From: Candidatus Latescibacterota bacterium
GTDB taxonomy: Bacteria > Latescibacterota > UBA2968
Assembly (NCBI GenBank): GCA_965222605.1
Contig: OZ244960.1
Coordinates: 3,584,001-3,648,000 of the forward strand
Length of the DNA stretch: 64,000 nucleotides
Reading direction: 5' to 3'
Every line of letters starts with the position of its first letter. The stretch's first letter is position 1. Shown here one piece after another: positions 1 through 64,000 of this stretch. Below the pieces are notes generated by a model that was not told the DNA's origin, ran no database searches, and saw nothing but the letters and a program-made list of their open reading frames with translations. The position numbers were made by a program, and so were the translations under genes.

Positions 1-109
1 CTATCACTCAGACCCAAATATATATGCCAATTTGAGTTCGTGCAAATACTGATTTGCGTATAAGGTGTTATTTTTAATAAAGATACAAAACAAAAATCCA
101 GACGAAATT

Positions 110-230
110 TCGTGCTATTGGATGATATATCACCCAATAGCACGAGTAGTCTGGCTAATATTCTGATTATTAACAGGTTGTTATAAATTAAATAAGCGAT
201 ATAATCCATCTTAAGACGATATATCGCCCA
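110..230. promoter_or_regulatory. Pair of related palindromic operator-like sites (core GATATATC)
   Basis: Near-perfect 36-bp palindrome TCGTGCTATTGG-a-TGATATATCA-c-CCAATAGCACGA at 110-145; second related site GACGATATATCGCCCA at 215-230; AT-rich intergenic DNA. Confidence 0.5.
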
Positions 231-387
231 TAGTAAAGATATTTTTCATCCTTACATGCTTTCTGTCCAATCCAAAATGCATGTCCCACTGTGCGATACA
301 AGCAGATATTTCAGAACACCTTTCTCTTCTTCGGGGAGGGTGCTTGAATGACGAGGTAGATACAGTCGCTGCGTAACATCAGTTATG

Positions 388-540
388 TTATTTGCTATCC
401 CCTTCAGAACTGTCTAAGTCCAGAGATAGGGAAAAGCTGCTGGTCTGTGTGGATAGCGACCACGGGAATAGCAGGAGCAGAAGGCTCAGCAAACTGACGG
501 TGCCGAGCGCGAGTGGGAAAAATTTAACGCGGTGTTGCAT
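388..540 (-). pseudogene. 5' stub (50 aa) of a paralog of the 562-5310 surface protein
   Basis: Translates MQHRVKFFPLALGTVSLLSLLLLLFPWSLSTQTSSFSLSLDLDSSEGDSK*, nearly identical in DNA and protein to the N-terminus of ORF 562-5310 (about 5167-5300); stops right after the signal peptide and the start of the first domain. Confidence 0.8.
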
Positions 541-561
541 ATTATGACTTTCTATCATGGC

Positions 562-3500
562 TTAATCCGTCAGATCCGGCACGGTCACCGAGACCAGTGT
601 ACTGTGCGTCGCTTCCCCACCCGCGACCACGGCCGCCACCTGGTAGGTATAGGTCGCGCCTGCGGTCACATCGGTATCGGTGTATTGCAAGTCACTGGTT
701 TCCTCCGCGAGGGTCTCGTCGGTGGTGCCGTCGTAGCGTGTCAGAGTATAGGTGATGTCCGGTGCCGAGGTCCAGAAGCTCGCATCCACCGCGGTCCAAC
801 TCAGGGCAACCTGGGCTGTCGTGGCTGTCGCGGTCAGCGTTGGTCCTTCCCGAAGCTGGTAGCCGAACTCCTGCCATGTCGCCTGCCCATCGCCGTTGAA
901 GTCCACCGCCAGAACCGGATACTGCGTAGCCGTCCCAAAGGCCCAGGGATCGTCAGTCATGCCATCGCTGTCCAGGTCCCGGTTCCAGGTCTGATAAATC
1001 CCGCTGTAGTTCGTGGGTTCCTGCAACGCCGTTGTGGTCTGGCCTTCGCCAGGGGCCCTACCAGGCCCGGAGGTGTTCAGGTCATAGTAGCTGGCGACGA
1101 CGGTGCCCAGGTCGATGTTGACCAGTCCGCCGACATAGATATCTCCCGAGATGCGGCCCGTGGCGTAGCTGGCGGCGACGGTGCTATTGTTGCCGTCGAT
1201 CCCGACCATTATGCCAACATTATTACCTCCCGAGACGCGGCCCGTGGTGTAGCAGGCAGTGATGGTGCCTCTGTGTCTTCCGACGAGTCCGCCGACCACG
1301 GTACGTCCTGACACGTGGCCCGTGGCGTAGCTGGCGGCGATGGGACCGTAGTTGTTTCCCACCAGTCCGCCGACATAGCCATCCCCCGAGACGGAGCGAG
1401 TGGTATAACTGTTGGTAATGGCATCGTAATTTCTTCCGACGAGTCCGCCGACCATATCATTCCCCGAGACGGAGACGGAGACATAACTGTCAGTGATGGG
1501 ACCGTAGTTGTCCCCGACGAGTCCGCCGGTCATACCATCCCCCGAGACGGAGCCGGTGACGTAACAGTTGGTGATGATGCCGCGGTTATCCCCGACCAAC
1601 CCGCCGAGATAGATTTTTCCCGAAAGATGGACGTTAGTCAGCCCGACGTTTCGGATGACACTGACCGCGCCAGTGTAGCCGAAAAATCCGAAGACATTTT
1701 TGCGTGTATCAAAAAAAAGGTTGGCGATGGTGTGTCCATTGCCCTCGAAGGTCGCAAGGAACGGGTTGCGCCTGATATCCGGGCCACTCCCGGCACCGCC
1801 GATGGGCACCCAGCCTGCGCCATCGTTCCAATACGTGTCGCCAGCGTCGGCATCGCCGCTTCCGTTGGTGTCGAAGTCCAGGTCCGCGCTCAGTTCATAT
1901 CCCGTGCATCCGAGACCGCCGCAAGCTACCTGATCGGTAAACGCCTGGTCATACGCGGCCCTCCCGCTATCTGTGGGTATTCCGTCCCCATTCAGGTCGT
2001 GACGGACTGCATTCAATTGCGCGAGCGTCGTGATCTCGATGAGGCCGTCATCGTCGGTGTCATAGTCGATCGCGGTTATCGGCAGTACTGTTACAGCGAA
2101 CGGCTGCGCCGCGCTCGTGTTCGATCCGTCTTTGTCAATCGCCGTCACTGTGACGGTTGCCTGTCCCTCGGCTACTGGCGTGATCGTCACCCGTGTTCCC
2201 GACAGGCTGACCGTCGCCACGGCTGGTGCCGATGAGGTCGCGCCGTAGGTCAGCGCATTGCCCTCCGGGTCATGGAACGCCCCCGCCACTTCCACGCTTC
2301 CTGAGACGTCACCCACGCGCAGCGTGCGGTCCGCCAGCTTCCCCACCGGGACCGCTGGCTGATTTTCGCTGATCAGTGTGGTCGTGCCCTGGCCTGAATT
2401 GGACCATTTGCTCGTCCCTTCGGCGTTCTTTGCCCACACCCGCACCTGATACATCGTATTTGGATTCAAGCCTGTTAGCGTCGTGGTCGTGCCGGTGCCG
2501 TTGTAATTGACATCGGTGAATGCGCCACTGGTGCCTTGCCGGTATTGCACGTCGTAGTCGGTAATGTCAGGCCCGGTGTTAGTCGGCTCGGTCCAGGTCA
2601 CGGTCAGGCTATTTTCCCTCTCATTGCTCACCACAGGCCGATCGGGTTTGCCCGGCGGTTCGTTTTTGTCGGTGACTGTGATGGTGATGGTCTGCGCTGC
2701 GGTCAGTGCGCGGCCTCCCGTGCCACCGGTCGCTGTGACCACGACGATGTATTCATTGTTGCGCCCGGCGTCCGTGGGATTCTCGAAGTTGGAGACATCC
2801 TTGAAGATCAATATACTCTCGTTGGTGAATTCGATCTCGTTCCGGTCGGCACCGCCGGTAATGGTGTAGCCGGTGATGTCGTCGCCGTTATCGACATCCT
2901 CGGCATTCACCCGATTGATGTACTGGTAATTTTCCGGTATCTTGAAGGTCTCAATGCTGGTAAATGTGGGGGCTTCGTTCACATCGGTCAGGTTAATCGT
3001 CACTTCGATGGTGTTGCTGCCGCCCTGACCATCTTCTACGCGCACCGTTACCTCATATCTGTCCTTCTTCTCGTAGTCGTAGGTGACGCCCGCCCTGGTC
3101 TGAAGCTGGTTGCCATCGATTGCGAAGGAGGTCCGGTCCGTCCCCTCAAGGCTGTAGGTCAGCGTCCCCCCGTCGCTGTCTGTGGCAGTGACCGGGTTGC
3201 CGATGTTATGTGTCCCGGTCGTGTTCTCTGCTATACGGTGGGTAATACTCGAACCCTCATTAAACGTGGGAGCTTGATTGACGACAGTGCTCACAGTAAC
3301 GGATTCGGACCACTGGCTCTGTCCTTCGGGACTACGTGCCAGTACCTGCACCTCATAGGACGTGTTGGCATTCAAGCTGGTGATGGTCGTGCTCGTACCG
3401 GGTCCATTGTGTTGCCACTCGGCGAACGTGCCGCCGCTCTCCCTATATTGCACGTCGTAGTCTTTGATGTTGGGGCCGGTGTTGGCAGGTGCGGTCCAGC

Positions 3501-5310
3501 GTATGGAGAGATTATTCAGCGTTGAGGCTGTTACCGAGGGACGGTCGGGTCTTTCTGGCCGTTCGTTGTCGTCGTCGGTTATGTTTATTGTCACTGTGAT
3601 GGTCGCACGCCCGCCCTGATCGTCCGCTGCTTCTACCGTCACCGAATAGCGATTTTTCTCTTCATAGTTGTAATCTACGCCGGTCTGTGTGCGAAGTTGG
3701 CCGTTGTTGGTGTCGATGGTGAATTGATCCGTGTCGCCACCTGCAAGGCGGTAGGTCACGGTGGTGCCTTCGGGATCGGTGGCGGTTATTGAGTTGCCGA
3801 TGTCCTGGATGCCTGTCGTGTTTTCGGCGAGGCTGCGGGTGGTGCTTGAGCCGTCGTCGAAGGTCGGGGGCTTATTACTCGGCGGAGGAGGGGGAGAAGG
3901 GGGAGGCTGTGACGTACTACCACCACTACCACCGCCACCACTGCTACCACTACTACCACCACTACCACCGCCACCACTGCTACCACCACTACCACCGCCA
4001 CCACCCGGTACTATCAATAGCTCAGAGGTCTTCCACTCACCCGACTCAGACCATTCACTCGTGCCTTCTTCGTTAGTCGCGCGCACCTGTATCGCATAGC
4101 GCGTGCTTGAAAATAGTCCCCTCAGGCGCACCGTCCGTCCTGTGCCATCATAATTTGCATCGATGAACTCATCACTGTCGGCTTGGCGGTATTGCACATC
4201 GTAGTCGGTGATCTCAGGACCTGTGTTGGAAGGTTCTGTCCAGATTACCGTCAGGGTTGTGGACGCGATCGCCGAGACACGCGGTGGGGCAGGCTGTCCT
4301 GGGGGTTCATCGATGTCGTTGATGGCAATACCTACAACAAGGCTGGCTTCACCACCTTCGCCATCACTCACATGGACTGTGACGGAATACTTATCCTGCT
4401 GCTCAAAGTTGTATGTCCCTTTTGTCTGAATGTGTCCTGCGTTCTCCTCAATGGCAAAGCTATCGGCGTCGGCACCGCTGAGGCGATAGGTGAGGGTATC
4501 GCCATCGCCATCGGTTGCTAAGATGGGGTCGCCTATGGGCTGTCCGGAGGGGGTGTTCTCATCTACGGAGCGCGTCACGGGAGGTTCTGACGTGAAGACA
4601 GGTGCGCGGTTGACGACTTTGCCAAAGCTATCGACGAAGATCAGAAAATCGGGGATCCCAATCTCGCCATTGACATCCAGATCATATTTTGCCTCATACG
4701 CCTCTTGACCTTTTCGGGAACCAAAGGCATCGACAAAGAGCAAAAAGTCCGGGATGCCCACCGTTCCACTCCTGTCAAAGTCCGGAGAAGGGGGTTTGGC
4801 AATCCTCAAGGTAATGCTCAGGTCCATTGGTACGGTCTCAGTCTGTCCCTCTCGCACAAGTCTTGCACGCACCAATCGTATGTCTGTGCCTGAAAACGCA
4901 TCGCTCGTGCGAAAGCGAATGGTGCCTATAAGACCACTGATTGCAGTTCCGTCGGATAAGGTTATCCCGATATTTGCAAAGTCCTTTCCCGTAAGCGCAG
5001 AGGTGCCAGATACGATATTCGACCGCTTAAATCCTTCGTAAGCAACCTGCGTGGGATCGAATTCAAAGCGCAGGGAGAGATCGCTTGCAGCCGCAATATC
5101 TGTGCCGAAGATTTGAATGGGAATCGTGCGATTGGGAAAGACATCGAGAGAGGAGACTGTCTGGTCGCCTTCAGAATTATCTAAGTCCAGAGATAGGGAA
5201 AAGCCGCTGGTCTGGGTGGATAGGGACCATGGGAATAGCAAGAGCAGAAGGCTCAGTAAACTGACGGTGACGAGCGCGAGTGGGAAGATTGTAACGCGGG
5301 AGGGAATCAT
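562..5310 (-). CDS. Large secreted modular surface protein (cohesin-like N-domain, double EF-hand/dockerin-like module, cadherin and fibronectin type III repeats, GLUG-motif repeats)
   Basis: 1582-aa ORF with a hydrophobic N-terminal signal; DFDRSGTVGIPDFLLFVDAFGS...YDLDVNGEIGIPDF; cadherin motifs (RSVDENT...ATDGDGDTLTY...YNFEQ); FN3 motifs (W...PEITDYDVQYR...Y.V.V.A.N.EG.S.WS); repeated VSGDG.VGGLVG.N.G.I. Confidence 0.85.
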   Translation of the reverse strand: MIPSRVTIFPLALVTVSLLSLLLLLFPWSLSTQTSGFSLSLDLDNSEGDQTVSSLDVFPNRTIPIQIFGTDIAAASDLSLRFEFDPTQVAYEGFKRSNIVSGTSALTGKDFANIGITLSDGTAISGLIGTIRFRTSDAFSGTDIRLVRARLVREGQTETVPMDLSITLRIAKPPSPDFDRSGTVGIPDFLLFVDAFGSRKGQEAYEAKYDLDVNGEIGIPDFLIFVDSFGKVVNRAPVFTSEPPVTRSVDENTPSGQPIGDPILATDGDGDTLTYRLSGADADSFAIEENAGHIQTKGTYNFEQQDKYSVTVHVSDGEGGEASLVVGIAINDIDEPPGQPAPPRVSAIASTTLTVIWTEPSNTGPEITDYDVQYRQADSDEFIDANYDGTGRTVRLRGLFSSTRYAIQVRATNEEGTSEWSESGEWKTSELLIVPGGGGGSGGSSGGGGSGGSSGSSGGGGSGGSTSQPPPSPPPPPSNKPPTFDDGSSTTRSLAENTTGIQDIGNSITATDPEGTTVTYRLAGGDTDQFTIDTNNGQLRTQTGVDYNYEEKNRYSVTVEAADDQGGRATITVTINITDDDNERPERPDRPSVTASTLNNLSIRWTAPANTGPNIKDYDVQYRESGGTFAEWQHNGPGTSTTITSLNANTSYEVQVLARSPEGQSQWSESVTVSTVVNQAPTFNEGSSITHRIAENTTGTHNIGNPVTATDSDGGTLTYSLEGTDRTSFAIDGNQLQTRAGVTYDYEKKDRYEVTVRVEDGQGGSNTIEVTINLTDVNEAPTFTSIETFKIPENYQYINRVNAEDVDNGDDITGYTITGGADRNEIEFTNESILIFKDVSNFENPTDAGRNNEYIVVVTATGGTGGRALTAAQTITITVTDKNEPPGKPDRPVVSNERENSLTVTWTEPTNTGPDITDYDVQYRQGTSGAFTDVNYNGTGTTTTLTGLNPNTMYQVRVWAKNAEGTSKWSNSGQGTTTLISENQPAVPVGKLADRTLRVGDVSGSVEVAGAFHDPEGNALTYGATSSAPAVATVSLSGTRVTITPVAEGQATVTVTAIDKDGSNTSAAQPFAVTVLPITAIDYDTDDDGLIEITTLAQLNAVRHDLNGDGIPTDSGRAAYDQAFTDQVACGGLGCTGYELSADLDFDTNGSGDADAGDTYWNDGAGWVPIGGAGSGPDIRRNPFLATFEGNGHTIANLFFDTRKNVFGFFGYTGAVSVIRNVGLTNVHLSGKIYLGGLVGDNRGIITNCYVTGSVSGDGMTGGLVGDNYGPITDSYVSVSVSGNDMVGGLVGRNYDAITNSYTTRSVSGDGYVGGLVGNNYGPIAASYATGHVSGRTVVGGLVGRHRGTITACYTTGRVSGGNNVGIMVGIDGNNSTVAASYATGRISGDIYVGGLVNIDLGTVVASYYDLNTSGPGRAPGEGQTTTALQEPTNYSGIYQTWNRDLDSDGMTDDPWAFGTATQYPVLAVDFNGDGQATWQEFGYQLREGPTLTATATTAQVALSWTAVDASFWTSAPDITYTLTRYDGTTDETLAEETSDLQYTDTDVTAGATYTYQVAAVVAGGEATHSTLVSVTVPDLTD
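3916..4005 (-). repeat. Low-complexity coding repeat (Gly/Ser linker followed by poly-Pro)
   Basis: CCACCACTACCACCGCCACCACTGCTA units encoding GGGGSGGSS repeats. Confidence 0.85.
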
Positions 5311-5386
5311 ATTTTTTGGGATCTGGTGTGTGGCGGTCTCGCCATAGGGGTCGCTCGCCGTTACTGTAATCGTCGCCTTGCCAAAG

Positions 5387-7808
5387 CTATTGATGATTCA
5401 TCGTTTTGCCGAAGCTCTCCACAAAGAGCAGAAAATCGCCAAACCCAATCTCGCCATTGACATTCAGATCGTATTTTATCTCATACTTCTCTTTATCATA
5501 CTGGGACCCAAACACATCGACAAAGAGCAAGAAGTCCGGAAAATCCACAACCCCATTGCCATTAAAATCAACAGAAAGGGGAATCGTTTGCTCGACAATG
5601 GCCGCGTCCGACATCTCGCTCCCGCCAGTGTCATCCGCCTCGCTGAAGAAAGAAACTGAATTATGGTTATGCTCTCCCTTCTGTGTAAAACCGTTGGCGC
5701 CGATTTTGCGAACCAGGACCGGGAGGGATATGCCCCTCGGTAACCCACCTCCCTCACTATAGTCATGAAGCATGTCAGTATAGCTATGATTGTGGGTGAA
5801 CCTGTGATAATGTTCGGTGTCTGTTAGTACACCACCTATTTCAACAGAATAACCATTAGTATGCGTATGATACAGTAGATGATTATGCCCATCCCTATGC
5901 TCCACCACATGACTGGAACCTTCTTCCCCGTTAACCCAAAAATGCACATGTCTTTCTCCTATGACATGATTGCCGTGCTCTCTAAACTGCTGTGCGTGGT
6001 TCGCGTGCTCATGCTCGCAGACAACCAGACCGGGACATTCCTCATTTGGGTTAGGTGAGACATGTCCATGCACGTAATGATGCGTATGCATATAGCCTTG
6101 CCCATCATCATGTTCAAAGCTATGATTATGGAGTATCCTGATCTGTGGATCAGCAGGATCATTGGCAAATAGGTCGTCAACTTCGTCAGAGGAGACAGCG
6201 GCCAGACGCCCTACGCCGTCGTGATTGTACATAACTGACCCGCCGTTGGGTTGGTTTTCTTCATGCCACATCCCCAAATGCCTCTGGCGAGCCTGCTCCA
6301 TCGTTTCGCCAGTATTGAGTGTAACCATGTGGCTATGATCCATTCTGTGCGTATGATCCACATAGTCATCATGACTATGAATCATTGTGTGCTCATGATG
6401 CGAAACCTCTTGCACCTGCACCGAAGAAGTCACGTCCGAAGAGGCAGCGCGCGTGATGGTCACAATGCAAGTCTGCGTGGTCACATCATCCTGCGCTGTC
6501 ACTTTTACCTTAATTATGTTGGTACCCACTACCAGATTCACCTGAAAACCTTCAGTGCTCTCATCCGCATCCGTCAGCGTGTTGTCGTTCTCGTCCAAAT
6601 ACACTAACGTAGCCGACCCATGATTTTTCGTCACCGTCACTGTAATCTGGGACACCTCATTCCCAACCGTCGCCGTATAGTTCGTCGTGCTCACCGAGAA
6701 AACCGGATTAAGTGTCCCCTCACTCAGGCTCAGACTACTCAGCATCACATCTGCGGAGCCGTTGCGCGTGACGGTGATAGTATAAGTTTGCGTGGTCACA
6801 CCATCCTGCGCCGTCACTTTCACTTTAATCGGGTTGGGACCCACTACCAGATTCACCTGAAGACCGGTAGTATTCCCATCCTCATCTGTCAGCGTGTTGT
6901 CGTTTACGTCCAGATACTCAATCGCAGCCGCCTCATTGTTGGTCTCCGCCGTCACTGTAATCTGAGATACCGCATTCCCCACCGTCGCCGTGTAGATCGT
7001 CGTGCCCGCTGAGAAAACTGGCGCGAGTGTCCCAGCACTCAGGCTCAGACCACTCAGCGTCGCGTCCGTGGAAACAGCGCGCGTGACGGTGATAGTATAA
7101 GTCTTTGCTTTATCCTCATTCTGCGACGTCACTTTCACCTTAATCTTGTTGGTGCCCGTCACCAGATTCACCTGAAAACCTTCAGTGTCCGCATCCGCAT
7201 CCGTCAGCGTGTTATTGCTCCCGTCGCGATACGCAATCGTGGCCGCCTCATGATTTTTCGTCGCCGTCACTGTAATCTGGGACACCGCATTCTCAACTGA
7301 CGCCGTATAGTCCGTCTCACTCGAATCGAAAACCGGATCAAGTTGTCCCCGCACTAATACTCAGACTACTCAGCGTCGCATCTGAGGAGCCGCGCGTGAT
7401 AATAATGTAGTAAGTCTGCGTCGTTGTCTCGTCCTGCGCCGTCACCTTCACAATGAGCGTGTTGCGGCCCGCCACCAGATTCATCTGAAAATCGTCAGTA
7501 TTCACATCCGCATCCGTCAGTTCGTTGCTGTTCCTGTCGAGATACGCAATCGTGGCCGACCCATTGTTGGTCGTCGCCGTCACTGTAATCTGGGACACCG
7601 CATACTCAACTGACGCTGAGTAGAATGTCGTGCTCGGAGCGAAGTCCCGATCAAATGTCCCCGGACTCAGGCTCAAACTACTCAGCGTCGCATCTGAGGA
7701 GAGGAGAGCCGCCGCTTCCGCGGTTTTGTGGCTCCCGAACAACGCGGCGAGCGCCAGCAGGCACACCACCGCGCGGCGGGTGTGAGCAAATAAAGGTCTG
7801 TTGTTCAT
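5387..7808 (-). pseudogene. Secreted protein with four cadherin-like beta-sandwich repeats, a His-rich domain and a C-terminal double EF-hand module; frameshifted at about 7343
   Basis: ORFs 7338-7856 and 5387-7354 join within one repeat: GGG ACA A CTT GAT CCG GTT TTC has one extra A relative to the sister repeat GGG ACA CTT AAT CCG GTT TTC; signal peptide from ATG 7808 (MNNRPLFAH...AEA). May instead be a sequencing error. Confidence 0.8.
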
Positions 7809-8193
7809 GGTATAAAACTCCTTCGGGACAGGCTCTGTGCTGTCCCGAATATCCACCGCTGTCTAACCTTATCCCTCAAGAGCTATTGACGATCAATTCA
7901 CCGTTTTGCCGAAGCTCTCCACAAAGAGCAGAAAATCGGGGATCCCTATCTCGCCATTGACATCCAGATCGTATTTCTTCTCATACTTCTCTTCACCATC
8001 CCGAGACCCAAACACATCGACAAAGAGCAAAAAGTCGGGGATATCCACAACCCCATTGCCATTAAAATCAGCAGCAAGGGGAATCGCTTGCTCGACAATG
8101 CCCGCATCCACCTGCTCGGGATCCTCCGGGGAGGTCTCCGCATCGTTGTCGTTGTCGAGCGCGCCGGGGTCCGGCCCTGTGCGCGTCTCACCC

Positions 8194-8432
8194 TCATCGG
8201 CTGAATTCTCCACGACTGAGACGCGGGCAGTGCTCTCATCGGCTGAATTCTCCACGACTGAGACGCGGGCAGTGCCTTCATCGGCTGAATTCTCCACGAC
8301 TGAGACGCGGGCAGTGCCTTCATCGGCTGAATTCTCCACGACTGAGACGCGGGCAGTGCCTTCATCGGCTGGATTTTCCACGACTGAGACGCGGGCAGTG
8401 CCCTCATTGGCTGAATTCTCAGTATCTGAGAC
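8194..8432 (-). repeat. 42-bp coding tandem repeat, 5 full copies plus a partial (ENSADEGTARVSVV)
   Basis: Unit TCATCGGCTGAATTCTCCACGACTGAGACGCGGGCAGTGC.. at 8194, 8236, 8278, 8320, 8362 and 8404, with no spacers. Confidence 0.9.
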
Positions 8433-8487
8433 GCCAACGGCCTGCAGCGAGCCCAGATTCCCACTGCCGCTTCCCGCCTCACTACTA

Positions 8488-9388
8488 ACCTTTGGTGCTA
8501 GTAGATAAGAAGTTGTAAGTCGCCAGAAGTTTACCTATGCTGAATGAGTTAGCACCTCATTCATTCACAGCAGGGAGGTAAACTTCATGACGACTGAAAT
8601 GCTGATCATTGACCTGTTCTGTCGGGTAGATGATCAAACGCAAGACCTTGAGAAACATCCTCAAGCCAAGCTCTATCCCAGCGAAGTCATCACGTTGGCC
8701 TTGCTTTTTGCGATTAAAGGGGTGGGCAATCGCGCCTATTATGATTGGCTGATAAACGATTGGCAGCACCTGTTTCCTAACTTACCTCATCGCACGCGCT
8801 TGTTTCGCCTCTTTTTAAGGCATCAACACGCCACAAGCCGATTTTTAGCCGAAAAGAGCGTGTTGGGCATCATTGATAGCTATGGCATTGAGTTGATTCA
8901 TCCGATCCGAGAAGGCAGAAGTCCTGCTCAGATCGGGAAGAAAGGCAAATCGAATTATCGCTGGATTGTCGGTGGCAAGCTCTGTCTGTTGATCAATCAA
9001 TGGGGTCTCATCGTGGATTGGGACTGTCAGACAGCTAATGTTCACGATACCACCTTCCACCATCTCATCAAGCAGGTGCAATCAGACATGGTCGTCTTTG
9101 CCGATGTCGGCTTTCAAAAAGCGCAAGACAACCCAGAAAACTTAAAAATCTGTCCGCGTGGCACTTGGAATGAGCGCATGGTGGTTGAAACCATCTTATC
9201 TATGATGACGCTCGTGTGGCATTTTAAGAAAGTCATGCATCGGGTCTGGAGCTATTTTGCAATGCGATTGGCTTTTACCATGGCCGCCTTCAATATCTTG
9301 GTACAATGGCAGGGCTTTAAACCCGATGAAGATGGGTTCATTAACCTTGCCATCGCACACTTCAGAATATAACACTAGCACCAAAGGT
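8488..9388 (+). mobile_element. Insertion sequence, IS982-like (901 bp)
   Basis: Perfect 15-bp terminal inverted repeats ACCTTTGGTGCTAGT / ACTAGCACCAAAGGT; TACTA duplicated at 8483-8487 and 9389-9393; single DDE transposase. Confidence 0.88.
8587..9372 (+). CDS. DDE transposase (IS982-like)
   Basis: 261 aa; IIDSYGIELIH, TANVHD, VFADVGF and RMVVETILS motifs; GGGAGG RBS. Confidence 0.85.
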   Translation: MTTEMLIIDLFCRVDDQTQDLEKHPQAKLYPSEVITLALLFAIKGVGNRAYYDWLINDWQHLFPNLPHRTRLFRLFLRHQHATSRFLAEKSVLGIIDSYGIELIHPIREGRSPAQIGKKGKSNYRWIVGGKLCLLINQWGLIVDWDCQTANVHDTTFHHLIKQVQSDMVVFADVGFQKAQDNPENLKICPRGTWNERMVVETILSMMTLVWHFKKVMHRVWSYFAMRLAFTMAAFNILVQWQGFKPDEDGFINLAIAHFRI

Positions 9389-10404
9389 TACTATGGACAC
9401 GGCCACCACCGTCATCATACGGATCCCCATTACTATACTCAAAAGCCATATAAGGCGACAGGGACAGTGAAACCTCAAAAGGCTTACTTGAATGTCCCTC
9501 CCAACCATGGTCATGCGGTTCATTGCCATACAGATGCTTGTGATAGACGGTATGCGTATGGAAATCACGATTGGGACTATGAGCATGCTTATGCCACCTA
9601 CTATGAGAATGACGAGCAAGAGGCCGATCCTCAGGATCGCGAGCAGCAGGAGATCGCAGTGCAACACCCTGATGTGCATTTTGATCCTCATTGGAAGGAA
9701 AGGAGGATAAAGGAAGAGGTTGATCAGCACCTTTCATATGCTGATAATGGACAAGATTATGCTGATGACTCACATAATCATCATGAAAGTGTACAAGAGC
9801 ATGCATATGGAACCATGGATGAGTATGCGAAACGTTTGGTGGTCGAGGCTGCTCAACAACCGTGTGTGGCTCACTATCGTCTATAACATGACCGCCATGT
9901 GCAAAAACATCCAAAATCATAAAAAACAACGCTGCCATCGTTATAAAGTATCTCATTTTTCCCTCCAGGTGGTTTGTAGTAATCGCCAGCAGAGTCATCC
10001 CGATCAGCGTCACCAAAATCAAAAAAATTTTCAGCGTTTCATTGTTTTGCCCTCCTGTTTTCTGGAACGGTTAAGAAATACATTTGTAACCACGTTTGGT
10101 GCGAGACATACTGAAGCGGTCAGCGGTCAACAAAACCTGTTCAGATACACATACGTTTGTAATTGCAAATCCAAAAATGTAATGTGTCACTTCAAAACGG
10201 CCTATCAGTAAATTTGAAGGTCATACCTTATGCAGTTATACATACGCTTGTATTCATACAAAAATAAAAAATAAAAGTCAACAGGAGAATTAGCAAAAAT
10301 TAAGAGATTGTTTCATTGCCCTAATTTTAATGAAAAGTTTTGACTTCCAAATAGATCGCGGCAGTGGAAAAAACGCTGGATTTGTCCGAATGGACTTGTG
10401 TTTT

Positions 10405-11268
10405 TTATATTATCGGAACACCAGCGCGGGTGGCGATGGCGCGGGTGTTTGCAGCAGCTTCGGGTATGAGGTCGGGTTTGAGGTGTTCGATGAGGCCGTA
10501 GTTATTGGGGTGGTAGTTCTGGAAATGCCGGAAGCAGTGGGCGAGGTCGAGTTCGCCATTGCCGGGTACGGTTTCGTCGAGGTGGATGACAAGTCCTTTG
10601 CCGATTGAGATATCTTTGATGTGCATGACCGGGGAATAAGCACCCATTTCAGAAAAGATGTGATTTAGGCGGTCAGTGCTATCATAGACCTGGCTCAGGG
10701 TTTCAAAGTGGTTGACGTAGTCCATTACGAGGCGCAGGTTGGGCGATCCGACGCTTTCGACCATTTGGCGGCAGGTTTCCGGGTTTTTGAGGATGGAGAC
10801 AAGGTGGGTTTCCATGACGACTGTGACGCCGTATTGTTCGAGGGTGGGGGTGATTTTTCGCAGGGTTTCGATGAGGCGGTCCCATGCTTCTGGCGTGTGG
10901 TTGCGGCGATGGGGCGTCCAGCTTCCGGCGGGATTGCGGCTGCCCGGGCGCAGGAGGTAGGCTTGTGCAGATAGGCCCGCGGCGATTTCTGCGCCTTTTT
11001 TTATTTTTCGGATGATTGCGTTTCGGATTTCTGGGTCGGGGTCAAAGAGGCACTCGGGGTATGTGATGGAGAATTGTGCGAGGTCCAGGTTATGTTCGGC
11101 AAAAAGTGTGCGGCACCGGTCCGTGTCGGCGGTTGTGATTTCTTCGCATAGTTCTGCGGGGAAGTGAAAGGCTCCGCCGGTGAATCCGAGGTTTTGGATG
11201 GTCTGAAGATGTGGCGATTCTATGGTGCGAAAATCCCTGGGCAAAAGGCCTACAACACCTGAGCGCAT
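10405..11268 (-). CDS. Sugar phosphate isomerase/epimerase family (xylose-isomerase-like TIM barrel)
   Basis: VVMETH, LVMDYVN, MHIKD, VPGNGELD and LIEH motifs. Confidence 0.8.
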   Translation of the reverse strand: MRSGVVGLLPRDFRTIESPHLQTIQNLGFTGGAFHFPAELCEEITTADTDRCRTLFAEHNLDLAQFSITYPECLFDPDPEIRNAIIRKIKKGAEIAAGLSAQAYLLRPGSRNPAGSWTPHRRNHTPEAWDRLIETLRKITPTLEQYGVTVVMETHLVSILKNPETCRQMVESVGSPNLRLVMDYVNHFETLSQVYDSTDRLNHIFSEMGAYSPVMHIKDISIGKGLVIHLDETVPGNGELDLAHCFRHFQNYHPNNYGLIEHLKPDLIPEAAANTRAIATRAGVPII

Positions 11269-11279
11269 GGTCTGGTCTC

Positions 11280-12014
11280 CTATCGCGTGAAGATGCTGCC
11301 GCGAAGATAATCGGCTTCGTCAGATACAAGGAAGGACAGTATTTTGCCCACGCCTTCGGGGTCGCCGAGTCCGGCTGCCATTTTTGAGACATCGCGTCCT
11401 GCGGCGTCGGCTTGTTTTTGTACAACGCGCATTTTGAGCGGTGTTTCAATTCCGCCTGGGCATACGCCGTGGACGCGGATGTTGCGATTGCCCAGTTGGG
11501 CTGCCAGGACGAGAGAGAGGCCGTGGACGCCGCCTTTGCTGGAGCCGTAAGCGACGGATGAGCTTCCACCTTTGACGCCCGCGCCAGAGGCGATGAGTAC
11601 GATGACGCCTTTGTCGGCTTTTTCCATTAATGGTACGGTGTATTTTGAGGCGAGAAAACTGCCTTTCAAATTGATGTCTATGACTCTGTCCCAGGTGAAT
11701 TCATCAAATTCATCGACGGGAACGAGTGCGCCTTCGAGGATGCCGGCGGCGTTGATTAATCCATCGATGTGCCCGAAGGTGTTGCCGATGTTTTCAAAGA
11801 GCGCGCGTACCTGATTCTCTTCTTTTATGTCTGCGTGAAATCCCGTTGCATTCCCACCCGCGTTTTCGATTTCTCGAACTGTGCGTTCCACTCCCGCTCC
11901 GTCCAGATCCACTACGGCTACACGCGCGCCTTCTCGGGCACAGCATCGCGCTGCCGCCTGTCCTATGCCCGATGCACCGCCTGTTACGACGATGTTTTTG
12001 TTTTGTAATCTCAT
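11280..12014 (-). CDS. SDR family NAD(P)-dependent oxidoreductase
   Basis: VTGGASGIG, INAAG and YGSSK; start taken at MRLQ (RBS AAAGGAG). Confidence 0.9.
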   Translation of the reverse strand: MRLQNKNIVVTGGASGIGQAAARCCAREGARVAVVDLDGAGVERTVREIENAGGNATGFHADIKEENQVRALFENIGNTFGHIDGLINAAGILEGALVPVDEFDEFTWDRVIDINLKGSFLASKYTVPLMEKADKGVIVLIASGAGVKGGSSSVAYGSSKGGVHGLSLVLAAQLGNRNIRVHGVCPGGIETPLKMRVVQKQADAAGRDVSKMAAGLGDPEGVGKILSFLVSDEADYLRGSIFTR

Positions 12015-12037
12015 GGGTTCTCCTTTTTCAAAGACCA

Positions 12038-12541
12038 TTAAGGCTCATGGTCACCAGTCTCCACGCGATAGACTTCCATGCCTCGTGATTCGTAATTTTG
12101 CAGTGCATATGGATGGTCAAGGGTGCAGGTATGCACCCATACTCTTTTTGTTTTTCCCCATTCCCAGGCCGATTTTATCGCATGAGACAAGAAGTAACCC
12201 CCAAAGCCCTGTCCGATGAATTTGGGAGCCAAACCGAAATTGACGATTTCGACATTGCCACCATCTTGCTGTTGAAGTTCGCAGTATCCTGCAGGCGAGC
12301 CTTTGTAATGCGCAAACCATGTTCTCAGATTGTCGTTTTCTACGTGTGCTCTCCATTGTTCATCTGGCCATGAGAGCTTATTTGTCCACTCCCAGGGTCC
12401 GCCTACAAGTTGATAGAAGAATCTGTTAACTTGAAATTGTTTGATTTCACATTCATGTACATTCAGTCCGTTCGATTCCGTTTTTTCTTTTAGCGAAGAA
12501 GGCGATTTCATTTCGAGATAATATGTGGTGACTGTGTTCAT
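12038..12541 (-). CDS. GNAT family N-acetyltransferase
   Basis: FGLAPKFIGQGFGGYFL and RVWVHTCTLDHPYALQNY.SRG. Confidence 0.88.
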   Translation of the reverse strand: MNTVTTYYLEMKSPSSLKEKTESNGLNVHECEIKQFQVNRFFYQLVGGPWEWTNKLSWPDEQWRAHVENDNLRTWFAHYKGSPAGYCELQQQDGGNVEIVNFGLAPKFIGQGFGGYFLSHAIKSAWEWGKTKRVWVHTCTLDHPYALQNYESRGMEVYRVETGDHEP

Positions 12542-12607
12542 TGGCTTTTCCGTCCAAATGGGATAGAGATAAATGAGGGGTGTGCAGTGTCATCGCAGTA
12601 TGGCGTT

Positions 12608-12633
12608 GTAGGGGACGGTCCCCGTGCCGTCCC
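12608..12633 (+). repeat. GTAG-type REP-like palindrome
   Basis: GTAG followed by hairpin GGGACGG-N8-CCGTCCC in intergenic DNA. Confidence 0.6.
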
Positions 12634-12739
12634 GTTCGTCATCTATCCATGTTGTAGATTGCAAAAATACATGCGATATTGAGGATAAACAACCTCTTTC
12701 GGATGCCGCTATTTTGGCGGTGTCATTCAGGAGGCTACT

Positions 12740-13501
12740 ATGGGCAGTATTCTGAAATTTCTGCGTGTGCTCATTGGGATGGGGTTGCTCGTTGGTTGCG
12801 GGGATGATTATCCCGTTCAGCCAGAATCAGCGGGCGAGTTGATTGAGGAGATGGTGCAAGTTCCGGCGGGCGAATTTGTGATGGGTACCAATGTGTTTGG
12901 GCGGGATGAAGGTCCCGCGCATGTGGTGTTTTTAGATGCTTTCTGGATTGATCGTTTTGAGGTGGTCAATGTAGATTACAGGTTATTTGTTGCGACGACA
13001 GGGCACGATCCTTCGGCCTGTGCCGATTCCGTGGGGTTTAATGCTGCACGGCAACCGGTCGTTGGTGTGACCTGGTTTGATGCACAGGATTTTTGCGTGT
13101 GGGCAGGCAAGCGGTTGTGTTCCGAGGCGGAGTGGGAAAAGGCCGCGGGTGGCGATGGGCGTATCTATCCCTGGGGCAATGAGGATCCCGATCCGACGCG
13201 GTTGAATTTTAATGGGCATGTGGGCAAGCCCGCGACTGTGGGTAGTTTTCCCGAGGGTATGAGTCCTTTTGAGGTGTCGGATTTGTCGGGCAATGTGTGG
13301 GAGTGGGTGGCGGATTGGTATCGCGTGGAGTATTATCGCAATAGTCCGCGGGAAAATCCCCAGGGACCAGAGAGTGGGGGTTTGCGCGTGATGCGCGGTG
13401 GCAGTTGGGTAAATGGCGCACCAGCCGTGCGGGTGCAAGAGCGCGGCCGGCTCAATCCCATATGGCAGGGCAAGGAAATTGGGTTCCGCTGTTGTCGGTG
13501 A
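12740..13501 (+). CDS. Formylglycine-generating-enzyme (SUMF1)-fold lipoprotein
   Basis: Lipobox LLVGC; FVMG, SEAEWEKAA, YPWG, DLSGNVWEW, RGGSW and GFRC motifs; lacks the catalytic Cys pair of true FGE. Confidence 0.85.
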   Translation: MGSILKFLRVLIGMGLLVGCGDDYPVQPESAGELIEEMVQVPAGEFVMGTNVFGRDEGPAHVVFLDAFWIDRFEVVNVDYRLFVATTGHDPSACADSVGFNAARQPVVGVTWFDAQDFCVWAGKRLCSEAEWEKAAGGDGRIYPWGNEDPDPTRLNFNGHVGKPATVGSFPEGMSPFEVSDLSGNVWEWVADWYRVEYYRNSPRENPQGPESGGLRVMRGGSWVNGAPAVRVQERGRLNPIWQGKEIGFRCCR

Positions 13502-13553
13502 TGCAATAGGGTTGCTTCGTATCTCTCGTTGAAAGAGGCGAGTTTTTAGCCTA

Positions 13554-13582
13554 TTGCCAAGATTTTTGGTATTATGTATTAT
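13554..13582 (+). promoter_or_regulatory. Sigma70-type promoter upstream of the antitoxin pair
   Basis: TTGCCA-N17-TATTAT, 24 nt before ATG 13607. Confidence 0.6.
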
Positions 13583-13606
13583 TCGGTTACGAATAGGAGC
13601 TTTATC

Positions 13607-13843
13607 ATGAGTACGCTGAGTATTCGATTGCCGGACTCACTACATAAACGGATCAAGCAAATGGCGGAAGCGGAGGGGATTTCTATGAATCAGTTTATCA
13701 CCCTGGCAGTTGCGGAGAAGATGTCGGCTCTGGCGACGGTTGAGTATCTGAAAGAGCGTGCTAAGCGAGGTAGCCGCCAGAAGTTTGAAGCTGTTTTGGC
13801 AAATGTGCCAGATGTAGAGCCGGAAGAATATGACAAATTATAG
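13607..13843 (+). CDS. Ribbon-helix-helix antitoxin (HicB-like/YlcI-type, usually paired with a PIN toxin)
   Basis: MSTLSIRLPDSLH...AEAEGISMNQFITLAVAEK...VPDVEPEEYD; AGGAG RBS. Confidence 0.8.
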   Translation: MSTLSIRLPDSLHKRIKQMAEAEGISMNQFITLAVAEKMSALATVEYLKERAKRGSRQKFEAVLANVPDVEPEEYDKL

Positions 13844-13881
13844 CCCAGTAGCACAATGAGGCTGTGTGTGAGGTATATGTA

Positions 13882-14088
13882 ATGAAAAAAGAATACGACT
13901 TTTCAAAATCAGTCAAGAATCCCTATGCAAAACATCTTGCGAGGCAGGTTACGCTTCGTTTGGGGACGGATGTGATTGCATATTTTAAGGATTTGGCGGA
14001 TGAAACGGGTATTCCATACCAGAGTTTGATCAATCTGTATCTCCGGGATTGCGTCCAGACTAAAAAAAAGCTCAAGTGGGCGTCATGA
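13882..14088 (+). CDS. BrnA/CopG-like antitoxin
   Basis: MKKEYDFSKSVKNPYA...VTLRL...IAYFK...TGIPYQSLINLYLRDC. Confidence 0.82.
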   Translation: MKKEYDFSKSVKNPYAKHLARQVTLRLGTDVIAYFKDLADETGIPYQSLINLYLRDCVQTKKKLKWAS

Positions 14089-14116
14089 TCTAAGAGACAG
14101 TCTTACTTCAATACAC

Positions 14117-14150
14117 AAGGGCTTGCGAGATCGAATCGCAAGCCCTTTTT
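14117..14150 (+). terminator. Intrinsic terminator between the convergent antitoxin pairs
   Basis: AAGGGCTTGCGA-N7-TCGCAAGCCCTT followed by a T run. Confidence 0.75.
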
Positions 14151-14302
14151 CTTACACGCTGTATAAGAAATCTGATCTGTCTCTGAGAAGGTGATATAAA
14201 ATCGACGAAATAATTGCACGGATCAAAACATCTACGTTATCTCCGATTGTGTTGAGATAGGATCTGATTCCCAGTATTTGATGTCGTAGTTCAAAAAAAA
14301 TA

Positions 14303-14623
14303 TCAAATCAAAGCCACGTCAATAGTTTCCTCTGTTTTGTGGCCTAATTTCGAACGCACTCGGATTTCGATATGGTGATCCAGTTTTCCCAACAGAGAGA
14401 ACAGACAATCGATGGTAAAACCCTTTAATCGGCCGTTTCTCAGTTCCGTCATTTTGGATCGACTTATTCCCAAAAAATCCGCAGCTTTCTTTTGACTTAT
14501 TCCCTGATCGGTGATCAAGCGGTTGATCTTATATGCCAGTTTCGCTTTTGCCAATCTTTCATCGGAGGAAGGAAGCCCCAAATCCTTAAAAACGTTTCCC
14601 GAACTACAGGTATAGTCTGCCAT
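14303..14623 (-). CDS. XRE-family HTH antitoxin (HigA-like, usually paired with a RelE/Gp49 toxin)
   Basis: SSGNVFKDLGL...KAKLA...SQKKAADFLGISRSKMTELRNGRL.GFTID.L. Confidence 0.82.
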   Translation of the reverse strand: MADYTCSSGNVFKDLGLPSSDERLAKAKLAYKINRLITDQGISQKKAADFLGISRSKMTELRNGRLKGFTIDCLFSLLGKLDHHIEIRVRSKLGHKTEETIDVALI

Positions 14624-14696
14624 GATTTATTTTCCTTGCGCCAACTCTTGCGCGCGCTCATCCCGACCCCTGTGCTTAAACCCCTTTTATCTAAAT

Positions 14697-14963
14697 TCAA
14701 GTTGTGGCTTGGCAAAGGTCCGTGAAGTGTTCTACGGGAATCTGAACCTCCTTGCTCGCTTTTTGACCCTGGACATAGAGTTCATTGAATCGCTTTTCAA
14801 TATCCCGCAATACATGACCTTCAAGATATTGCTCGCCGCAATACGCACACTTGAGACATGGCACATCATCCACAATAAGAAATTTGCCATCGTACCGATA
14901 AATGTATTGCGTTTGGCGAGGCTGGAGTTCTTTATGACCACAGAAAGCACATCCTGTTTTCAT
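14697..14963 (-). CDS. YgiT/MqsA-type zinc-finger antitoxin
   Basis: CAFC...VDDVPCLKCAYCGEQY; 88 aa. Confidence 0.82.
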   Translation of the reverse strand: MKTGCAFCGHKELQPRQTQYIYRYDGKFLIVDDVPCLKCAYCGEQYLEGHVLRDIEKRFNELYVQGQKASKEVQIPVEHFTDLCQATT

Positions 14964-15018
14964 TCTGAACCTCGTTCATAAGGGGTTGTGAATTTTGGTA
15001 TTGAGTGCCCGCGCAAAC

Positions 15019-15795
15019 CTAATCTAAACTCCGGTTATTCGGTCCGAAAAGGGAAGCCCCCGAGTTAGGGGATTCCACTACTTTGAGTGTGTAGGCAATG
15101 CGGGCGTAGTAGAAAGTGCTCAGCCCCTCAAAGCCAGAGTCGGTACCGACGATCAGCCAGAGCCCGCCCTTGCTGTCAGTCGTGACAGTCACTGGATTAT
15201 CGGCGTTGTCAAGAGACTTGAGCCGGAACTCTTCGCCGCTAACCTCGGGATAAGCGACGTTTCCCAGAACGACCATTGACGCGCCGCCGTTGGACTGGTT
15301 TCCCTTGTCGATGTTCATTCTGAGGTTTTCCCCCTCTGCTACGGGTTCAACGGTAGATGCTCCCGCTTTTACGTACACGCTCTCGCCGGGAGAGCCACCG
15401 ATGCCAAAGGTGTTGGACGGAACGTTGGTCGCCAGGTCAAGGGACGCGAATACCGCGTAGGTCGCATCTGCCCTGAGCCCGTCAATCCGCCTCTTAAAAA
15501 ACATGAAAAGGTCGTCGCTGCGATTATGTCCCTGTATGTAGAGACCATTGCCGTCGAGGCCTGGTGGAAGAGGGCGATAACCAGAGTCGAGTTCGTAGAT
15601 CGATGGCTCGAAGTTGGCGGGAAGGTCGGCAAATCCGGCCGTCCAGCCTTCGGCATCGCTTTGAAAAGTAAAGCTGAACTCAGCCTCGGTTGCACCCTGC
15701 GTGGAGGTACAGGATGTAATCGTCAGGTAGGCTATAAGAACAATGACCCCCACATGCCCCTGTGCTGGCGTAAACGCCGCATGTTGTGCATTCAT
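15019..15795 (-). CDS. Hypothetical lipoprotein / exported protein
   Basis: 258-aa ORF with a hydrophobic stretch ending LTITSC; beta-rich body (GHNRSDDLFMF, IVGTDSGFEG). Confidence 0.65.
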   Translation of the reverse strand: MNAQHAAFTPAQGHVGVIVLIAYLTITSCTSTQGATEAEFSFTFQSDAEGWTAGFADLPANFEPSIYELDSGYRPLPPGLDGNGLYIQGHNRSDDLFMFFKRRIDGLRADATYAVFASLDLATNVPSNTFGIGGSPGESVYVKAGASTVEPVAEGENLRMNIDKGNQSNGGASMVVLGNVAYPEVSGEEFRLKSLDNADNPVTVTTDSKGGLWLIVGTDSGFEGLSTFYYARIAYTLKVVESPNSGASLFGPNNRSLD

Positions 15796-15873
15796 CAGAC
15801 CTTACCCACTTCAAGAGACGCCTCGTACCCCTCATTATTGAGGTAGATAGCAAATTGTCGTGTCATATTTTCT

Positions 15874-17826
15874 TTATTCAGGCCGTTCCCGCACCATTTC
15901 ATGCCCTTCGAGAATATCGTAGGCAATCGCGCCCTGGCTCTGGTCGGGGGGGGCGATGTCGAAGATGTGGCAAAGGGTGGGGACGACGTCGGCGGCGTGG
16001 ATGTAGCCGAGTTTGTCGGTGGGGCGTTCGTAGCCTTTTTTGATACCGGGACCCGATAGGAAAAAAGAACCAAAGCTGGATGAGATGTCGCTGCGCGTGG
16101 GGATGAAGCCGCCGTGGTGTGCGCCGAAGACTTCGGGTGCGCCTACGCAGCCGCCCCCCACAATGCCTTGCCACTGGCCGTAGTACCCGCTGACGAACCC
16201 GTGATCCCAGGCGAAAATGACATCGCCGCACTGGTCGCCCCATTGCCCGAGTATGTACGCGTCGCGTCTGGGCAGGGCGATGGCAACGACATTGCGATCG
16301 ATTTCTTCATCGACCCAGGTGCGAAGGGCGAGGAGGACATCGCGTTCGATTTTGTCGAATTTGGGACCGGGTTCGGCGTTGATCCAGATGTCGAATCCCT
16401 TGTCATCTTTAAGGTAGGCGCGGGTTTTTTCAAAGTCGATTTCGCGTTCCAGGACTTCATCGCGCTCGACACCGTCGCTGGCGTCTTCTTTCAGGACGGT
16501 AAATCCACTGTCGTGCAGGAATTTTCGGATATTGGCGATGCGCACATCTGGTGAGGCACCGTGATCGGAAAGCACGCCGACATAAGTGGTATCATCGGCG
16601 GCATCCCACATCCGTTTTAAAATTTTGTCGCCAACGATGTAGGCTTTGCGGAAAAGGTGCATGACATCGTCGGCTTTGTCGGGGTCGTAAGCCGGGCAAA
16701 CCGGATCGACGCCGTCGAGGTGGATGTGGTTGATGTAGTCGTAGAGATGCCAGTGACAGATAAAGAAACTGGCATCTTTTTTGTGGAGCATATAATTGGC
16801 TACGTCGGCAAACCAGAGGCCCTGATATTCGCATTCTTCAAGGGCGGTGTCATAGTCGGTCATGCCAGAGGTGTAGGGTGTCATGGAGGCGTGTTCTTGA
16901 TAGGGGCCAAAGCGCTGGATGAGTTCGTCGGCGAGGTCATCTGGATATGTGAAACCATCGCCATAAGTGATCTGAGAGCGGTAGAGCTTGAGATGGGAGC
17001 CATCGGGTTCGAGTTCGAGGAGTTTGAAGCGCACAGAGGCGCGTTGTTCGCGGCTTTCGATGCGGAAGGGTTCGATGGCCCAGTTGCTCCACGCGCCCGT
17101 GCTGGCTTCGGCGATGTGGTCGTCGCCATTTTGGGATCGGCAGACGCGCAGTGTGTCGTATCCGCTGTTGGATTTGGCAAAGACGAGCAGGTGAAAGCGG
17201 TTGATGTCGCCACCGAGGCGCGCGTGGATTTCAATGGTGGAAGCGAGGGGCGGGGCAGCGCTTTGCGGAAGATTTGTCCAGTCCTTTGCAGGCGATAGTG
17301 CTGGGATGGGTTCTATGCTTCGCTGTCTTCGGCGAACGGCTGTGCCGTCGTGGTCCATTTGTACGATTTCTTCGACGTGTTCGGCGGTGGTATAAGCCTG
17401 TGCTGCGGCGATTTCATAGTCGGTGCTGGCGTGCCCGGGGTGACCAAATCCGTCGATTACATATCCTTTTTCCACGCCTGATGGATGCGCTGCCGGATAG
17501 TGCAGGGCAACGCCTTTGCGCCCTTCGCGCTCGAGGGCGTTCCACAAGCGTTGGGCATTGTTGGCGCGACCGTCAAAAGAGTTGACGCGTTCGCCGGGAC
17601 CTACTTCAACGCGCCAGCGCGAGACACTGTGTGTGCCGGTGTGTGCGCCGGTGGAGAGGGTTGCCCAGTTGGTGGGTGTCCAGACGGGGAAGGAGGGAAA
17701 GGTTTCGTTGACTGCGCCTTCGTCGAGCATGCGTTTAAAAGTTGGGAGAACGCCTTCGTCGGCAAAGTATTTCATCATGGGGGTGATGAAGCCGTCCATG
17801 CCGTAGGCGATGATTTTTTTTGACAT
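15874..17826 (-). CDS. Alkaline phosphatase superfamily, type I phosphodiesterase/nucleotide pyrophosphatase
   Basis: YGMDG, TPTNWATLSTG..TGTHSV, LSDHG, GAHHG and DVVPTL motifs. Confidence 0.85.
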   Translation of the reverse strand: MSKKIIAYGMDGFITPMMKYFADEGVLPTFKRMLDEGAVNETFPSFPVWTPTNWATLSTGAHTGTHSVSRWRVEVGPGERVNSFDGRANNAQRLWNALEREGRKGVALHYPAAHPSGVEKGYVIDGFGHPGHASTDYEIAAAQAYTTAEHVEEIVQMDHDGTAVRRRQRSIEPIPALSPAKDWTNLPQSAAPPLASTIEIHARLGGDINRFHLLVFAKSNSGYDTLRVCRSQNGDDHIAEASTGAWSNWAIEPFRIESREQRASVRFKLLELEPDGSHLKLYRSQITYGDGFTYPDDLADELIQRFGPYQEHASMTPYTSGMTDYDTALEECEYQGLWFADVANYMLHKKDASFFICHWHLYDYINHIHLDGVDPVCPAYDPDKADDVMHLFRKAYIVGDKILKRMWDAADDTTYVGVLSDHGASPDVRIANIRKFLHDSGFTVLKEDASDGVERDEVLEREIDFEKTRAYLKDDKGFDIWINAEPGPKFDKIERDVLLALRTWVDEEIDRNVVAIALPRRDAYILGQWGDQCGDVIFAWDHGFVSGYYGQWQGIVGGGCVGAPEVFGAHHGGFIPTRSDISSSFGSFFLSGPGIKKGYERPTDKLGYIHAADVVPTLCHIFDIAPPDQSQGAIAYDILEGHEMVRERPE

Positions 17827-17843
17827 GAGAATTCCTTTGTTAG

Positions 17844-19550
17844 CCCGAAAAATTCATAAAAAAGGTAGTTTCCCTATTCAAGTTATTGTATTATATTAGG
17901 TTATACGCATAACCATTGAACAATGAACTTGGGAGAAACTACCGTGAGCACACAAGATAATCATTGCAAGGTTCCTTTGGCAAGCATTTTCGGCAAACGT
18001 CTCAACCTCGCCTTTGATGGGGGTATTCTCACCAGCGATAGCGGAGCCTTATTGCTTCGAGAAGTGGAGGCCAAAACGGGTATTTTATCACGTTTGAGTC
18101 GCGCGATTAAAGACCATCGGCATCAAAGTTATGTGGCGCATAGCACGGCAGAGTTGATCAAACAGCGCGTGTTTCAAATTGCCTGTGGGTATGAAGATGC
18201 CAATGATTGCAATGCCTTACGCAGCGATCCCGGCTTCAAGGTTGCCTGTGATCGCTTGCCCATAAGTGGTGAGAACTTGGCCAGTCAACCCACGATGAGT
18301 CGGTTTGAGAATCAGATGAGCAGAAGCGATTTGTATCGCGTTGCTCGTGCCTTTGTCGATTGTTTTATTGCTTCGTATAAAAAGCCGCCTTCGTCGATCA
18401 TCTTAGATATTGATGATACGCAGGATAGGGTTTATGGGACGCAGCAGTTGTCCTTATTCAATGGGTATTTGGGTGCCTACTCCTACCAGCCTTTGCATAT
18501 TTATGAAGGGCAATCGGGCAAGCTAATCACGACGATTTTACGTCCGGGTGTGCGTCCTGATGGCAAACAGATTGTCACCATTCTCAAGCGGTTAGTCGCT
18601 TATATTCGTCAGGCTTGGCCAAAGGTGGCACTCTTTTTGCGAGGCGATGCCCACTTCTCAAGTCCAGAAGTCCAGGACTTTTGTGCGACAAAGGACCTCT
18701 TTTTTATCCTCGGACAAAGTGCCAATACCCGACTCTTAGCCCTTTCAAAGCCCCTGATGGATCAGACCAAAAGCCTTTATGCACAAACCGGCAAGCCCGT
18801 GCGACTTTTTACCTCATTTTATTACCAAGCCCAGACTTGGGCCTGTGCCAGACGCATCTTATGCAAAGCTGAAATCACCACCCGAGGCCAAAACACACGC
18901 TTTGTCGTGACCAACCTTGAAAGTTCAAGGGCCTCCTTTATCTACCAAAATATCTATTGTGCGCGCGGACAGATGGAAAACTTCATTAAAAATCACAAAA
19001 CCTTTCTCCACTCAGACCGCACGTCCTGTCACGCTTTTGGAGCCAATCAGTTCCGCCTCTTCCTCCATTCGGCTGCCTATGTCTTGTTGCACACCTTAGC
19101 GCACATCGGATTACAAGGCACAACGTGGATAAACGCACAGGTCAATACCCTCCAAAATCGTTTCCTTAAAGTCGCCGGACGCGTCTGTGAGTTGAAAACA
19201 AAGATCACCTTCCATCTGCCTATGTCATTTCCATTGCCACACCTTTTTGATAAAATCCTGTGCAATCTGGCAAAGGCGGTGCCATAACCCATCAACGGGG
19301 AAGGAATAGGGGTCTGTCCCATCACTTGCTGACTTTACAAATACACGGACTTATCCACAGACAGGACTGGCAAGGGACCGGTCTGTACTTTTGACACTGG
19401 CAGAGCCTGTCAGGGGACGATTTGGGCTGCTTGAACTCTATGAAGACGCCTATGACGGCAGACAAGATAGAAAGCACCCTCATTTTGATGCTTGGAACCG
19501 ATGCCGCCTGACAAACAACCCCAACCATTACAGTTCATGAATTAGTCGGG
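17844..19550 (+). mobile_element. IS1380-family insertion sequence (1707 bp)
   Basis: Ends CCCGAAAAATTCATAAA / reverse complement CCCGACTAATTCATGAA (14 of 17 match); TTAG duplicated at 17840-17843 and 19551-19554. Confidence 0.9.
17923..19287 (+). CDS. IS1380-family transposase
   Basis: FDGGILTSDSGALLL, GYEDAND, LASQPTMSRFEN, LDIDDT, LRGDAHF and YCARGQMENFIK. Confidence 0.92.
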   Translation: MNLGETTVSTQDNHCKVPLASIFGKRLNLAFDGGILTSDSGALLLREVEAKTGILSRLSRAIKDHRHQSYVAHSTAELIKQRVFQIACGYEDANDCNALRSDPGFKVACDRLPISGENLASQPTMSRFENQMSRSDLYRVARAFVDCFIASYKKPPSSIILDIDDTQDRVYGTQQLSLFNGYLGAYSYQPLHIYEGQSGKLITTILRPGVRPDGKQIVTILKRLVAYIRQAWPKVALFLRGDAHFSSPEVQDFCATKDLFFILGQSANTRLLALSKPLMDQTKSLYAQTGKPVRLFTSFYYQAQTWACARRILCKAEITTRGQNTRFVVTNLESSRASFIYQNIYCARGQMENFIKNHKTFLHSDRTSCHAFGANQFRLFLHSAAYVLLHTLAHIGLQGTTWINAQVNTLQNRFLKVAGRVCELKTKITFHLPMSFPLPHLFDKILCNLAKAVP

Positions 19551-19782
19551 TTAGAGGTTAAGTTGGTTTCTTTTTTTATTTTCTTCGAGGCGGACTGTTA
19601 AAATATAGTCCAGAACCTGAAAAAAACACTCCGGCAAATATTGTCGGAGTGCTTCTTCATTTTTCTTTTCACACTATTCAGCTTTCCAGCACCTTGTCGC
19701 CTCAGGGGATTTTCTTTAGGTCTAATGCCGTTTAGCATCCGGCGTTGCTTCAAGCCGACAAACGACAAGAATATCCCTGTGT

Positions 19783-20321
19783 TCATATAACAATGCTTTT
19801 GGAAGTCGTTGTATATGACTCCCATATCACCCGATTTTTCTTAATACCTGATTGCGACCAGTGCTGGCCTATGGATTGGATAAAGTCTGGTCGCACCAAT
19901 TTGGCTCTTTGCATCAGCCAATTGTCCTGATCAAGTCTAAGATAAAGACCCTCTGCCAACCCATCGCCCAGTTTTGAAAACGATAGTAGTTCTTCTATAG
20001 ATGAAAATGTGAAGTAGCCATGTTCAAGGAATGGGACTTTACTTATTCCCATCTCCCGAAAAAATGCATCGCGTTTATCTCTTGGCAGGAAGTGACCAAC
20101 TTGTTTGTCATAGATGTCAAAACCAAGAAACCAATCTGGTAATCGGTCATAAAAGACCGAATGCTGAGCATAGCACCATTCACCAAATAGGATATAGTGG
20201 TCTGTCAAATGGTCAAAAAGAATGTCCTCTTTTGGGGATAGCCATTCTAATAATTTTTTCCATTGTCCCAAACCTGGAAGGGATAAGTACGCCCCCCGAT
20301 TTTGAGCGCGGATATTTCCAT
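19783..20321 (-). pseudogene. ATP-dependent RNA ligase family, N-terminally truncated
   Basis: GNIRAQNRG, ILFGEWCYAQHS, FLGFDIYD, AEGLYLR and RAKLVRPDF motifs; motif I (KxDG) is missing. Confidence 0.78.
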
Positions 20322-20569
20322 AGATGTGTCAAGAGCCACTTGAGAAAGGCGTCGCCTACCCCGGGTTGGCCGGACGAGTTTAATTGCCCCTCATACTCTC
20401 TCATAATGGCCCACTGATTATCCACCACTACGCAGCATCTATCCCTAATGCCTTCAATTACCTGGATACAGGTATCTATACAATCTTCGTCTGCATGAAT
20501 TGCCTTGCGGTTCGCCACAAGGGCGACATTAGTATCTATAACAACATTCTTCTTAGGTAAGTTATTCAT
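20213..20569 (-). pseudogene. PIN-like domain protein, C-terminally truncated and fused out of frame to the ligase remnant
   Basis: VVIDTNVALVAN...VVVD...EY...QPGVGDAFLKWLL, then out-of-frame ligase sequence from about 20316; start overlaps the ATPase stop. Confidence 0.7.
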
Positions 20570-22070
20570 TTGTCTCCCCATAGCCCTGAGTGTTTTGTTG
20601 CCTCCGCTTTTTTGTCGCCGCCTTGGCTTGCTCGAGAATGTCTCCCATCTCATCGCCAAAAAAGTTCTCCGGCCAGTTCTGTATATTGCCAAACTCGTCT
20701 ATTTTTAAATGCTCCAGCTTAGCTGGGGGAGCATTGATATTGGCGAAGTAGGCTGATACATTATCTTCAGACAAGCGGCCCTCGGCTATTCGTCTTTGCA
20801 ATCGCCGGAGGAAATGTTCAGAGTGGGTTTCAATGATCAACTGAATATTTCTTTTTTTGTAATCTGTTCTGAGAGATCTTTTAACTTGGGTACCGAACCT
20901 CTCTTCGTACGTTTTTTCAAAAATCAATCTGGAATTGATGACATCAATCATCACATCGGCTAAAGCCGCTTGTGCATAGGGATGAAGGTGAATTTCCGGT
21001 TGGTCTATCAGGATGATAGATCCTTCAGGTGCATAGAAACACTGCACGAGCACCGGTAGCACTTGCGAGATACCGAACCCAACATCTGGAAGTTCCACCC
21101 AGGTCTTTGATCCCTTAGTACGTATCTGGACGCCATAAACTTGCTTGGTAATTTGTTGTACCCTGAATTGCTCAATTAGGCCCATCTTTTGGAGTTCATA
21201 AGCAATGACCTCCTCAAATGACCTTTTCTGAATTTTTTCTATGGGAGGGAGCACAATTTCACGGTCTCGAGCCGCCACAATTGCCGCGATAGTATCTTCG
21301 CCTTGGTATCCCACACTTTCTGGATCGGTATAGTAATACGACGAACGCTCCGATTTGGCACGAAGTGGGCCAAGATAAAAAAGATCTCTAAACAGTTCTT
21401 CATGCTGATAATGGACCCCTGTGACAAAATCATAGATGTTTGCATAGGCGGTAAAAACCTCAGGAGGGAAACCGTAAAAATGGACAGGAGTACCCAAATT
21501 CACATCCTCTTGCTTCTGCTTTTCTAACTTGAAGTTAGAAGATTCAATCTCATACTTTGAGGATGTATGGGGCTTTCGCTTCATCCCAAGGGAACACTGG
21601 ATTTCCCCATCCTTGAACAAAGTGTATTTAAAACCCCGGGTGACTGGAAGATAAGAAGTCTCAGGTGTAGACTTCAGATCAGTAGTGTATTGAGTCTCTT
21701 CATGGGGAACAATTTCTGCTTGAAAGGCCAAATCATTATAGGAAGACATTTTATGGAGACGATCATAAGATGTAGCACGCGAACTATTTCGTGACCACTG
21801 ATACTTAAAATTAATGTTAATTCCTTTTGGTTTTCGCCCAAAGACCATTTCTTCGTACGAGCCCAGTTGAACTGCCGAATTTCTCTCACCTGAATAAAAT
21901 ACCGCTGTTTGGGCAGGTGATTCAATCGTCTGTTTGAGCATCATCAGGAACTGGCCTATACTGGACTTACCGGAACTGTTGGCACCAAAGAAAAGAGTAA
22001 TAGGGGCAAGGTCAATTTCGCCAGTATCCTCCCAAACCTTGAAGTTTTGGATTCGCAATTTCTTTAGCAT
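20562..22070 (-). CDS. ABC-type/AAA ATPase with DUF3696-like C-terminus (defence-island type)
   Basis: LRIQNFK, Walker A GANSSGKS, YLGPLR, VGFGISQVLP, IDQPEIHLHP, IIETHSEH and C-terminal IDEFGNIQNWPENFFG. Confidence 0.88.
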   Translation of the reverse strand: MLKKLRIQNFKVWEDTGEIDLAPITLFFGANSSGKSSIGQFLMMLKQTIESPAQTAVFYSGERNSAVQLGSYEEMVFGRKPKGININFKYQWSRNSSRATSYDRLHKMSSYNDLAFQAEIVPHEETQYTTDLKSTPETSYLPVTRGFKYTLFKDGEIQCSLGMKRKPHTSSKYEIESSNFKLEKQKQEDVNLGTPVHFYGFPPEVFTAYANIYDFVTGVHYQHEELFRDLFYLGPLRAKSERSSYYYTDPESVGYQGEDTIAAIVAARDREIVLPPIEKIQKRSFEEVIAYELQKMGLIEQFRVQQITKQVYGVQIRTKGSKTWVELPDVGFGISQVLPVLVQCFYAPEGSIILIDQPEIHLHPYAQAALADVMIDVINSRLIFEKTYEERFGTQVKRSLRTDYKKRNIQLIIETHSEHFLRRLQRRIAEGRLSEDNVSAYFANINAPPAKLEHLKIDEFGNIQNWPENFFGDEMGDILEQAKAATKKRRQQNTQGYGETNE

Positions 22071-22239
22071 ATTTTTTCCTTCATTCTGTTTATCGCTTGT
22101 AAGTCATTTATCTTCAACCCTTTTTGTCTAAAGATACATAATATCCAAATACAAATAGGATTTGGAAAAAAGTAGCATCCAACCCCTTAAAAAGCAAGCA
22201 GAATTAGAAATAGAATCCAACTAAGGGGTGAGACAGTTT

Positions 22240-22977
22240 CTAAATAGGTCGTCGCGTGAGGCTAAAGGTTTGAGCGGTGGGTCCCCCGTCGGGTTGAGTG
22301 GCTAAAAAGAGCGCGAGTGGGACGACATCTTCGGGTGCTTTGACGACTTCGCTGGGCGCGAAGGGCGGTGGACCGCCTACTCTCATGCGATCGCCGGTAA
22401 GACGTGTGGCTACCGGGCCGGGGATGAGCTCGTTGACTGTGATGTTATGTTCCCAGACTTCTTCTGATAGGCACTGGGTGAACATCCACATGCCGGCTTT
22501 GCCAACGTGATACGCAGAACTGCTCGCTGTGGGACGGTGGCCCATACCCGATCCCACGTTGATGACTCTGCCACCGCCAGATTCAATCATGAGGGGTAGC
22601 AGGGCGCGCGAGACGAGGTAGGCGCTGATGCAGTTTACCGTGACGTCTTCGATCCAGACATCGGGGTCGCTGTCGAGGATGCTGTTGCGCTCTATGCCGC
22701 CACCCGCGTTGTTGACGAGGATGTCCAGGCGGCCAAATTCTCCGCGGACTTTTTCTTTTAGTGCATCTACGCTCTGGCGATTGGTGACATCGGTGGATAC
22801 GGATAGGACATTGCGACCGAGGGCGCGAATTTCTTCGGCAACGGCATTGAGTTGTTCGCTGGTGCGAGAGGCGAGTATGAGGTCGGCTCCTTCTGTGGCA
22901 AAGGCAATGGCAATGGCGCGGCCAATACCCCGCCCACTGCCGGTGACGAGCGCGATTTTTCCGGTGAGTTGTGGCAT
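22240..22977 (-). CDS. SDR family oxidoreductase
   Basis: VTGSGRGIG, VNNAG and YHVGK. Confidence 0.9.
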   Translation of the reverse strand: MPQLTGKIALVTGSGRGIGRAIAIAFATEGADLILASRTSEQLNAVAEEIRALGRNVLSVSTDVTNRQSVDALKEKVRGEFGRLDILVNNAGGGIERNSILDSDPDVWIEDVTVNCISAYLVSRALLPLMIESGGGRVINVGSGMGHRPTASSSAYHVGKAGMWMFTQCLSEEVWEHNITVNELIPGPVATRLTGDRMRVGGPPPFAPSEVVKAPEDVVPLALFLATQPDGGPTAQTFSLTRRPI

Positions 22978-22998
22978 GCGGTCTCCTTAGAAGCTGTT

Positions 22999-24123
22999 TT
23001 ACCAATCAACGACTGATCCGTCATCGGGGTGAAGAGATCTTTGATTGTTCCAGTCGTGGCCAATTTTGTCTTCCATTTTGTCGTCGTCGAGTTCAATGCC
23101 AAGGCCGGGACCTTTGGGCAATTCGACGTAGCCGTCTTTGAATTGGAACGGTTCTTTGAGATAGTCTTCGCCAAACATGGTGTGTTCTTGCGCGAGGAAG
23201 TTGGGTATGCTGGCGTCGAGTTGGATGCAGGCGGCTAATGAAATGGGGCCGAGCGGACAGTGCGGCGCAACGGCTGCGTAATAGGATTCGGCCATGCCTG
23301 CGATTAGACGGGTTTCGAAGATGCCGCCAGCGTGTGACAGGTCGGGTTGTATGATGGAACAGGCGCGTTTTTCGAGGAGGTCGCGGAAGCCCCATTTGGT
23401 GAAGATGCGTTCTCCTGTTGCGATGGGCAAGTGGGTTTTGCGCGCGAGTTCTGCCATGCCTTCCACGTCTTGACACTGGATGGGTTCTTCGACAAACATC
23501 GGCTGGTAGGGTTCGAGTGCTTTGATGAGTATGGCAGCGGTTTGTGGTGATATGGCACCGTGAAAGTCGATGGCGATGTCAAAGTCCGGCCCGCCCGCTT
23601 CGCGCATGGCGGCAAATGTTTCGACGGCGTGATCGATAAAGGCCGGGTTTTCGACGATGCGCGCCGGACGAATTTTGGCCGGGCCGGTCTTTATGGCGAT
23701 AAATCCCTGTTCTTTGCGCTCTTTTACCGCGGCAGCAGCCTGTTCGGGTGTGCCGCCTCCCCCCGTGCCTTTGTACATTTTGATGCGGTCGCGCAAGGGA
23801 CCGCCGAGCATTTCATAGACGGGCATGTTTGCGGCTTTCCCTGCGAGATCCCAAAGTGCTTGTTCGACACCGGATAGGGCGCTGGTGAGAATGGGGCCGC
23901 CGCGATAGAATGCATGGCGATACATGGCCTGCCAGTGATGTACCACGCGACGGGGATCTTTGCCGATGAGATAGGGCGCGAGTTCGGCTACGGCTTGAGC
24001 GCAGGTGAGGGCGCGTCCTTCCAGGATGGGTTCGCCAAGGCCAACGAGGCCCTCGTCTGTGTGCATTTTGAGAAAGAGCCAGCGCGGTTTGACGAGAAAG
24101 GTTTCGAGTTTGGTGATTTTCAT
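22999..24123 (-). CDS. dgoD: Galactonate dehydratase (enolase superfamily)
   Basis: MKITKLETF..KPRWLFLK, FYRGGPIL.SALSG.EQALWD, IDFHG, FVEEP, ATGER and APHCPLGP; GAAGGAG RBS. Confidence 0.85.
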   Translation of the reverse strand: MKITKLETFLVKPRWLFLKMHTDEGLVGLGEPILEGRALTCAQAVAELAPYLIGKDPRRVVHHWQAMYRHAFYRGGPILTSALSGVEQALWDLAGKAANMPVYEMLGGPLRDRIKMYKGTGGGGTPEQAAAAVKERKEQGFIAIKTGPAKIRPARIVENPAFIDHAVETFAAMREAGGPDFDIAIDFHGAISPQTAAILIKALEPYQPMFVEEPIQCQDVEGMAELARKTHLPIATGERIFTKWGFRDLLEKRACSIIQPDLSHAGGIFETRLIAGMAESYYAAVAPHCPLGPISLAACIQLDASIPNFLAQEHTMFGEDYLKEPFQFKDGYVELPKGPGLGIELDDDKMEDKIGHDWNNQRSLHPDDGSVVDW

Positions 24124-24142
24124 GTTAACTCCTTCAGGGTAA

Positions 24143-24967
24143 TCAATCACACAAATATGCGATGAGAGTTTCTTGTTCTCGGTATTCTGGGATGATGATA
24201 TCTGCACCGACTTCGATGAGGCGGTTCCGCTTCCAGGCATTGATGCCTTCGCGTTTGACTTCGTCTGATGCGACACCAATAGCGGTACCTCCCACGGCTT
24301 TTACGTTTTCGATTTCAACGTATCCATCTCCAAAACCCAGCAGTTCGGAACCGTCTATGGCATGGGTTTCGAGCATGTTCTGAATGACCATGGCTTTGGA
24401 AAAATTTTCGTGCTGATCCAGCGCACCAAAGACGCGGTCTTCAAAGTAGGCTGTAAGGCCCAGTAATTCGACTTCGCGGCGGACAAAGACGAGATCGGTG
24501 CCGCTGGCTAAATAAAGCATCAGGCCGCGTTCGGTCAGGTTGTCGAGCAGGGCGCGGGTATGGGGTAGCATGAGATCGTTGGGAGCAATATCGCCCGTTT
24601 CGAGGCCGCGAATGCGATGGGCTATGTGGGCGTTGAGCAGGTCGTGAAAGCGCTGTTTGTAGGTGAGCGGATCGTCTGGTGTGCCACCGCGTTTTTGGAT
24701 TTCTCGGCATAGTTGAATCATCTGGTAGATGGTTTGCTTGCCGGTGAGGCGGTCGATAAATTCGGTGACCAGAGCGCGATGTTCCGCTTCGGTTTCACCG
24801 GTGTTGAGTTCGGAGAGCACTTCGACCATCAAGGGAATCATGATTTCGCGCCAGCCCTGGCGAATGAGCGATAATGTGCCGTCAAAATCAAAAAGCACTG
24901 AGCGATAATGCCCCCGGGGGATATATGTTGCAATGATTTCAATGTTGCCGATGTGTGCGTGACCCAT
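24143..24967 (-). CDS. HAD-family hydrolase
   Basis: LFDFDGTLS, LASGT and GFGDGYVE. Confidence 0.85.
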   Translation of the reverse strand: MGHAHIGNIEIIATYIPRGHYRSVLFDFDGTLSLIRQGWREIMIPLMVEVLSELNTGETEAEHRALVTEFIDRLTGKQTIYQMIQLCREIQKRGGTPDDPLTYKQRFHDLLNAHIAHRIRGLETGDIAPNDLMLPHTRALLDNLTERGLMLYLASGTDLVFVRREVELLGLTAYFEDRVFGALDQHENFSKAMVIQNMLETHAIDGSELLGFGDGYVEIENVKAVGGTAIGVASDEVKREGINAWKRNRLIEVGADIIIPEYREQETLIAYLCD

Positions 24968-25132
24968 AAATTTATTTTCCTGTTGGATGGTGGTCAATAA
25001 AGGGATTCGCGCTTCAAAAATCAAGTGCGTAATGAGTGGTGATTACTGACCAAATGTGTTTGAAAATTTTGGAATCTCCGTTATATTGTAACACTGGCCC
25101 AAACTGGATTTTTAACAAAAAAGGCGCGATGA

Positions 25133-25798
25133 ATGCATAGCGATAGCACGCGAAGTCATGTGGCATCGGTCAAGACGCAAAATGGAAATTTTCGGCTTGA
25201 CGCGGTGACGGTTGACGAGCAGGTGCATCATGTGCTTTCTATAAATGGGCGGGCGATTGCGAGTAGCAGTTCCGATTTGGAGATCGCACTTGCCGATCTC
25301 GCGCTGGCTGGCATTTCTCCAAATCAGAGATATGCCGATGTGTTGATCGGTGGGCTCGGACTGGGTGTGACGCTGAGGCAGGTGCTGAAGCACAGGGCTG
25401 TACAGTCCGTTTGTGTGGTGGAAATTGAGCCGCAAATTGTGGAATGGAATCGCACCCATTTGACTAATGCCGATTTGCTGAATGACGCACGGGTCGAGAT
25501 TATTGTGGGCGATTTTTGTTCTTATGTGCAGGGTACACCGCGCAATTATCACGGTATTGCAATGCATATTGATGTTGGGCCAGATCAGGTGGCGCGAGTG
25601 GAGAATCGCCAGGCTTACAGTTTGTCGATGTTGCGCGTGTTGCAAATGCGACTTCGGGCGGGCGGGGCACTTGCGATTTGTGCGGGTGGGGCATCTTATG
25701 AACGGGCACTGCAGCGCGTTTTTGATGCGGTTTTTATGCAGTCCGATCCTGCAGATCAATGCAGATCGCGTACAATTTATCAGGTAATAGCGCAGTAG
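25133..25798 (+). CDS. Spermidine-synthase-like SAM-binding protein
   Basis: VLIGGLGLGVTL, VVEIEP.IVEWNR and DVGPD. Confidence 0.75.
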   Translation: MHSDSTRSHVASVKTQNGNFRLDAVTVDEQVHHVLSINGRAIASSSSDLEIALADLALAGISPNQRYADVLIGGLGLGVTLRQVLKHRAVQSVCVVEIEPQIVEWNRTHLTNADLLNDARVEIIVGDFCSYVQGTPRNYHGIAMHIDVGPDQVARVENRQAYSLSMLRVLQMRLRAGGALAICAGGASYERALQRVFDAVFMQSDPADQCRSRTIYQVIAQ

Positions 25799-25846
25799 TA
25801 GAACTATTCTCCTCCAAATGGGTGGATTATGAGAAAGGGGCTTGTG

Positions 25847-27154
25847 ATGAGCAAGAATTCACTTACAGTTATTGATAATCGAAATGGAAATACGTATGAT
25901 TTACCTATTACTTATGGCACGTATTCTGAGGACGGCGCTCATGTGCGCTCAGAAGATTTGAGGCAGATTAAGAGTTCGGATAATGATTTTGGTCTGTTGG
26001 GATACGACCCGGCGTATATCAATACGGCATCTTGTAGCAGTTCGGTTACGTATATCGATGGTGCGAAGGGGATCTTGCGCTATCGCGGATATCCCATTGA
26101 GCAGTTGGTGGCGGAGTCTTCTTATCTCGAAGTGGCCTATTTGCTGGTTTATGGCGAGTTGCCCAGCGGCGATCAGTTGGCCGGGTTTTCCGAGCAAGTA
26201 AATTCTCAAACGGTTATTTCAGACGATATTTTGTCTTTTATCGATGGTTTTCCCAAAGGGTCTCATACGATGGGGATGCTGGTGAGCGCGCTGGGCGGGA
26301 TGTCGGTATTTTACGACGATGAGCGAGATTTTGGAACCGAAGAGGCACAACTTCGTCATATTTGTCGTCTGATCGGCAATGTTGCGGCAATAGGTGCTGC
26401 GGTGCATCGCCGCAGTGCGGGCCTGCCTTATGTGCCGGCAAATCCCGAGTTGGGGTTTTATGGCAATTTTTTGAATATGTTGTTTGGTGCCAGGGGTGAG
26501 ACCTATCAGGCTGATCCGGTGCTCGAGCGCGCGCTGGAAGTGTTGCTCATTTTGCACGCCGACCACGGTCAGAATTTATCTACCAGCATTATGCGGGGCG
26601 TTGCCAGTGGGGGTGCAGATCCGTATTCGTCTATGGCCGGTGCAGCAGCGGCGCTTTACGGTCCGGCACACGGGGGCGCGAATGAAGCCGTGCTCAATAT
26701 GCTCAATGAGATCGGCTCGGTGGATAAGGTGCCGGCTTATATCGAGCGGGTAGAAAACAAAGAAGTGGTGTTGCAGGGGTTTGGGCATCGGGTTTACAAG
26801 AATTACGATCCCAGGGCGGCGATTGTCAAAGAGACCGCATATAGTGTGTTTGAAGTGACGGGTAAAAATCCCCTGATTGATATTGCGCTGGAATTGGAAC
26901 GAATTGCCCTTCAGGATGAATATTTTATTTCGCGGCAATTGTATCCCAATGTGGATTTTTATTCGGGTATTATCTATCGGGCTATTGGATTGCCCACGCG
27001 GATGATGACGGTGTTATTTGCGGTGGGACGGTCGTGTGGCTGGCTGGCGCAGTGGAAAGAGATGTTGTGGGATAGCGAACAGAAAATCGCCCGTCCGCGT
27101 CAGATTTATACCGGCGCAGATAAACGCGATTACGTGACGATGGGTCAGCGGTAA
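25847..27154 (+). CDS. gltA: Citrate synthase
   Basis: GILRYRGYPIEQL, ILHADHGQN, GPAHGGANEA, GFGHRVYKNYDPRA, LYPNVDFYSG and RPRQIY. Confidence 0.95.
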   Translation: MSKNSLTVIDNRNGNTYDLPITYGTYSEDGAHVRSEDLRQIKSSDNDFGLLGYDPAYINTASCSSSVTYIDGAKGILRYRGYPIEQLVAESSYLEVAYLLVYGELPSGDQLAGFSEQVNSQTVISDDILSFIDGFPKGSHTMGMLVSALGGMSVFYDDERDFGTEEAQLRHICRLIGNVAAIGAAVHRRSAGLPYVPANPELGFYGNFLNMLFGARGETYQADPVLERALEVLLILHADHGQNLSTSIMRGVASGGADPYSSMAGAAAALYGPAHGGANEAVLNMLNEIGSVDKVPAYIERVENKEVVLQGFGHRVYKNYDPRAAIVKETAYSVFEVTGKNPLIDIALELERIALQDEYFISRQLYPNVDFYSGIIYRAIGLPTRMMTVLFAVGRSCGWLAQWKEMLWDSEQKIARPRQIYTGADKRDYVTMGQR

Positions 27155-27186
27155 TTTCTCGTTGTAACAAGAATTGGAGGCAGGCG

Positions 27187-28146
27187 ATGGCTTTTATTCA
27201 TATTCCCAAAGGCTGGCAGTTGCCCGAAGGCGAGGTTACGCCCGAACACATTTACCTGAATCGTCGGCGCTTTATGCAGGCTATGGGTATTGCGGGCGCG
27301 AGCGCGGTGATTGGCGCAGGCTGCGCGACAGCAGAAGATGAATTTGAGGTGGAAGTTCCCCTATCGCTGCCGGGTTTGTATCCGGCAAAGCGCAATGAAA
27401 ATTATACGGTGGAGCGGGAATTGACGCGGGAGAAGGTTGCCGCGCGGTACAATAATTTTTATGAATTTACCACGAATAAGGGCAAGGTCCACGAATTGAC
27501 GGATAAGTTTGAGGTGCGTCCCTGGGAGGTCGAGATTACTGGCTCTGTGGAGAAACCCGGGGTTTATGACGTGGATGATTTGCTCAAGCGGTTCGCGCTG
27601 GAAGAGCGCGTGTATCGGTTTCGGTGCGTGGAAGCATGGGCGATGACGGTGCCGTGGACGGGGTTTCCGATGAAGGCGTTGATTGACTATGTGCAGCCCA
27701 AGTCGTCGGCAAAATACGTGCGGATGGTGACGTTCAATCGTCCGGATCAGGCGCCGGGGATCAAGACGCAATCCTGGTATCCGTGGCCTTATTTTGAGGG
27801 CTTGACAATGGAAGAAGCGACGAATGAACTGACGATGCTCGCGACGGGTATTTACGGTCACGCATTGCCCAAACAGCACGGTGCGCCCATTCGGTTGATT
27901 ACGCCGTGGAAATACGGGTTTAAGAGTATTAAGTCCATTGTGAAGATCGAGTTTACCAAACAGCAACCCAAGACGTTCTGGAACGAACTGGCACCTGCTG
28001 AGTACGATTTTTGGGCAAATGTAAATCCCAATGTGCCACACCCGCGCTGGTCTCAGGCAACGGAGGGGTTGATCGGGACGATGGGTCGCGTGCCCACCCG
28101 AATGTACAATGGGTATGGCGATTACGTGGCGAATATGTACGGTTAG
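27187..28146 (+). CDS. msrP: Protein-methionine-sulfoxide reductase catalytic subunit (Mo cofactor, Tat-exported)
   Basis: TPEHIYLNRRRFM Tat motif, YNNFYEF, YRFRCVEAW, WPYFEGL, QHGAPIRL.TPWKYGFKSIKSI and HPRWSQATE. Confidence 0.93.
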   Translation: MAFIHIPKGWQLPEGEVTPEHIYLNRRRFMQAMGIAGASAVIGAGCATAEDEFEVEVPLSLPGLYPAKRNENYTVERELTREKVAARYNNFYEFTTNKGKVHELTDKFEVRPWEVEITGSVEKPGVYDVDDLLKRFALEERVYRFRCVEAWAMTVPWTGFPMKALIDYVQPKSSAKYVRMVTFNRPDQAPGIKTQSWYPWPYFEGLTMEEATNELTMLATGIYGHALPKQHGAPIRLITPWKYGFKSIKSIVKIEFTKQQPKTFWNELAPAEYDFWANVNPNVPHPRWSQATEGLIGTMGRVPTRMYNGYGDYVANMYG

Positions 28147-28168
28147 TGAAATGCAAGGTAAATTCTTT

Positions 28169-28999
28169 ATGAAGAAAACTGTGCTTGTATTGATCCTGTT
28201 GGTCAGTGTACTCATCCCAGCCCGTATTTTGTCAGGGGAATCTGTGAAGGCTTTGGAGCCGGAACTGAATGATATTGGTCTGGGTATTGGGCACGCGCCG
28301 CCTTCGTTTACACTGCCGGATTTATACACTGGAGAACTGATTTCTCTGAGTGATTTTCGCGGCAAAAAAACAGTGTTTTTCATGTGGGCGTCCTGGTGAG
28401 GGTGCCGCGCTCAGTTGCCTGGATGGCAACAGTTTTACAAAGAGTACGGTGAGCAGGTTGAGGTGGTCGTAATTGCTCAGGATGCACAGGGTGCCGAGGT
28501 TGCCAGTCCCTGGGTTAAAAAGGCTGGTGGCACGTATCGCGCATTGCTGGATCAGCACAACGAGATTGGCAAAGCGTATAACGTCAAATACGTGCCGGTT
28601 GGGATATTTGTGGATGAAGAAGGACGACTTGCCCGTGCTGTTGGTAGCGTTAATATTGGCAATGGGACTCTGCGCGAAGAACTGGTCGAATGGGTCACAA
28701 CGGGGGCTGTTCCCAGTGCCTGGCGCGATGCCGATAAAGGATCAAAACCCCGCGCACTGACTGCGGATGAGCGGGAGGCAGATGCAAAATTCCAGCGCGC
28801 TATCGCACTGCTAAAACAGGGCAAGCGCGAAGATGCGATTGCAGAATTAAAGCGCGCTTATGCTCTGGATCCCAAAAATTGGTTGATCCGAAAGCAGTTG
28901 TGGGCGATAGAGAACCCCGGGATGTTTTACGATGGCAAGGTTGATTATCGCTGGCAAAAGGAACAGATGGCGAGAGAAAATGAGGAATTAAAAAAATGA
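28169..28999 (+). CDS. Exported TlpA/ResA-like thioredoxin-fold selenoprotein (WASW-U77-G-C79) with a C-terminal TPR
   Basis: ORFs 28109-28399 and 28415-28999 are in the same frame, separated only by TGA 28397-28399 at the redox-Cys position (FTLPDL...SLSDFRGKK..FFMWASW*GCRAQLPGWQ); SECIS-like hairpin follows; adjacent to selD and selC. Confidence 0.88.
28414..28430 (+). promoter_or_regulatory. Putative SECIS hairpin
   Basis: GTTGCC-TGGAT-GGCAAC after a 14-nt spacer from the in-frame TGA; G-containing loop. Confidence 0.7.
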
Positions 29000-30045
29000 A
29001 GTGGCGAGAGAGCGCAAAAAAATTGACGCAGCTCGTCAGTTGCGGTGGTTGAGCATCGAAACTCGATCCAGCGGTGCTGGATGTAATTTTGAAAAAGTTG
29101 CCACAGGTCGCGCATCCCAATTTGATGGTGGGGATGAATACGGCTGATGATGCTGGCGTGTTTCGGATTTCTGAGGATACGGCGCTTATTCAGACGGTGG
29201 ATTTTTTTACGCCTATTGTCGATGATCCGCATGCGTATGGGCAGATTGCCGCAGCGAATTCGCTGAGCGATGTGTATGCGATGGGGGGGCGTCCGATTAC
29301 TGCGCTGAATATTTGCGGGTTTCCGAGTGATGATGTCGAGCCAGAGGTGATTGCCGAGGTTTTAATAGGTGCCCAGGAAAAAGTGGCGGAGTCCGGCGCG
29401 GTTTTGGTCGGTGGGCATTCTGTGGAGGATGTGGAACCCAAGTACGGTTTGTCTGTTACGGGGATTGTGCATCCAGACGATGTGAAGACCAATGCGGGGG
29501 CGCGGGTGGGCGATCGTCTCATTTTGACCAAGCCATTGGGTACGGGTTTGATGTCGGATGCCTATCAAAATGGCGAGATCGATGAAGGTGCTTTGCAAAT
29601 TGCGGTGGATTCTATGGTGCAATTGAATCGCATCGCAGCCGAGGAGATGGTTGCATACAAAGCGGGTGGATGTACGGATATAACTGGATTTGGGTTGCTC
29701 GGCCACGGGTTGGAGATGGCGCAGGCGAGTGGGGTGGGGTTTCGCATTCGAGCTTCTGATGTGCCGCGTTTTGATCTGGCTTTGCAAATTGCAGAGGGGC
29801 GCGAAGGTGGTGGTTTGCGGCGCAATCGGGCGGCGCGAGGGCATGCGGTGGGGTTTGCCGAGGATGTCGGCGAGTCTTTGAGGCGATTGTTTTTTGATCC
29901 GCAGACTTCCGGTGGCTTGTTGGTTGCACTTGCACCCGATGCGGCTGATGGTTTTCTTGAGGCGCTGGCTGAGCGCGGTGTGATGGCTCGAGATATTGGC
30001 GAGGTGGTTGCAGAACATCCCGGTGAGATTGAGGTGATAGGGTGA
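28996..30045 (+). CDS. selD: Selenide, water dikinase (selenophosphate synthetase), Sec at residue 19
   Basis: ATG overlaps the upstream stop (ATGA); MKWRESAKKLTQLVSCGG*ASKLDP with TGA 29050-29052 at the catalytic Cys position; DDAGV, TVDFFTPIVDDP, ANSLSDVYAMGG, TDITGFGLLGH and DPQTSGGLL. Confidence 0.95.
29066..29082 (+). promoter_or_regulatory. Putative SECIS hairpin of selD
   Basis: ATCCAGC-GGT-GCTGGAT, a perfect 7-bp stem after a 13-nt spacer from the TGA. Confidence 0.75.
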
Positions 30046-30048
30046 TTT

Positions 30049-30146
30049 GGGAGTGGATGGGGAACTGGTGTCCCCCGCGGGCTTCAAACCCGTTGTTGCG
30101 TGCTAACCCCACGCTAGGTGGGTTCGATTCCCACACATTCCCGCCA
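30049..30146 (+). tRNA. selC: tRNA-Sec (anticodon TCA)
   Basis: 98 nt; acceptor GGGAGTG/CATTCCC, D-arm with TGGT loop, GCGGG-CTTCAAA-CCCGT anticodon arm, long variable arm, GTGGG-TTCGATT-CCCAC T-arm, encoded GCCA end. Confidence 0.95.
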
Positions 30147-30151
30147 TTTTT

Positions 30152-30189
30152 GATAGCGGAGAAACTTTCTGAGTTTCTCCGCTGTCTTT
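30152..30189 (+). terminator. Hairpin/terminator after selC
   Basis: GATAGCGGAGAAACT-N5-AGTTTCTCCGCTGTC followed by TTT. Confidence 0.65.
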
Positions 30190-30223
30190 ATGTGAGACGG
30201 TTGACACTACTTCAGGAGGTGTG

Positions 30224-31117
30224 ATGATAAAACGATTGGTTATTTCTGTTTTGCTTTTGGCAGGGTTGTGTTCTCCTGTTCAGGGCTGGTTGTTGGAGGG
30301 GCATCATATTTTGACTTTGTCTGCTGTGGCGGCGTTGCCCGATGAGGTTCCCGTGTTTTTCAGGCAGGGGGCAAAGACGGTGGCGCATTTGAGTATTGAT
30401 CCCGATATGGGCAAGAACCGGGGGACACCGCATGTGCGAGGGGCGGAGTATCCCGAGCATTTTTTAGATCGCGAGATGCTCGATGTGGAGACGCTGCCCG
30501 AGAGTCGATACGCGTTTGTCAAGTTGTGTTATGAGCATGGGGTGTCGCCCGAGAAGATGGGTTTTGTGCCTTATGCGGTGCATGAGTGGACAGAGCGGCT
30601 GGCGGTGGCTTTTGCAGAGTATCGCAAGTGGCCCGATAATCCGCATATTCAGAGTAAGTGCCTGATTTATGCTGGTTTTCTCGCGCACTATGCCGAAGAT
30701 ATGTGCCAGCCTTTGCATTTGACGATTCACTATGATGGGCGCGTGCAAGAGGCGGGCGAGAAGTTGCAAAAGGGTATTCACTTGAAGGTCGATGGTCTGG
30801 TGCAATTTTTGAAGATGGAGCCTGAGGTTTTGTCGCGCGATCAGGATGTGACGCCTTTTGAAAACGAGATGGCTGAAATTATGCGGGAGTTTGAGAAAGG
30901 GTTTGCACTGGTTGACCGGGTTTATGAAATGGGACCGAATATTCCCAGATATGATGAGGAGAATTGGAAGCCGAATGCCGAGGTGATTGCTTTTGCAGAG
31001 GATCGCGCCCGCGCGGCAACGCGGTTTACTGCGCGGCTTTATTTGACCGCCTGGCGATTGTCTGAGCGTTTGGAGATTGCAGATTTTGTGAAACGAGAGA
31101 TGTGGGACGGGCAGTAG
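30224..31117 (+). CDS. Secreted S1/P1 nuclease / Zn-dependent phospholipase C fold protein
   Basis: Signal peptide then W-LLEG-H; IDPD, EHFLD, AHYAEDMCQPLH and GIH.KVD give a full tri-zinc ligand pattern. Confidence 0.75.
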   Translation: MIKRLVISVLLLAGLCSPVQGWLLEGHHILTLSAVAALPDEVPVFFRQGAKTVAHLSIDPDMGKNRGTPHVRGAEYPEHFLDREMLDVETLPESRYAFVKLCYEHGVSPEKMGFVPYAVHEWTERLAVAFAEYRKWPDNPHIQSKCLIYAGFLAHYAEDMCQPLHLTIHYDGRVQEAGEKLQKGIHLKVDGLVQFLKMEPEVLSRDQDVTPFENEMAEIMREFEKGFALVDRVYEMGPNIPRYDEENWKPNAEVIAFAEDRARAATRFTARLYLTAWRLSERLEIADFVKREMWDGQ

Positions 31118-31137
31118 TTTATATAAGGAGATTATCG

Positions 31138-32022
31138 ATGCGTCAACTGGGCATGGTCTTATTTGTACTGTTTGTATTTGGGTCTTCGGCATGGGGTTGG
31201 TGGCCGCGGGGGCATGGTATTTTGACGCGGGCGGCTGTTCAGGCTCTTCCGGCAGATGCGCCTGCTTTTTTCAGGGCTGGTGCAGGTATGGTGGCTCATG
31301 CAGCAGTTGATCCGGATGTTGCGAAGAATCGCGGTACGCTTCATCTGGAGAAGGCCATACATCCCGTTCATTATTTTAATATGGAGCTGTTTGAGGCAGG
31401 GGATTTGCCCGCGTCGCGGTACGCGTTTGGAAGGCTTTGTGCAGAGTTGGGAAAGAGGCCAGAGCAGGTCGGTTTGTTGCCGTATATAACAGCGGAGTAC
31501 ACAGAGCAACTCGCTCTGGCATTTGCAGAGTATCGCAAGTGGCCCGAGAGTCCGTTTATTCAAAATAAGTGTCTGATATACGCCGGGTATGTCGCGCATT
31601 TTGCTCAGGAAATTTGTCAGCCTCTGAATCTGACCATTCACTGGAATGGTCGCGTTGTCGATGGCAAGTCGTCAGGGACGCGTATTCACGAAAAAATTGA
31701 TGGGTTGCTTCAAAATTTAGATTTGGAGCCTGAAGCGATTGCCGAGGGATTGACAGCTACGCCTGTGGATAGTTTGATGGCGGGTATTGTGGCACAGATG
31801 CACAGGAGTTTTGGAGAGGTTGAGTCTGCGCTGTCTATGGAGCAGTATCTCGTTCCAAAAGATGTGGATTGGAAGAATGAGCCTGCGGTGCGCGCGTTTG
31901 CGGAGAAGCGGGCAAGAGAAGCCGCGCGTTTTACGGTTTCGCTTTATTTGACGGCGTGGAAGATGTCGGAGAAGATTAGATTGCCCGGTTGGGTTGATCG
32001 CGGCGAGATGGATCAAGATTAG
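31138..32022 (+). CDS. Secreted S1/P1 nuclease-fold paralog with altered metal ligands
   Basis: Collinear paralog of the upstream gene: W-WPRG-H, VDPD, AHFAQEICQPLN and RIH.KID. Confidence 0.72.
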   Translation: MRQLGMVLFVLFVFGSSAWGWWPRGHGILTRAAVQALPADAPAFFRAGAGMVAHAAVDPDVAKNRGTLHLEKAIHPVHYFNMELFEAGDLPASRYAFGRLCAELGKRPEQVGLLPYITAEYTEQLALAFAEYRKWPESPFIQNKCLIYAGYVAHFAQEICQPLNLTIHWNGRVVDGKSSGTRIHEKIDGLLQNLDLEPEAIAEGLTATPVDSLMAGIVAQMHRSFGEVESALSMEQYLVPKDVDWKNEPAVRAFAEKRAREAARFTVSLYLTAWKMSEKIRLPGWVDRGEMDQD

Positions 32023-32072
32023 TAGTCTGCATCAAGGCGTTTATAGCCTCTCGCAATAGTGACAAAAAATAA

Positions 32073-32101
32073 TTGACACTATTTTTATATTGCCATATAT
32101 T
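32073..32101 (+). promoter_or_regulatory. Near-consensus sigma70 promoter
   Basis: TTGACA-N17-TATATT. Confidence 0.75.
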
Positions 32102-32106
32102 TAGGC

Positions 32107-32170
32107 ATTACCCCTTCAGACATTCAGTGCTGAAGCCCCCGGACTCGTTAGTGGGTCCGGGATTTTTTTT
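32107..32170 (+). ncRNA. Candidate small RNA / leader of about 60 nt (hairpin plus intrinsic terminator)
   Basis: CTTCAG/CTGAAG hairpin at 32114-32135, then CCCGGACTC/GGGTCCGGG stem at 32138-32161 and T8, directly after the promoter. Confidence 0.55.
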
Positions 32171-32192
32171 GTCGTTTTAGGAGGTGTGGGTC

Positions 32193-32267
32193 ATGCAATC
32201 CTGTAAACGCACTATATTTTTTATTGACGGATTAAACGTTTACCATGAGTTTTGGGGGAAGGTGTAG
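32193..32267 (+). pseudogene. N-terminal stub of an NYN (LabA/DUF88-type) ribonuclease
   Basis: AGGAGGT RBS; MQSCKRTIFFIDGLNVYHEFWGKV*; FIDGxNxYH is the typical NYN first motif. Confidence 0.6.
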
Positions 32268-32303
32268 GGGATCAGGCCTGGCGAATCATCACAAGGATTA
32301 TAA

Positions 32304-33263
32304 ATGAAATACGATCAAGAGCGCGAGGTAGCTATTGAGGCTGTGCGCGAGGCTACCCGGCTTTGTGTGGATGTGCGAAAATCACTTGTTGGGGCGATGG
32401 AGAAAGAGGATCGCAGTCCGGTGACGGTTGCGGATTTTGGCTCGCAGGCGCTTGTGTGCCGGCGGTTAAAATCGGTTTTTCCCAATGATCCGATTGTGGC
32501 GGAAGAAGATGCGTCGGTGCTTCGGGGTGCCGAGCAATCTGCGATGCGGAAGACTGTGTGCAAATTTGTTCGGGCGTATGCACAGGCGGATGAAAATACG
32601 GTTTGCGACTGGATTGATGCGGGCAATGGGGCTGTTGTAGAGCGTTTTTGGACACTTGATCCTATTGATGGCACAAAGGGCTTTTTGCGCGGGGATCAAT
32701 ATGCGGTGGCATTGGCGCTGATCGATTGCGGTGAGGTGAAGGTTGCCGCGCTCGCGTGTCCCGCCTTGCCTGTGGATATGGGTGAGATGGACGGCGATTG
32801 TGGGATGTTATTTGTGGCGGTGCGGGGAGAAGGTACACAGGCGGTGCCTCTTGGGGGTGGCGATGGTGCTGATATTCAAATTGATGAACCCGCGTGGCGG
32901 TTTGCCGAGAGTGTGGAGGCGTCACACGGCGATCACGATGCACACAAAGCAGTGGCTCGAGCGGTTGGTATTGAGTCGCCGTCGCTCAGGATGGATAGTC
33001 AGGCAAAATACGGCGCGGTGGCTCGCGGCGATGCGGCGTTGTATTTGAGGTTGCCGTCGCCAAGCTATCCGGATTATCGCGAGAATATTTGGGATCACGC
33101 TGCGGGGTCTCTTGTCGTTGAGGAAGCCGGTGGAAAGGTGAGCGATATGTTTGGCAGGCCGCTCGATTTTGCGTCTGCTGCTCAGATGGAAGACAATCGC
33201 GGGGTGGTGGTGAGTGCCTGTGAGATTCACGCGCGGGTGATTGACGCGCTTCGGGGCATGTGA
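32304..33263 (+). CDS. 3'(2'),5'-bisphosphate nucleotidase (HAL2-type, inositol monophosphatase family)
   Basis: DRSPVTVADFGSQ, VAEED, WTLDPIDGTKGFLRG, MDSQAKYG and IWDHAAG. Confidence 0.9.
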   Translation: MKYDQEREVAIEAVREATRLCVDVRKSLVGAMEKEDRSPVTVADFGSQALVCRRLKSVFPNDPIVAEEDASVLRGAEQSAMRKTVCKFVRAYAQADENTVCDWIDAGNGAVVERFWTLDPIDGTKGFLRGDQYAVALALIDCGEVKVAALACPALPVDMGEMDGDCGMLFVAVRGEGTQAVPLGGGDGADIQIDEPAWRFAESVEASHGDHDAHKAVARAVGIESPSLRMDSQAKYGAVARGDAALYLRLPSPSYPDYRENIWDHAAGSLVVEEAGGKVSDMFGRPLDFASAAQMEDNRGVVVSACEIHARVIDALRGM

Positions 33264-34000
33264 TGGATCGACGGGATTACGATGCTGTTGTTAAGCGCGT
33301 GGAAGCGGTGTCTGGTGTTGATGTGCACGAATTGGGGGAGGTTGAAGGGTTGCCGGTTTTGCGTGTGTCTGCTGGTAAGCGAGACGCGCCTGTTGTTTAT
33401 ATCAATGGAGGGACGCACGGCGATGAACCGGCTGGCGTGGAAGCGGCACTCGCTTTTTTGGAGGGTGAATGGAAACGCTGGGCTGATAGGGTGCGTTTTG
33501 AAATTATTCCGTGTTTGTGCCCGTGGAGCTATGTTCACAATGCGCGGCTCAATGCACAGGAAGTCGATGTGAATTGGGCGTTTTTGCGCGATGATGTGCC
33601 CGAGATCGAAATTTTAAAGGGTTTTTTAGAAGGACAAGTTTTTGCGGGTGTGATTGATTTGCACGAGGATTGGGAGAGTCCGGGATTTTATCTGTACGAG
33701 ATGTTTGGGGATCGCGAATCTCTGGGGCGGGAGATGGTGACGCGGGTGGCACGGGTTTGTCCGATTAACAAACAGACCGAGATTGAAGGCGAGATTGCGG
33801 TCGATGGGGTGATTCATCCCAATATGGATGTGTCGAGACGGAAGTACGGGGAGGGCATACCGATTGCTTTGTATCAGAGAGGCTATACGGGGCATCTGGT
33901 GACGGCAGAAAGCCCGACAGCGCAACCGATGGGTGTGCGCGTTGCGGCGCATTTGGCAGCTATTGAGGTGATGGTGGAGGCTAATGTTTTCCACAGATGA
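33263..34000 (+). CDS. M14-family metallocarboxypeptidase / desuccinylase-like protein
   Basis: GGTHGDEPAG, DVN and IDLHEDWE. Confidence 0.82.
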   Translation: MDRRDYDAVVKRVEAVSGVDVHELGEVEGLPVLRVSAGKRDAPVVYINGGTHGDEPAGVEAALAFLEGEWKRWADRVRFEIIPCLCPWSYVHNARLNAQEVDVNWAFLRDDVPEIEILKGFLEGQVFAGVIDLHEDWESPGFYLYEMFGDRESLGREMVTRVARVCPINKQTEIEGEIAVDGVIHPNMDVSRRKYGEGIPIALYQRGYTGHLVTAESPTAQPMGVRVAAHLAAIEVMVEANVFHR

Positions 34001-34017
34001 CGCAGATAACGCAGATG
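33991..34017 (+). repeat. Short CGCAGAT-type tandem motif (dispersed repeat family)
   Basis: CCACAGATGACGCAGATAACGCAGATG; related copies at 53765-53797 and 62731-62744. Confidence 0.55.
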
Positions 34018-34124
34018 AAGGCGAGTAAACCTTTAGCTCACGAGAGGCGCGAGTTATCCGAACATGATATGGATGAAGGTGTGACTTGATGGTTGAAGCG
34101 CAGGTTTGATCTCCCGCGCTTTTT

Positions 34125-34991
34125 TTAATATGGGCGAAAACCGCGTACCATAAATCCATTTTCTTTTTTTGCCTCTGCCGCGCGTTTTGCCGATTCTGCG
34201 CGGTTTTTTGTGGTGGTGCCGCGCACGATCACGTAATCGTCGGCTCTGCGGTAGCGGTGTATGAAGACGGGACGAGGTTTGTCTGAGTGGTTCTGTTTGG
34301 AGCCGTGAACGGTTTTGACGTGAAAGAAGATGGCGTCACCGGGTTGACCGGGTATTGGGAGGGCGCGCTCCCAGGGCCATTCGTCGTCTGCAAGTCCCAG
34401 GTGCGAGAAGGTGTCGATGTGGTCGAGTTGCCCGAGTTTGTGAGAGCCGGGTACGACGTGGAGGGCGCCGTTTTTGAGGTCAGTGGGGACGACGTAGGTG
34501 AGGATGCCAACAGGTCCTTCGTACCGGTGTTCAAAATACGCCGAGTCCTGGTGCAGGTGTTTGGGATGGCCCCCGACGGGTTCTTTGTAGAGGCATTGCC
34601 CATTGCCGTAGAGTTCGATGTTGGGGCCGAGTATGGCTTCGACTATGTCGAGGGTGGGCGGGTGAAATGCCGAGCGAAAGAAGGTCGCGCTGGTGTGGTA
34701 GTTGATGCCCAGGACCATAATTTGTCGGTCGCGCTCGTAATTTTCAGGCGCGGGTATAAAGAGGGTGTTATTGGGCGTGCGCCATCCTTCGGGGATTGCC
34801 GTAGCTTGATTGAGCAGGGCGAGGGATTGTCTGGCAGTGGCTTTGATGTCGCGGTGAAGCGCGTCGATGTATTCGCGAAGCAATCCCCGCACGACAATCG
34901 CGCCATGCGTTTTGAATGCCTCGGCAGCACGTTGAAGGTAGATGTCTTTGGACTGAAAGTCCAGGTCGTTTAAGGAAATGGTTTGGGGCAT
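34125..34991 (-). CDS. Phytanoyl-CoA dioxygenase family (Fe/2OG)
   Basis: LHQDSAYF, NGALHVVPGSH, PGDAIFFH..TVHGS and R motifs. Confidence 0.88.
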   Translation of the reverse strand: MPQTISLNDLDFQSKDIYLQRAAEAFKTHGAIVVRGLLREYIDALHRDIKATARQSLALLNQATAIPEGWRTPNNTLFIPAPENYERDRQIMVLGINYHTSATFFRSAFHPPTLDIVEAILGPNIELYGNGQCLYKEPVGGHPKHLHQDSAYFEHRYEGPVGILTYVVPTDLKNGALHVVPGSHKLGQLDHIDTFSHLGLADDEWPWERALPIPGQPGDAIFFHVKTVHGSKQNHSDKPRPVFIHRYRRADDYVIVRGTTTKNRAESAKRAAEAKKENGFMVRGFRPY

Positions 34992-35093
34992 GATTTTTTT
35001 TAAAGTTATGGGAGAAGATACTTGATCTTCATGATACGTGAAGCGAATCAAACTGTCACGCATATTCTGTGCTTATTCTCACCGACACGGCCT

Positions 35094-36857
35094 TCACTTG
35101 TCGAAGAAGGGATGCACGGACACGGGTGATTTGGGGATCTCGCCGCTCGGTGGCTTGATCGTGATGTCCTCGAACAGGACCATGCGGGGGGTGACGATAC
35201 TCACCAGGACAGATTCACCCCGCCCGCTAAAGGGAGAGGAGTTGTCCTGCGAGCGAAAGGGAACGGTGTTGACCGCGTGCGTCCTGGACACCTTCACGAT
35301 GTCCTTGAAGGTATGGAGGCCGATGCCCGTAAATTCGGCGTTGCGCACCAGTTCTTGGCGGCCGTCGAGATAGACTTTATAGACGAAGATTGCGTTTTTT
35401 AGCTTGGCCTCGTCGTTAGAGGAATCGGAGGAATAGTAGATAACCTGAGGTTCAGAAACATTATACGACGGGTTGGCGATGTGGGTGACGATGTAGCCGT
35501 ATTGTTTTTTCTGCCTTTTGATCAGTTTAAAAAATTCCTCGCGGATCTGCTTTTCACTCAGGCCCTTCTCCGCCTCGACCAGGATATTGCTGGGGGCGAC
35601 GCTCGGACCTCGGCGACTGCCCGTGCTCTGGTCGATGCCGCGCACGGGCGTACGCGTCGTCAACAGGGTCTCCAGTACACCTTCCCGCACCAGGCGGACC
35701 GGACGCGCCGGCACGCCTTCGTCGTCAACCCTGTAGCCGCCGAACAAAGGTTGCTTTTTATAGGCGTCCATGAGCGGCTCAGCGCGCACGCTGAGAAATT
35801 CGGGCAGGACGCGCACGCCAATCTTGTCTAAGAAAGGATTTTCCTTTTTCTGAGGATAGAAGCGCTCGTATTGCGGATTGTCGGTCAGCGCCCGGCGCGT
35901 CGATAGCATGTAGGGAACAAACCCCTGGTTGAACAGTTCCGTGGCCGCCTGGCCCGAAAAGATCACGGGGCCAGTATAGCGCTCGACCAGCGGTGCCTGA
36001 CGTAGCTGCTTCAGACGCTCGCCGAGGGCATTGATCTGCGCAGTCAGCTCGTTGTCACTGGGAAGGTCTTCCGGTGAACGGGCGTACACGGCGACGAAGT
36101 CCTCCAGGGGCATCCCGTCAGGGGCCTGGGTGGCGGCGATCGCGATGAAAGCCAGCGACGAGCTTGTGCGGGAGAAGGAAGAGCCTTCGCTATTGAGGTA
36201 GTGGACCGAGGTGTTGGATCCGTTGAAACGGACCCGCGAAGTGTAGATGTCGGGCATTTCGTGGAACAGGCTCGAAAGCTGGCGCACGCGTCGGTCCAGC
36301 GCGTCGAGATCTAAGGTCGCGGGCGGGGTTTCGTGCACTTCGGTGGCGGACTCTTCCCTGCTGAAATCGGGAATTTCTTCGGTGCGGGTTTTGTTCTGTA
36401 AGGTGGCGCGCTTCCTGGCCAGATCTTCGAGTGCCTTCTTGTAGGCACCGTCGGTGGCCAGCCAGATTTGGCGCCGCAACTCGTCGTAGTTGTCCTCAAG
36501 GGGCAATTGCATGCTGCCCCCGTACATGCGCACCACTCCCGTGCCGCCAAAGGAGAACGAGCGGAAGTTGGTGTTGTCGAGGGCGTAGTCTCCGACCCGC
36601 ACTTCGACACTGAGTTCGCGCGAGTGCCTCTCACTGCTGTTGAGCAAACTGCCGAAGGTTGCCGAGTTGCTTTTGGACTTCATTTCGCGCACGCGGTAGG
36701 AAATGAAGTAGGGCCGCTCCAGGTCTTCGAGCTGAAGTTGCTGCATCGAGCGCGCCAATTCATCGCGCAGGGCGCGCTGCAAAATGTCGTCTTGGGCATG
36801 GACCGCGGAAAACGCCAGGAAGATAGTTAGAACGTGGATAAAGGTTCTTTTGCGCAT
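35094..36857 (-). CDS. TldE/PmbA-like protein with signal peptide
   Basis: RVGDYALDN, YTGPVIFSG, VDDEGVPA..V.LV.EGVL and ELVR; no HExxxH motif; signal peptide MRKRTFIH...AVHA. Confidence 0.8.
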   Translation of the reverse strand: MRKRTFIHVLTIFLAFSAVHAQDDILQRALRDELARSMQQLQLEDLERPYFISYRVREMKSKSNSATFGSLLNSSERHSRELSVEVRVGDYALDNTNFRSFSFGGTGVVRMYGGSMQLPLEDNYDELRRQIWLATDGAYKKALEDLARKRATLQNKTRTEEIPDFSREESATEVHETPPATLDLDALDRRVRQLSSLFHEMPDIYTSRVRFNGSNTSVHYLNSEGSSFSRTSSSLAFIAIAATQAPDGMPLEDFVAVYARSPEDLPSDNELTAQINALGERLKQLRQAPLVERYTGPVIFSGQAATELFNQGFVPYMLSTRRALTDNPQYERFYPQKKENPFLDKIGVRVLPEFLSVRAEPLMDAYKKQPLFGGYRVDDEGVPARPVRLVREGVLETLLTTRTPVRGIDQSTGSRRGPSVAPSNILVEAEKGLSEKQIREEFFKLIKRQKKQYGYIVTHIANPSYNVSEPQVIYYSSDSSNDEAKLKNAIFVYKVYLDGRQELVRNAEFTGIGLHTFKDIVKVSRTHAVNTVPFRSQDNSSPFSGRGESVLVSIVTPRMVLFEDITIKPPSGEIPKSPVSVHPFFDK

Positions 36858-36885
36858 GGGATGGCTCCTGCCGGATGGAAAAGGC

Positions 36886-38595
36886 TCAAGGGAGGTCCGA
36901 TTCTTCAGTGGACTCGGAGAAAGGTGCTTCGAGGATGGGCCGGCGCTCCTGGGACTTCTCTTTTTTTTGCACCTCGATCTGCGAGATGAAAATGCTGGGG
37001 GAGACCGCGGCCACGGGTACGCCTCCCGATTCAGCACCGCATATGCCGTTGAACACGCCGATCTGATCGTCGGCAGCGGCGATCTGGCTGAAGGCAGTGA
37101 GCGGCGTGCCGATCAAGTCAACTCCGCGCACTAACTCCTCACGTCCGTCAGTGTAAATGCGGTACACCATGATGGGAAGTACGTTGAAGGCGTTGGGGAA
37201 GGTGCGGCCCGTGATGGTGAAGCCCCCCTGGATGTCCTCGAAGTAGAGACCGAACTTCTTGTTCTCCAGGCGGCACTGTTTGATGAGCATTTCCTTGAGT
37301 TGGTCCCGGGTCAGCGGCTTCGAAGTCTCGACGATGAGGTTGGACTGGCGCGCCACGGGGGTGTAGCCCGGCTGCTTGCGTCCGTGGCCGTTGGAATGAG
37401 GGAAATTCTCAATCGGCGAGCGCGACATGAGAAAGCGGCGGAAAATCCCGTTTTCGACGACGGCTACCCGCTGCGCCTTGACGCCCTGATTGTCGTATGT
37501 GTAGGCACCTACGAGATCCTTGCCAGCGCTGCTCGTCTGGGTGGGATCGAAGTAAACTGAGAAGGTCTCGGGCAGAACTTTTTCCCCTATTTTCTTTTTG
37601 AAGGTCTGGCCTTCGTCTTCTCGCTTCTGGCGGTGGCCCTCGATGCGGTGCCCGAAAATTTCGTGGAAGAGGACGCCGCTGGCGCGGCCCGAGAGAATCG
37701 CCGGACCGGTGTAGGGAGCCACTATCGGGGCGTCGCGCAGGGCGTGCAAGTCGGCGATCATGCGCTCTACCAGGGCGAGGATCTCGTCGTCGCCAGGTAG
37801 GCCCTCCGGGGCAAAGGCGGAAAAGGATTCGTAGCGCGGCAATTCCATGCCGTCGTCGGCCTTGGTGAAGGCGTAGATGAACAGTCTGTAGAGTACCTGC
37901 GAGGTCTGGATTTCGCTGCCCTCGCTGTTGACGTATTGGCGGGTCGATATACTGGCCGAGAGGCTGGCGTTGGCCTCGTAGATATCGCCGTATTGGGCAA
38001 AGGGAGCCGTGTATTTCTTGAGCTTGGCCTCCCATTCGTCGCGGGAGATTTGGAAGGAGGCGGCGTCTTCTACGTAGTGCTCGACTGGCTCTTTGGAGAA
38101 ATCGTCCGACTGGTCTTCCTCTTCCACCGTGACCTGGACATTGGTCTTGACCGTGGTCAGTTGTTCGATGGCGCGCTTGTACTTTTTATCGGTGTGGTAC
38201 CAGAGCACGCTGCGAATGGCGTCCGGATCATCCTCAATGGGAATTTCGATTCTCGAATAGCGATCCGACCAATTGCGGGGGCCGCCGCGGACCTGGTGCG
38301 TATTGTCGAAGGCGTAGTCCCCCACGCGCAGATCAATGTCGAGCCGGCGTCGGTGCGATTCGCGGCTGTAGGCCAGCACGCCGAAAGAGGCTTCGACACT
38401 GATCCCCTGTGTCTCGGTGATTTCATAACTGAGGTAGTAGAGCGGGACCGGCTGCTCCTTGAGCAGACTGAAGGAGCGGGTCAATTCCTCTTGCATGGCT
38501 TGCAGTAGCGGGGAAGCGATTTCGGCCCGAACGCTGGTCGCGGTGAACGCGGTGCAGACGAGGCAAAGGCAGAGAAGGCTGAAAAATGATCTCAT
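36886..38595 (-). CDS. TldD-family metalloprotease with signal peptide
   Basis: FHEIFGHRIEG, YDNQGV, SNGHGR, RQSNL and CGAESGGVPV; signal peptide MRSFFSLL...VRA. Confidence 0.87.
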   Translation of the reverse strand: MRSFFSLLCLCLVCTAFTATSVRAEIASPLLQAMQEELTRSFSLLKEQPVPLYYLSYEITETQGISVEASFGVLAYSRESHRRRLDIDLRVGDYAFDNTHQVRGGPRNWSDRYSRIEIPIEDDPDAIRSVLWYHTDKKYKRAIEQLTTVKTNVQVTVEEEDQSDDFSKEPVEHYVEDAASFQISRDEWEAKLKKYTAPFAQYGDIYEANASLSASISTRQYVNSEGSEIQTSQVLYRLFIYAFTKADDGMELPRYESFSAFAPEGLPGDDEILALVERMIADLHALRDAPIVAPYTGPAILSGRASGVLFHEIFGHRIEGHRQKREDEGQTFKKKIGEKVLPETFSVYFDPTQTSSAGKDLVGAYTYDNQGVKAQRVAVVENGIFRRFLMSRSPIENFPHSNGHGRKQPGYTPVARQSNLIVETSKPLTRDQLKEMLIKQCRLENKKFGLYFEDIQGGFTITGRTFPNAFNVLPIMVYRIYTDGREELVRGVDLIGTPLTAFSQIAAADDQIGVFNGICGAESGGVPVAAVSPSIFISQIEVQKKEKSQERRPILEAPFSESTEESDLP

Positions 38596-38698
38596 TGGCG
38601 TTCCTTTCTTTGGTTTAGGCAGAGATTTTCCAAAGATTCTTCCTGGGATTAAACGTCCTTGTGGGATGCGGGTTCCGAAAGTAAGGATTTCCTCCAAT

Positions 38699-38735
38699 AA
38701 AAAAGAGTCCGCAAGCAACCTCGCGGACTCTTTTT
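38699..38735. terminator. Bidirectional intrinsic terminator
   Basis: AAAAAAGAGTCCGC-N10-GCGGACTCTTTTT. Confidence 0.8.
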
Positions 38736-38756
38736 GCGCGGTGATGTTGATGAGCG

Positions 38757-40298
38757 TTAGTTGGGTGATATGTCGTCTGAGAAGAGGCCGCCGGTGAACT
38801 TGAGCATGACTTTGAAGGATGCCAGGCCCACGGGACGCCCATCGGGATCTACGATGGGAATGTGGCGGAAGCCGTGCAGAGACATCAGGTGCAGGAGGTG
38901 ACCGATGGGATCAGACGTTTTCAGTGCGGTGGGATCTTTGGTCATCAGGCTATCGACTGTTGTATTTTGCAGATCCACGTCGGTTCCGGCAACTTTTTCA
39001 AAGAGATCGCCCTGTGCGAATATGCCGCGCAACAAGCCCTGTTTGTCAACGACCAGCAAACAACCCATATTTTTGCTGCGCATGGTTTCGACAGCATCGG
39101 CTACCGAGGTGTCGGCGGATACACATTCAGGTGCTGGCAGGTCGAGCGATGCGATCGGATCGTAGAGCAGTTGCTGAAGCGATGTGCGCGGTGCCATGGG
39201 GTCTTCTTCGTCGATATCGGGAATGATATTCGATGTGGGCATTTCTTCGTGGACTTCTTGCACGGTCTCGGCGTCGGGGCCTTCGGGAACAATCCAGGTA
39301 TCTGTTGCATGATACAGTGCATTGAGATCACCTGCGCCGCGCTCTTCAACCGCCTGGCGGCCCTGTGCGATGATTTGTTCTTCGTAAATTGGACGTTCTA
39401 CACAACGAAATACGCCGAATGGCACCGGATAATCCGGATGTGTGAGACGGCTGAGCAAATACGCATGGGCTGGATTGTCCAGGGTTTCGTCGTGTGCGAG
39501 CAAGTCGCTTTCCGACACGCCATTGCCCAGGGTTACGACTTCGGGCGCAAGTCCGTTGATACGGATGCCTTTGTCGCGGTCTTTGCCAAAAATGATGGGT
39601 TGGTCGTGTTCCAGAATCACGGTCTGATCGTCTTTGACATCTGCCTGGGTGGCAAAAAACCAGGCTCCGTCGTTGTAAATATTGCAATTCTGATAAATTT
39701 CGACAAAGGACGTGCCGCGATGTTCGGTGGCGCGTTTGAGGATCTCGGCCATGTGTTTGGTGTTGCGGTCAACGGTGCGGGCGACAAAGGTGGCTTCGGC
39801 TGCCAGGGCAACGGATATGGCATTGAAGTCCTGTTCCACAGAGCCCATGGGCGACGAATAGGTGCGCGTACCCGGCGGCGATGTGGGCGAATATTGCCCT
39901 TTGGTGAGGCCGTAGATCGCATTGTTGAAGAGGAGGATGTTGAGATTGACGTTGCGACGCAACACATGCAACAGGTGATTGCCGCCTATGGATAGGCTGT
40001 CGCCATCGCCGGTGATTACCCACACATGCAGGTCGGGATTGGCTACTTTGAGTCCAGTCGCCACGGTTGCCGCGCGACCGTGAATGGTGTGCAGACCGTA
40101 CGTGTTCATATAATAGGGGAATCGGCTGGAACAACCAATGCCCGATATAAAGACCATATCTTCCCGCGCAATGCCCATCTCGGGCAACACGCGCTGCATC
40201 TGTGCGAGGATGGCGTAATCACCACAACCGGGGCACCAGCGCACTTCCTGGTCGGATACGAAGTCTTTTCGCGTCAGTGTTTCAATAGCGTCTGCCAT
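38757..40298 (-). CDS. korB: 2-oxoacid:ferredoxin oxidoreductase beta subunit fused to a C-terminal CBS pair
   Basis: WCPGCGD, SGIGCSSR, HTIHGR, TGDGD..SIGGNH and NNAIYGLTKGQ.SPT; the last ~140 aa are a CBS pair. Substrate specificity not provable from sequence. Confidence 0.87.
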   Translation of the reverse strand: MADAIETLTRKDFVSDQEVRWCPGCGDYAILAQMQRVLPEMGIAREDMVFISGIGCSSRFPYYMNTYGLHTIHGRAATVATGLKVANPDLHVWVITGDGDSLSIGGNHLLHVLRRNVNLNILLFNNAIYGLTKGQYSPTSPPGTRTYSSPMGSVEQDFNAISVALAAEATFVARTVDRNTKHMAEILKRATEHRGTSFVEIYQNCNIYNDGAWFFATQADVKDDQTVILEHDQPIIFGKDRDKGIRINGLAPEVVTLGNGVSESDLLAHDETLDNPAHAYLLSRLTHPDYPVPFGVFRCVERPIYEEQIIAQGRQAVEERGAGDLNALYHATDTWIVPEGPDAETVQEVHEEMPTSNIIPDIDEEDPMAPRTSLQQLLYDPIASLDLPAPECVSADTSVADAVETMRSKNMGCLLVVDKQGLLRGIFAQGDLFEKVAGTDVDLQNTTVDSLMTKDPTALKTSDPIGHLLHLMSLHGFRHIPIVDPDGRPVGLASFKVMLKFTGGLFSDDISPN

Positions 40299-40310
40299 GT
40301 TTGGATTCCT

Positions 40311-42194
40311 TTAGGACGAGGGAGTGCCCAGTATTTCGGCAATTTTGCCGGTGAGTTCTGAAATTTTGAAAGGCAATCCCTGAACTTTATTGTAGGGAAC
40401 GATGACCTGTGAGGGATATTGGGCTTTGAGCAGCAAAGACAACTGTCCCATGTTGAGTTCGGGGACGAGTATGGTTTTGTAACTCGATAGTATTGCACCC
40501 AGATTTTTGGGGAATGGGTTGAGGTAGCGCAGATGCGCTGCGGCAACCGAATAGCCCTGCTGTCGCATTCTACGCACTGCCGAACGGATCGCGCCATAAG
40601 TACATCCCCAGCCCAGGACGAGCAAATCGCCCGATTTGGGGCCCATGACGTGCTGGAGCGGAATGCGGTCGGCGATGCGCGTCAGGCGTTCGGCGCGTAT
40701 GTTGGCCATGTGCTGGTTGTCATCCGGGTCGTAGGACACATTGCCTGTGCCGTCTTCTTTGCCCAGTCCACCAAGCCTGTGTTCAAGGCCCGGCGTGCCC
40801 GGCAATACCCAGGGACGAGCCAGTGTTTTTGGATCGCGCAGATAGGGCAAGAAGCCCTCGGGATCGGTTCTGTGCTCGGTCTGAATGGTCGGAATATCAT
40901 CCGGATCGGGAATTTTCCACGGTTCCGCGCTGGTGTTGAGGTATCCATCGGAGAGGAAAATGACCGGGCTCATGGTTTCAACGGCGATGCGAAACGCTTC
41001 GATGATCATGTCAAAGCAGTCTGAGGGCGTGGCCGGTGAGACAATGGGGATGGGACTGTCGCCATTGCGACCAAACATGCATTGGAGCAGATCTGATTGT
41101 TCTGTTTTGGTGGGCATGCCCGTGCTGGGGCCGCCGCGCTGAAAGTTGCAGATAACGAGGGGTAATTCCATCATCAGGGCGAGGTTCATGGCTTCGCTTT
41201 TCAGTGCGATGCCGGGGCCGCTGGTGCCCGTGGCGGCAAACGCGCCCCCAAAAGCAGCGCCAATGCCCGAGCCAAGTGCGGAAATTTCATCTTCTGCCTG
41301 AAAGGTGCGCACGTCAAAATTTTTCAATGCGGCCAATTCTTCGAGTACCGCACTGGCAGGCGTGATGGGGTAGCTGCCGTAAAAGAGGGTCTTGCCCGCT
41401 TTGTGCGCCGCGGTGACCATGCCTATTGCCGTAGCTTGTGTACCCGTGATAGCGCGATAAGTGCCCGGTGCTACAGCGGCTTTTTTAACCTGGTACTGAA
41501 TTTGAAATTCTTCGACTGTTTCACCAAAGTTGTAGCCGGCTTTCAGAGTGCTGACGTTGCCATTGATGATTTCGTCTTTGCCCTGAAATTTCTTTTCGAG
41601 CATGCGAATGGTCGGTTCGATCGGGCGGTCAAAAATCCAATATGACAGGCCCAGTGCGAAGAAGTTTTTCATCATGTCAATCTGGCGATTGCTCAGGCCC
41701 TCAACGTGTGCGACGGCTGCTTTGTGCAGGGTGGTGAGGGGGACTTTGACCACGCGGTAATTGGAGAGTTCATTGCCTTCGAGGGGGTCGCCGTCGTATC
41801 CGGCTTTGCGCAGGTTGTTGCGCTTGAAGGTATCTGTATTGGCAATGATGATGCCGCCGTCTGGAAGATCGTTGACATTGGCTTTGAGTGCTGCCGGGTT
41901 CATCGCCACGAGGACTTGCGGCTCATCGCCGGGCGTGTATATGTCTTCGCTGGATATGTGGATTTGAAACCCGCTAACGCCGGGTAATGTGCCGGCAGGC
42001 GCGCGGATTTCTGCGGGAAAGTCCGGTAGGGTGCTGATGTCGTTGCCGACTATTGCCGAGGTGTTGGCAAATTCTTTGCCGATGAGCTGACTGCCATCGC
42101 CGGAATCACCAGCAAAGCGAATGGCAATTGATTCGATTTCGGACAGTTCAAAAAGTGCCGATTCGGCCGTTTCCTTGATGTCAATTTCGGCCAT
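40311..42194 (-). CDS. korA: 2-oxoacid:ferredoxin oxidoreductase alpha subunit
   Basis: FAGDSGDG, PAEIRAP, YPITPAS, QAEDEI, TSGPG and QRGGPSTGMPTKTEQSD. Confidence 0.9.
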   Translation of the reverse strand: MAEIDIKETAESALFELSEIESIAIRFAGDSGDGSQLIGKEFANTSAIVGNDISTLPDFPAEIRAPAGTLPGVSGFQIHISSEDIYTPGDEPQVLVAMNPAALKANVNDLPDGGIIIANTDTFKRNNLRKAGYDGDPLEGNELSNYRVVKVPLTTLHKAAVAHVEGLSNRQIDMMKNFFALGLSYWIFDRPIEPTIRMLEKKFQGKDEIINGNVSTLKAGYNFGETVEEFQIQYQVKKAAVAPGTYRAITGTQATAIGMVTAAHKAGKTLFYGSYPITPASAVLEELAALKNFDVRTFQAEDEISALGSGIGAAFGGAFAATGTSGPGIALKSEAMNLALMMELPLVICNFQRGGPSTGMPTKTEQSDLLQCMFGRNGDSPIPIVSPATPSDCFDMIIEAFRIAVETMSPVIFLSDGYLNTSAEPWKIPDPDDIPTIQTEHRTDPEGFLPYLRDPKTLARPWVLPGTPGLEHRLGGLGKEDGTGNVSYDPDDNQHMANIRAERLTRIADRIPLQHVMGPKSGDLLVLGWGCTYGAIRSAVRRMRQQGYSVAAAHLRYLNPFPKNLGAILSSYKTILVPELNMGQLSLLLKAQYPSQVIVPYNKVQGLPFKISELTGKIAEILGTPSS

Positions 42195-42219
42195 AATATT
42201 ATTTTCCTCCTGAAGTATT

Positions 42220-42687
42220 TTAGGCTCCACCCCGAGCGCTGGCAAAGTGGTCGGGCGTTGGCGGTAAGTTGTAGATTTCTTCTGGGAAGTGGTCGCTCAT
42301 GTATTTGATGATGGCATAGTGTGTCAGTGTGCCCAATACGCGCCCTTCTGCATCTACAACGGGCATGTATCGGTGGGGTTTGTCGCTCATAAATCGGATG
42401 GCTTCGATCAGTGTGATATCCGATTGCAGGGTGAGCGGATCGGGGGTCATGATCGTTTCTATAGGCTCGTTGAGTACTTCGGATTGATCGATTACGCGGC
42501 GGGCAATATCGTGCGCTGTAAAGATGCCGATTAGTTTGCCCTGGTCCATTACCAGCGCGCATTTGCGCTGGCTGGTCTGCATTTTGGCGATGACTTGATC
42601 AACGGGATTGTCTTTTTGTACTTCGACGTAAAAAGAGAGATCAACGTGTTTTACTGTGTCGTTGTGGAGGCTGTAATTCAGATTCAT
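42220..42687 (-). CDS. CBS-domain protein
   Basis: GKLIGIFTAHDI, IMTPDPLTL and RYMPVVDAEGRVLG. Confidence 0.85.
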   Translation of the reverse strand: MNLNYSLHNDTVKHVDLSFYVEVQKDNPVDQVIAKMQTSQRKCALVMDQGKLIGIFTAHDIARRVIDQSEVLNEPIETIMTPDPLTLQSDITLIEAIRFMSDKPHRYMPVVDAEGRVLGTLTHYAIIKYMSDHFPEEIYNLPPTPDHFASARGGA

Positions 42688-42920
42688 TGGGAAGGCTCTT
42701 GGGGGGTGGTTTTAGAGGGGTTTAGCGCTGTAATTTTAGAGCAATTTAATATAAGGTATTTACATGTGTGTGGCAAGTATTGTTCTAATAATATAGCATA
42801 GGACGCAAATCCAATACATCTGCTCAAAAAGGTCGGTTCGGAAAATGTTTGATCTGCGGTTTTTTCCCTCTATATTGCTTGACAATATTTTTTAGAATTC
42901 GTTTTTGTCGTGGGGAAGAT

Positions 42921-44090
42921 ATGCTGCGATCCGGGGCTGGACATTCAAATGATGCCGATGGCATGTTCGCTGTTGAGGCCGCTTTGTCAGAAGCTATGAA
43001 GGGGCTGGGCGAGGTTGCGGTTGATGCTGCATTTCTTTTTTTGACCTATCACCACATGGGCGATGCGGCAGCTATGGTTGATGTTGTTATTGACCGTGTA
43101 GAGACAGAGGCTGTATTTGGATGTAGTGGCATGGGGGTTTTGACGGATGCCCGAGAAAATGATCGCGAGCCTGGGGTGGCAGTGCTGGTTTTGGGCGGAG
43201 ATCATATCGAGGTGACACCTCTTGTAGCCGAGGGTGCCGATGCGGGGGTTATTATTGGCGAGCGCGTGGCAGCCCAGGGAACAGAGGATGCGTTGCTGGT
43301 GCTTATGTGTGGGATTTATTCCAATCCGGCGACTTGTCTGGAACAGATTGCCGAGATGGCTGGCGATGTGCTTGTTGTGGGGGGCGTCGCATCGGGCAAT
43401 CCGTGGGGTTCAGCGTCGCCGCAGACATTGCAATGGTGTGGCAGGTGGATTGGCGAACACGGCGTGGTAGGGGCGTTGTTGTCCGGGATAAAGGTGGCTA
43501 CGGGGGTGGCGCAAGGTTGCCAACCGTTTGGGCAGGCTTATGCGATTACCAAAGCGGAGGGCAATGTGATTCAGCAGATCGCATTTGGCCCTGCTGTCGA
43601 TGCGCTCAAGGAGGCTATTAATACGCTCTCTGCAGAAGAGAAAGCCGATTTGCGCTACAATATTTTTGTGGGGCTGGCGATGGATGAATACGCAATTGAA
43701 CGGGCGCGCGGCGATTTTTTGATTCGCAGTCTGACGCATATTGACGAGCAGTCGGGCGCGATTGCGATTAATGAACGCGTGTCTGTGGGGCAGACTATTC
43801 AATTTAATCGGCGTACGCCCCAGGCGGGACATGAAGACATGGTGAAGGTGATGCAGGAGTTGCGGCAGTCTGTCGGGCGCCCGTCCAATACATGTGGTTT
43901 GTATTTTAACTGTATGGGACGCGGATTTGGGCTTTACGGACAGCCCGATCACGATGTTCTGGTGATTCGAAAGCACCTGGGCGCTTTTCCGATGGCTGGC
44001 TTTTTTGGCAATTCAGAGCTGGCACCTGTGGGCGGGCGCAATTTTGTACATAGCTATACGGGCGCGCTGGCTCTGATTTGGGAGGAGTAG
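42921..44090 (+). CDS. FIST N/C domain signalling protein
   Basis: GCSGMG, VGGVAS, VAQGCQPFG, FNCMGRG and GFFGNSE.APVGG.NFVHSYT. Confidence 0.85.
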   Translation: MLRSGAGHSNDADGMFAVEAALSEAMKGLGEVAVDAAFLFLTYHHMGDAAAMVDVVIDRVETEAVFGCSGMGVLTDARENDREPGVAVLVLGGDHIEVTPLVAEGADAGVIIGERVAAQGTEDALLVLMCGIYSNPATCLEQIAEMAGDVLVVGGVASGNPWGSASPQTLQWCGRWIGEHGVVGALLSGIKVATGVAQGCQPFGQAYAITKAEGNVIQQIAFGPAVDALKEAINTLSAEEKADLRYNIFVGLAMDEYAIERARGDFLIRSLTHIDEQSGAIAINERVSVGQTIQFNRRTPQAGHEDMVKVMQELRQSVGRPSNTCGLYFNCMGRGFGLYGQPDHDVLVIRKHLGAFPMAGFFGNSELAPVGGRNFVHSYTGALALIWEE

Positions 44091-44099
44091 GAGGTCCCG

Positions 44100-45446
44100 T
44101 TATCCCATTCGTCCCGCTTTGGAACGTCCCCCCCGCCACAGATCGTACTGGGGGTCTGCATATCGGTCAAAGAAGTTCTGGATCCGGTTGCGACATTCGT
44201 TGATGACTTTTGCGTGGGAACGGTCCGCCAGGTTGTTGCGTTCTTCCGGGTCTGTTAGCATGTCGTACAATTCATCCGGGCCATCTGGATGGCGCCAGGT
44301 GTATTTCCAGCGGTCATTTCGCACCATGCGCGTGTTTTCAAATTCGTGGAAGATTTCGTTATTCCATGCCATTTTCTCTCCGAGAAGTACTGGGGCATAA
44401 CTCACGCCCGGGAGATTGGGGTTGTCGGCAATCCGATCCCGCAATTCCAGATGGTCCAGTACGGATGGGAGAAAATCGTAATTGCATGTTCGTCCTTCAA
44501 ATATCCTGCCCGCCGATATCCGTCCGGGCTGGTGAAATATCAGCGGGATGTGAATGGTTTCTTCATAAGTATGTAGTGGCCGGGAGTGGTCTCCCATGCC
44601 CCACATTCCGTGATGCCCGCCGCACCAGCCCTGATCTGCTGTGTAAATTACCAGTGTGTCTTCTTCCAGGCCGTACTCTTTTAAGGCGTTTGTTATTTCG
44701 CCTACCCCATCATCCACCCCACTCACTGCAGCGGCATATCCGCGAATGCTCACGGGGTTGTTGATCATGTCCCGGTTGCTGCGTAGCCACGAATGTGCTG
44801 GCTCTCTCGGGAAACTCGACAATTCCTTATCCGCATAATATTCGGTATGCCGGTTGACATGTGTTTCCAGCATGCTCTTTCCCAGGCCGTAGGGACCGTT
44901 GTACGCTACGTAGAGAAAGAACGGCTGATGGTGGTTTTGTCGCAGAAATTCCAGCGCGTGTTCTGTTATGACTTCGGTTGTGTACCGGGGTTCGGTGTAA
45001 ACCCCGTCCCGCCAGATTAACTCATCGTCGTAAAATGTCGTGGTGTGTCCCTTCGGGCGGGTAAACCAGTATGAAAATCCCTCCTGAGGCCGCAGGCTGT
45101 CTCCCAAATGCCATTTCCCGCTCAATCCGCATGTATGTCCCGCATCTGCCATTACGCGGGGGAGGTTTGCAAATTCCCGAATGGTGCAGTACGCGTCTGG
45201 TCCCATCTGTGCATCTGGCTTTTCTCCGCCGAGGTAACAGTGTACGCCGTGTTGGGAGGGGATCAGTCCGGTCATAAATGTGGCGCGGCTGGGCGAGCAA
45301 ACCGAGTTTACGCAATAGGCGTTTGAAAACCGAATTCCCTCATCTGCAAGTCTGTCGATGTTGGGGGTTCGAATATCCGGATTTCCATAACAGCCCAGGG
45401 TCCATGCCCCCTGGTTATCGGTCATGATGAATACGACATTCGGCAT
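44100..45446 (-). CDS. Sulfatase (Cys-type)
   Basis: NVVFIMTD, TPNIDRLA, CSPSR..FMTG, GKWHLG and YTADQG. Confidence 0.9.
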   Translation of the reverse strand: MPNVVFIMTDNQGAWTLGCYGNPDIRTPNIDRLADEGIRFSNAYCVNSVCSPSRATFMTGLIPSQHGVHCYLGGEKPDAQMGPDAYCTIREFANLPRVMADAGHTCGLSGKWHLGDSLRPQEGFSYWFTRPKGHTTTFYDDELIWRDGVYTEPRYTTEVITEHALEFLRQNHHQPFFLYVAYNGPYGLGKSMLETHVNRHTEYYADKELSSFPREPAHSWLRSNRDMINNPVSIRGYAAAVSGVDDGVGEITNALKEYGLEEDTLVIYTADQGWCGGHHGMWGMGDHSRPLHTYEETIHIPLIFHQPGRISAGRIFEGRTCNYDFLPSVLDHLELRDRIADNPNLPGVSYAPVLLGEKMAWNNEIFHEFENTRMVRNDRWKYTWRHPDGPDELYDMLTDPEERNNLADRSHAKVINECRNRIQNFFDRYADPQYDLWRGGRSKAGRMG

Positions 45447-45458
45447 TAATCGCTCCTC

Positions 45459-46862
45459 TTAAATGTTTTTCTCATATCGCTCGTCTCCCACTTCGTCCTG
45501 CAAGCGGTGGAGTTCGTCTTTTAATTCGGCGACGACTTCTGCGTATTCGGGATTGTGGTAAACGCTGTTCAATTCATACGGGTCTTTGTCCAGGTCAAAT
45601 AATTCCCACTCTGGTTCTCGGGCGTCGTCCGAGGCGCCTTCCTGCCCACATCCGTCGGCATAATAGTAGATGAGTTTGTGCTGATGCGTTCTGACTCCGT
45701 AGTGCGCGTAGATATTATGCCCGTTCAGGTGCATCCAATACCGGTAATACATTGAGGTGCGCCAATTGTCGGGGCACTCGGCATTTAACAGGGGTCGCAT
45801 GCTGTGTCCCTGGAAATGGTCGGGGATGTCTATTCCGGCGTAGTCCAAAAATGTCGATGCGAAATCCACGTTGAGGATCATGTCTTCGCAGACACTGCCG
45901 GCTTTGATTTCTTTGGGGTACCGAATGAGGAATGGCATACGGAGCGATTCTTCGTACATGAATCGCTTGTCGTACCAACCGTGGTCGCCCAGGTAAAAGC
46001 CCTGGTCCGATGTATAGACTACGATGGTGTTGTCCGTTAGTTTTTCTTCGTCCAGATAGTCGAGTACGCGACCGACATTGTCATCGACCGATGCGACGCA
46101 GCGCAAATAGTCTTTGATGTAGCGTTGGTATTTCCATCGCATGTCTTCTTCGGTGCTCAAGCCTTCGGGTACGGGCTGTTTCAGGTCGCGGGGGTTCAGG
46201 TCGCGGTTGACGCGCATTTCAGCCTGAGATGCCGCTGTGGCGCGGTTGCTGTAGTCGTCCCATAGTGTTTCTGGTTCCGGGATATCGATGTCTTCATACA
46301 TGTCCGCGTGTTTGTCATCTGGTTCCCAGGGGCGATGGGGCGCTTTGTGGTGATACATGAGCATGAATGGTTTGTTTTTGTCGCGGTCTTGCAACCAGTC
46401 CAGTGTTAGGTCGGTTATGATGTCTGTGGTATATCCCTTGTAATGTACTTCTTTGCCCATGTCGTACATCATGGGGTTGTGATATGCGCCCTGGCCGGGT
46501 AGTACGTTCCAGTAGTCAAATCCGGTGGGGTCGTTGTGTCCGCCGTGCCCGAGATGCCATTTGCCCACCATTGCGGTCTGATATCCCGCTGCTTGTAGCA
46601 GTTTGGAAAATGTGACCTGGCGACCGTCCAGGTTTGTGCGCAGTGTGGTTACACCGTTGATGTGATTGTACGTTCCGGTCAAGATTACCGCCCGACTCGG
46701 CGCGCAGATTGAGTTGGTGCAAAAGCAGTTGTTAAAGCGCATTCCGCCTTCGGCTATGCGGTCCAGATTGGGTGTTTTGTTAATCCGACTGTTATAACAA
46801 CTCATGGCATGCGATGCGTGATCATCGGTCATGATAAATAGAATATTGGGTCTTTCACTCAT
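45459..46862 (-). CDS. Sulfatase (Cys-type)
   Basis: PNILFIMTDDH, CAPSRA.ILTG, GKWHLG, HKAPHR and YTSDQGFYLGDHGWYDKRFMYEES. Confidence 0.92.
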   Translation of the reverse strand: MSERPNILFIMTDDHASHAMSCYNSRINKTPNLDRIAEGGMRFNNCFCTNSICAPSRAVILTGTYNHINGVTTLRTNLDGRQVTFSKLLQAAGYQTAMVGKWHLGHGGHNDPTGFDYWNVLPGQGAYHNPMMYDMGKEVHYKGYTTDIITDLTLDWLQDRDKNKPFMLMYHHKAPHRPWEPDDKHADMYEDIDIPEPETLWDDYSNRATAASQAEMRVNRDLNPRDLKQPVPEGLSTEEDMRWKYQRYIKDYLRCVASVDDNVGRVLDYLDEEKLTDNTIVVYTSDQGFYLGDHGWYDKRFMYEESLRMPFLIRYPKEIKAGSVCEDMILNVDFASTFLDYAGIDIPDHFQGHSMRPLLNAECPDNWRTSMYYRYWMHLNGHNIYAHYGVRTHQHKLIYYYADGCGQEGASDDAREPEWELFDLDKDPYELNSVYHNPEYAEVVAELKDELHRLQDEVGDERYEKNI

Positions 46863-46911
46863 GCATACTCCTTTTGGTGTTTTGGGATATTAAAGGATAC
46901 GCTCTTTTCTT

Positions 46912-48447
46912 TTACTCATCAACTTTTGAATGTACCTCTACCGTAACCCCTCTGGCTTTTAGGGCAGGAATATGCGTATTAAGTGATGTGGCACTCAACG
47001 GGTTATTACCGACATCAACCCCGTCTCCATTGACCAATCCCGGGTTTGCAATCAAAGGCGAAAGATCCGAGATATTGTTGTTATAGAGACGCAGCCCTTT
47101 CAGGCCGGTTAATCCAGATAGTGGTGTAATGTCCAGGATGCTATTGCTGTCAAGCCGCAAGTCTGCCAGATTTTTTAGGCCAAATAGTGGTGTGAGGTCC
47201 GAGATGCGATTGTCGGAAAGATCCACCCCTATCAGGAGGTTTAACTTAGATAGAGGCGTGAGGTTAGAGATGCTGTTGTCGGAAAGACCCAGCCATGTCA
47301 GAATGTATGATCCAGATAGTGGTGTGATGTCCGAGATGCTGTTGTTGCCAAGATGCAACCGTGTCAAGTTGGTCAATTTAGATAGGGTCGTGAGGTCCGA
47401 AATGCGGTTGTTGGAAAGCCTCAGCCATGTCAAGATGTTTAACTCAGATAGTGGTGTAAGGTTCGAGACGGTATTGTTGTCAAGCCGCAAGTCTGACAGG
47501 TTGTTTAGGCCAGATAGTGGTGTGAGGTTCGAGATGCTGTTGTTGCTAAGATCCAGTTCTCCCAGGTCGTTTAACCCAGACAGTAGTGTAATGTCCGAGA
47601 TGCTGTTATTGTAAAGAGACAGTACTCTCAGATTGGTCAATCCAGATAATGGTGCGATGTTCGAGATGCGGTTGTTACTAAGATGCAGGTTTGTCAGGTT
47701 GTTTAGGCCAGATAGTGGTATGAGGTTCGAGATGCTGTTGTTGTCAAGATATAGCCGTATCAGATTTTTTAGGCCAGATAGTGGTGTAATGTCTGAGATA
47801 CTGTTGTTATCAAGCCGCAGGTCTGCCAGATTTTTTAGGCCAGATAGTGGCGTGAGGTTCGAGATTTTATTGTTGTAAAGACGCAGCCCTTTCAGACTGT
47901 TCAATCCAGATAGCGGTGTGAGGTTCGAGATGCTGTTGTTGTCAAGAGACAATACTCTTAAGTTGTTCAATCCAGATAGCGGTGTGAGGTTCGAGATGCT
48001 GTTGTTGTCAAGAGACAATACTCTTAAGTTGTTCAATCCAGATAGCGGTGTAATGTCTGAGATGGTGTTGTTGTCAAGCTGCAGCCGTGTCAGGTTGTTC
48101 AATCCAGATAGTGGTGTAATGTCCGAGATGTTGTTACTGCTGAGAGACAGTTTTTTTAGACGGGTTGCATACTCCAGCCCGGTCAAATCGCTGATATTCG
48201 CATTTGATACCTCAAGCGCATTTGATGCCTCAAGGCCAATTAAGGTTGACATTTCTGTCTGCGTGATTATCGCGTCTGGAGTATGGCTCTTTGCATTTAT
48301 CATTTCCAGAATCACCGCTCGCAGGTTGACATCCGGGATATGCACCTCACCATCTTCTGCCTTGGCAAAAACATGTGTAGAAGGCAGAACATGAACCATC
48401 AACGCGAGCGCGATGAGAATAAAAATTGTTGAGATGCGATTCTGCAT
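46912..48447 (-). CDS. Secreted internalin-like leucine-rich-repeat protein
   Basis: Signal peptide, cap IPDVNLRAVI, about 17 repeats of 22 aa (L..L.L.NN.ISD/NLTPLSGL.N), C-cap NNPLS...HIPALKARGV. Confidence 0.9.
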   Translation of the reverse strand: MQNRISTIFILIALALMVHVLPSTHVFAKAEDGEVHIPDVNLRAVILEMINAKSHTPDAIITQTEMSTLIGLEASNALEVSNANISDLTGLEYATRLKKLSLSSNNISDITPLSGLNNLTRLQLDNNTISDITPLSGLNNLRVLSLDNNSISNLTPLSGLNNLRVLSLDNNSISNLTPLSGLNSLKGLRLYNNKISNLTPLSGLKNLADLRLDNNSISDITPLSGLKNLIRLYLDNNSISNLIPLSGLNNLTNLHLSNNRISNIAPLSGLTNLRVLSLYNNSISDITLLSGLNDLGELDLSNNSISNLTPLSGLNNLSDLRLDNNTVSNLTPLSELNILTWLRLSNNRISDLTTLSKLTNLTRLHLGNNSISDITPLSGSYILTWLGLSDNSISNLTPLSKLNLLIGVDLSDNRISDLTPLFGLKNLADLRLDSNSILDITPLSGLTGLKGLRLYNNNISDLSPLIANPGLVNGDGVDVGNNPLSATSLNTHIPALKARGVTVEVHSKVDE

Positions 48448-48642
48448 AATATTTCCCTCCCCCCATTTTTGCCACTTAAACATTGAAATCTCCTTTGAAC
48501 ATGTATAAATCTAAATTTCCTTTTTCAAACTTGATATTCCAGTTAGGCCATTTTATAGACGCACAATACGAGTTGTCGTTCCAATTTTTGGGATTTGAGA
48601 AATCACTATCTGTGCCAAAGCAGAAATGAAGGACTTTTTGTA

Positions 48643-51150
48643 TCAGTCCTCTCGAAGGGCTTCGATTGGACTGTCAGAGGCGACCTTTAGCGCGTGTACG
48701 AAGCCGCATACGAGCGGAAGCAGGATGCCCAATAAGATCGCCGTCAAAATCGTCCCAACACCAAATTGAAAGCGGTAGGCAAATATTGAGAGCCACTCGT
48801 CCATAAAGAAATAGGAGAGTGGAAGTGCGATGACGGCGGCTATAAACCCAGGCACTGCATAGTTCAGCACAATCCCACTAGCTATTTTGGATGGCGCAGC
48901 ACCCATGACCCTTCGGATGGCAATTTCTTTTCTTCTGCGCGCCACTGCCAGGGAGATCATGCCCAGGGCACCCATTGACGCGATGAGGACAGCACACAGG
49001 GCAGCGCCAGAGACGATTTTGCTCCAACTGATTTCTTTAGCGTAAAATTTTTGTCTTTCATCTTCTACATAAGAAAATGTCAGCAACCCGCCAATTTTCA
49101 GGTCTTTCCAGAGTTCCGTGAGATACGCGCTAAATGCTTCTGCACTGCCTTCTCGGACGCGGATTAATATTTCTCCAGTGATGTGTGACCACTTGGATGG
49201 CTCATTAGCGATAGTGATCATGGTCGGCGAGACGGTGTGGCGCAAGCTTTGGAAGCGAAAATCTTTGACTACACCGACGATGCGGCCACTTACACCACTT
49301 CCGAACACTCGTGACTTTGACCGCTCATCCGCTGGCTCGATCACCTGTCCGATAGGCCGTGACGACATCAGGTGCTTTTGAAAGGATTCATTCACGATCA
49401 CATCACCGTTACTGGGGTTGGGGTACAATGGTTTTCCATGTAAAAGCTTCAAACCAACAGTTTTGAGAAAGGGACCATCCACCTGAAAGTAGTTCACGTC
49501 ATCTATCACGCGACCGCTGCTGTCTTTCAGCTTGATTGAATTTGACGATCCGAGTTCTTGATGCGTCCGCATGCAGGATGTTACGAGGGGGTGGGCGGAT
49601 ATAGAGTGTTGCAGGCGATCAATCTCATTTTCGTTCAACCCTAAAGTTTTTAGCCTGACCAAATTCGTCGGTTCAAAGCCCGGATCCGTCGCAATCATGA
49701 AATAGGTCTGTTCAAAAATAATGATTGTGCAAAACACAAATATCAATGTCACACCCGACTGGATAGCCATCAATACCCTCAAAAAAGGTCCAGACCTGAC
49801 GGCTTTTGCTGTTTTGCTCAAAACGCTGACGGCAGAAACAGACGACATAAAGGCTGCCGGATAAAGGGCTGTGCCCAGGCCTATCAGACAAGCCAGTGTT
49901 AGGAGAATGATCGCGGTCTGAATGGGGTCCGTTGAGGACAAGAGGGGTGTTTGCAAAATGCCTTCGAGGGGACTTGAGGCCAACTCTGCGACTGCCATGC
50001 CTATGATGCAAGCCAAAATGCTGTATCCAAAGCATTCGACCAATAACTGGTACCTGAGATGCCAGCGGTTCGCGCCAAAGATTTGTCTTATGCTCAGTTC
50101 TTTGGTACGCGAGTTGAACCGCCCCACATAGAGCAATACATAATTCAAACAAGCCACAGATAGAATCAGGACACTGATACCGCCGAGAATATATCCATAC
50201 AAGGGATTGGTGATTCGACGCACGCCAAAACTGTTGGTGATTCGACGCACGCCAAAACTGAATGCCGGTCCAGTATAATGGTGCAAGTCTGTGATGGGTT
50301 GCAATTTAGCCTGAAAGGTCTCTATAATCCATAGCGAACCGAAGCCGGATTGTTTCTGCATGAACGCCGTGAGCTTTCTTTCCACTTCTTCCACATCCGC
50401 TTCGTCTGCCAACCTTATGTAATGATTGGAACTAAATTGCCAGTCCCATTCTCTTTCTTTTTTCTCGAGAAAGGTTGCAGACATACTGAATGGCAAAAGA
50501 ATCTCAAAATCCAGGCTCGAATTGAGGGGAGGGGTTTCCACAATACCCCCTATTTCAACAGGGGTTACTATCGTTTTCTCCTTTTTAAAAAATCTATGAG
50601 GGGAACGCCGCAGCCATAACACTTTGCCCACCAAACTGTCAATATCGCTGGAAAGTGTTTGAGCGAATCTGCGTGTGATCACAACTTGCTCTGGTCGCGA
50701 GAAGAACGTACCGCGAATAAGCGAAAAGGAAAATATTTCCTCAAAACTTCTATCTACAAACAGGAGATTTTGGATAGGGCTCAGAAACTCTTTGTGAATG
50801 CCTGCATCCCAAGTCTCTAAAACGACACCCATTATACGGGTCGTGGTCTTGATCTCAGGAACCTCAGCAGACATCTTTGATGATAGTGCAACTGGAAAAA
50901 GGCCGGTTTCAGTCCATGTCCCTGCCTTAGGAGACCCTCTTATTGTTTCATTGTATTTTATTTTTCCGACAACGTGATATATGCGATGATGGTCTTGATG
51001 GAACCTATCAAAGCTCCAATCGTAAAGAAGGTAAAGCACGCAAAGATAACAGCACGCAATCCCTATCCCCAAACCCAGCAGGTTAATGGCTGCATAAGTT
51101 CTATACTTGATTATATTGCGAAACCATGTTCGGAAATAATTGGTAATCAT
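48643..51150 (-). CDS. MacB/FtsX-type ABC transporter permease (duplicated)
   Basis: INLLGLGIGIA, LQPITDLH, NY...RTKELSIRQIFGA, GVVKDFRFQSL and RRKEIAIRRVMGA. Confidence 0.88.
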   Translation of the reverse strand: MITNYFRTWFRNIIKYRTYAAINLLGLGIGIACCYLCVLYLLYDWSFDRFHQDHHRIYHVVGKIKYNETIRGSPKAGTWTETGLFPVALSSKMSAEVPEIKTTTRIMGVVLETWDAGIHKEFLSPIQNLLFVDRSFEEIFSFSLIRGTFFSRPEQVVITRRFAQTLSSDIDSLVGKVLWLRRSPHRFFKKEKTIVTPVEIGGIVETPPLNSSLDFEILLPFSMSATFLEKKEREWDWQFSSNHYIRLADEADVEEVERKLTAFMQKQSGFGSLWIIETFQAKLQPITDLHHYTGPAFSFGVRRITNSFGVRRITNPLYGYILGGISVLILSVACLNYVLLYVGRFNSRTKELSIRQIFGANRWHLRYQLLVECFGYSILACIIGMAVAELASSPLEGILQTPLLSSTDPIQTAIILLTLACLIGLGTALYPAAFMSSVSAVSVLSKTAKAVRSGPFLRVLMAIQSGVTLIFVFCTIIIFEQTYFMIATDPGFEPTNLVRLKTLGLNENEIDRLQHSISAHPLVTSCMRTHQELGSSNSIKLKDSSGRVIDDVNYFQVDGPFLKTVGLKLLHGKPLYPNPSNGDVIVNESFQKHLMSSRPIGQVIEPADERSKSRVFGSGVSGRIVGVVKDFRFQSLRHTVSPTMITIANEPSKWSHITGEILIRVREGSAEAFSAYLTELWKDLKIGGLLTFSYVEDERQKFYAKEISWSKIVSGAALCAVLIASMGALGMISLAVARRRKEIAIRRVMGAAPSKIASGIVLNYAVPGFIAAVIALPLSYFFMDEWLSIFAYRFQFGVGTILTAILLGILLPLVCGFVHALKVASDSPIEALRED

Positions 51151-51204
51151 CGGTTATCCTCTGCAATGATTCATGGAGTAGAGTGAATTTATGGGAAATA
51201 GGTA

Positions 51205-51220
51205 CGCAATTTCTGTGCCA
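51205..51220 (-). promoter_or_regulatory. Sigma54 (-24/-12) promoter of the permease gene
   Basis: Minus strand TGGCACAGAAATTGCG (GG-N10-GC), about 55 nt upstream of ATG 51150. Confidence 0.72.
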
Positions 51221-51284
51221 AAATATTCTTTTCTATGTTTTACAAGTAGTTATGAAAATTCGTGCCCTGAACGCATTGTAATAA

Positions 51285-51323
51285 GTGTCCGGTTTTGATA
51301 CAGTGGTGTCCGAAAATGAACAC
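51285..51323. promoter_or_regulatory. Tandem putative enhancer-binding-protein sites
   Basis: GTGTCCGGTTTTGATACA and GTGTCCGAAAATGAACAC imperfect palindromes 65-100 bp upstream of the sigma54 site. Confidence 0.5.
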
Positions 51324-51539
51324 TAAATATAAAAAACAGGCACATTGTTTTGACTTCAATGTGCCTGTTGAATTTGTGTCTGATGTTACGCAGTAATCCA
51401 GATAAGGCATCACAAAACGCACCATCGCAAAACGCCATCAATCAAAGCCATTATGCACAGCGCGTGAGTCCGTTTCGCAGCGGACATCTTAATGGCATCC
51501 CAACTTTGAAGGCCACTTTGGGTGGTATTTCCATAGAAG

Positions 51540-51632
51540 CGATTTGCGCTGTGCCAGCCCCTCGGCGTTTGAGAGCGGCATTTTTTGCCTACTTTTTTTT
51601 GCTGATGAAAAAAAGTAGGTCGCCGAAGGCAG
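51540..51632. repeat. Palindromic intergenic element (MITE/REP-like)
   Basis: TTTTTTGCCTACTTTTTTTTGCTGATGAAAAAAAGTAGGTCGCCGAAGGC hairpin, resembling a widespread intergenic repeat type; boundaries uncertain. Confidence 0.45.
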
Positions 51633-51723
51633 AACAAAGATAAAAAAGGTGGAATTATCACCAACACTATCGACATGCAACGCAATATTATTCCCAGTTT
51701 TTTCCCCAGCGTGCGTAAGCCCT

Positions 51724-52833
51724 CTAATTCAATTGCGCAATGAGATCAGACGGCACGGATGCGACGTGGATTTGGGGATGGCCCGAGCGGTCGGAGTTGA
51801 AGACCAACCATTTGAGGTCGGGCGAGAGATAGGGATGCCCGTGTGTGTTTTGCGCGGTGCCCATGGATGTGCGCGCTTCGCATACGACCGCGGTTTTGCC
51901 GGTTTGGATATTGCCGACGATGAGTTCGCTGGCACCCCGCCAGTCGTCGCAGAAGAAGTATTGGCCACACGGGGAGGTACCGACGTGATTGAAGCGATAG
52001 CCCGGCGTGCCGACGCGCTCTGCAGGTTTGTTTGCCGATACTTTGACGAGGTTGCCCTTGTCGGGTGCGTACTCACCTTCCGCGCGGACGGATAGGAGGA
52101 TTTCATTCGCGCCTGCGATCCAGGCTTCGTGCCCGGTGATGCTCGGCGTATGGGGTAAGCCGACCTGAAGGCGCGTGACTTTGCCGTCGGGAATATCGAC
52201 GAGGTATTCGGTGGCACCTTCGTCGCCGACGAGTTTGAGGCGGGTGCCATCGGATTTAAATTCGCAGCCCCGGTTGTGTTGAACCATAATTTGTTTGCCT
52301 TCTGTGGGTTCAAATTGCGTGTGTGGATTGCAGATGTCGGGGTCGGTGTTGATGATTTCTCGCGTTCCCTTTTCGAGATCGACGAGTTCAATGCCAAACA
52401 TTTTGGGGTGATAGCTGATGGTGACGCCATAAGCGTAATAGCGTTCATTGGGCGATAGGGTGCCCAAACCGCGCGTTTGAAGATCTTCGGGAAATTCGTA
52501 GATGACGCGCTGTTTGCCCGTGCGCAGGTTGATGCGCACGAGTTCCTGGCATTTGTTGGGGACAATGCGCCGGTAAAAGAAGATGCCGCCGTGGGTCATG
52601 CCAGGCCCGCCCAGGCCGCGACCGATTACTTCGGTGTTCCAGGTGCCAAATTCGCAGGCGATATATTCGGTGGTATTGGGCGCAGTATCTGAATTTTTCT
52701 GCTCATAGACGAAGACGCGCGAGTCAGCAGAGCAGTAGGGCAGTTCGCAGTAGATATTGGATTTTTCAAGCGCGTCTGTGGTCACCTGTGTGAGTGCCAC
52801 GCCATTGGACAATTCGCCGAGTTCGATAGACAT
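51724..52833 (-). CDS. Oligogalacturonate-lyase-like beta-propeller protein
   Basis: NIYCE.PY, NPHTQF, TGHEAW, HVGTSPCG.YF..D and HGHPYLSPD.KWLVFNSDRSG.PQI. Confidence 0.7.
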   Translation of the reverse strand: MSIELGELSNGVALTQVTTDALEKSNIYCELPYCSADSRVFVYEQKNSDTAPNTTEYIACEFGTWNTEVIGRGLGGPGMTHGGIFFYRRIVPNKCQELVRINLRTGKQRVIYEFPEDLQTRGLGTLSPNERYYAYGVTISYHPKMFGIELVDLEKGTREIINTDPDICNPHTQFEPTEGKQIMVQHNRGCEFKSDGTRLKLVGDEGATEYLVDIPDGKVTRLQVGLPHTPSITGHEAWIAGANEILLSVRAEGEYAPDKGNLVKVSANKPAERVGTPGYRFNHVGTSPCGQYFFCDDWRGASELIVGNIQTGKTAVVCEARTSMGTAQNTHGHPYLSPDLKWLVFNSDRSGHPQIHVASVPSDLIAQLN

Positions 52834-52846
52834 GTTTTTCTCCTTT

Positions 52847-53731
52847 TTACATTAAGAGCCACTGGTGTGATAGATGCCAGTCTTCGATGTGGTTGAGCAC
52901 GACGGCTGAGGATAAGTCGTCACACCCCACGGTTGCGCGAATCTCTGCGCGTTTGCCGTCGTTGTGGATGCGATTGCACAAGTAGTCATTCCATTCGTCA
53001 ACGGCTTGCGCGGGAATTTGACCGCCGCACTGTTCGAGTACCCAGCCTTCAAATTCGAGATAGGAAGGTGTGTTTTTGCGTATGTGGTTTAACGTGGCGT
53101 CGATGTCCAGATTTAATGCGCGCAGCACGCGGGGATCGAGGCCATTATCCGTCATGTCGGGATAGTCGGGGTGTAGCAGTCCTTTTGCGCGGAGGAGGAT
53201 TTTGTACCAGGTGCGGGGCAATTGGCGCACGCCGAGGGGTCCGAAATCAATTGTGGCGACGAGTGGCACGATGCTTCCGCTGAGTTTGGACATGTCGCGC
53301 TTGTAAAATAACTGCCAATCCTGAAGGCTGTTGAGCACGGTTGCAGAATCAATGCCCGCATCCCGCGGCAGGCCCGTGTCTGTGTACGTTTCTTCGAGTT
53401 TTTCCGGGCTTCTGTGCCGCCGTGCGCGGATAAATGCATTCCATCGGACGATGGCGTCTTGTTGTTCAAAGCCCCAGAAGGCATCGCCTTTTTGTTCCAG
53501 TATCCACGCTTCAAAATCGAGGTATGAGGGCATGTTTTCGCGCAGGTAGGCCAAGGTGGTTTCGCGGTCTAAGGCGAGTACTTCGAGAACCCTGCGGTCG
53601 AGGCCATCGCTGAAGTCGGGATATTCGTCGTCTAATATACCCGCGTTGCGGGTGAGGACTTTCCACCATGTGCGGGGCAATTGACACGCGCCGAGCGGGC
53701 CGTATGCGAGGCTGCTGATGAGGGGGACCAT
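52847..53731 (-). CDS. Protein of two tandem homologous domains (DUF5069-like)
   Basis: VPL....GPLG..QLPRTW.K...YPD...GLD.RVL...PSYL.FE.W.LEQ...S..VLN...DW occurs twice. Confidence 0.6.
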   Translation of the reverse strand: MVPLISSLAYGPLGACQLPRTWWKVLTRNAGILDDEYPDFSDGLDRRVLEVLALDRETTLAYLRENMPSYLDFEAWILEQKGDAFWGFEQQDAIVRWNAFIRARRHRSPEKLEETYTDTGLPRDAGIDSATVLNSLQDWQLFYKRDMSKLSGSIVPLVATIDFGPLGVRQLPRTWYKILLRAKGLLHPDYPDMTDNGLDPRVLRALNLDIDATLNHIRKNTPSYLEFEGWVLEQCGGQIPAQAVDEWNDYLCNRIHNDGKRAEIRATVGCDDLSSAVVLNHIEDWHLSHQWLLM

Positions 53732-53764
53732 AGTGTGCTCCTTGTTATTGGTTCGTAAAGGCGA

Positions 53765-53797
53765 TTATCCGCAGATGGACGCAGATAGACACAGATG
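53765..53797 (+). repeat. CGCAGAT-type tandem motif
   Basis: TTATCCGCAGATGGACGCAGATAGACACAGATG; the first 14 nt are identical to 62731-62744. Confidence 0.55.
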
Positions 53798-53901
53798 AAA
53801 ATCGGACAAAAGTGGTTTACCGGTGGTGGCGGGGCGGGGAATCCTGTATATCCTCTAATCACTGGATAGAACCATTCCAGTGCAAGCTCTGAAAATCCTG
53901 A

Positions 53902-54930
53902 TCAGAATTTGGCACTCTGGCGACATAATTCCATGACGCGCATGAGTTCGCGCGATTCTTCTATGCGAATATGGGGGGTGGCGTTGTTGACGATTACGTC
54001 GTAGATGTTGGCGTAGAAGTCGCGCTGTTTGTCCCGGGTGATGGAGATATCTTCTTCCCGCCAGGGCAATCGGTCATAGTTGTCGTAACTGCGTTCGGGG
54101 GCTGCGCCTTCGATGACGTTTAGCGGGGGTGCTTCTGCGGGATCGTAATATCTCACTTTGAATACGTTGTCTTCGCGAATGGCCGTGCCGTATTTCCCAC
54201 AAATATGCCAGAGGGGCATTGTATAGGCAGAGGCCTGATTGATCTGTACGTCTAAGAGTTGTCCAGAGTCTTTTTTTACCCAGGCTTTGACCACGTCGTC
54301 GGCGTCGCCTCGGGTGGCAATTGCCCAGAGTTTGCAATCGACTTCTGTGACTGCCGAGTCGTCCGAGAGATAGATGAGTTGGTCGAGGTAATGCGCGCCG
54401 TAGTTGTTGAGCATGCCGCCGCTGTTTTTTCGCAAGCTCTGCCAGTCGTTTCGGCGCACATAGCGATATACGCCCCGGTGTATGGTGTAGATGGGTCCCA
54501 GCTTGCCGCTTTGAATAATTTCTCGCGCGGTTTGCGTTTCGGGTGTGAGGCGGTGGGGTTGGTAAAGAAAAATGCGGCGGTTGTTCTTTTGGGCCTGGGC
54601 GATCATGCGATCTGCCGAGGCGATGGAGGTGGTCATGGGTTTTTCGAGGATGACGTGACAACCCTCGTCGAGGGCGCGAATGGTCATGTCTTCGTGCAAT
54701 GTGGTCGGTGTGGCAATGACGACCACATCGGGCAATGGGCCGGACCAGAGAGATTCAAAATCGGTATGGGTCTCACAGCCCGCTGCTGCGCGTGCTTCGG
54801 ATAACCGTTCGGGCAGGGGATCGACAACAGCGGTGAGTTCGAATTGGTCGGATGAGAGGGCTTGCTGAAAGTGAAATCGCCAGCCGATGCGCCCCAGTCC
54901 GACGATGGCGATTTTTAAGTTTTGATTCAT
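53902..54930 (-). CDS. Gfo/Idh/MocA oxidoreductase
   Basis: IVGLGRIG, IATPT.LH, ILEKPM and GGMLNNYGAHYLDQ. Confidence 0.9.
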   Translation of the reverse strand: MNQNLKIAIVGLGRIGWRFHFQQALSSDQFELTAVVDPLPERLSEARAAAGCETHTDFESLWSGPLPDVVVIATPTTLHEDMTIRALDEGCHVILEKPMTTSIASADRMIAQAQKNNRRIFLYQPHRLTPETQTAREIIQSGKLGPIYTIHRGVYRYVRRNDWQSLRKNSGGMLNNYGAHYLDQLIYLSDDSAVTEVDCKLWAIATRGDADDVVKAWVKKDSGQLLDVQINQASAYTMPLWHICGKYGTAIREDNVFKVRYYDPAEAPPLNVIEGAAPERSYDNYDRLPWREEDISITRDKQRDFYANIYDVIVNNATPHIRIEESRELMRVMELCRQSAKF

Positions 54931-55039
54931 TGACGTATCTCCATTCTCTGTCTATATTCTCCAAATTATGACGCAGGCGATTGAAGGTAAAATAACCATG
55001 TAGATCGCCAAATGTCCACTACATTTCCCGGTGGTTTTG

Positions 55040-56749
55040 ATGGATAATAAAGATATTGCCGCGGCATTGGAAGAGATGACCACGCTGATGGAGCTGAATG
55101 GCGAAAATGCGTTTCGCATTCGGTCTTATGTCAATGCAGCGCGGCAGATTGATCTGTTGCAGGAGCCAGCTTCGGATTTGAGCGCACGCGGCGAGTTGGA
55201 ATCTGTGCGTGGCATTGGCGCGAAGATGGCGCAAAATATTGCAATACTTATTGAGACAGGACAGTTGCCGGGCATGGGCGATTTGCGTTCCGCGCTGCCC
55301 GAAGGGTTGTTGGAGATGATTGAAGTGCCCGGTTTGGGCGCGAAACGGGTGCGGTCTATTTACGAGCAATTGGGTATTGCCGATGTGGATGCGCTTGCAA
55401 AAGCATGCGAGGCGGGTGAGATTGAAAAATTGCGTGGGTTCGGGAAGAAGACCGCTGAGAGTATCTTGCGAGGGGTGTCTTATTTGCAGCAACACCGCGG
55501 GCGATTTTTGAGTCGCACGGCGCGAGATGAAGCAGAGGCTTTGCACGCTTATTTGTCGGATCAATTCGGGGTGGTTCGCCTGGCGGTGGCGGGTAGTGTG
55601 AGGCGATGTATGGAAACGAGTAAGGATGTGGATATTGTCGCGAGCGCGAAAGATGGGGGTGCGCTTGCAGAGGCTTTTGTGGCGTATCCCGGTGTGAAAG
55701 AGGTTACGGGGCGCGGCGAGACAAAGGTGAGTGTTGTGTTGGATTCGGGTATGCGCGCGGATTTGAGGATTGTGGCGGATGTGGCGTATCCCTACGCATT
55801 GCACCATTTTACAGGGAGCAAAGAACACAATACTGCTATGCGACAGCGGGCAAAAGACCGGGGTATGAAGCTCAATGAGTACGGTTTGTTCAAGGGGGAT
55901 GAAAACGCGGTTTGTGCCGATGAGAAAGCGTTATTTGGCGCGTTGGGTTTGCATTATATTCCGCCGGAGTTGCGCGAAGGACGGGATGAGTTCGAACGCG
56001 CAGAACAAGCGCCGTTGCCGGAGTTGGTCACACAGGCCGATTTGAAGGGTACGCTTCATGTACACACGACGTATAGCGATGGGCGGCATAGTGTGGAGGA
56101 CATGGCACGAGCGGCAAAGGCGTTGGGTTATACGTATATCGGTATTTGCGATCACAGCAAGGCCGCGGCTTATGCCAATGGGCTGAATGAAGATCGCGTG
56201 CGGTTGCAGTGGGATGAGATCGATCAGGTCAATGATTCGATAGAAGGTATCCGGGTGTTGAAGGGTATTGAGGTGGATATTTTGAGCGATGGGAGATTGG
56301 ATTTTGACGATGAATTTCTATCTGAGTTTGATCTGGTGGTTGCGTCTGTGCATTCGAAGTTTTCAATGACTGAAAAGGAGGCTACTGATCGGTTGATTCG
56401 CGCGGTTCAGAATCCCCATGTCGATATTTTGGGGCATCCATCAGGCCGTTTGTTATTGTCTCGTGAGGGTTATCCGCTCAATATGAAGGCTGTGATTGAC
56501 GCTGCGGCTGATGCGCGTACGGCGATTGAGATCAATGCCAATCCCGCGCGTTTAGAGTTGGATTGGCGGTTTTTATCTTATGCGAGTGAGAAGGGCGTGC
56601 AAATCCCGATTAATACAGATGCCCATAGTACCGAGGGATTAAAAGATATGTGCTTTGGGTTGGGGATTGCCAGAAAGGGTGGACTGACTGCTGATGGTGT
56701 GCTCAACGCTCTTTCGGCAGAAGATTTTTTGGCTGCGCTTCGGGGATAG
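55040..56749 (+). CDS. polX: DNA polymerase X with PHP domain
   Basis: GENAFRIRSY, AGSVRR..ET.KDVD, RADLR, HFTGSKEHN, LNEYGL, IPPELRE, LHVHTTYSDG, CDHS and NTDAH. Confidence 0.93.
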   Translation: MDNKDIAAALEEMTTLMELNGENAFRIRSYVNAARQIDLLQEPASDLSARGELESVRGIGAKMAQNIAILIETGQLPGMGDLRSALPEGLLEMIEVPGLGAKRVRSIYEQLGIADVDALAKACEAGEIEKLRGFGKKTAESILRGVSYLQQHRGRFLSRTARDEAEALHAYLSDQFGVVRLAVAGSVRRCMETSKDVDIVASAKDGGALAEAFVAYPGVKEVTGRGETKVSVVLDSGMRADLRIVADVAYPYALHHFTGSKEHNTAMRQRAKDRGMKLNEYGLFKGDENAVCADEKALFGALGLHYIPPELREGRDEFERAEQAPLPELVTQADLKGTLHVHTTYSDGRHSVEDMARAAKALGYTYIGICDHSKAAAYANGLNEDRVRLQWDEIDQVNDSIEGIRVLKGIEVDILSDGRLDFDDEFLSEFDLVVASVHSKFSMTEKEATDRLIRAVQNPHVDILGHPSGRLLLSREGYPLNMKAVIDAAADARTAIEINANPARLELDWRFLSYASEKGVQIPINTDAHSTEGLKDMCFGLGIARKGGLTADGVLNALSAEDFLAALRG

Positions 56750-56776
56750 AACGTCTTATTTTTTGTTTTGCAAGAC

Positions 56777-56805
56777 TTGACATTATTTTGACGCTGACAT
56801 ATAAT
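56777..56805 (+). promoter_or_regulatory. Perfect-consensus sigma70 promoter
   Basis: TTGACA-N17-TATAAT, 76 nt upstream of the DksA-like ATG. Confidence 0.82.
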
Positions 56806-56881
56806 TGCGGACAAATTTTATGGGGGTAGAAGCACTCCTCCCTGCGTATTGACAAATAAAATAAAAGAGGGCGAATAGGCA

Positions 56882-57322
56882 ATGGCAAAGCATGAACCTT
56901 TGAGCGATAAAAAGCTCGCGTTTTATAAAAAAATTCTGGCTGAGCGCAAGCGCGAGTTGCTCAAGCAAGTGCTCAGTCAAGATGAAGACCTCGACGAAAT
57001 TAGAGGTGATGTCGCAGCCGATCCACTCGATGCGGCGGGCAATGCGTCGTCGTTGGAGTTGATGACGTCGCTGGGGAATCACGAGCGGCGCGAATTGGCG
57101 GAGATTGACAATGCCTTGCAAAAAATTGAAAATGGATCTTATGGGTTTTGCGAAGAATCCGGAGAACCCATTCATCCCCTGCGGCTCGAGGCTATGCCCA
57201 CGGCGCGTTATACAGTACAGGTTCAGGAACGGCTCGAGCGTACACCCCAACAGTTTAGTCGGCCCCGCCGCCGCGTTTTGAAGCGCGAAGATTTGCCCAT
57301 ATCTACAGATGACGATGAGTGA
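56882..57322 (+). CDS. TraR/DksA-family transcription factor, single-Cys (Zn-free type)
   Basis: Coiled coil with DPLDAA tip; IDNALQKIENGSYGFCEESGEPI...RLEAMPTARYT. Confidence 0.85.
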   Translation: MAKHEPLSDKKLAFYKKILAERKRELLKQVLSQDEDLDEIRGDVAADPLDAAGNASSLELMTSLGNHERRELAEIDNALQKIENGSYGFCEESGEPIHPLRLEAMPTARYTVQVQERLERTPQQFSRPRRRVLKREDLPISTDDDE

Positions 57323-57348
57323 CTTTGAAATTTTTTGGTGATTTCATG

Positions 57349-57380
57349 GCCGTCAGGTACGCCCTGACGGCTTTCTATTT
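57349..57380 (+). terminator. Intrinsic terminator after the DksA-like gene
   Basis: GCCGTCAGG-N5-CCTGACGGC followed by TTTCTATTT. Confidence 0.65.
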
Positions 57381-57391
57381 TAGGAGGATCC

Positions 57392-58690
57392 ATGTCCCAA
57401 TCATTGTTTAGCGATGCCAGTCAACGGCTCGATGAGGCCCTTGCTTATGCTTCTATTTCCGAGGAGGCGATTGAGCGGCTCAAATTGCCCAAGTCGAGTT
57501 TGAAAGTTTCTATCCCGGTGCGGATGGATAACGGCGAGTTGCGCATTTTCCCCGGCTATCGGGTGCGCTACGACGATACGCGAGGTCCCACCAAAGGGGG
57601 CATTCGCTACCACCAGGATGTGTCTATTGACGAGGTGCAGTCCCTGGCTTTTTGGATGACTTTCAAATGTGCGGTCGTCAATTTGCCCTTTGGTGGCGGC
57701 AAGGGCGGCATAACGGTTGATCCCAAGGAGTTGTCCCTTTTTGAACTGGAACGGCTCAGTCGGGGCTATATTGACGCCATGGCCGATTTTATCGGTCCGG
57801 ATATCGATATTCCCGCGCCAGATGTTTATACCAATGAGATGATTATGGGCTGGATGGTAGATCAGTACAGTATTATTAAGCGGCAGATTACGCCAGCGGT
57901 GATCACGGGCAAGCCTTTGACCATGGGAGGGAGTCTGGGGAGGGACAAGGCGACTGCCATGGGGGCCTTTTTTACTATGGAGGCGACTTTGCCCAGGCTC
58001 GGGTTGAGTGGCTCGCCCGCTACCACGACCGTGGCAGTGCAGGGTTTTGGCAATGCCGGTGCTATTATCGCCGAGTTGCTTTTTAATGCCGGTTACAAGG
58101 TCGTGGCGGTGAGCGATTCCAAGGGGGGGATATATCGACGAGAGGGTCTCGATATTCCCAGTGTGCGGCAGTTCAAGGATTCGACCCGCGCGCTCAAGGC
58201 GGTTTATTGTGAGGGTAGTGTGTGCAATGTGGTTGATTACGATACGATTACCAATGAGGAATTGCTCGCGCTCGATGTCGATATCCTGGCTCCAGCGGCG
58301 TTGGAGAACCAGATTACAGCGTCCAATGCCCGCGATATTAAGGCGAGGGCGGTGTACGAACTGGCCAATGGCCCGACTACCCCAGAGGCCGACGAGATTT
58401 TGCGTGGGCGGGATGTGATGGTGTTCCCCGATATTCTGGTCAATGCCGGCGGCGTGACCGTGAGTTATTTTGAATGGGTGCAGAATCGGCAGGGTCTATA
58501 CTGGACTCTAAGTGAGGTCAATCAGCGGCTGAAACAGAAGATGGTCGAGGAGACAGAGCGCGTTTGGGATATTGCTCAGACACAGGGTATTTCCCCGCGC
58601 ACCGCGGCTTATGTCCACGCTTTGAACAGAATCGGCGATGCGGTGCAAGCCAGGGGTACCAAGAGCTATTTCACGGGTGGGAGTGATTGA
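57392..58690 (+). CDS. gdhA: Glu/Leu/Phe/Val dehydrogenase, probably glutamate dehydrogenase
   Basis: RGPTKGGIRY, MTFKCA, LPFGGGKGG, DIPAPDVYT, VQGFGNAG, ELANGPTT and NAGGVTVSYFEWVQN. Confidence 0.9.
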   Translation: MSQSLFSDASQRLDEALAYASISEEAIERLKLPKSSLKVSIPVRMDNGELRIFPGYRVRYDDTRGPTKGGIRYHQDVSIDEVQSLAFWMTFKCAVVNLPFGGGKGGITVDPKELSLFELERLSRGYIDAMADFIGPDIDIPAPDVYTNEMIMGWMVDQYSIIKRQITPAVITGKPLTMGGSLGRDKATAMGAFFTMEATLPRLGLSGSPATTTVAVQGFGNAGAIIAELLFNAGYKVVAVSDSKGGIYRREGLDIPSVRQFKDSTRALKAVYCEGSVCNVVDYDTITNEELLALDVDILAPAALENQITASNARDIKARAVYELANGPTTPEADEILRGRDVMVFPDILVNAGGVTVSYFEWVQNRQGLYWTLSEVNQRLKQKMVEETERVWDIAQTQGISPRTAAYVHALNRIGDAVQARGTKSYFTGGSD

Positions 58691-58691
58691 T

Positions 58692-61600
58692 GTGAATGGA
58701 AATCATTCTATGAATATTGGGAGAGTGTTACAGGGCGGACTGTTCACGAGCGATTTTCTCATAGATGCTGTCCAGGAGATGGACGAATGGCAGAGGTGGG
58801 ATGATGGGGCGGTACTTGAGACCGAACTTCAAAATATCTTCAATGCCTTCCCAATAGATCAGAAACCCAATGAAAGCCAGACTGAAGACGATATGATCTG
58901 GCCTATCCTCAACTGCCTCGGATGGAAAGCATACCTGCGGCAACAAAATTTGACGCCTCGTGGGCGTGATGATGTACCTGACGGCCTTTTGTTTGAGGAC
59001 GATGCACACAAGGCGCGTGCCAATGATTTCGCCGAGGAGTGGAGACGCTACGAGTGGGGCCTGGCAATTGTGGAATCCAAGCGGTGGAACCTGCCACTTG
59101 ACCGCCGATCTGCCCAGCGTACAACTGCGCCCTCAACACAGATGCTTCGTTATTTGCGTCGGGTGGATGAGTTGACCGAGGGCAAGTTGCGCTGGGGCAT
59201 ACTCACAAATGGCGCGCAGTGGCGGCTTTATTTTCAGGGGGCGCGGTCTGTTTCCGAGCAGTTTTTTGAGATAGATCTCGCGGCAGTGCTCGGTCCTGAA
59301 GGCAGTGCTTTTTCCGAGGATGAGCGACGCCACTGTTTGAAGTTGTTCGCGTTGTTTTTTGGGCGAGATGCGTTTCTGCCAGGTGCGGAGGATCCGCGTA
59401 CCTTTCACGAGCGCGTGCTCGATGAGGGGCGGTTCTATCAAGAGCGCGTGGCGAACAGTCTATCCGGGGTGGTCTTTTCTCGAGTCTTTCCCAATTTGGC
59501 CCGTGCTATTGCTGATGCTGCGCCAAATGCGCCCTTGTCAGAGGTGCGTGATGCCGCCCTGGTGTTGCTCTATCGCCTGCTTTTTATTTTATATGCCGAG
59601 GATCGCAACCTGCTACCGGTGCGCGATGATCGTTATGATGATTACGGTTTGCGCCGGGTACGCGATGATATTGGGAAGCGCAAAGCACAAGGTGATGTGT
59701 TCTCCGAGACCGCTGCACGCTATTATCCGGCTGTTGATGACCTTTGCCGCGCCATTGATGAGGGGGATTCCTCCATTGGTCTGCCACCGTATAACGGCGG
59801 CCTGTTCGACCGGAAAAGTACACCCCTTTTGGCTCAGATTAAGCTGGGCGATCAGGTGATGGCCGATGTTATTGATGCGCTTTCATTTGAGGGTGGGCGG
59901 TATATCAATTACCGCGACTTGAGCGTTGAGCAACTGGGGTCGATTTACGAGCGATTGCTCGAACACGAGGTCGTGCGCGAAGGGGACGAGATTGTGGTGC
60001 GTCCGAATGTGTTTGCGCGGAAGGGGTCGGGTAGTTATTACACGCCGGATGCTCTCGTGCGCCTGATTCTCAAGGAGACGGTTGAGCCGTTGGTGCAGGC
60101 ACGTATGGATGCTTTTGCCAAGCAGGTTGAAGAGATCGTGGGTAGTAGCGCGAGCGAGGGGTTTAAGCGAAAGGCACTCGCGCAAGTTGATCCGGCAGAG
60201 AAATTACTCGATCTGAAAATTTGCGATCCGGCAATGGGATCGGGGCACTTTTTGGTCAGTTTGGTGGATTATCTTTCCGACTACGTCATTGCAGCAATGG
60301 CCGAAGTAGATAGCGCGGGCTATGTTTCGCCACTGACTGAGCGCATTGATGCTATTCGCCAGACGATCTTGTCCAATGCCAAACAGCGCGAGTGGGCCAT
60401 AGACGAGGCACAACTCGATGACCGGCACATTGTGCGACGCATGGTGCTCAAGCGGTGCGTTTATGGGGTGGATAAAAATTCGATGGCAGTGGAACTGGCT
60501 AAGGTGTCGCTGTGGCTGCACACATTCACTGCGGGCGCGCCGCTGAGTTTTTTGGATCATCATCTGCGGTGTGGCGATAGTTTGTTTGGGTGCTGGGTTA
60601 GTCAGGGTATTAATAAGGCCATGGAAGAGGGTAGTCCCCTGTTTTTGAATGAGCCAATACAGCGGGCAACGGGGGCCGCACAAGCGATGCAGTTGATTGA
60701 GGAATTGACCGATGCAGAGATTGAGGAGGCCGGGCGTTCTGCGGAATTGTTTGCGGATATGCAGGCGGGCACGCAGCCATTGGATGCGTTTTTGTCGCTG
60801 ATTCACGCATTAGAGTGGTTGGATGTGCGGGGCAAGGAGGATAAGATCATCCTTCGCGCTTTTTTTGATAGCCTGTTCGGCAATCCCGTGGAGATTGCGG
60901 CAGGGACGGTTGAGGTGCGGATGGATGTGCCGGGGGCAGAGCGATTTGTGGAATTGCTGACTGAAGCGCGTGAACAGATTGCCCAAGAGGGCTTTATGAA
61001 CTGGCAGGTGGCGTTTCCCGGTGTTTGGCAAGATTGGCGATCTGCTACACCGCGTGGCGGCTTTGATGCGGTGATCGGCAATCCGCCGTGGGACAAGGTG
61101 AAGTTGCAACAAGTGGAGTGGTTTGCGGCGCGACGGCCTGAGATTGCTCTCGCCCAACGCGCGGCAGATCGCAAGCGTATGATTGGGGCATTGCAGAAGT
61201 CCGGCGATCCGCTATTCGCCGAGTTCGAACGAGCAGATGAACGCGCCAAGTCCGCGGGGCGCGTAGCGCGCAAATGGGGCGACTATCCCTTCTTAGCGCG
61301 TGGCGACATTAACCTGTATTCGCTGTTTGTGGAGCGGGCAATGGCACTGGTGAAGGAGGATGGCGTGGTAGGCTTGCTAACACCTTCGGGTATTGCCTCT
61401 GACAAGACAGCCGCGCCGTTCTTCCATTCGGTTTCGACAGAGGGACGATTGCGGGCGTTGTACGATTTTGAGAACCGCCGCACACGCTACACTGTGCCAC
61501 CATTTTTCCCAGATGTGGATAGCCGTTTCAAGTTCTGCGCGTTTGTGGCAAGTCCATCGCCAACTACTGATCCCGCCCGCTGCGCTTTCTTCCTTCAGGA

Positions 61601-62729
61601 TGTTGCGGAATTGGAAGACGAGAATAGCTGCTTCTCTCTGACGGCAGAGGATTTTGCCAGCGTCAATCCCAACACCGGCACTGCGCCCATTTTTCGCCTT
61701 CGCAGAGACGCGGAACTAACGACCACGATTTATCGCCATTTGCCTGTACTCGTGAATCGCTCGGCAGGTGAGGAAGTCAAGGCTTGGCCGGTGAGATACT
61801 CAACGATGTTTCACATGACCAATGACTCACACCTATTCCGCACGCGGGGGGAATTAGAAGATAATGAAGGTGCGTATCCTCTCGGAGGCAATCGCTTCAA
61901 CAGTTCGAGCGGAGAGTGGGTTCCGCTATACGAAGGTAAGATGGTACAGGCTTATGATCATCGCGCTGCTAACATAGTCGTCAACCCACAGAATCGTCAT
62001 CGCCCGGCACAGCCCGTACCGGCGACACTGGAGCAACATGAGAATGCGGATTGGCTGCCCGACCCTCAGTTTTGGGTGGCGCACTCTCAGATTCCGGCTG
62101 AAGATTTCGAATGGTGGATTGGTTGGAAAGACGTAACGGCTCCTACCAATGTTCGAACAGTCATTGCCTCAATCATACCGCAATCAGGCGTTGGTAATAC
62201 GTTCCCTGTGTTGCTCCCATTAGAGAATCCCGACGCATATGCAATGGCTGCATCACTCCTTCTGGCAAATCTGAACGCGATTCCCTTCGATTATGTCGCC
62301 CGTCAGAAGGTTCAAGGCCAGCATCTCAATTGGTACATTGTCGAACAACTCCCCGTCGTCCCGCCCGACCAATACGAGTCCACCCACTTCGGCCCTAAAA
62401 TCGCCGCCGAAATCGTCCGCGATGCTGTTCTCGAACTCACCTACACCGCCCATGACATGGCTCCCTTCGCCCGCGATCTCGGCTACGAAGGCCCGCCCTT
62501 CCAATGGGACGAGAATCGCCGTCTCCACCTCAGGGCCAAACTCGATGCCTTGTTCTTCCACCTCTACGGCATCACTGACCGAGACGACATCCGCTACATC
62601 TATTCCACTTTTCCCATCGTCGAGCGTCAGGAAACCGCCTCCCATGGCCGCTACCTCTCCCGCGATCTCTGCCTCGCATGGATGAACGCCCTCACCGCTG
62701 GGGATCCGGATGCGGAGATCGCACTATAA
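58692..62729 (+). CDS. Type IIG fused restriction endonuclease / N6-adenine methyltransferase (Eco57I-like)
   Basis: PD...ESK nuclease motif, WGILTNG, LGSIYE.LL, RKGSGSYYTP, DPAMGSGHFL and IGNPPW; C-terminal target-recognition region; start uncertain (GTG 58692 or ATG 58710). Confidence 0.9.
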   Translation: MNGNHSMNIGRVLQGGLFTSDFLIDAVQEMDEWQRWDDGAVLETELQNIFNAFPIDQKPNESQTEDDMIWPILNCLGWKAYLRQQNLTPRGRDDVPDGLLFEDDAHKARANDFAEEWRRYEWGLAIVESKRWNLPLDRRSAQRTTAPSTQMLRYLRRVDELTEGKLRWGILTNGAQWRLYFQGARSVSEQFFEIDLAAVLGPEGSAFSEDERRHCLKLFALFFGRDAFLPGAEDPRTFHERVLDEGRFYQERVANSLSGVVFSRVFPNLARAIADAAPNAPLSEVRDAALVLLYRLLFILYAEDRNLLPVRDDRYDDYGLRRVRDDIGKRKAQGDVFSETAARYYPAVDDLCRAIDEGDSSIGLPPYNGGLFDRKSTPLLAQIKLGDQVMADVIDALSFEGGRYINYRDLSVEQLGSIYERLLEHEVVREGDEIVVRPNVFARKGSGSYYTPDALVRLILKETVEPLVQARMDAFAKQVEEIVGSSASEGFKRKALAQVDPAEKLLDLKICDPAMGSGHFLVSLVDYLSDYVIAAMAEVDSAGYVSPLTERIDAIRQTILSNAKQREWAIDEAQLDDRHIVRRMVLKRCVYGVDKNSMAVELAKVSLWLHTFTAGAPLSFLDHHLRCGDSLFGCWVSQGINKAMEEGSPLFLNEPIQRATGAAQAMQLIEELTDAEIEEAGRSAELFADMQAGTQPLDAFLSLIHALEWLDVRGKEDKIILRAFFDSLFGNPVEIAAGTVEVRMDVPGAERFVELLTEAREQIAQEGFMNWQVAFPGVWQDWRSATPRGGFDAVIGNPPWDKVKLQQVEWFAARRPEIALAQRAADRKRMIGALQKSGDPLFAEFERADERAKSAGRVARKWGDYPFLARGDINLYSLFVERAMALVKEDGVVGLLTPSGIASDKTAAPFFHSVSTEGRLRALYDFENRRTRYTVPPFFPDVDSRFKFCAFVASPSPTTDPARCAFFLQDVAELEDENSCFSLTAEDFASVNPNTGTAPIFRLRRDAELTTTIYRHLPVLVNRSAGEEVKAWPVRYSTMFHMTNDSHLFRTRGELEDNEGAYPLGGNRFNSSSGEWVPLYEGKMVQAYDHRAANIVVNPQNRHRPAQPVPATLEQHENADWLPDPQFWVAHSQIPAEDFEWWIGWKDVTAPTNVRTVIASIIPQSGVGNTFPVLLPLENPDAYAMAASLLLANLNAIPFDYVARQKVQGQHLNWYIVEQLPVVPPDQYESTHFGPKIAAEIVRDAVLELTYTAHDMAPFARDLGYEGPPFQWDENRRLHLRAKLDALFFHLYGITDRDDIRYIYSTFPIVERQETASHGRYLSRDLCLAWMNALTAGDPDAEIAL

Positions 62730-62791
62730 TTTATCCGCAGATGGTGAAATTGAGGGATCAGTGACGGGGAGTGTGAAAAGGAGATTGTATT

Positions 62792-64000
62792 ATGAGTGAT
62801 GAAAAGCCTGAAAATGGGAAAAAGAGATCGCTGAGTCGTTGGGGCCGAGCCGTTTTGAGGAGGGGGAAGATACAGGTTAGTCGGTTGCTCCGCGCCATTA
62901 TGGATAGACGGTTTTGGAGGGTTTGGTTCGGGCGAATCAAGTGGTTTATCCTTGTTACAGTCAAGTGGGTTGCCTTTATCATAGTATTCTGTATATGGCC
63001 GATAGGGTTGTTGGTTCTTTTGTATGAACTCATAGTCTGTTTATTTCCATCGTTGGCTGATTTATTATCTCCATCTTTGACTGACTTATTTCCCAGTTTG
63101 AAAGACTTGTTTAACCGCGAAGCTGACCCGGATGCAGACCTGTTCAGTCGTGTGCGCGTGAACATGGTGATCCTAACAGCGTGGGTTGGTGTGTTCTTTC
63201 TTGTCTGGCGCACGAGGATCGCGGACAAGCAAACGCAAATCAATCAAGAAAGCCACTACACCGAGCTTTTTACCAAAGCAGTGGAGCAGCTTGGCGCAGT
63301 TCGTGAGATACATGGCAAGGAGCCTGAACCTGCTATTGAGATACGGATCGGCGCAATCTATTCCTTGGAGCGGCTTGCGAAGGACAGCGAGCGCGATTAT
63401 GGCCCCATCATTGAAACACTCGCCGCCTATATCCGCGAGCACTGTCGCGATCCAGAATCTTTTGATGATAAGAAATTGAGCGAAGATGAGTTAAAGCAGG
63501 CGCGGCAGAAATGGATTGATTCGCTACGTAAAAATCCTCCAGTGAACCGCTCCGATGTAGCAGCGGTCCTGACGGTACTGAGCCGCCGGGAACAGAACCG
63601 ACACTGGACCAGCACGAGCGAAAATGAGACTCAACCCGACTTCACCGGGGCAAACTTTCAGAATACAATCCTATCGGCAGTTGATTTATCGGGCGCGAAA
63701 TTTTTAAGAGCCGATTTATCGGGCGCGAACCTTGAGAAAGCCAAACTGATTGGCGCGAACCTATCAGACGCGAACCTTCGGGAAGCCAAGCTTAAGGATG
63801 CGAACCTTGCGGTAGTAGATCTATTCTACGCGGACCTTAGGCAAGCTAAGCTATCAGGCGCGAACCTTCAGGAAGCTAAACTAGTTGGTGCGAATATTGA
63901 GAAAGCTAAACTGATTGACGCGAACCTTCAGGAAGCCGAGCTTGAGGGTGCGAACCTTGCGGGGGCCGAGCTTGAGAACGCACTTCTTGTCGGAGCACAG
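62792..64000 (+). CDS. Membrane-anchored pentapeptide-repeat protein (runs off the window end; absent from the ORF track)
   Basis: AAGGAG RBS, ATG 62792; TM segments, FTKAVEQLG...RIGAIYSLERLA...LAAYIR, then A(N/D/K)Lxx repeats to the window end. Confidence 0.87.
   Translation, partial: MSDEKPENGKKRSLSRWGRAVLRRGKIQVSRLLRAIMDRRFWRVWFGRIKWFILVTVKWVAFIIVFCIWPIGLLVLLYELIVCLFPSLADLLSPSLTDLFPSLKDLFNREADPDADLFSRVRVNMVILTAWVGVFFLVWRTRIADKQTQINQESHYTELFTKAVEQLGAVREIHGKEPEPAIEIRIGAIYSLERLAKDSERDYGPIIETLAAYIREHCRDPESFDDKKLSEDELKQARQKWIDSLRKNPPVNRSDVAAVLTVLSRREQNRHWTSTSENETQPDFTGANFQNTILSAVDLSGAKFLRADLSGANLEKAKLIGANLSDANLREAKLKDANLAVVDLFYADLRQAKLSGANLQEAKLVGANIEKAKLIDANLQEAELEGANLAGAELENALLVGAQ

Follow-up and report, generated by a model that had tools for sequence, protein, structure and literature searches.

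An array of four antitoxin genes that have lost their toxin genes in a sponge-associated Candidatus Latescibacterota bacterium

Four intact antitoxin genes and the ends of their toxin genes

The window, a stretch of 64,000 nucleotides from an uncultured, sponge-associated Candidatus Latescibacterota bacterium, carries four adjoining antitoxin genes (A1 to A4), each intact and each without a toxin (Table 1). They form two convergent pairs, A1 and A2 on one strand and A3 and A4 on the other. The list of open reading frames of the window holds no toxin-family frame between 13502 and 15018, none of the four genes has the adjacent, co-oriented toxin frame of a complete type II toxin-antitoxin module, and what remains of the toxins is limited to tails of 11-36 bases. 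Four intact antitoxin genes and the absence of a toxin frame are what an initial annotation of this DNA had reported, and the reading frames and profile searches match it in positions and families. We rejected an integron-type cassette array, because no repeat family bounds the cassettes and the genes lie in two convergent pairs; no integrase was recognised by eye among the frames listed for 12000-16500, where two flanking genes only were covered by a Pfam scan.

Table 1. Positions of the antitoxin genes, toxin remnants and signals in the window
Feature	Position	Strand	Basis
Sigma-70-like promoter of the former PIN-A1 operon	13554-13582	+	TTGCCA, 17 nt, TATTAT; 10/12 matches
PIN deletion scar, 8 bases in place of about 415 bases of PIN coding sequence in G017	13583-13590	+	blastn breakpoints 13582 and 13591
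Last codons of the deleted PIN_3 toxin gene (RIGALS-stop)	13591-13610	+	alignment to the 3' end of the G017 PIN gene
A1, ribbon-helix-helix antitoxin, 78 aa, intact	13607-13843	+	HicB/FitA-like RHH/RHH_1 matches
BrnT 3' end remnant, about 11 bases, with the GAGG ribosome-binding site of A2	13871-13882	+	congener homology begins at 13871
A2, BrnA/CopG-type antitoxin, 68 aa, intact	13882-14088	+	Pfam profiles
Intrinsic terminator hairpin between the convergent pairs	14117-14147	+	12-pair stem, 7 G-C; terminator scan
A3, HTH_37 (HigA-like XRE) antitoxin, 106 aa, intact	14303-14623	-	PF13744, 70.3 bits
Gp49/RelE-like toxin tail, last 8 sense codons and stop (...AQELAQGK-stop)	14627-14653	-	comparison with G020
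Three-base scar (14654-14656), then the retained 5' region of the toxin-A3 cassette	14654-14713	-	congener comparison
A4, YgiT-type zinc-finger antitoxin, 88 aa, intact	14697-14963	-	TIGR03831, 50.2 bits
DUF4258 toxin tail, last 12 codons and stop (PKFTTPYERGSE-stop)	14960-14999	-	congener toxin ends

Three short stop-ended frames directly upstream of A1, A3 and A4 had been taken for toxin relics. A gene that starts on ATGA always ends another frame there, so that such a frame alone is trivial; it is the comparison with intact cassettes of congeneric species (genomes designated G) that lets the relics be called real. The three frames read as described and align with the ends of intact toxins in these congeners, and the families proposed for them (PIN, RelE/Gp49 and DUF4258) are those of the congener toxins, which match PIN_3, Gp49 and DUF4258 in Pfam. 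A fourth relic, of a BrnT toxin, had been overlooked. The promoter and the terminator described earlier were both recovered by scans, with promoter-like sites in the region not exceeding shuffled sequences overall.

The tail before A1 reads LRIGALS-stop in the window and ERIGVLS-stop at the end of the G017 PIN_3 gene (E 8.9e-19), with RIG-LS-stop in common. It holds the AGGAG ribosome-binding site of A1, and its TGA overlaps the A1 ATG. The G017 gene runs with an ATGA overlap into an A1 that is 96% identical to that of the window, and the promoter that now lies directly before A1 lies there before the intact PIN gene. Among the alleles that retain this promoter, TTGCCA is kept in six of six and the -10 box is TATAAT in five of six. 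The same filler and junction are found in four other genomes (G011, G012, G019 and G020), and paralogues of A1 in its own genome stand behind PIN genes at three places. The ribbon-helix-helix (RHH) domain (Pfam HicB 37 bits, FitA-like_RHH 28 bits with a cut-off of 27, RHH_1 26 bits) and the PIN gene upstream in the orthologous cassette identify A1 as an RHH antitoxin partnered with a PIN toxin.

A2 scores above the cut-offs of two Pfam families (CopG_antitoxin PF12441, 29.7 bits against 28; BrnA_antitoxin PF14384, 28.9 bits against 26.1) and only 20.6 against the cut-off of 60 for the NCBIfam BrnA equivalog. It is 90-93% identical to the A2 genes that follow an intact BrnT gene (BrnT_toxin, 105.6 bits, Pfam) in G002, G004, G005 and G013, and this position together with the profile matches makes it the BrnA antitoxin of a BrnT-BrnA system. 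The bases just before it match the last BrnT codons of the same four genomes (...ERYML-stop); with a length of just about 11 bases, this relic is the weakest of the four. The terminator hairpin accompanies the A2 cassette in congeners and occurs no more than four times in the genome.

A3 is 89-92% identical to the A3 genes behind intact Gp49-family toxins (77.7 bits, Pfam) in G020, G014, G008 and G005, and both its domain and this upstream partner identify it as a HigA-like antitoxin of the Gp49 toxins of the RelE/ParE superfamily. The end ERAQELAQGK-stop in the window and KRAQELAQGE-stop in G020 agree in 8 of 10 residues; in the DNA, 25 of 27 bases match. Within this tail lies the A3 ribosome-binding site (AAGGA). 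The three-base scar replaces 334-335 bases of G020 and G014 and recurs in G019; the retained region beyond it still has the start codon of the lost toxin gene (14661-14659), out of frame with the tail. A3-family loci in genome contigs have a full-length toxin in 15 of 39 cases and an internally deleted toxin in one more.

The tail before A4 is identical in 12 of 12 residues to the toxin ends of G003, G002 and one G005 copy. A4 has its ribosome-binding site (GAGG) in this tail and starts in an ATGA overlap with it. An intact DUF4258 gene (74.9 bits, Pfam) overlaps the start of A4 in G002, G003, G005 and G008. DNA homology to it ends exactly at 14999, the start of the flank with the 258-aa gene, and tblastn with the G003 toxin recovers exactly this tail. 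At its other end, A4 takes its last two codons and stop from the neighbouring A3 cassette (junction 14706-14713), and the alleles behind intact DUF4258 genes match its residues 1-86 or 1-88. A4 is also without a cassette promoter and lies 56 bases behind the stop codon of another gene. It had been described as YgiT/MqsA-like, of which the YgiT finger is confirmed and the MqsA part is not: the C-terminal XRE helix-turn-helix is absent, and the MqsA models are matched in their first half only and below cut-off (PF15731, 24.8 against 30; TIGR03830, 31.5 against 61.8). By these profiles, A4 is a YgiT-finger protein and not MqsA. An MqsA split into the A4 finger and the A3 helix-turn-helix was rejected, as in congeners the two sit in different cassettes, each with a toxin of its own.

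The pairing of A4 with DUF4258 comes from upstream adjacency in the orthologues, and binding was modelled. The predicted complex of A4 with the G003 toxin scored 0.77 against 0.01 for the best control. Of 78 solved complexes, 51 reach this mark, as do 2 of 108 mismatched pairs, and a close relative of a true partner can also pass. Three runs agreed in at least 90% of contacts, with a partner pLDDT of at least 87. It is plausible from this model that even the most changed of the four orphans could still bind a DUF4258 toxin.

Intact cassettes, eroded cassettes and an empty site in related species

The site between an FGE-sulfatase gene and the 258-aa gene is a variable island. Species of the genus hold equivalent cassettes with intact PIN_3, BrnT, Gp49/RelE-like and DUF4258 toxins, at least one (G017) has Pfam-confirmed type I-C cas genes in the island, and G006 has lost the whole island, leaving an empty site. 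A search for similar arrays of variable content in relatives, which the initial annotation had suggested, found partly intact, eroded and empty versions within the genus. Its proposal that the antitoxins form an assembled 'library' does not hold, because the cluster is inherited from a toxin-antitoxin island: it is the residue of complete cassettes that existed before and are partly intact in congeners.

Direct comparison with the intact cassettes confirms the repeated loss of toxins just upstream of the antitoxin ribosome-binding sites. Each deletion ends 0-22 bases upstream of such a site, and the deletions at A1 and A3 also spare the upstream region of the cassette. For most scars the distance to the antitoxin start is at most about 40 bases, in toxin genes of 290-440 bases (tail lengths were read from printed upstream sequences). 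The scars are of four types among the compared alleles of A1 and of two among those of A3, with one further A3 copy that has no tail; A4 is found with tails of 36, 27 or 31 bases, once behind a 5'-truncated toxin and once behind HicA. G015 has the gene order of the window with different scars at A1 and A3. Since the same cassette carries different scars, the deletions are independent and repeated, and these alignments show that each toxin gene was lost through its own deletion.

The fetched loci contain 38 intact antitoxin genes, 13 with an intact cognate toxin and 25 without, and none of the 13 intact toxins lacks an intact antitoxin. Loss of the toxin would be tolerated or favoured and loss of the antitoxin first would be lethal, so that erosion would always begin at the toxin. 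Antitoxins decay at this site as well: A2 and A4 are truncated in G009, A1 and A2 are fused in G011, A2 is frameshifted in G003 and G015, A3 is broken in G015, and the G016 A2, without an ATG at the aligned start, was counted as damaged. This decay in relatives counts against a retention driven by benefit. The genus as a whole provides a natural, base-resolved series of toxin-antitoxin erosion, from the complete cassette through the truncated or internally deleted toxin, the toxin-less antitoxin and the broken antitoxin to the empty site.

Selection on antitoxins without toxins

To judge the retention of the antitoxins, for which the initial annotation had called for dN/dS, we compared orphan alleles that share the same scar. 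The pairs have dN/dS of 0.05-0.36. In six non-overlapping pairs taken together, 76.5 synonymous differences stand against 41.5 non-synonymous ones, a pN/pS of 0.15 that departs from neutrality with a binomial P of 1e-23; all of these are pairwise counts in short genes of related genomes. These alleles have diverged to dS 0.2-0.5. For comparison, dN/dS is 0.13 in toxin-linked alleles and 0.11-0.18 in the flanking FGE-sulfatase gene (dS 0.14-0.23). The orphans keep their reading frames, start codons and ribosome-binding sites, and A1 its promoter hexamers. As judged from these substitution counts, at the genus level the toxin-less antitoxins are not drifting, and purifying selection has acted on them over a divergence like that of the neighbouring housekeeping gene; the retention is in this sense non-neutral, as had been supposed. 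Recombination with toxin-linked alleles could import such constraint into the orphans.

The changes private to the window genome (synonymous/non-synonymous: A1 4/0, A2 1/1, A3 3/4, A4 0/3) are small in number and only in part have the look of constraint, which counts against purifying selection in this genome itself. With its promoter lost and its three private changes all non-synonymous, A4 may already be drifting. The counts for A3 and A4 and the missing A4 promoter fit relaxation, as would be expected if the orphans were functionless leftovers between the loss of the toxin and their own loss, with their intactness a matter of timing and of a reader's selective notice. Such plain neutral decay also predicts the toxin-first order of erosion and accounts for the damaged antitoxins and the one empty site in relatives, and in the part of a gammaproteobacterial study drawn on here, frequent loss of toxin-antitoxin systems is likewise taken as relaxed selection (Belot et al. 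2026, PMC13617665). It does not explain why same-scar orphans that have diverged this far are as constrained as the flanking gene, why frames, start codons, ribosome-binding sites and the A1 promoter are preserved, or why most scars fall so close to the antitoxin start in toxin genes several times longer, and we consider it unlikely. If the orphans were inert, the array would be a tidy example of ordinary genome erosion.

Constraint might instead come from toxins elsewhere on the chromosome. No cognate toxin of at least 60% identity was found elsewhere in the genome of the window. Its paralogues of the PIN, BrnT, Gp49 and DUF4258 toxins have 34-57% identity, and each of those inspected adjoins its own antitoxin gene. 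Across 21 genomes of the genus, toxins of at least 89% identity occur only at intact pairs and in G011, where the Gp49 toxin has an internal deletion; a close cognate toxin acting in trans was therefore rejected, as none at this level is present in orphan-bearing congeners apart from the broken G011 copy. Protection against the more distant paralogues would have candidate targets in this genome, and cross-talk among related systems is discussed in the literature, as far as the excerpted source goes (PMC7354431). However, these toxins have antitoxins of their own beside them, their identity to the cognate toxins is low, and the antitoxins of the window are only 26-55% identical to those of the paralogues, which makes such buffering very improbable. 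The constraint has lasted as long as the separation of the species, without a close toxin in the genome.

Contigs from four metatranscriptome runs, one labelled as a sponge metagenome, match segments of each of the four genes with 88-99% likeness, including a 158-base piece of A1 with a single mismatch; most come from relatives, RNA libraries may hold DNA, and the uncovered part is uninformative. Two of the contigs represent toxin-bearing forms, one of them with an undeleted A3 cassette (331 letters between). Among the contigs of these runs, none crosses the scars of the window. Because they come mostly from relatives, may stem from DNA and bridge no scar, they do not show expression here.

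Possible benefits and comparison with known systems

The loss of toxins and the retention of antitoxins in this array are real. We consider it probable (about 0.6) that the array is the eroded remnant of PIN-RHH, BrnT-BrnA, Gp49/RelE-HTH_37 and DUF4258-YgiT cassettes whose antitoxins were retained for a benefit. Four type II cassettes would have lain together in a variable island of this sponge-associated chromosome, and after the toxins were lost the leftover antitoxins would have been kept since they still paid. The most likely benefit would be anti-addiction: if a cognate cassette came back by gene transfer, the resident antitoxin would neutralise its toxin. An alternative benefit may lie in their action as small DNA-binding repressors: the RHH, BrnA and HTH_37 proteins could have been domesticated as regulators of their own or other promoters and no longer serve as neutralisers. 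Three of the four antitoxins have DNA-binding folds, purifying selection in a genome without a close cognate toxin is what such a role predicts, and regulation is among the roles put forward for orphan antitoxins in the excerpts available (PMC7192599, PMC10790755). Against it, A4 is a zinc finger without a helix-turn-helix domain and falls below the cut-offs of the MqsA-family models, and the like behaviour of four unrelated families is left unexplained, so that we regard domestication as doubtful.

Retention for neutralising incoming toxins has known parallels. Saavedra De Bast and colleagues reportedly found in 2008, by experiment with a complete chromosomal pair, that the chromosomal antitoxin neutralises an incoming homologous toxin and cancels post-segregational killing. 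The array differs from this classical anti-addiction module in consisting of antitoxins only and in being known from sequence. In the chromosomal ccdO157 system of E. coli, the toxin is said (Mine and colleagues, 2009) to have been inactivated first within the species, with the antitoxin still neutralising. That case concerns one system and mainly point changes, whereas here four systems of four families lie side by side and the toxins were removed by deletion. A phage-borne DarG-like orphan antitoxin is described, in the portion of the source used, as a counter-defence retained for neutralising a toxin of another genome (PMC11825919); there a phage antitoxin acts against host defence, and here the antitoxins are chromosomal genes of a cellular genome.

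Erosion beginning at the toxin and abundant orphan antitoxins are already published. In Klebsiella pneumoniae and E. coli, according to the excerpts available, unpaired antitoxins are abundant, often in the context of valid pairs, with proposals that they stem from degraded pairs, act as anti-addiction modules or serve as regulators (Horesh et al. 2020, PMC7192599; PMC10790755). Only 171 of 2253 in Klebsiella are 'truly orphan', with no coding sequence above 50 aa alongside (PMC7192599; PMC10790755). These excerpts describe no scar anatomy, orphan array or selection test, all three of which are present here in a different phylum. The sections used of the gammaproteobacterial study (PMC13617665) count 185 copies in which only the toxin is a pseudogene and 8 in which only the antitoxin is, with toxin-antitoxin systems clustered in small variable spots, frequently lost and independently acquired at the same site. 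The present genus is similar in its variable site, frequent loss and toxin-biased damage. The same sections read pseudogenes and DNA remnants as relaxed selection, whereas the toxin-less antitoxins here are under purifying selection; four neighbours are all toxin-less here, with scars mapped to the base; and toxin-antitoxin systems are said there to cluster rarely with other defence systems, whereas the site in G017 holds type I-C CRISPR-Cas. What goes beyond the studies compared is that antitoxin genes, their ribosome-binding sites and one promoter remain constrained after toxin loss.

The anti-addiction idea becomes directly testable with defined natural partners, the orphans of this array and the toxins of the congeners. 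Cognate cassettes occupy different chromosomal places among the congeners, and A3-type cassettes are also found in Poribacteria (antitoxin identity 60-80%). Cassettes may thus circulate among the congeners and, for the A3 type, reach co-resident Poribacteria. We tentatively suggest that the toxin-less antitoxins might be kept as a standing immunity against a shared pool of cassettes moving among sponge symbionts across the phyla Latescibacterota and Poribacteria, a possibility well short of probable. If this were true, a lineage that has deleted the toxin and kept the antitoxin would no longer be addictable by that cassette, and the eroded island would be a record of past invasions and a shield against them. 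No plasmid or phage bearing the cognate cassettes was identified, and single-protein scans of viral contigs, which detect close relatives only, found none for A1, A3 and A4. For A2, viral contigs contain 16 loci with 49-60% identity.

Gene content of the antitoxin locus

Four small intact genes (A1-A4) form two convergent pairs between an FGE-sulfatase-domain gene and a gene of 258 aa, within one 6.34-Mb contig. The promoter and terminator claimed in the initial annotation were both recovered by scans, and, as it had also stated, none of the ORFs of the array belongs to a toxin family. A4, described there as YgiT/MqsA-like, is not an MqsA: no MqsA-family model reaches its cut-off, and the match covers only the finger half.

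Features of the locus (window positions)
Feature	Position	Strand	Basis
Sigma-70-like promoter ahead of A1	13554-13582	+	promoter scan, predicted
FGE-sulfatase-domain gene	12740-13501	+	Pfam, 186.7 bits
A1, ribbon-helix-helix	13607-13843	+	family match, intact
A2, BrnA/CopG antitoxin	13882-14088	+	family match, intact
Terminator after A2, 12-pair stem	14117-14147	+	terminator scan, predicted
A3, HTH_37	14303-14623	-	family match, intact
A4, YgiT-type zinc finger	14697-14963	-	family match, intact
258-aa gene	15019-15795	-	no Pfam match

The 48 bases at the 5' end of the 258-aa gene (15748-15795) are repeated elsewhere in the same genome (G000) at 90-98% identity, for example at G000:C1:626970-627017, and a DNA search finds them in many congeners; a small repeat or a gene start held in common might explain this. 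Just upstream of this gene, at 15795-15870, lies a seemingly shortened copy of a small gene (about 71-87 aa, N-terminus MTRQFALCINNEGYEASLEVGKVYR...) that is also present in the islands of G001, G004, G005, G013 and G017.

Toxin relics and deletion scars

Relics were judged against fetched loci (L numbers) of congeners (G001-G020), a DNA search of 40 relatives having located the site in about 20 species of the genus. The three short stop-ended frames first noted as toxin remnants read in the sequence as described; alone they prove nothing, because any gene starting ATGA closes another frame there, and their identity as toxin ends is borne out by alignment with the ends of intact congener toxins (PIN_3, Gp49-family and DUF4258). 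G017 has an intact PIN_3 gene behind the same promoter, its end (...ERIGVLS-stop) overlapping the start of an A1 that is 96% identical to that of the window, where 8 bases (13583-13590) replace about 415 bases of this gene and leave the last codons, RIGALS-stop. At another chromosomal place, G020 and G014 carry ahead of A3 a Gp49-family toxin ending ...KRAQELAQGE-stop, and 3 bases of the window (14654-14656) replace 334 bases of this form, a scar that separates the retained start codon and upstream region of the toxin from its last codons. G003, G002, G008 and a single G005 copy carry a DUF4258 toxin ahead of A4. The window relic is identical to the final 12 residues of this toxin in G003, G002 and that G005 copy, and homology to the cassette stops exactly at 14999, the start of the 258-aa gene flank. 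BrnT precedes A2 in G004, G005, G013 and G002, and about 11 bases of its end persist at 13871-13882, a fourth relic absent from the initial annotation and the weakest of the four because it is so short. It is close to certain that the array arose by four separate toxin deletions.

Most distinct scars, a set of types not all mutually independent, retain between 0 and about 40 bases of toxin genes that are 290-440 bases long and end just upstream of the Shine-Dalgarno sequence (upstream sequences read by eye); longer remnants occur in G014 (PIN), G001 (DUF4258) and G010 (BrnT). At L060 (2120-2497), a G011 copy, the Gp49-family toxin ahead of an intact A3 lacks, in frame, 20 internal residues that the G005 copy has, a different route to toxin inactivation. 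None of the 13 intact toxins in the fetched loci lacks an intact antitoxin; damaged antitoxin copies occur in G009, G011, G003, G015 and G016.

Antitoxin copies and intact partners (fetched loci only)
Gene	Copies	Antitoxin intact	With intact toxin	Other
A1	9	8	1	
A2	16	11	4	
A3	9	8	4	1 toxin with 20-residue in-frame internal deletion
A4	13	11	4	1 toxin 5'-truncated
Total	47	38	13	25 intact antitoxins without intact toxin

A variable island within and beyond the genus

The same site is present in about 20 species of the genus, and its content differs widely between congeners. The site is empty in G006; in G017 (L016, 2964-10428) it holds cas3, cas5d, csd1, cas7, cas4 and cas1 (Pfam), a set we take to be type I-C, adjoined by repeat-array-like sequence, and G020 (L011) and G002 (L024) have apparent cas genes and repeat arrays (by eye only). 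The antitoxin array therefore borders a CRISPR-Cas site that the window genome has lost. A PIN (VapC-like) gene adjoins the FGE gene in G003, G007 and G012, preceded in the latter two by a small ORF without a Pfam match (G007 copy scanned) and with no intact counterpart among the listed ORFs of G003; in G007, G009, G015 and G019 another small ORF without a Pfam match, followed by a HicA toxin gene (Pfam-confirmed in the G007 copy), adjoins A4. All four antitoxin genes of G019 are toxin-less as in the window, with the A1 and A3 scars common to both, and G015 shares the gene order but has different A1 and A3 scars, so that its toxins were lost independently. At L021 (G015), A3 runs to residue 101 and then continues into the tail of the small protein preceding the VapC-like PIN in G007 and G012, a junction that marks a deletion joining two cassettes. 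The FGE gene tree places G015 beside the empty-site G006, whereas G000 and G019 branch early, each on its own and without resolution, outside a clade formed by the remaining 14 ingroup genomes; what the island contains is thus not a simple reflection of the FGE gene's history. The initial annotation saw an antitoxin 'library'; the congener content at the site shows instead that the cluster was inherited from a toxin-antitoxin spot and not put together from orphans (antitoxin genes lacking an adjacent intact toxin).

The A3 family is also present at 60-80% identity in Candidatus Poribacteria, a second sponge-associated phylum, whose loci L046-L078 include toxin-A3 cassettes with toxin identities of 70-78%, which suggests that such cassettes may be exchanged between co-resident symbionts. 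Among 39 A3-family loci, 15 have a full-length toxin, 1 an internally deleted toxin, 9 a truncated toxin or a recognisable tail some 9-36 codons long (five judged by eye) and 14 no toxin or another upstream gene; short-tailed toxin-less copies are thus common in both Latescibacterota and Poribacteria. Scans of viral contigs yielded A2 relatives at 49-60% identity only, and nothing close to A1, A3 or A4.

Constraint, partners and published comparisons

Orphan alleles sharing a scar were compared pairwise (Nei-Gojobori), since their divergence post-dates the deletion. These pairs give dN/dS of 0.05-0.36, and pooling six non-overlapping pairs gives a pN/pS of 0.15 (76.5 synonymous vs 41.5 non-synonymous differences; binomial P = 1e-23 vs neutrality); toxin-linked alleles give 0.13, and the flanking FGE gene 0.11-0.18 at dS 0.14-0.23 (orphan dS 0.21-0.53). 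Neutral decay, allowed for in the initial annotation, is thus countered at genus level, where constraint on the orphans is well supported, but the few changes private to the window genome are mixed (synonymous/non-synonymous: A1 4/0, A2 1/1, A3 3/4, A4 0/3).

Abundant orphan antitoxins are reported by Horesh et al. 2020 (PMC7192599) and by an E. coli survey (PMC10790755), and both studies already explain them as degraded pairs, anti-addiction modules or regulators. Belot et al. 2026 (PMC13617665), citing Saavedra De Bast 2008 and Mine 2009, describe toxin-antitoxin spots with frequent loss, the toxin only being pseudogenised in 185 copies vs the antitoxin only in 8. Our literature search, covering parts of main texts, found no case in which several toxin-less antitoxins stand in an array, their scars mapped and their selection tested, though one could be in print. 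The array is a clean further example of already known toxin-antitoxin erosion; the benefit of its orphans may be anti-addiction, regulation or none.

Across 21 genomes of the genus, toxins of at least 89% identity are confined to intact pairs and to the internally deleted G011 copy; in the window genome, paralogues of the four toxins are only 34-57% identical, and all those inspected lie beside an antitoxin gene of their own. The predicted complex of the window A4 with the G003 DUF4258 toxin scores 0.77 vs 0.01 for the best control, a mark that 51 of 78 solved complexes and 2 of 108 mismatched pairs attain, and that a close relative of a true partner can also pass; at least 90% of contacts agree between runs and partner pLDDT is at least 87. 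The model supports putative A4-DUF4258 binding, and the private change at A4 residue 47 falls in the modelled interface. RNA-library contigs, mostly from relatives and including toxin-bearing forms, span parts of all four genes, none of them crossing the window's own scars.

Paralogues of A1 (55% identical, G000:C1:1919907-1920146) and A3 (42%, G000:C1:1374506-1374832) lie outside the window and have no adjacent toxin ORF, so further orphan antitoxins may exist in the window genome. Near this A1 paralogue there is another copy of 67 bases of the A2-A3 spacer (14152-14218).
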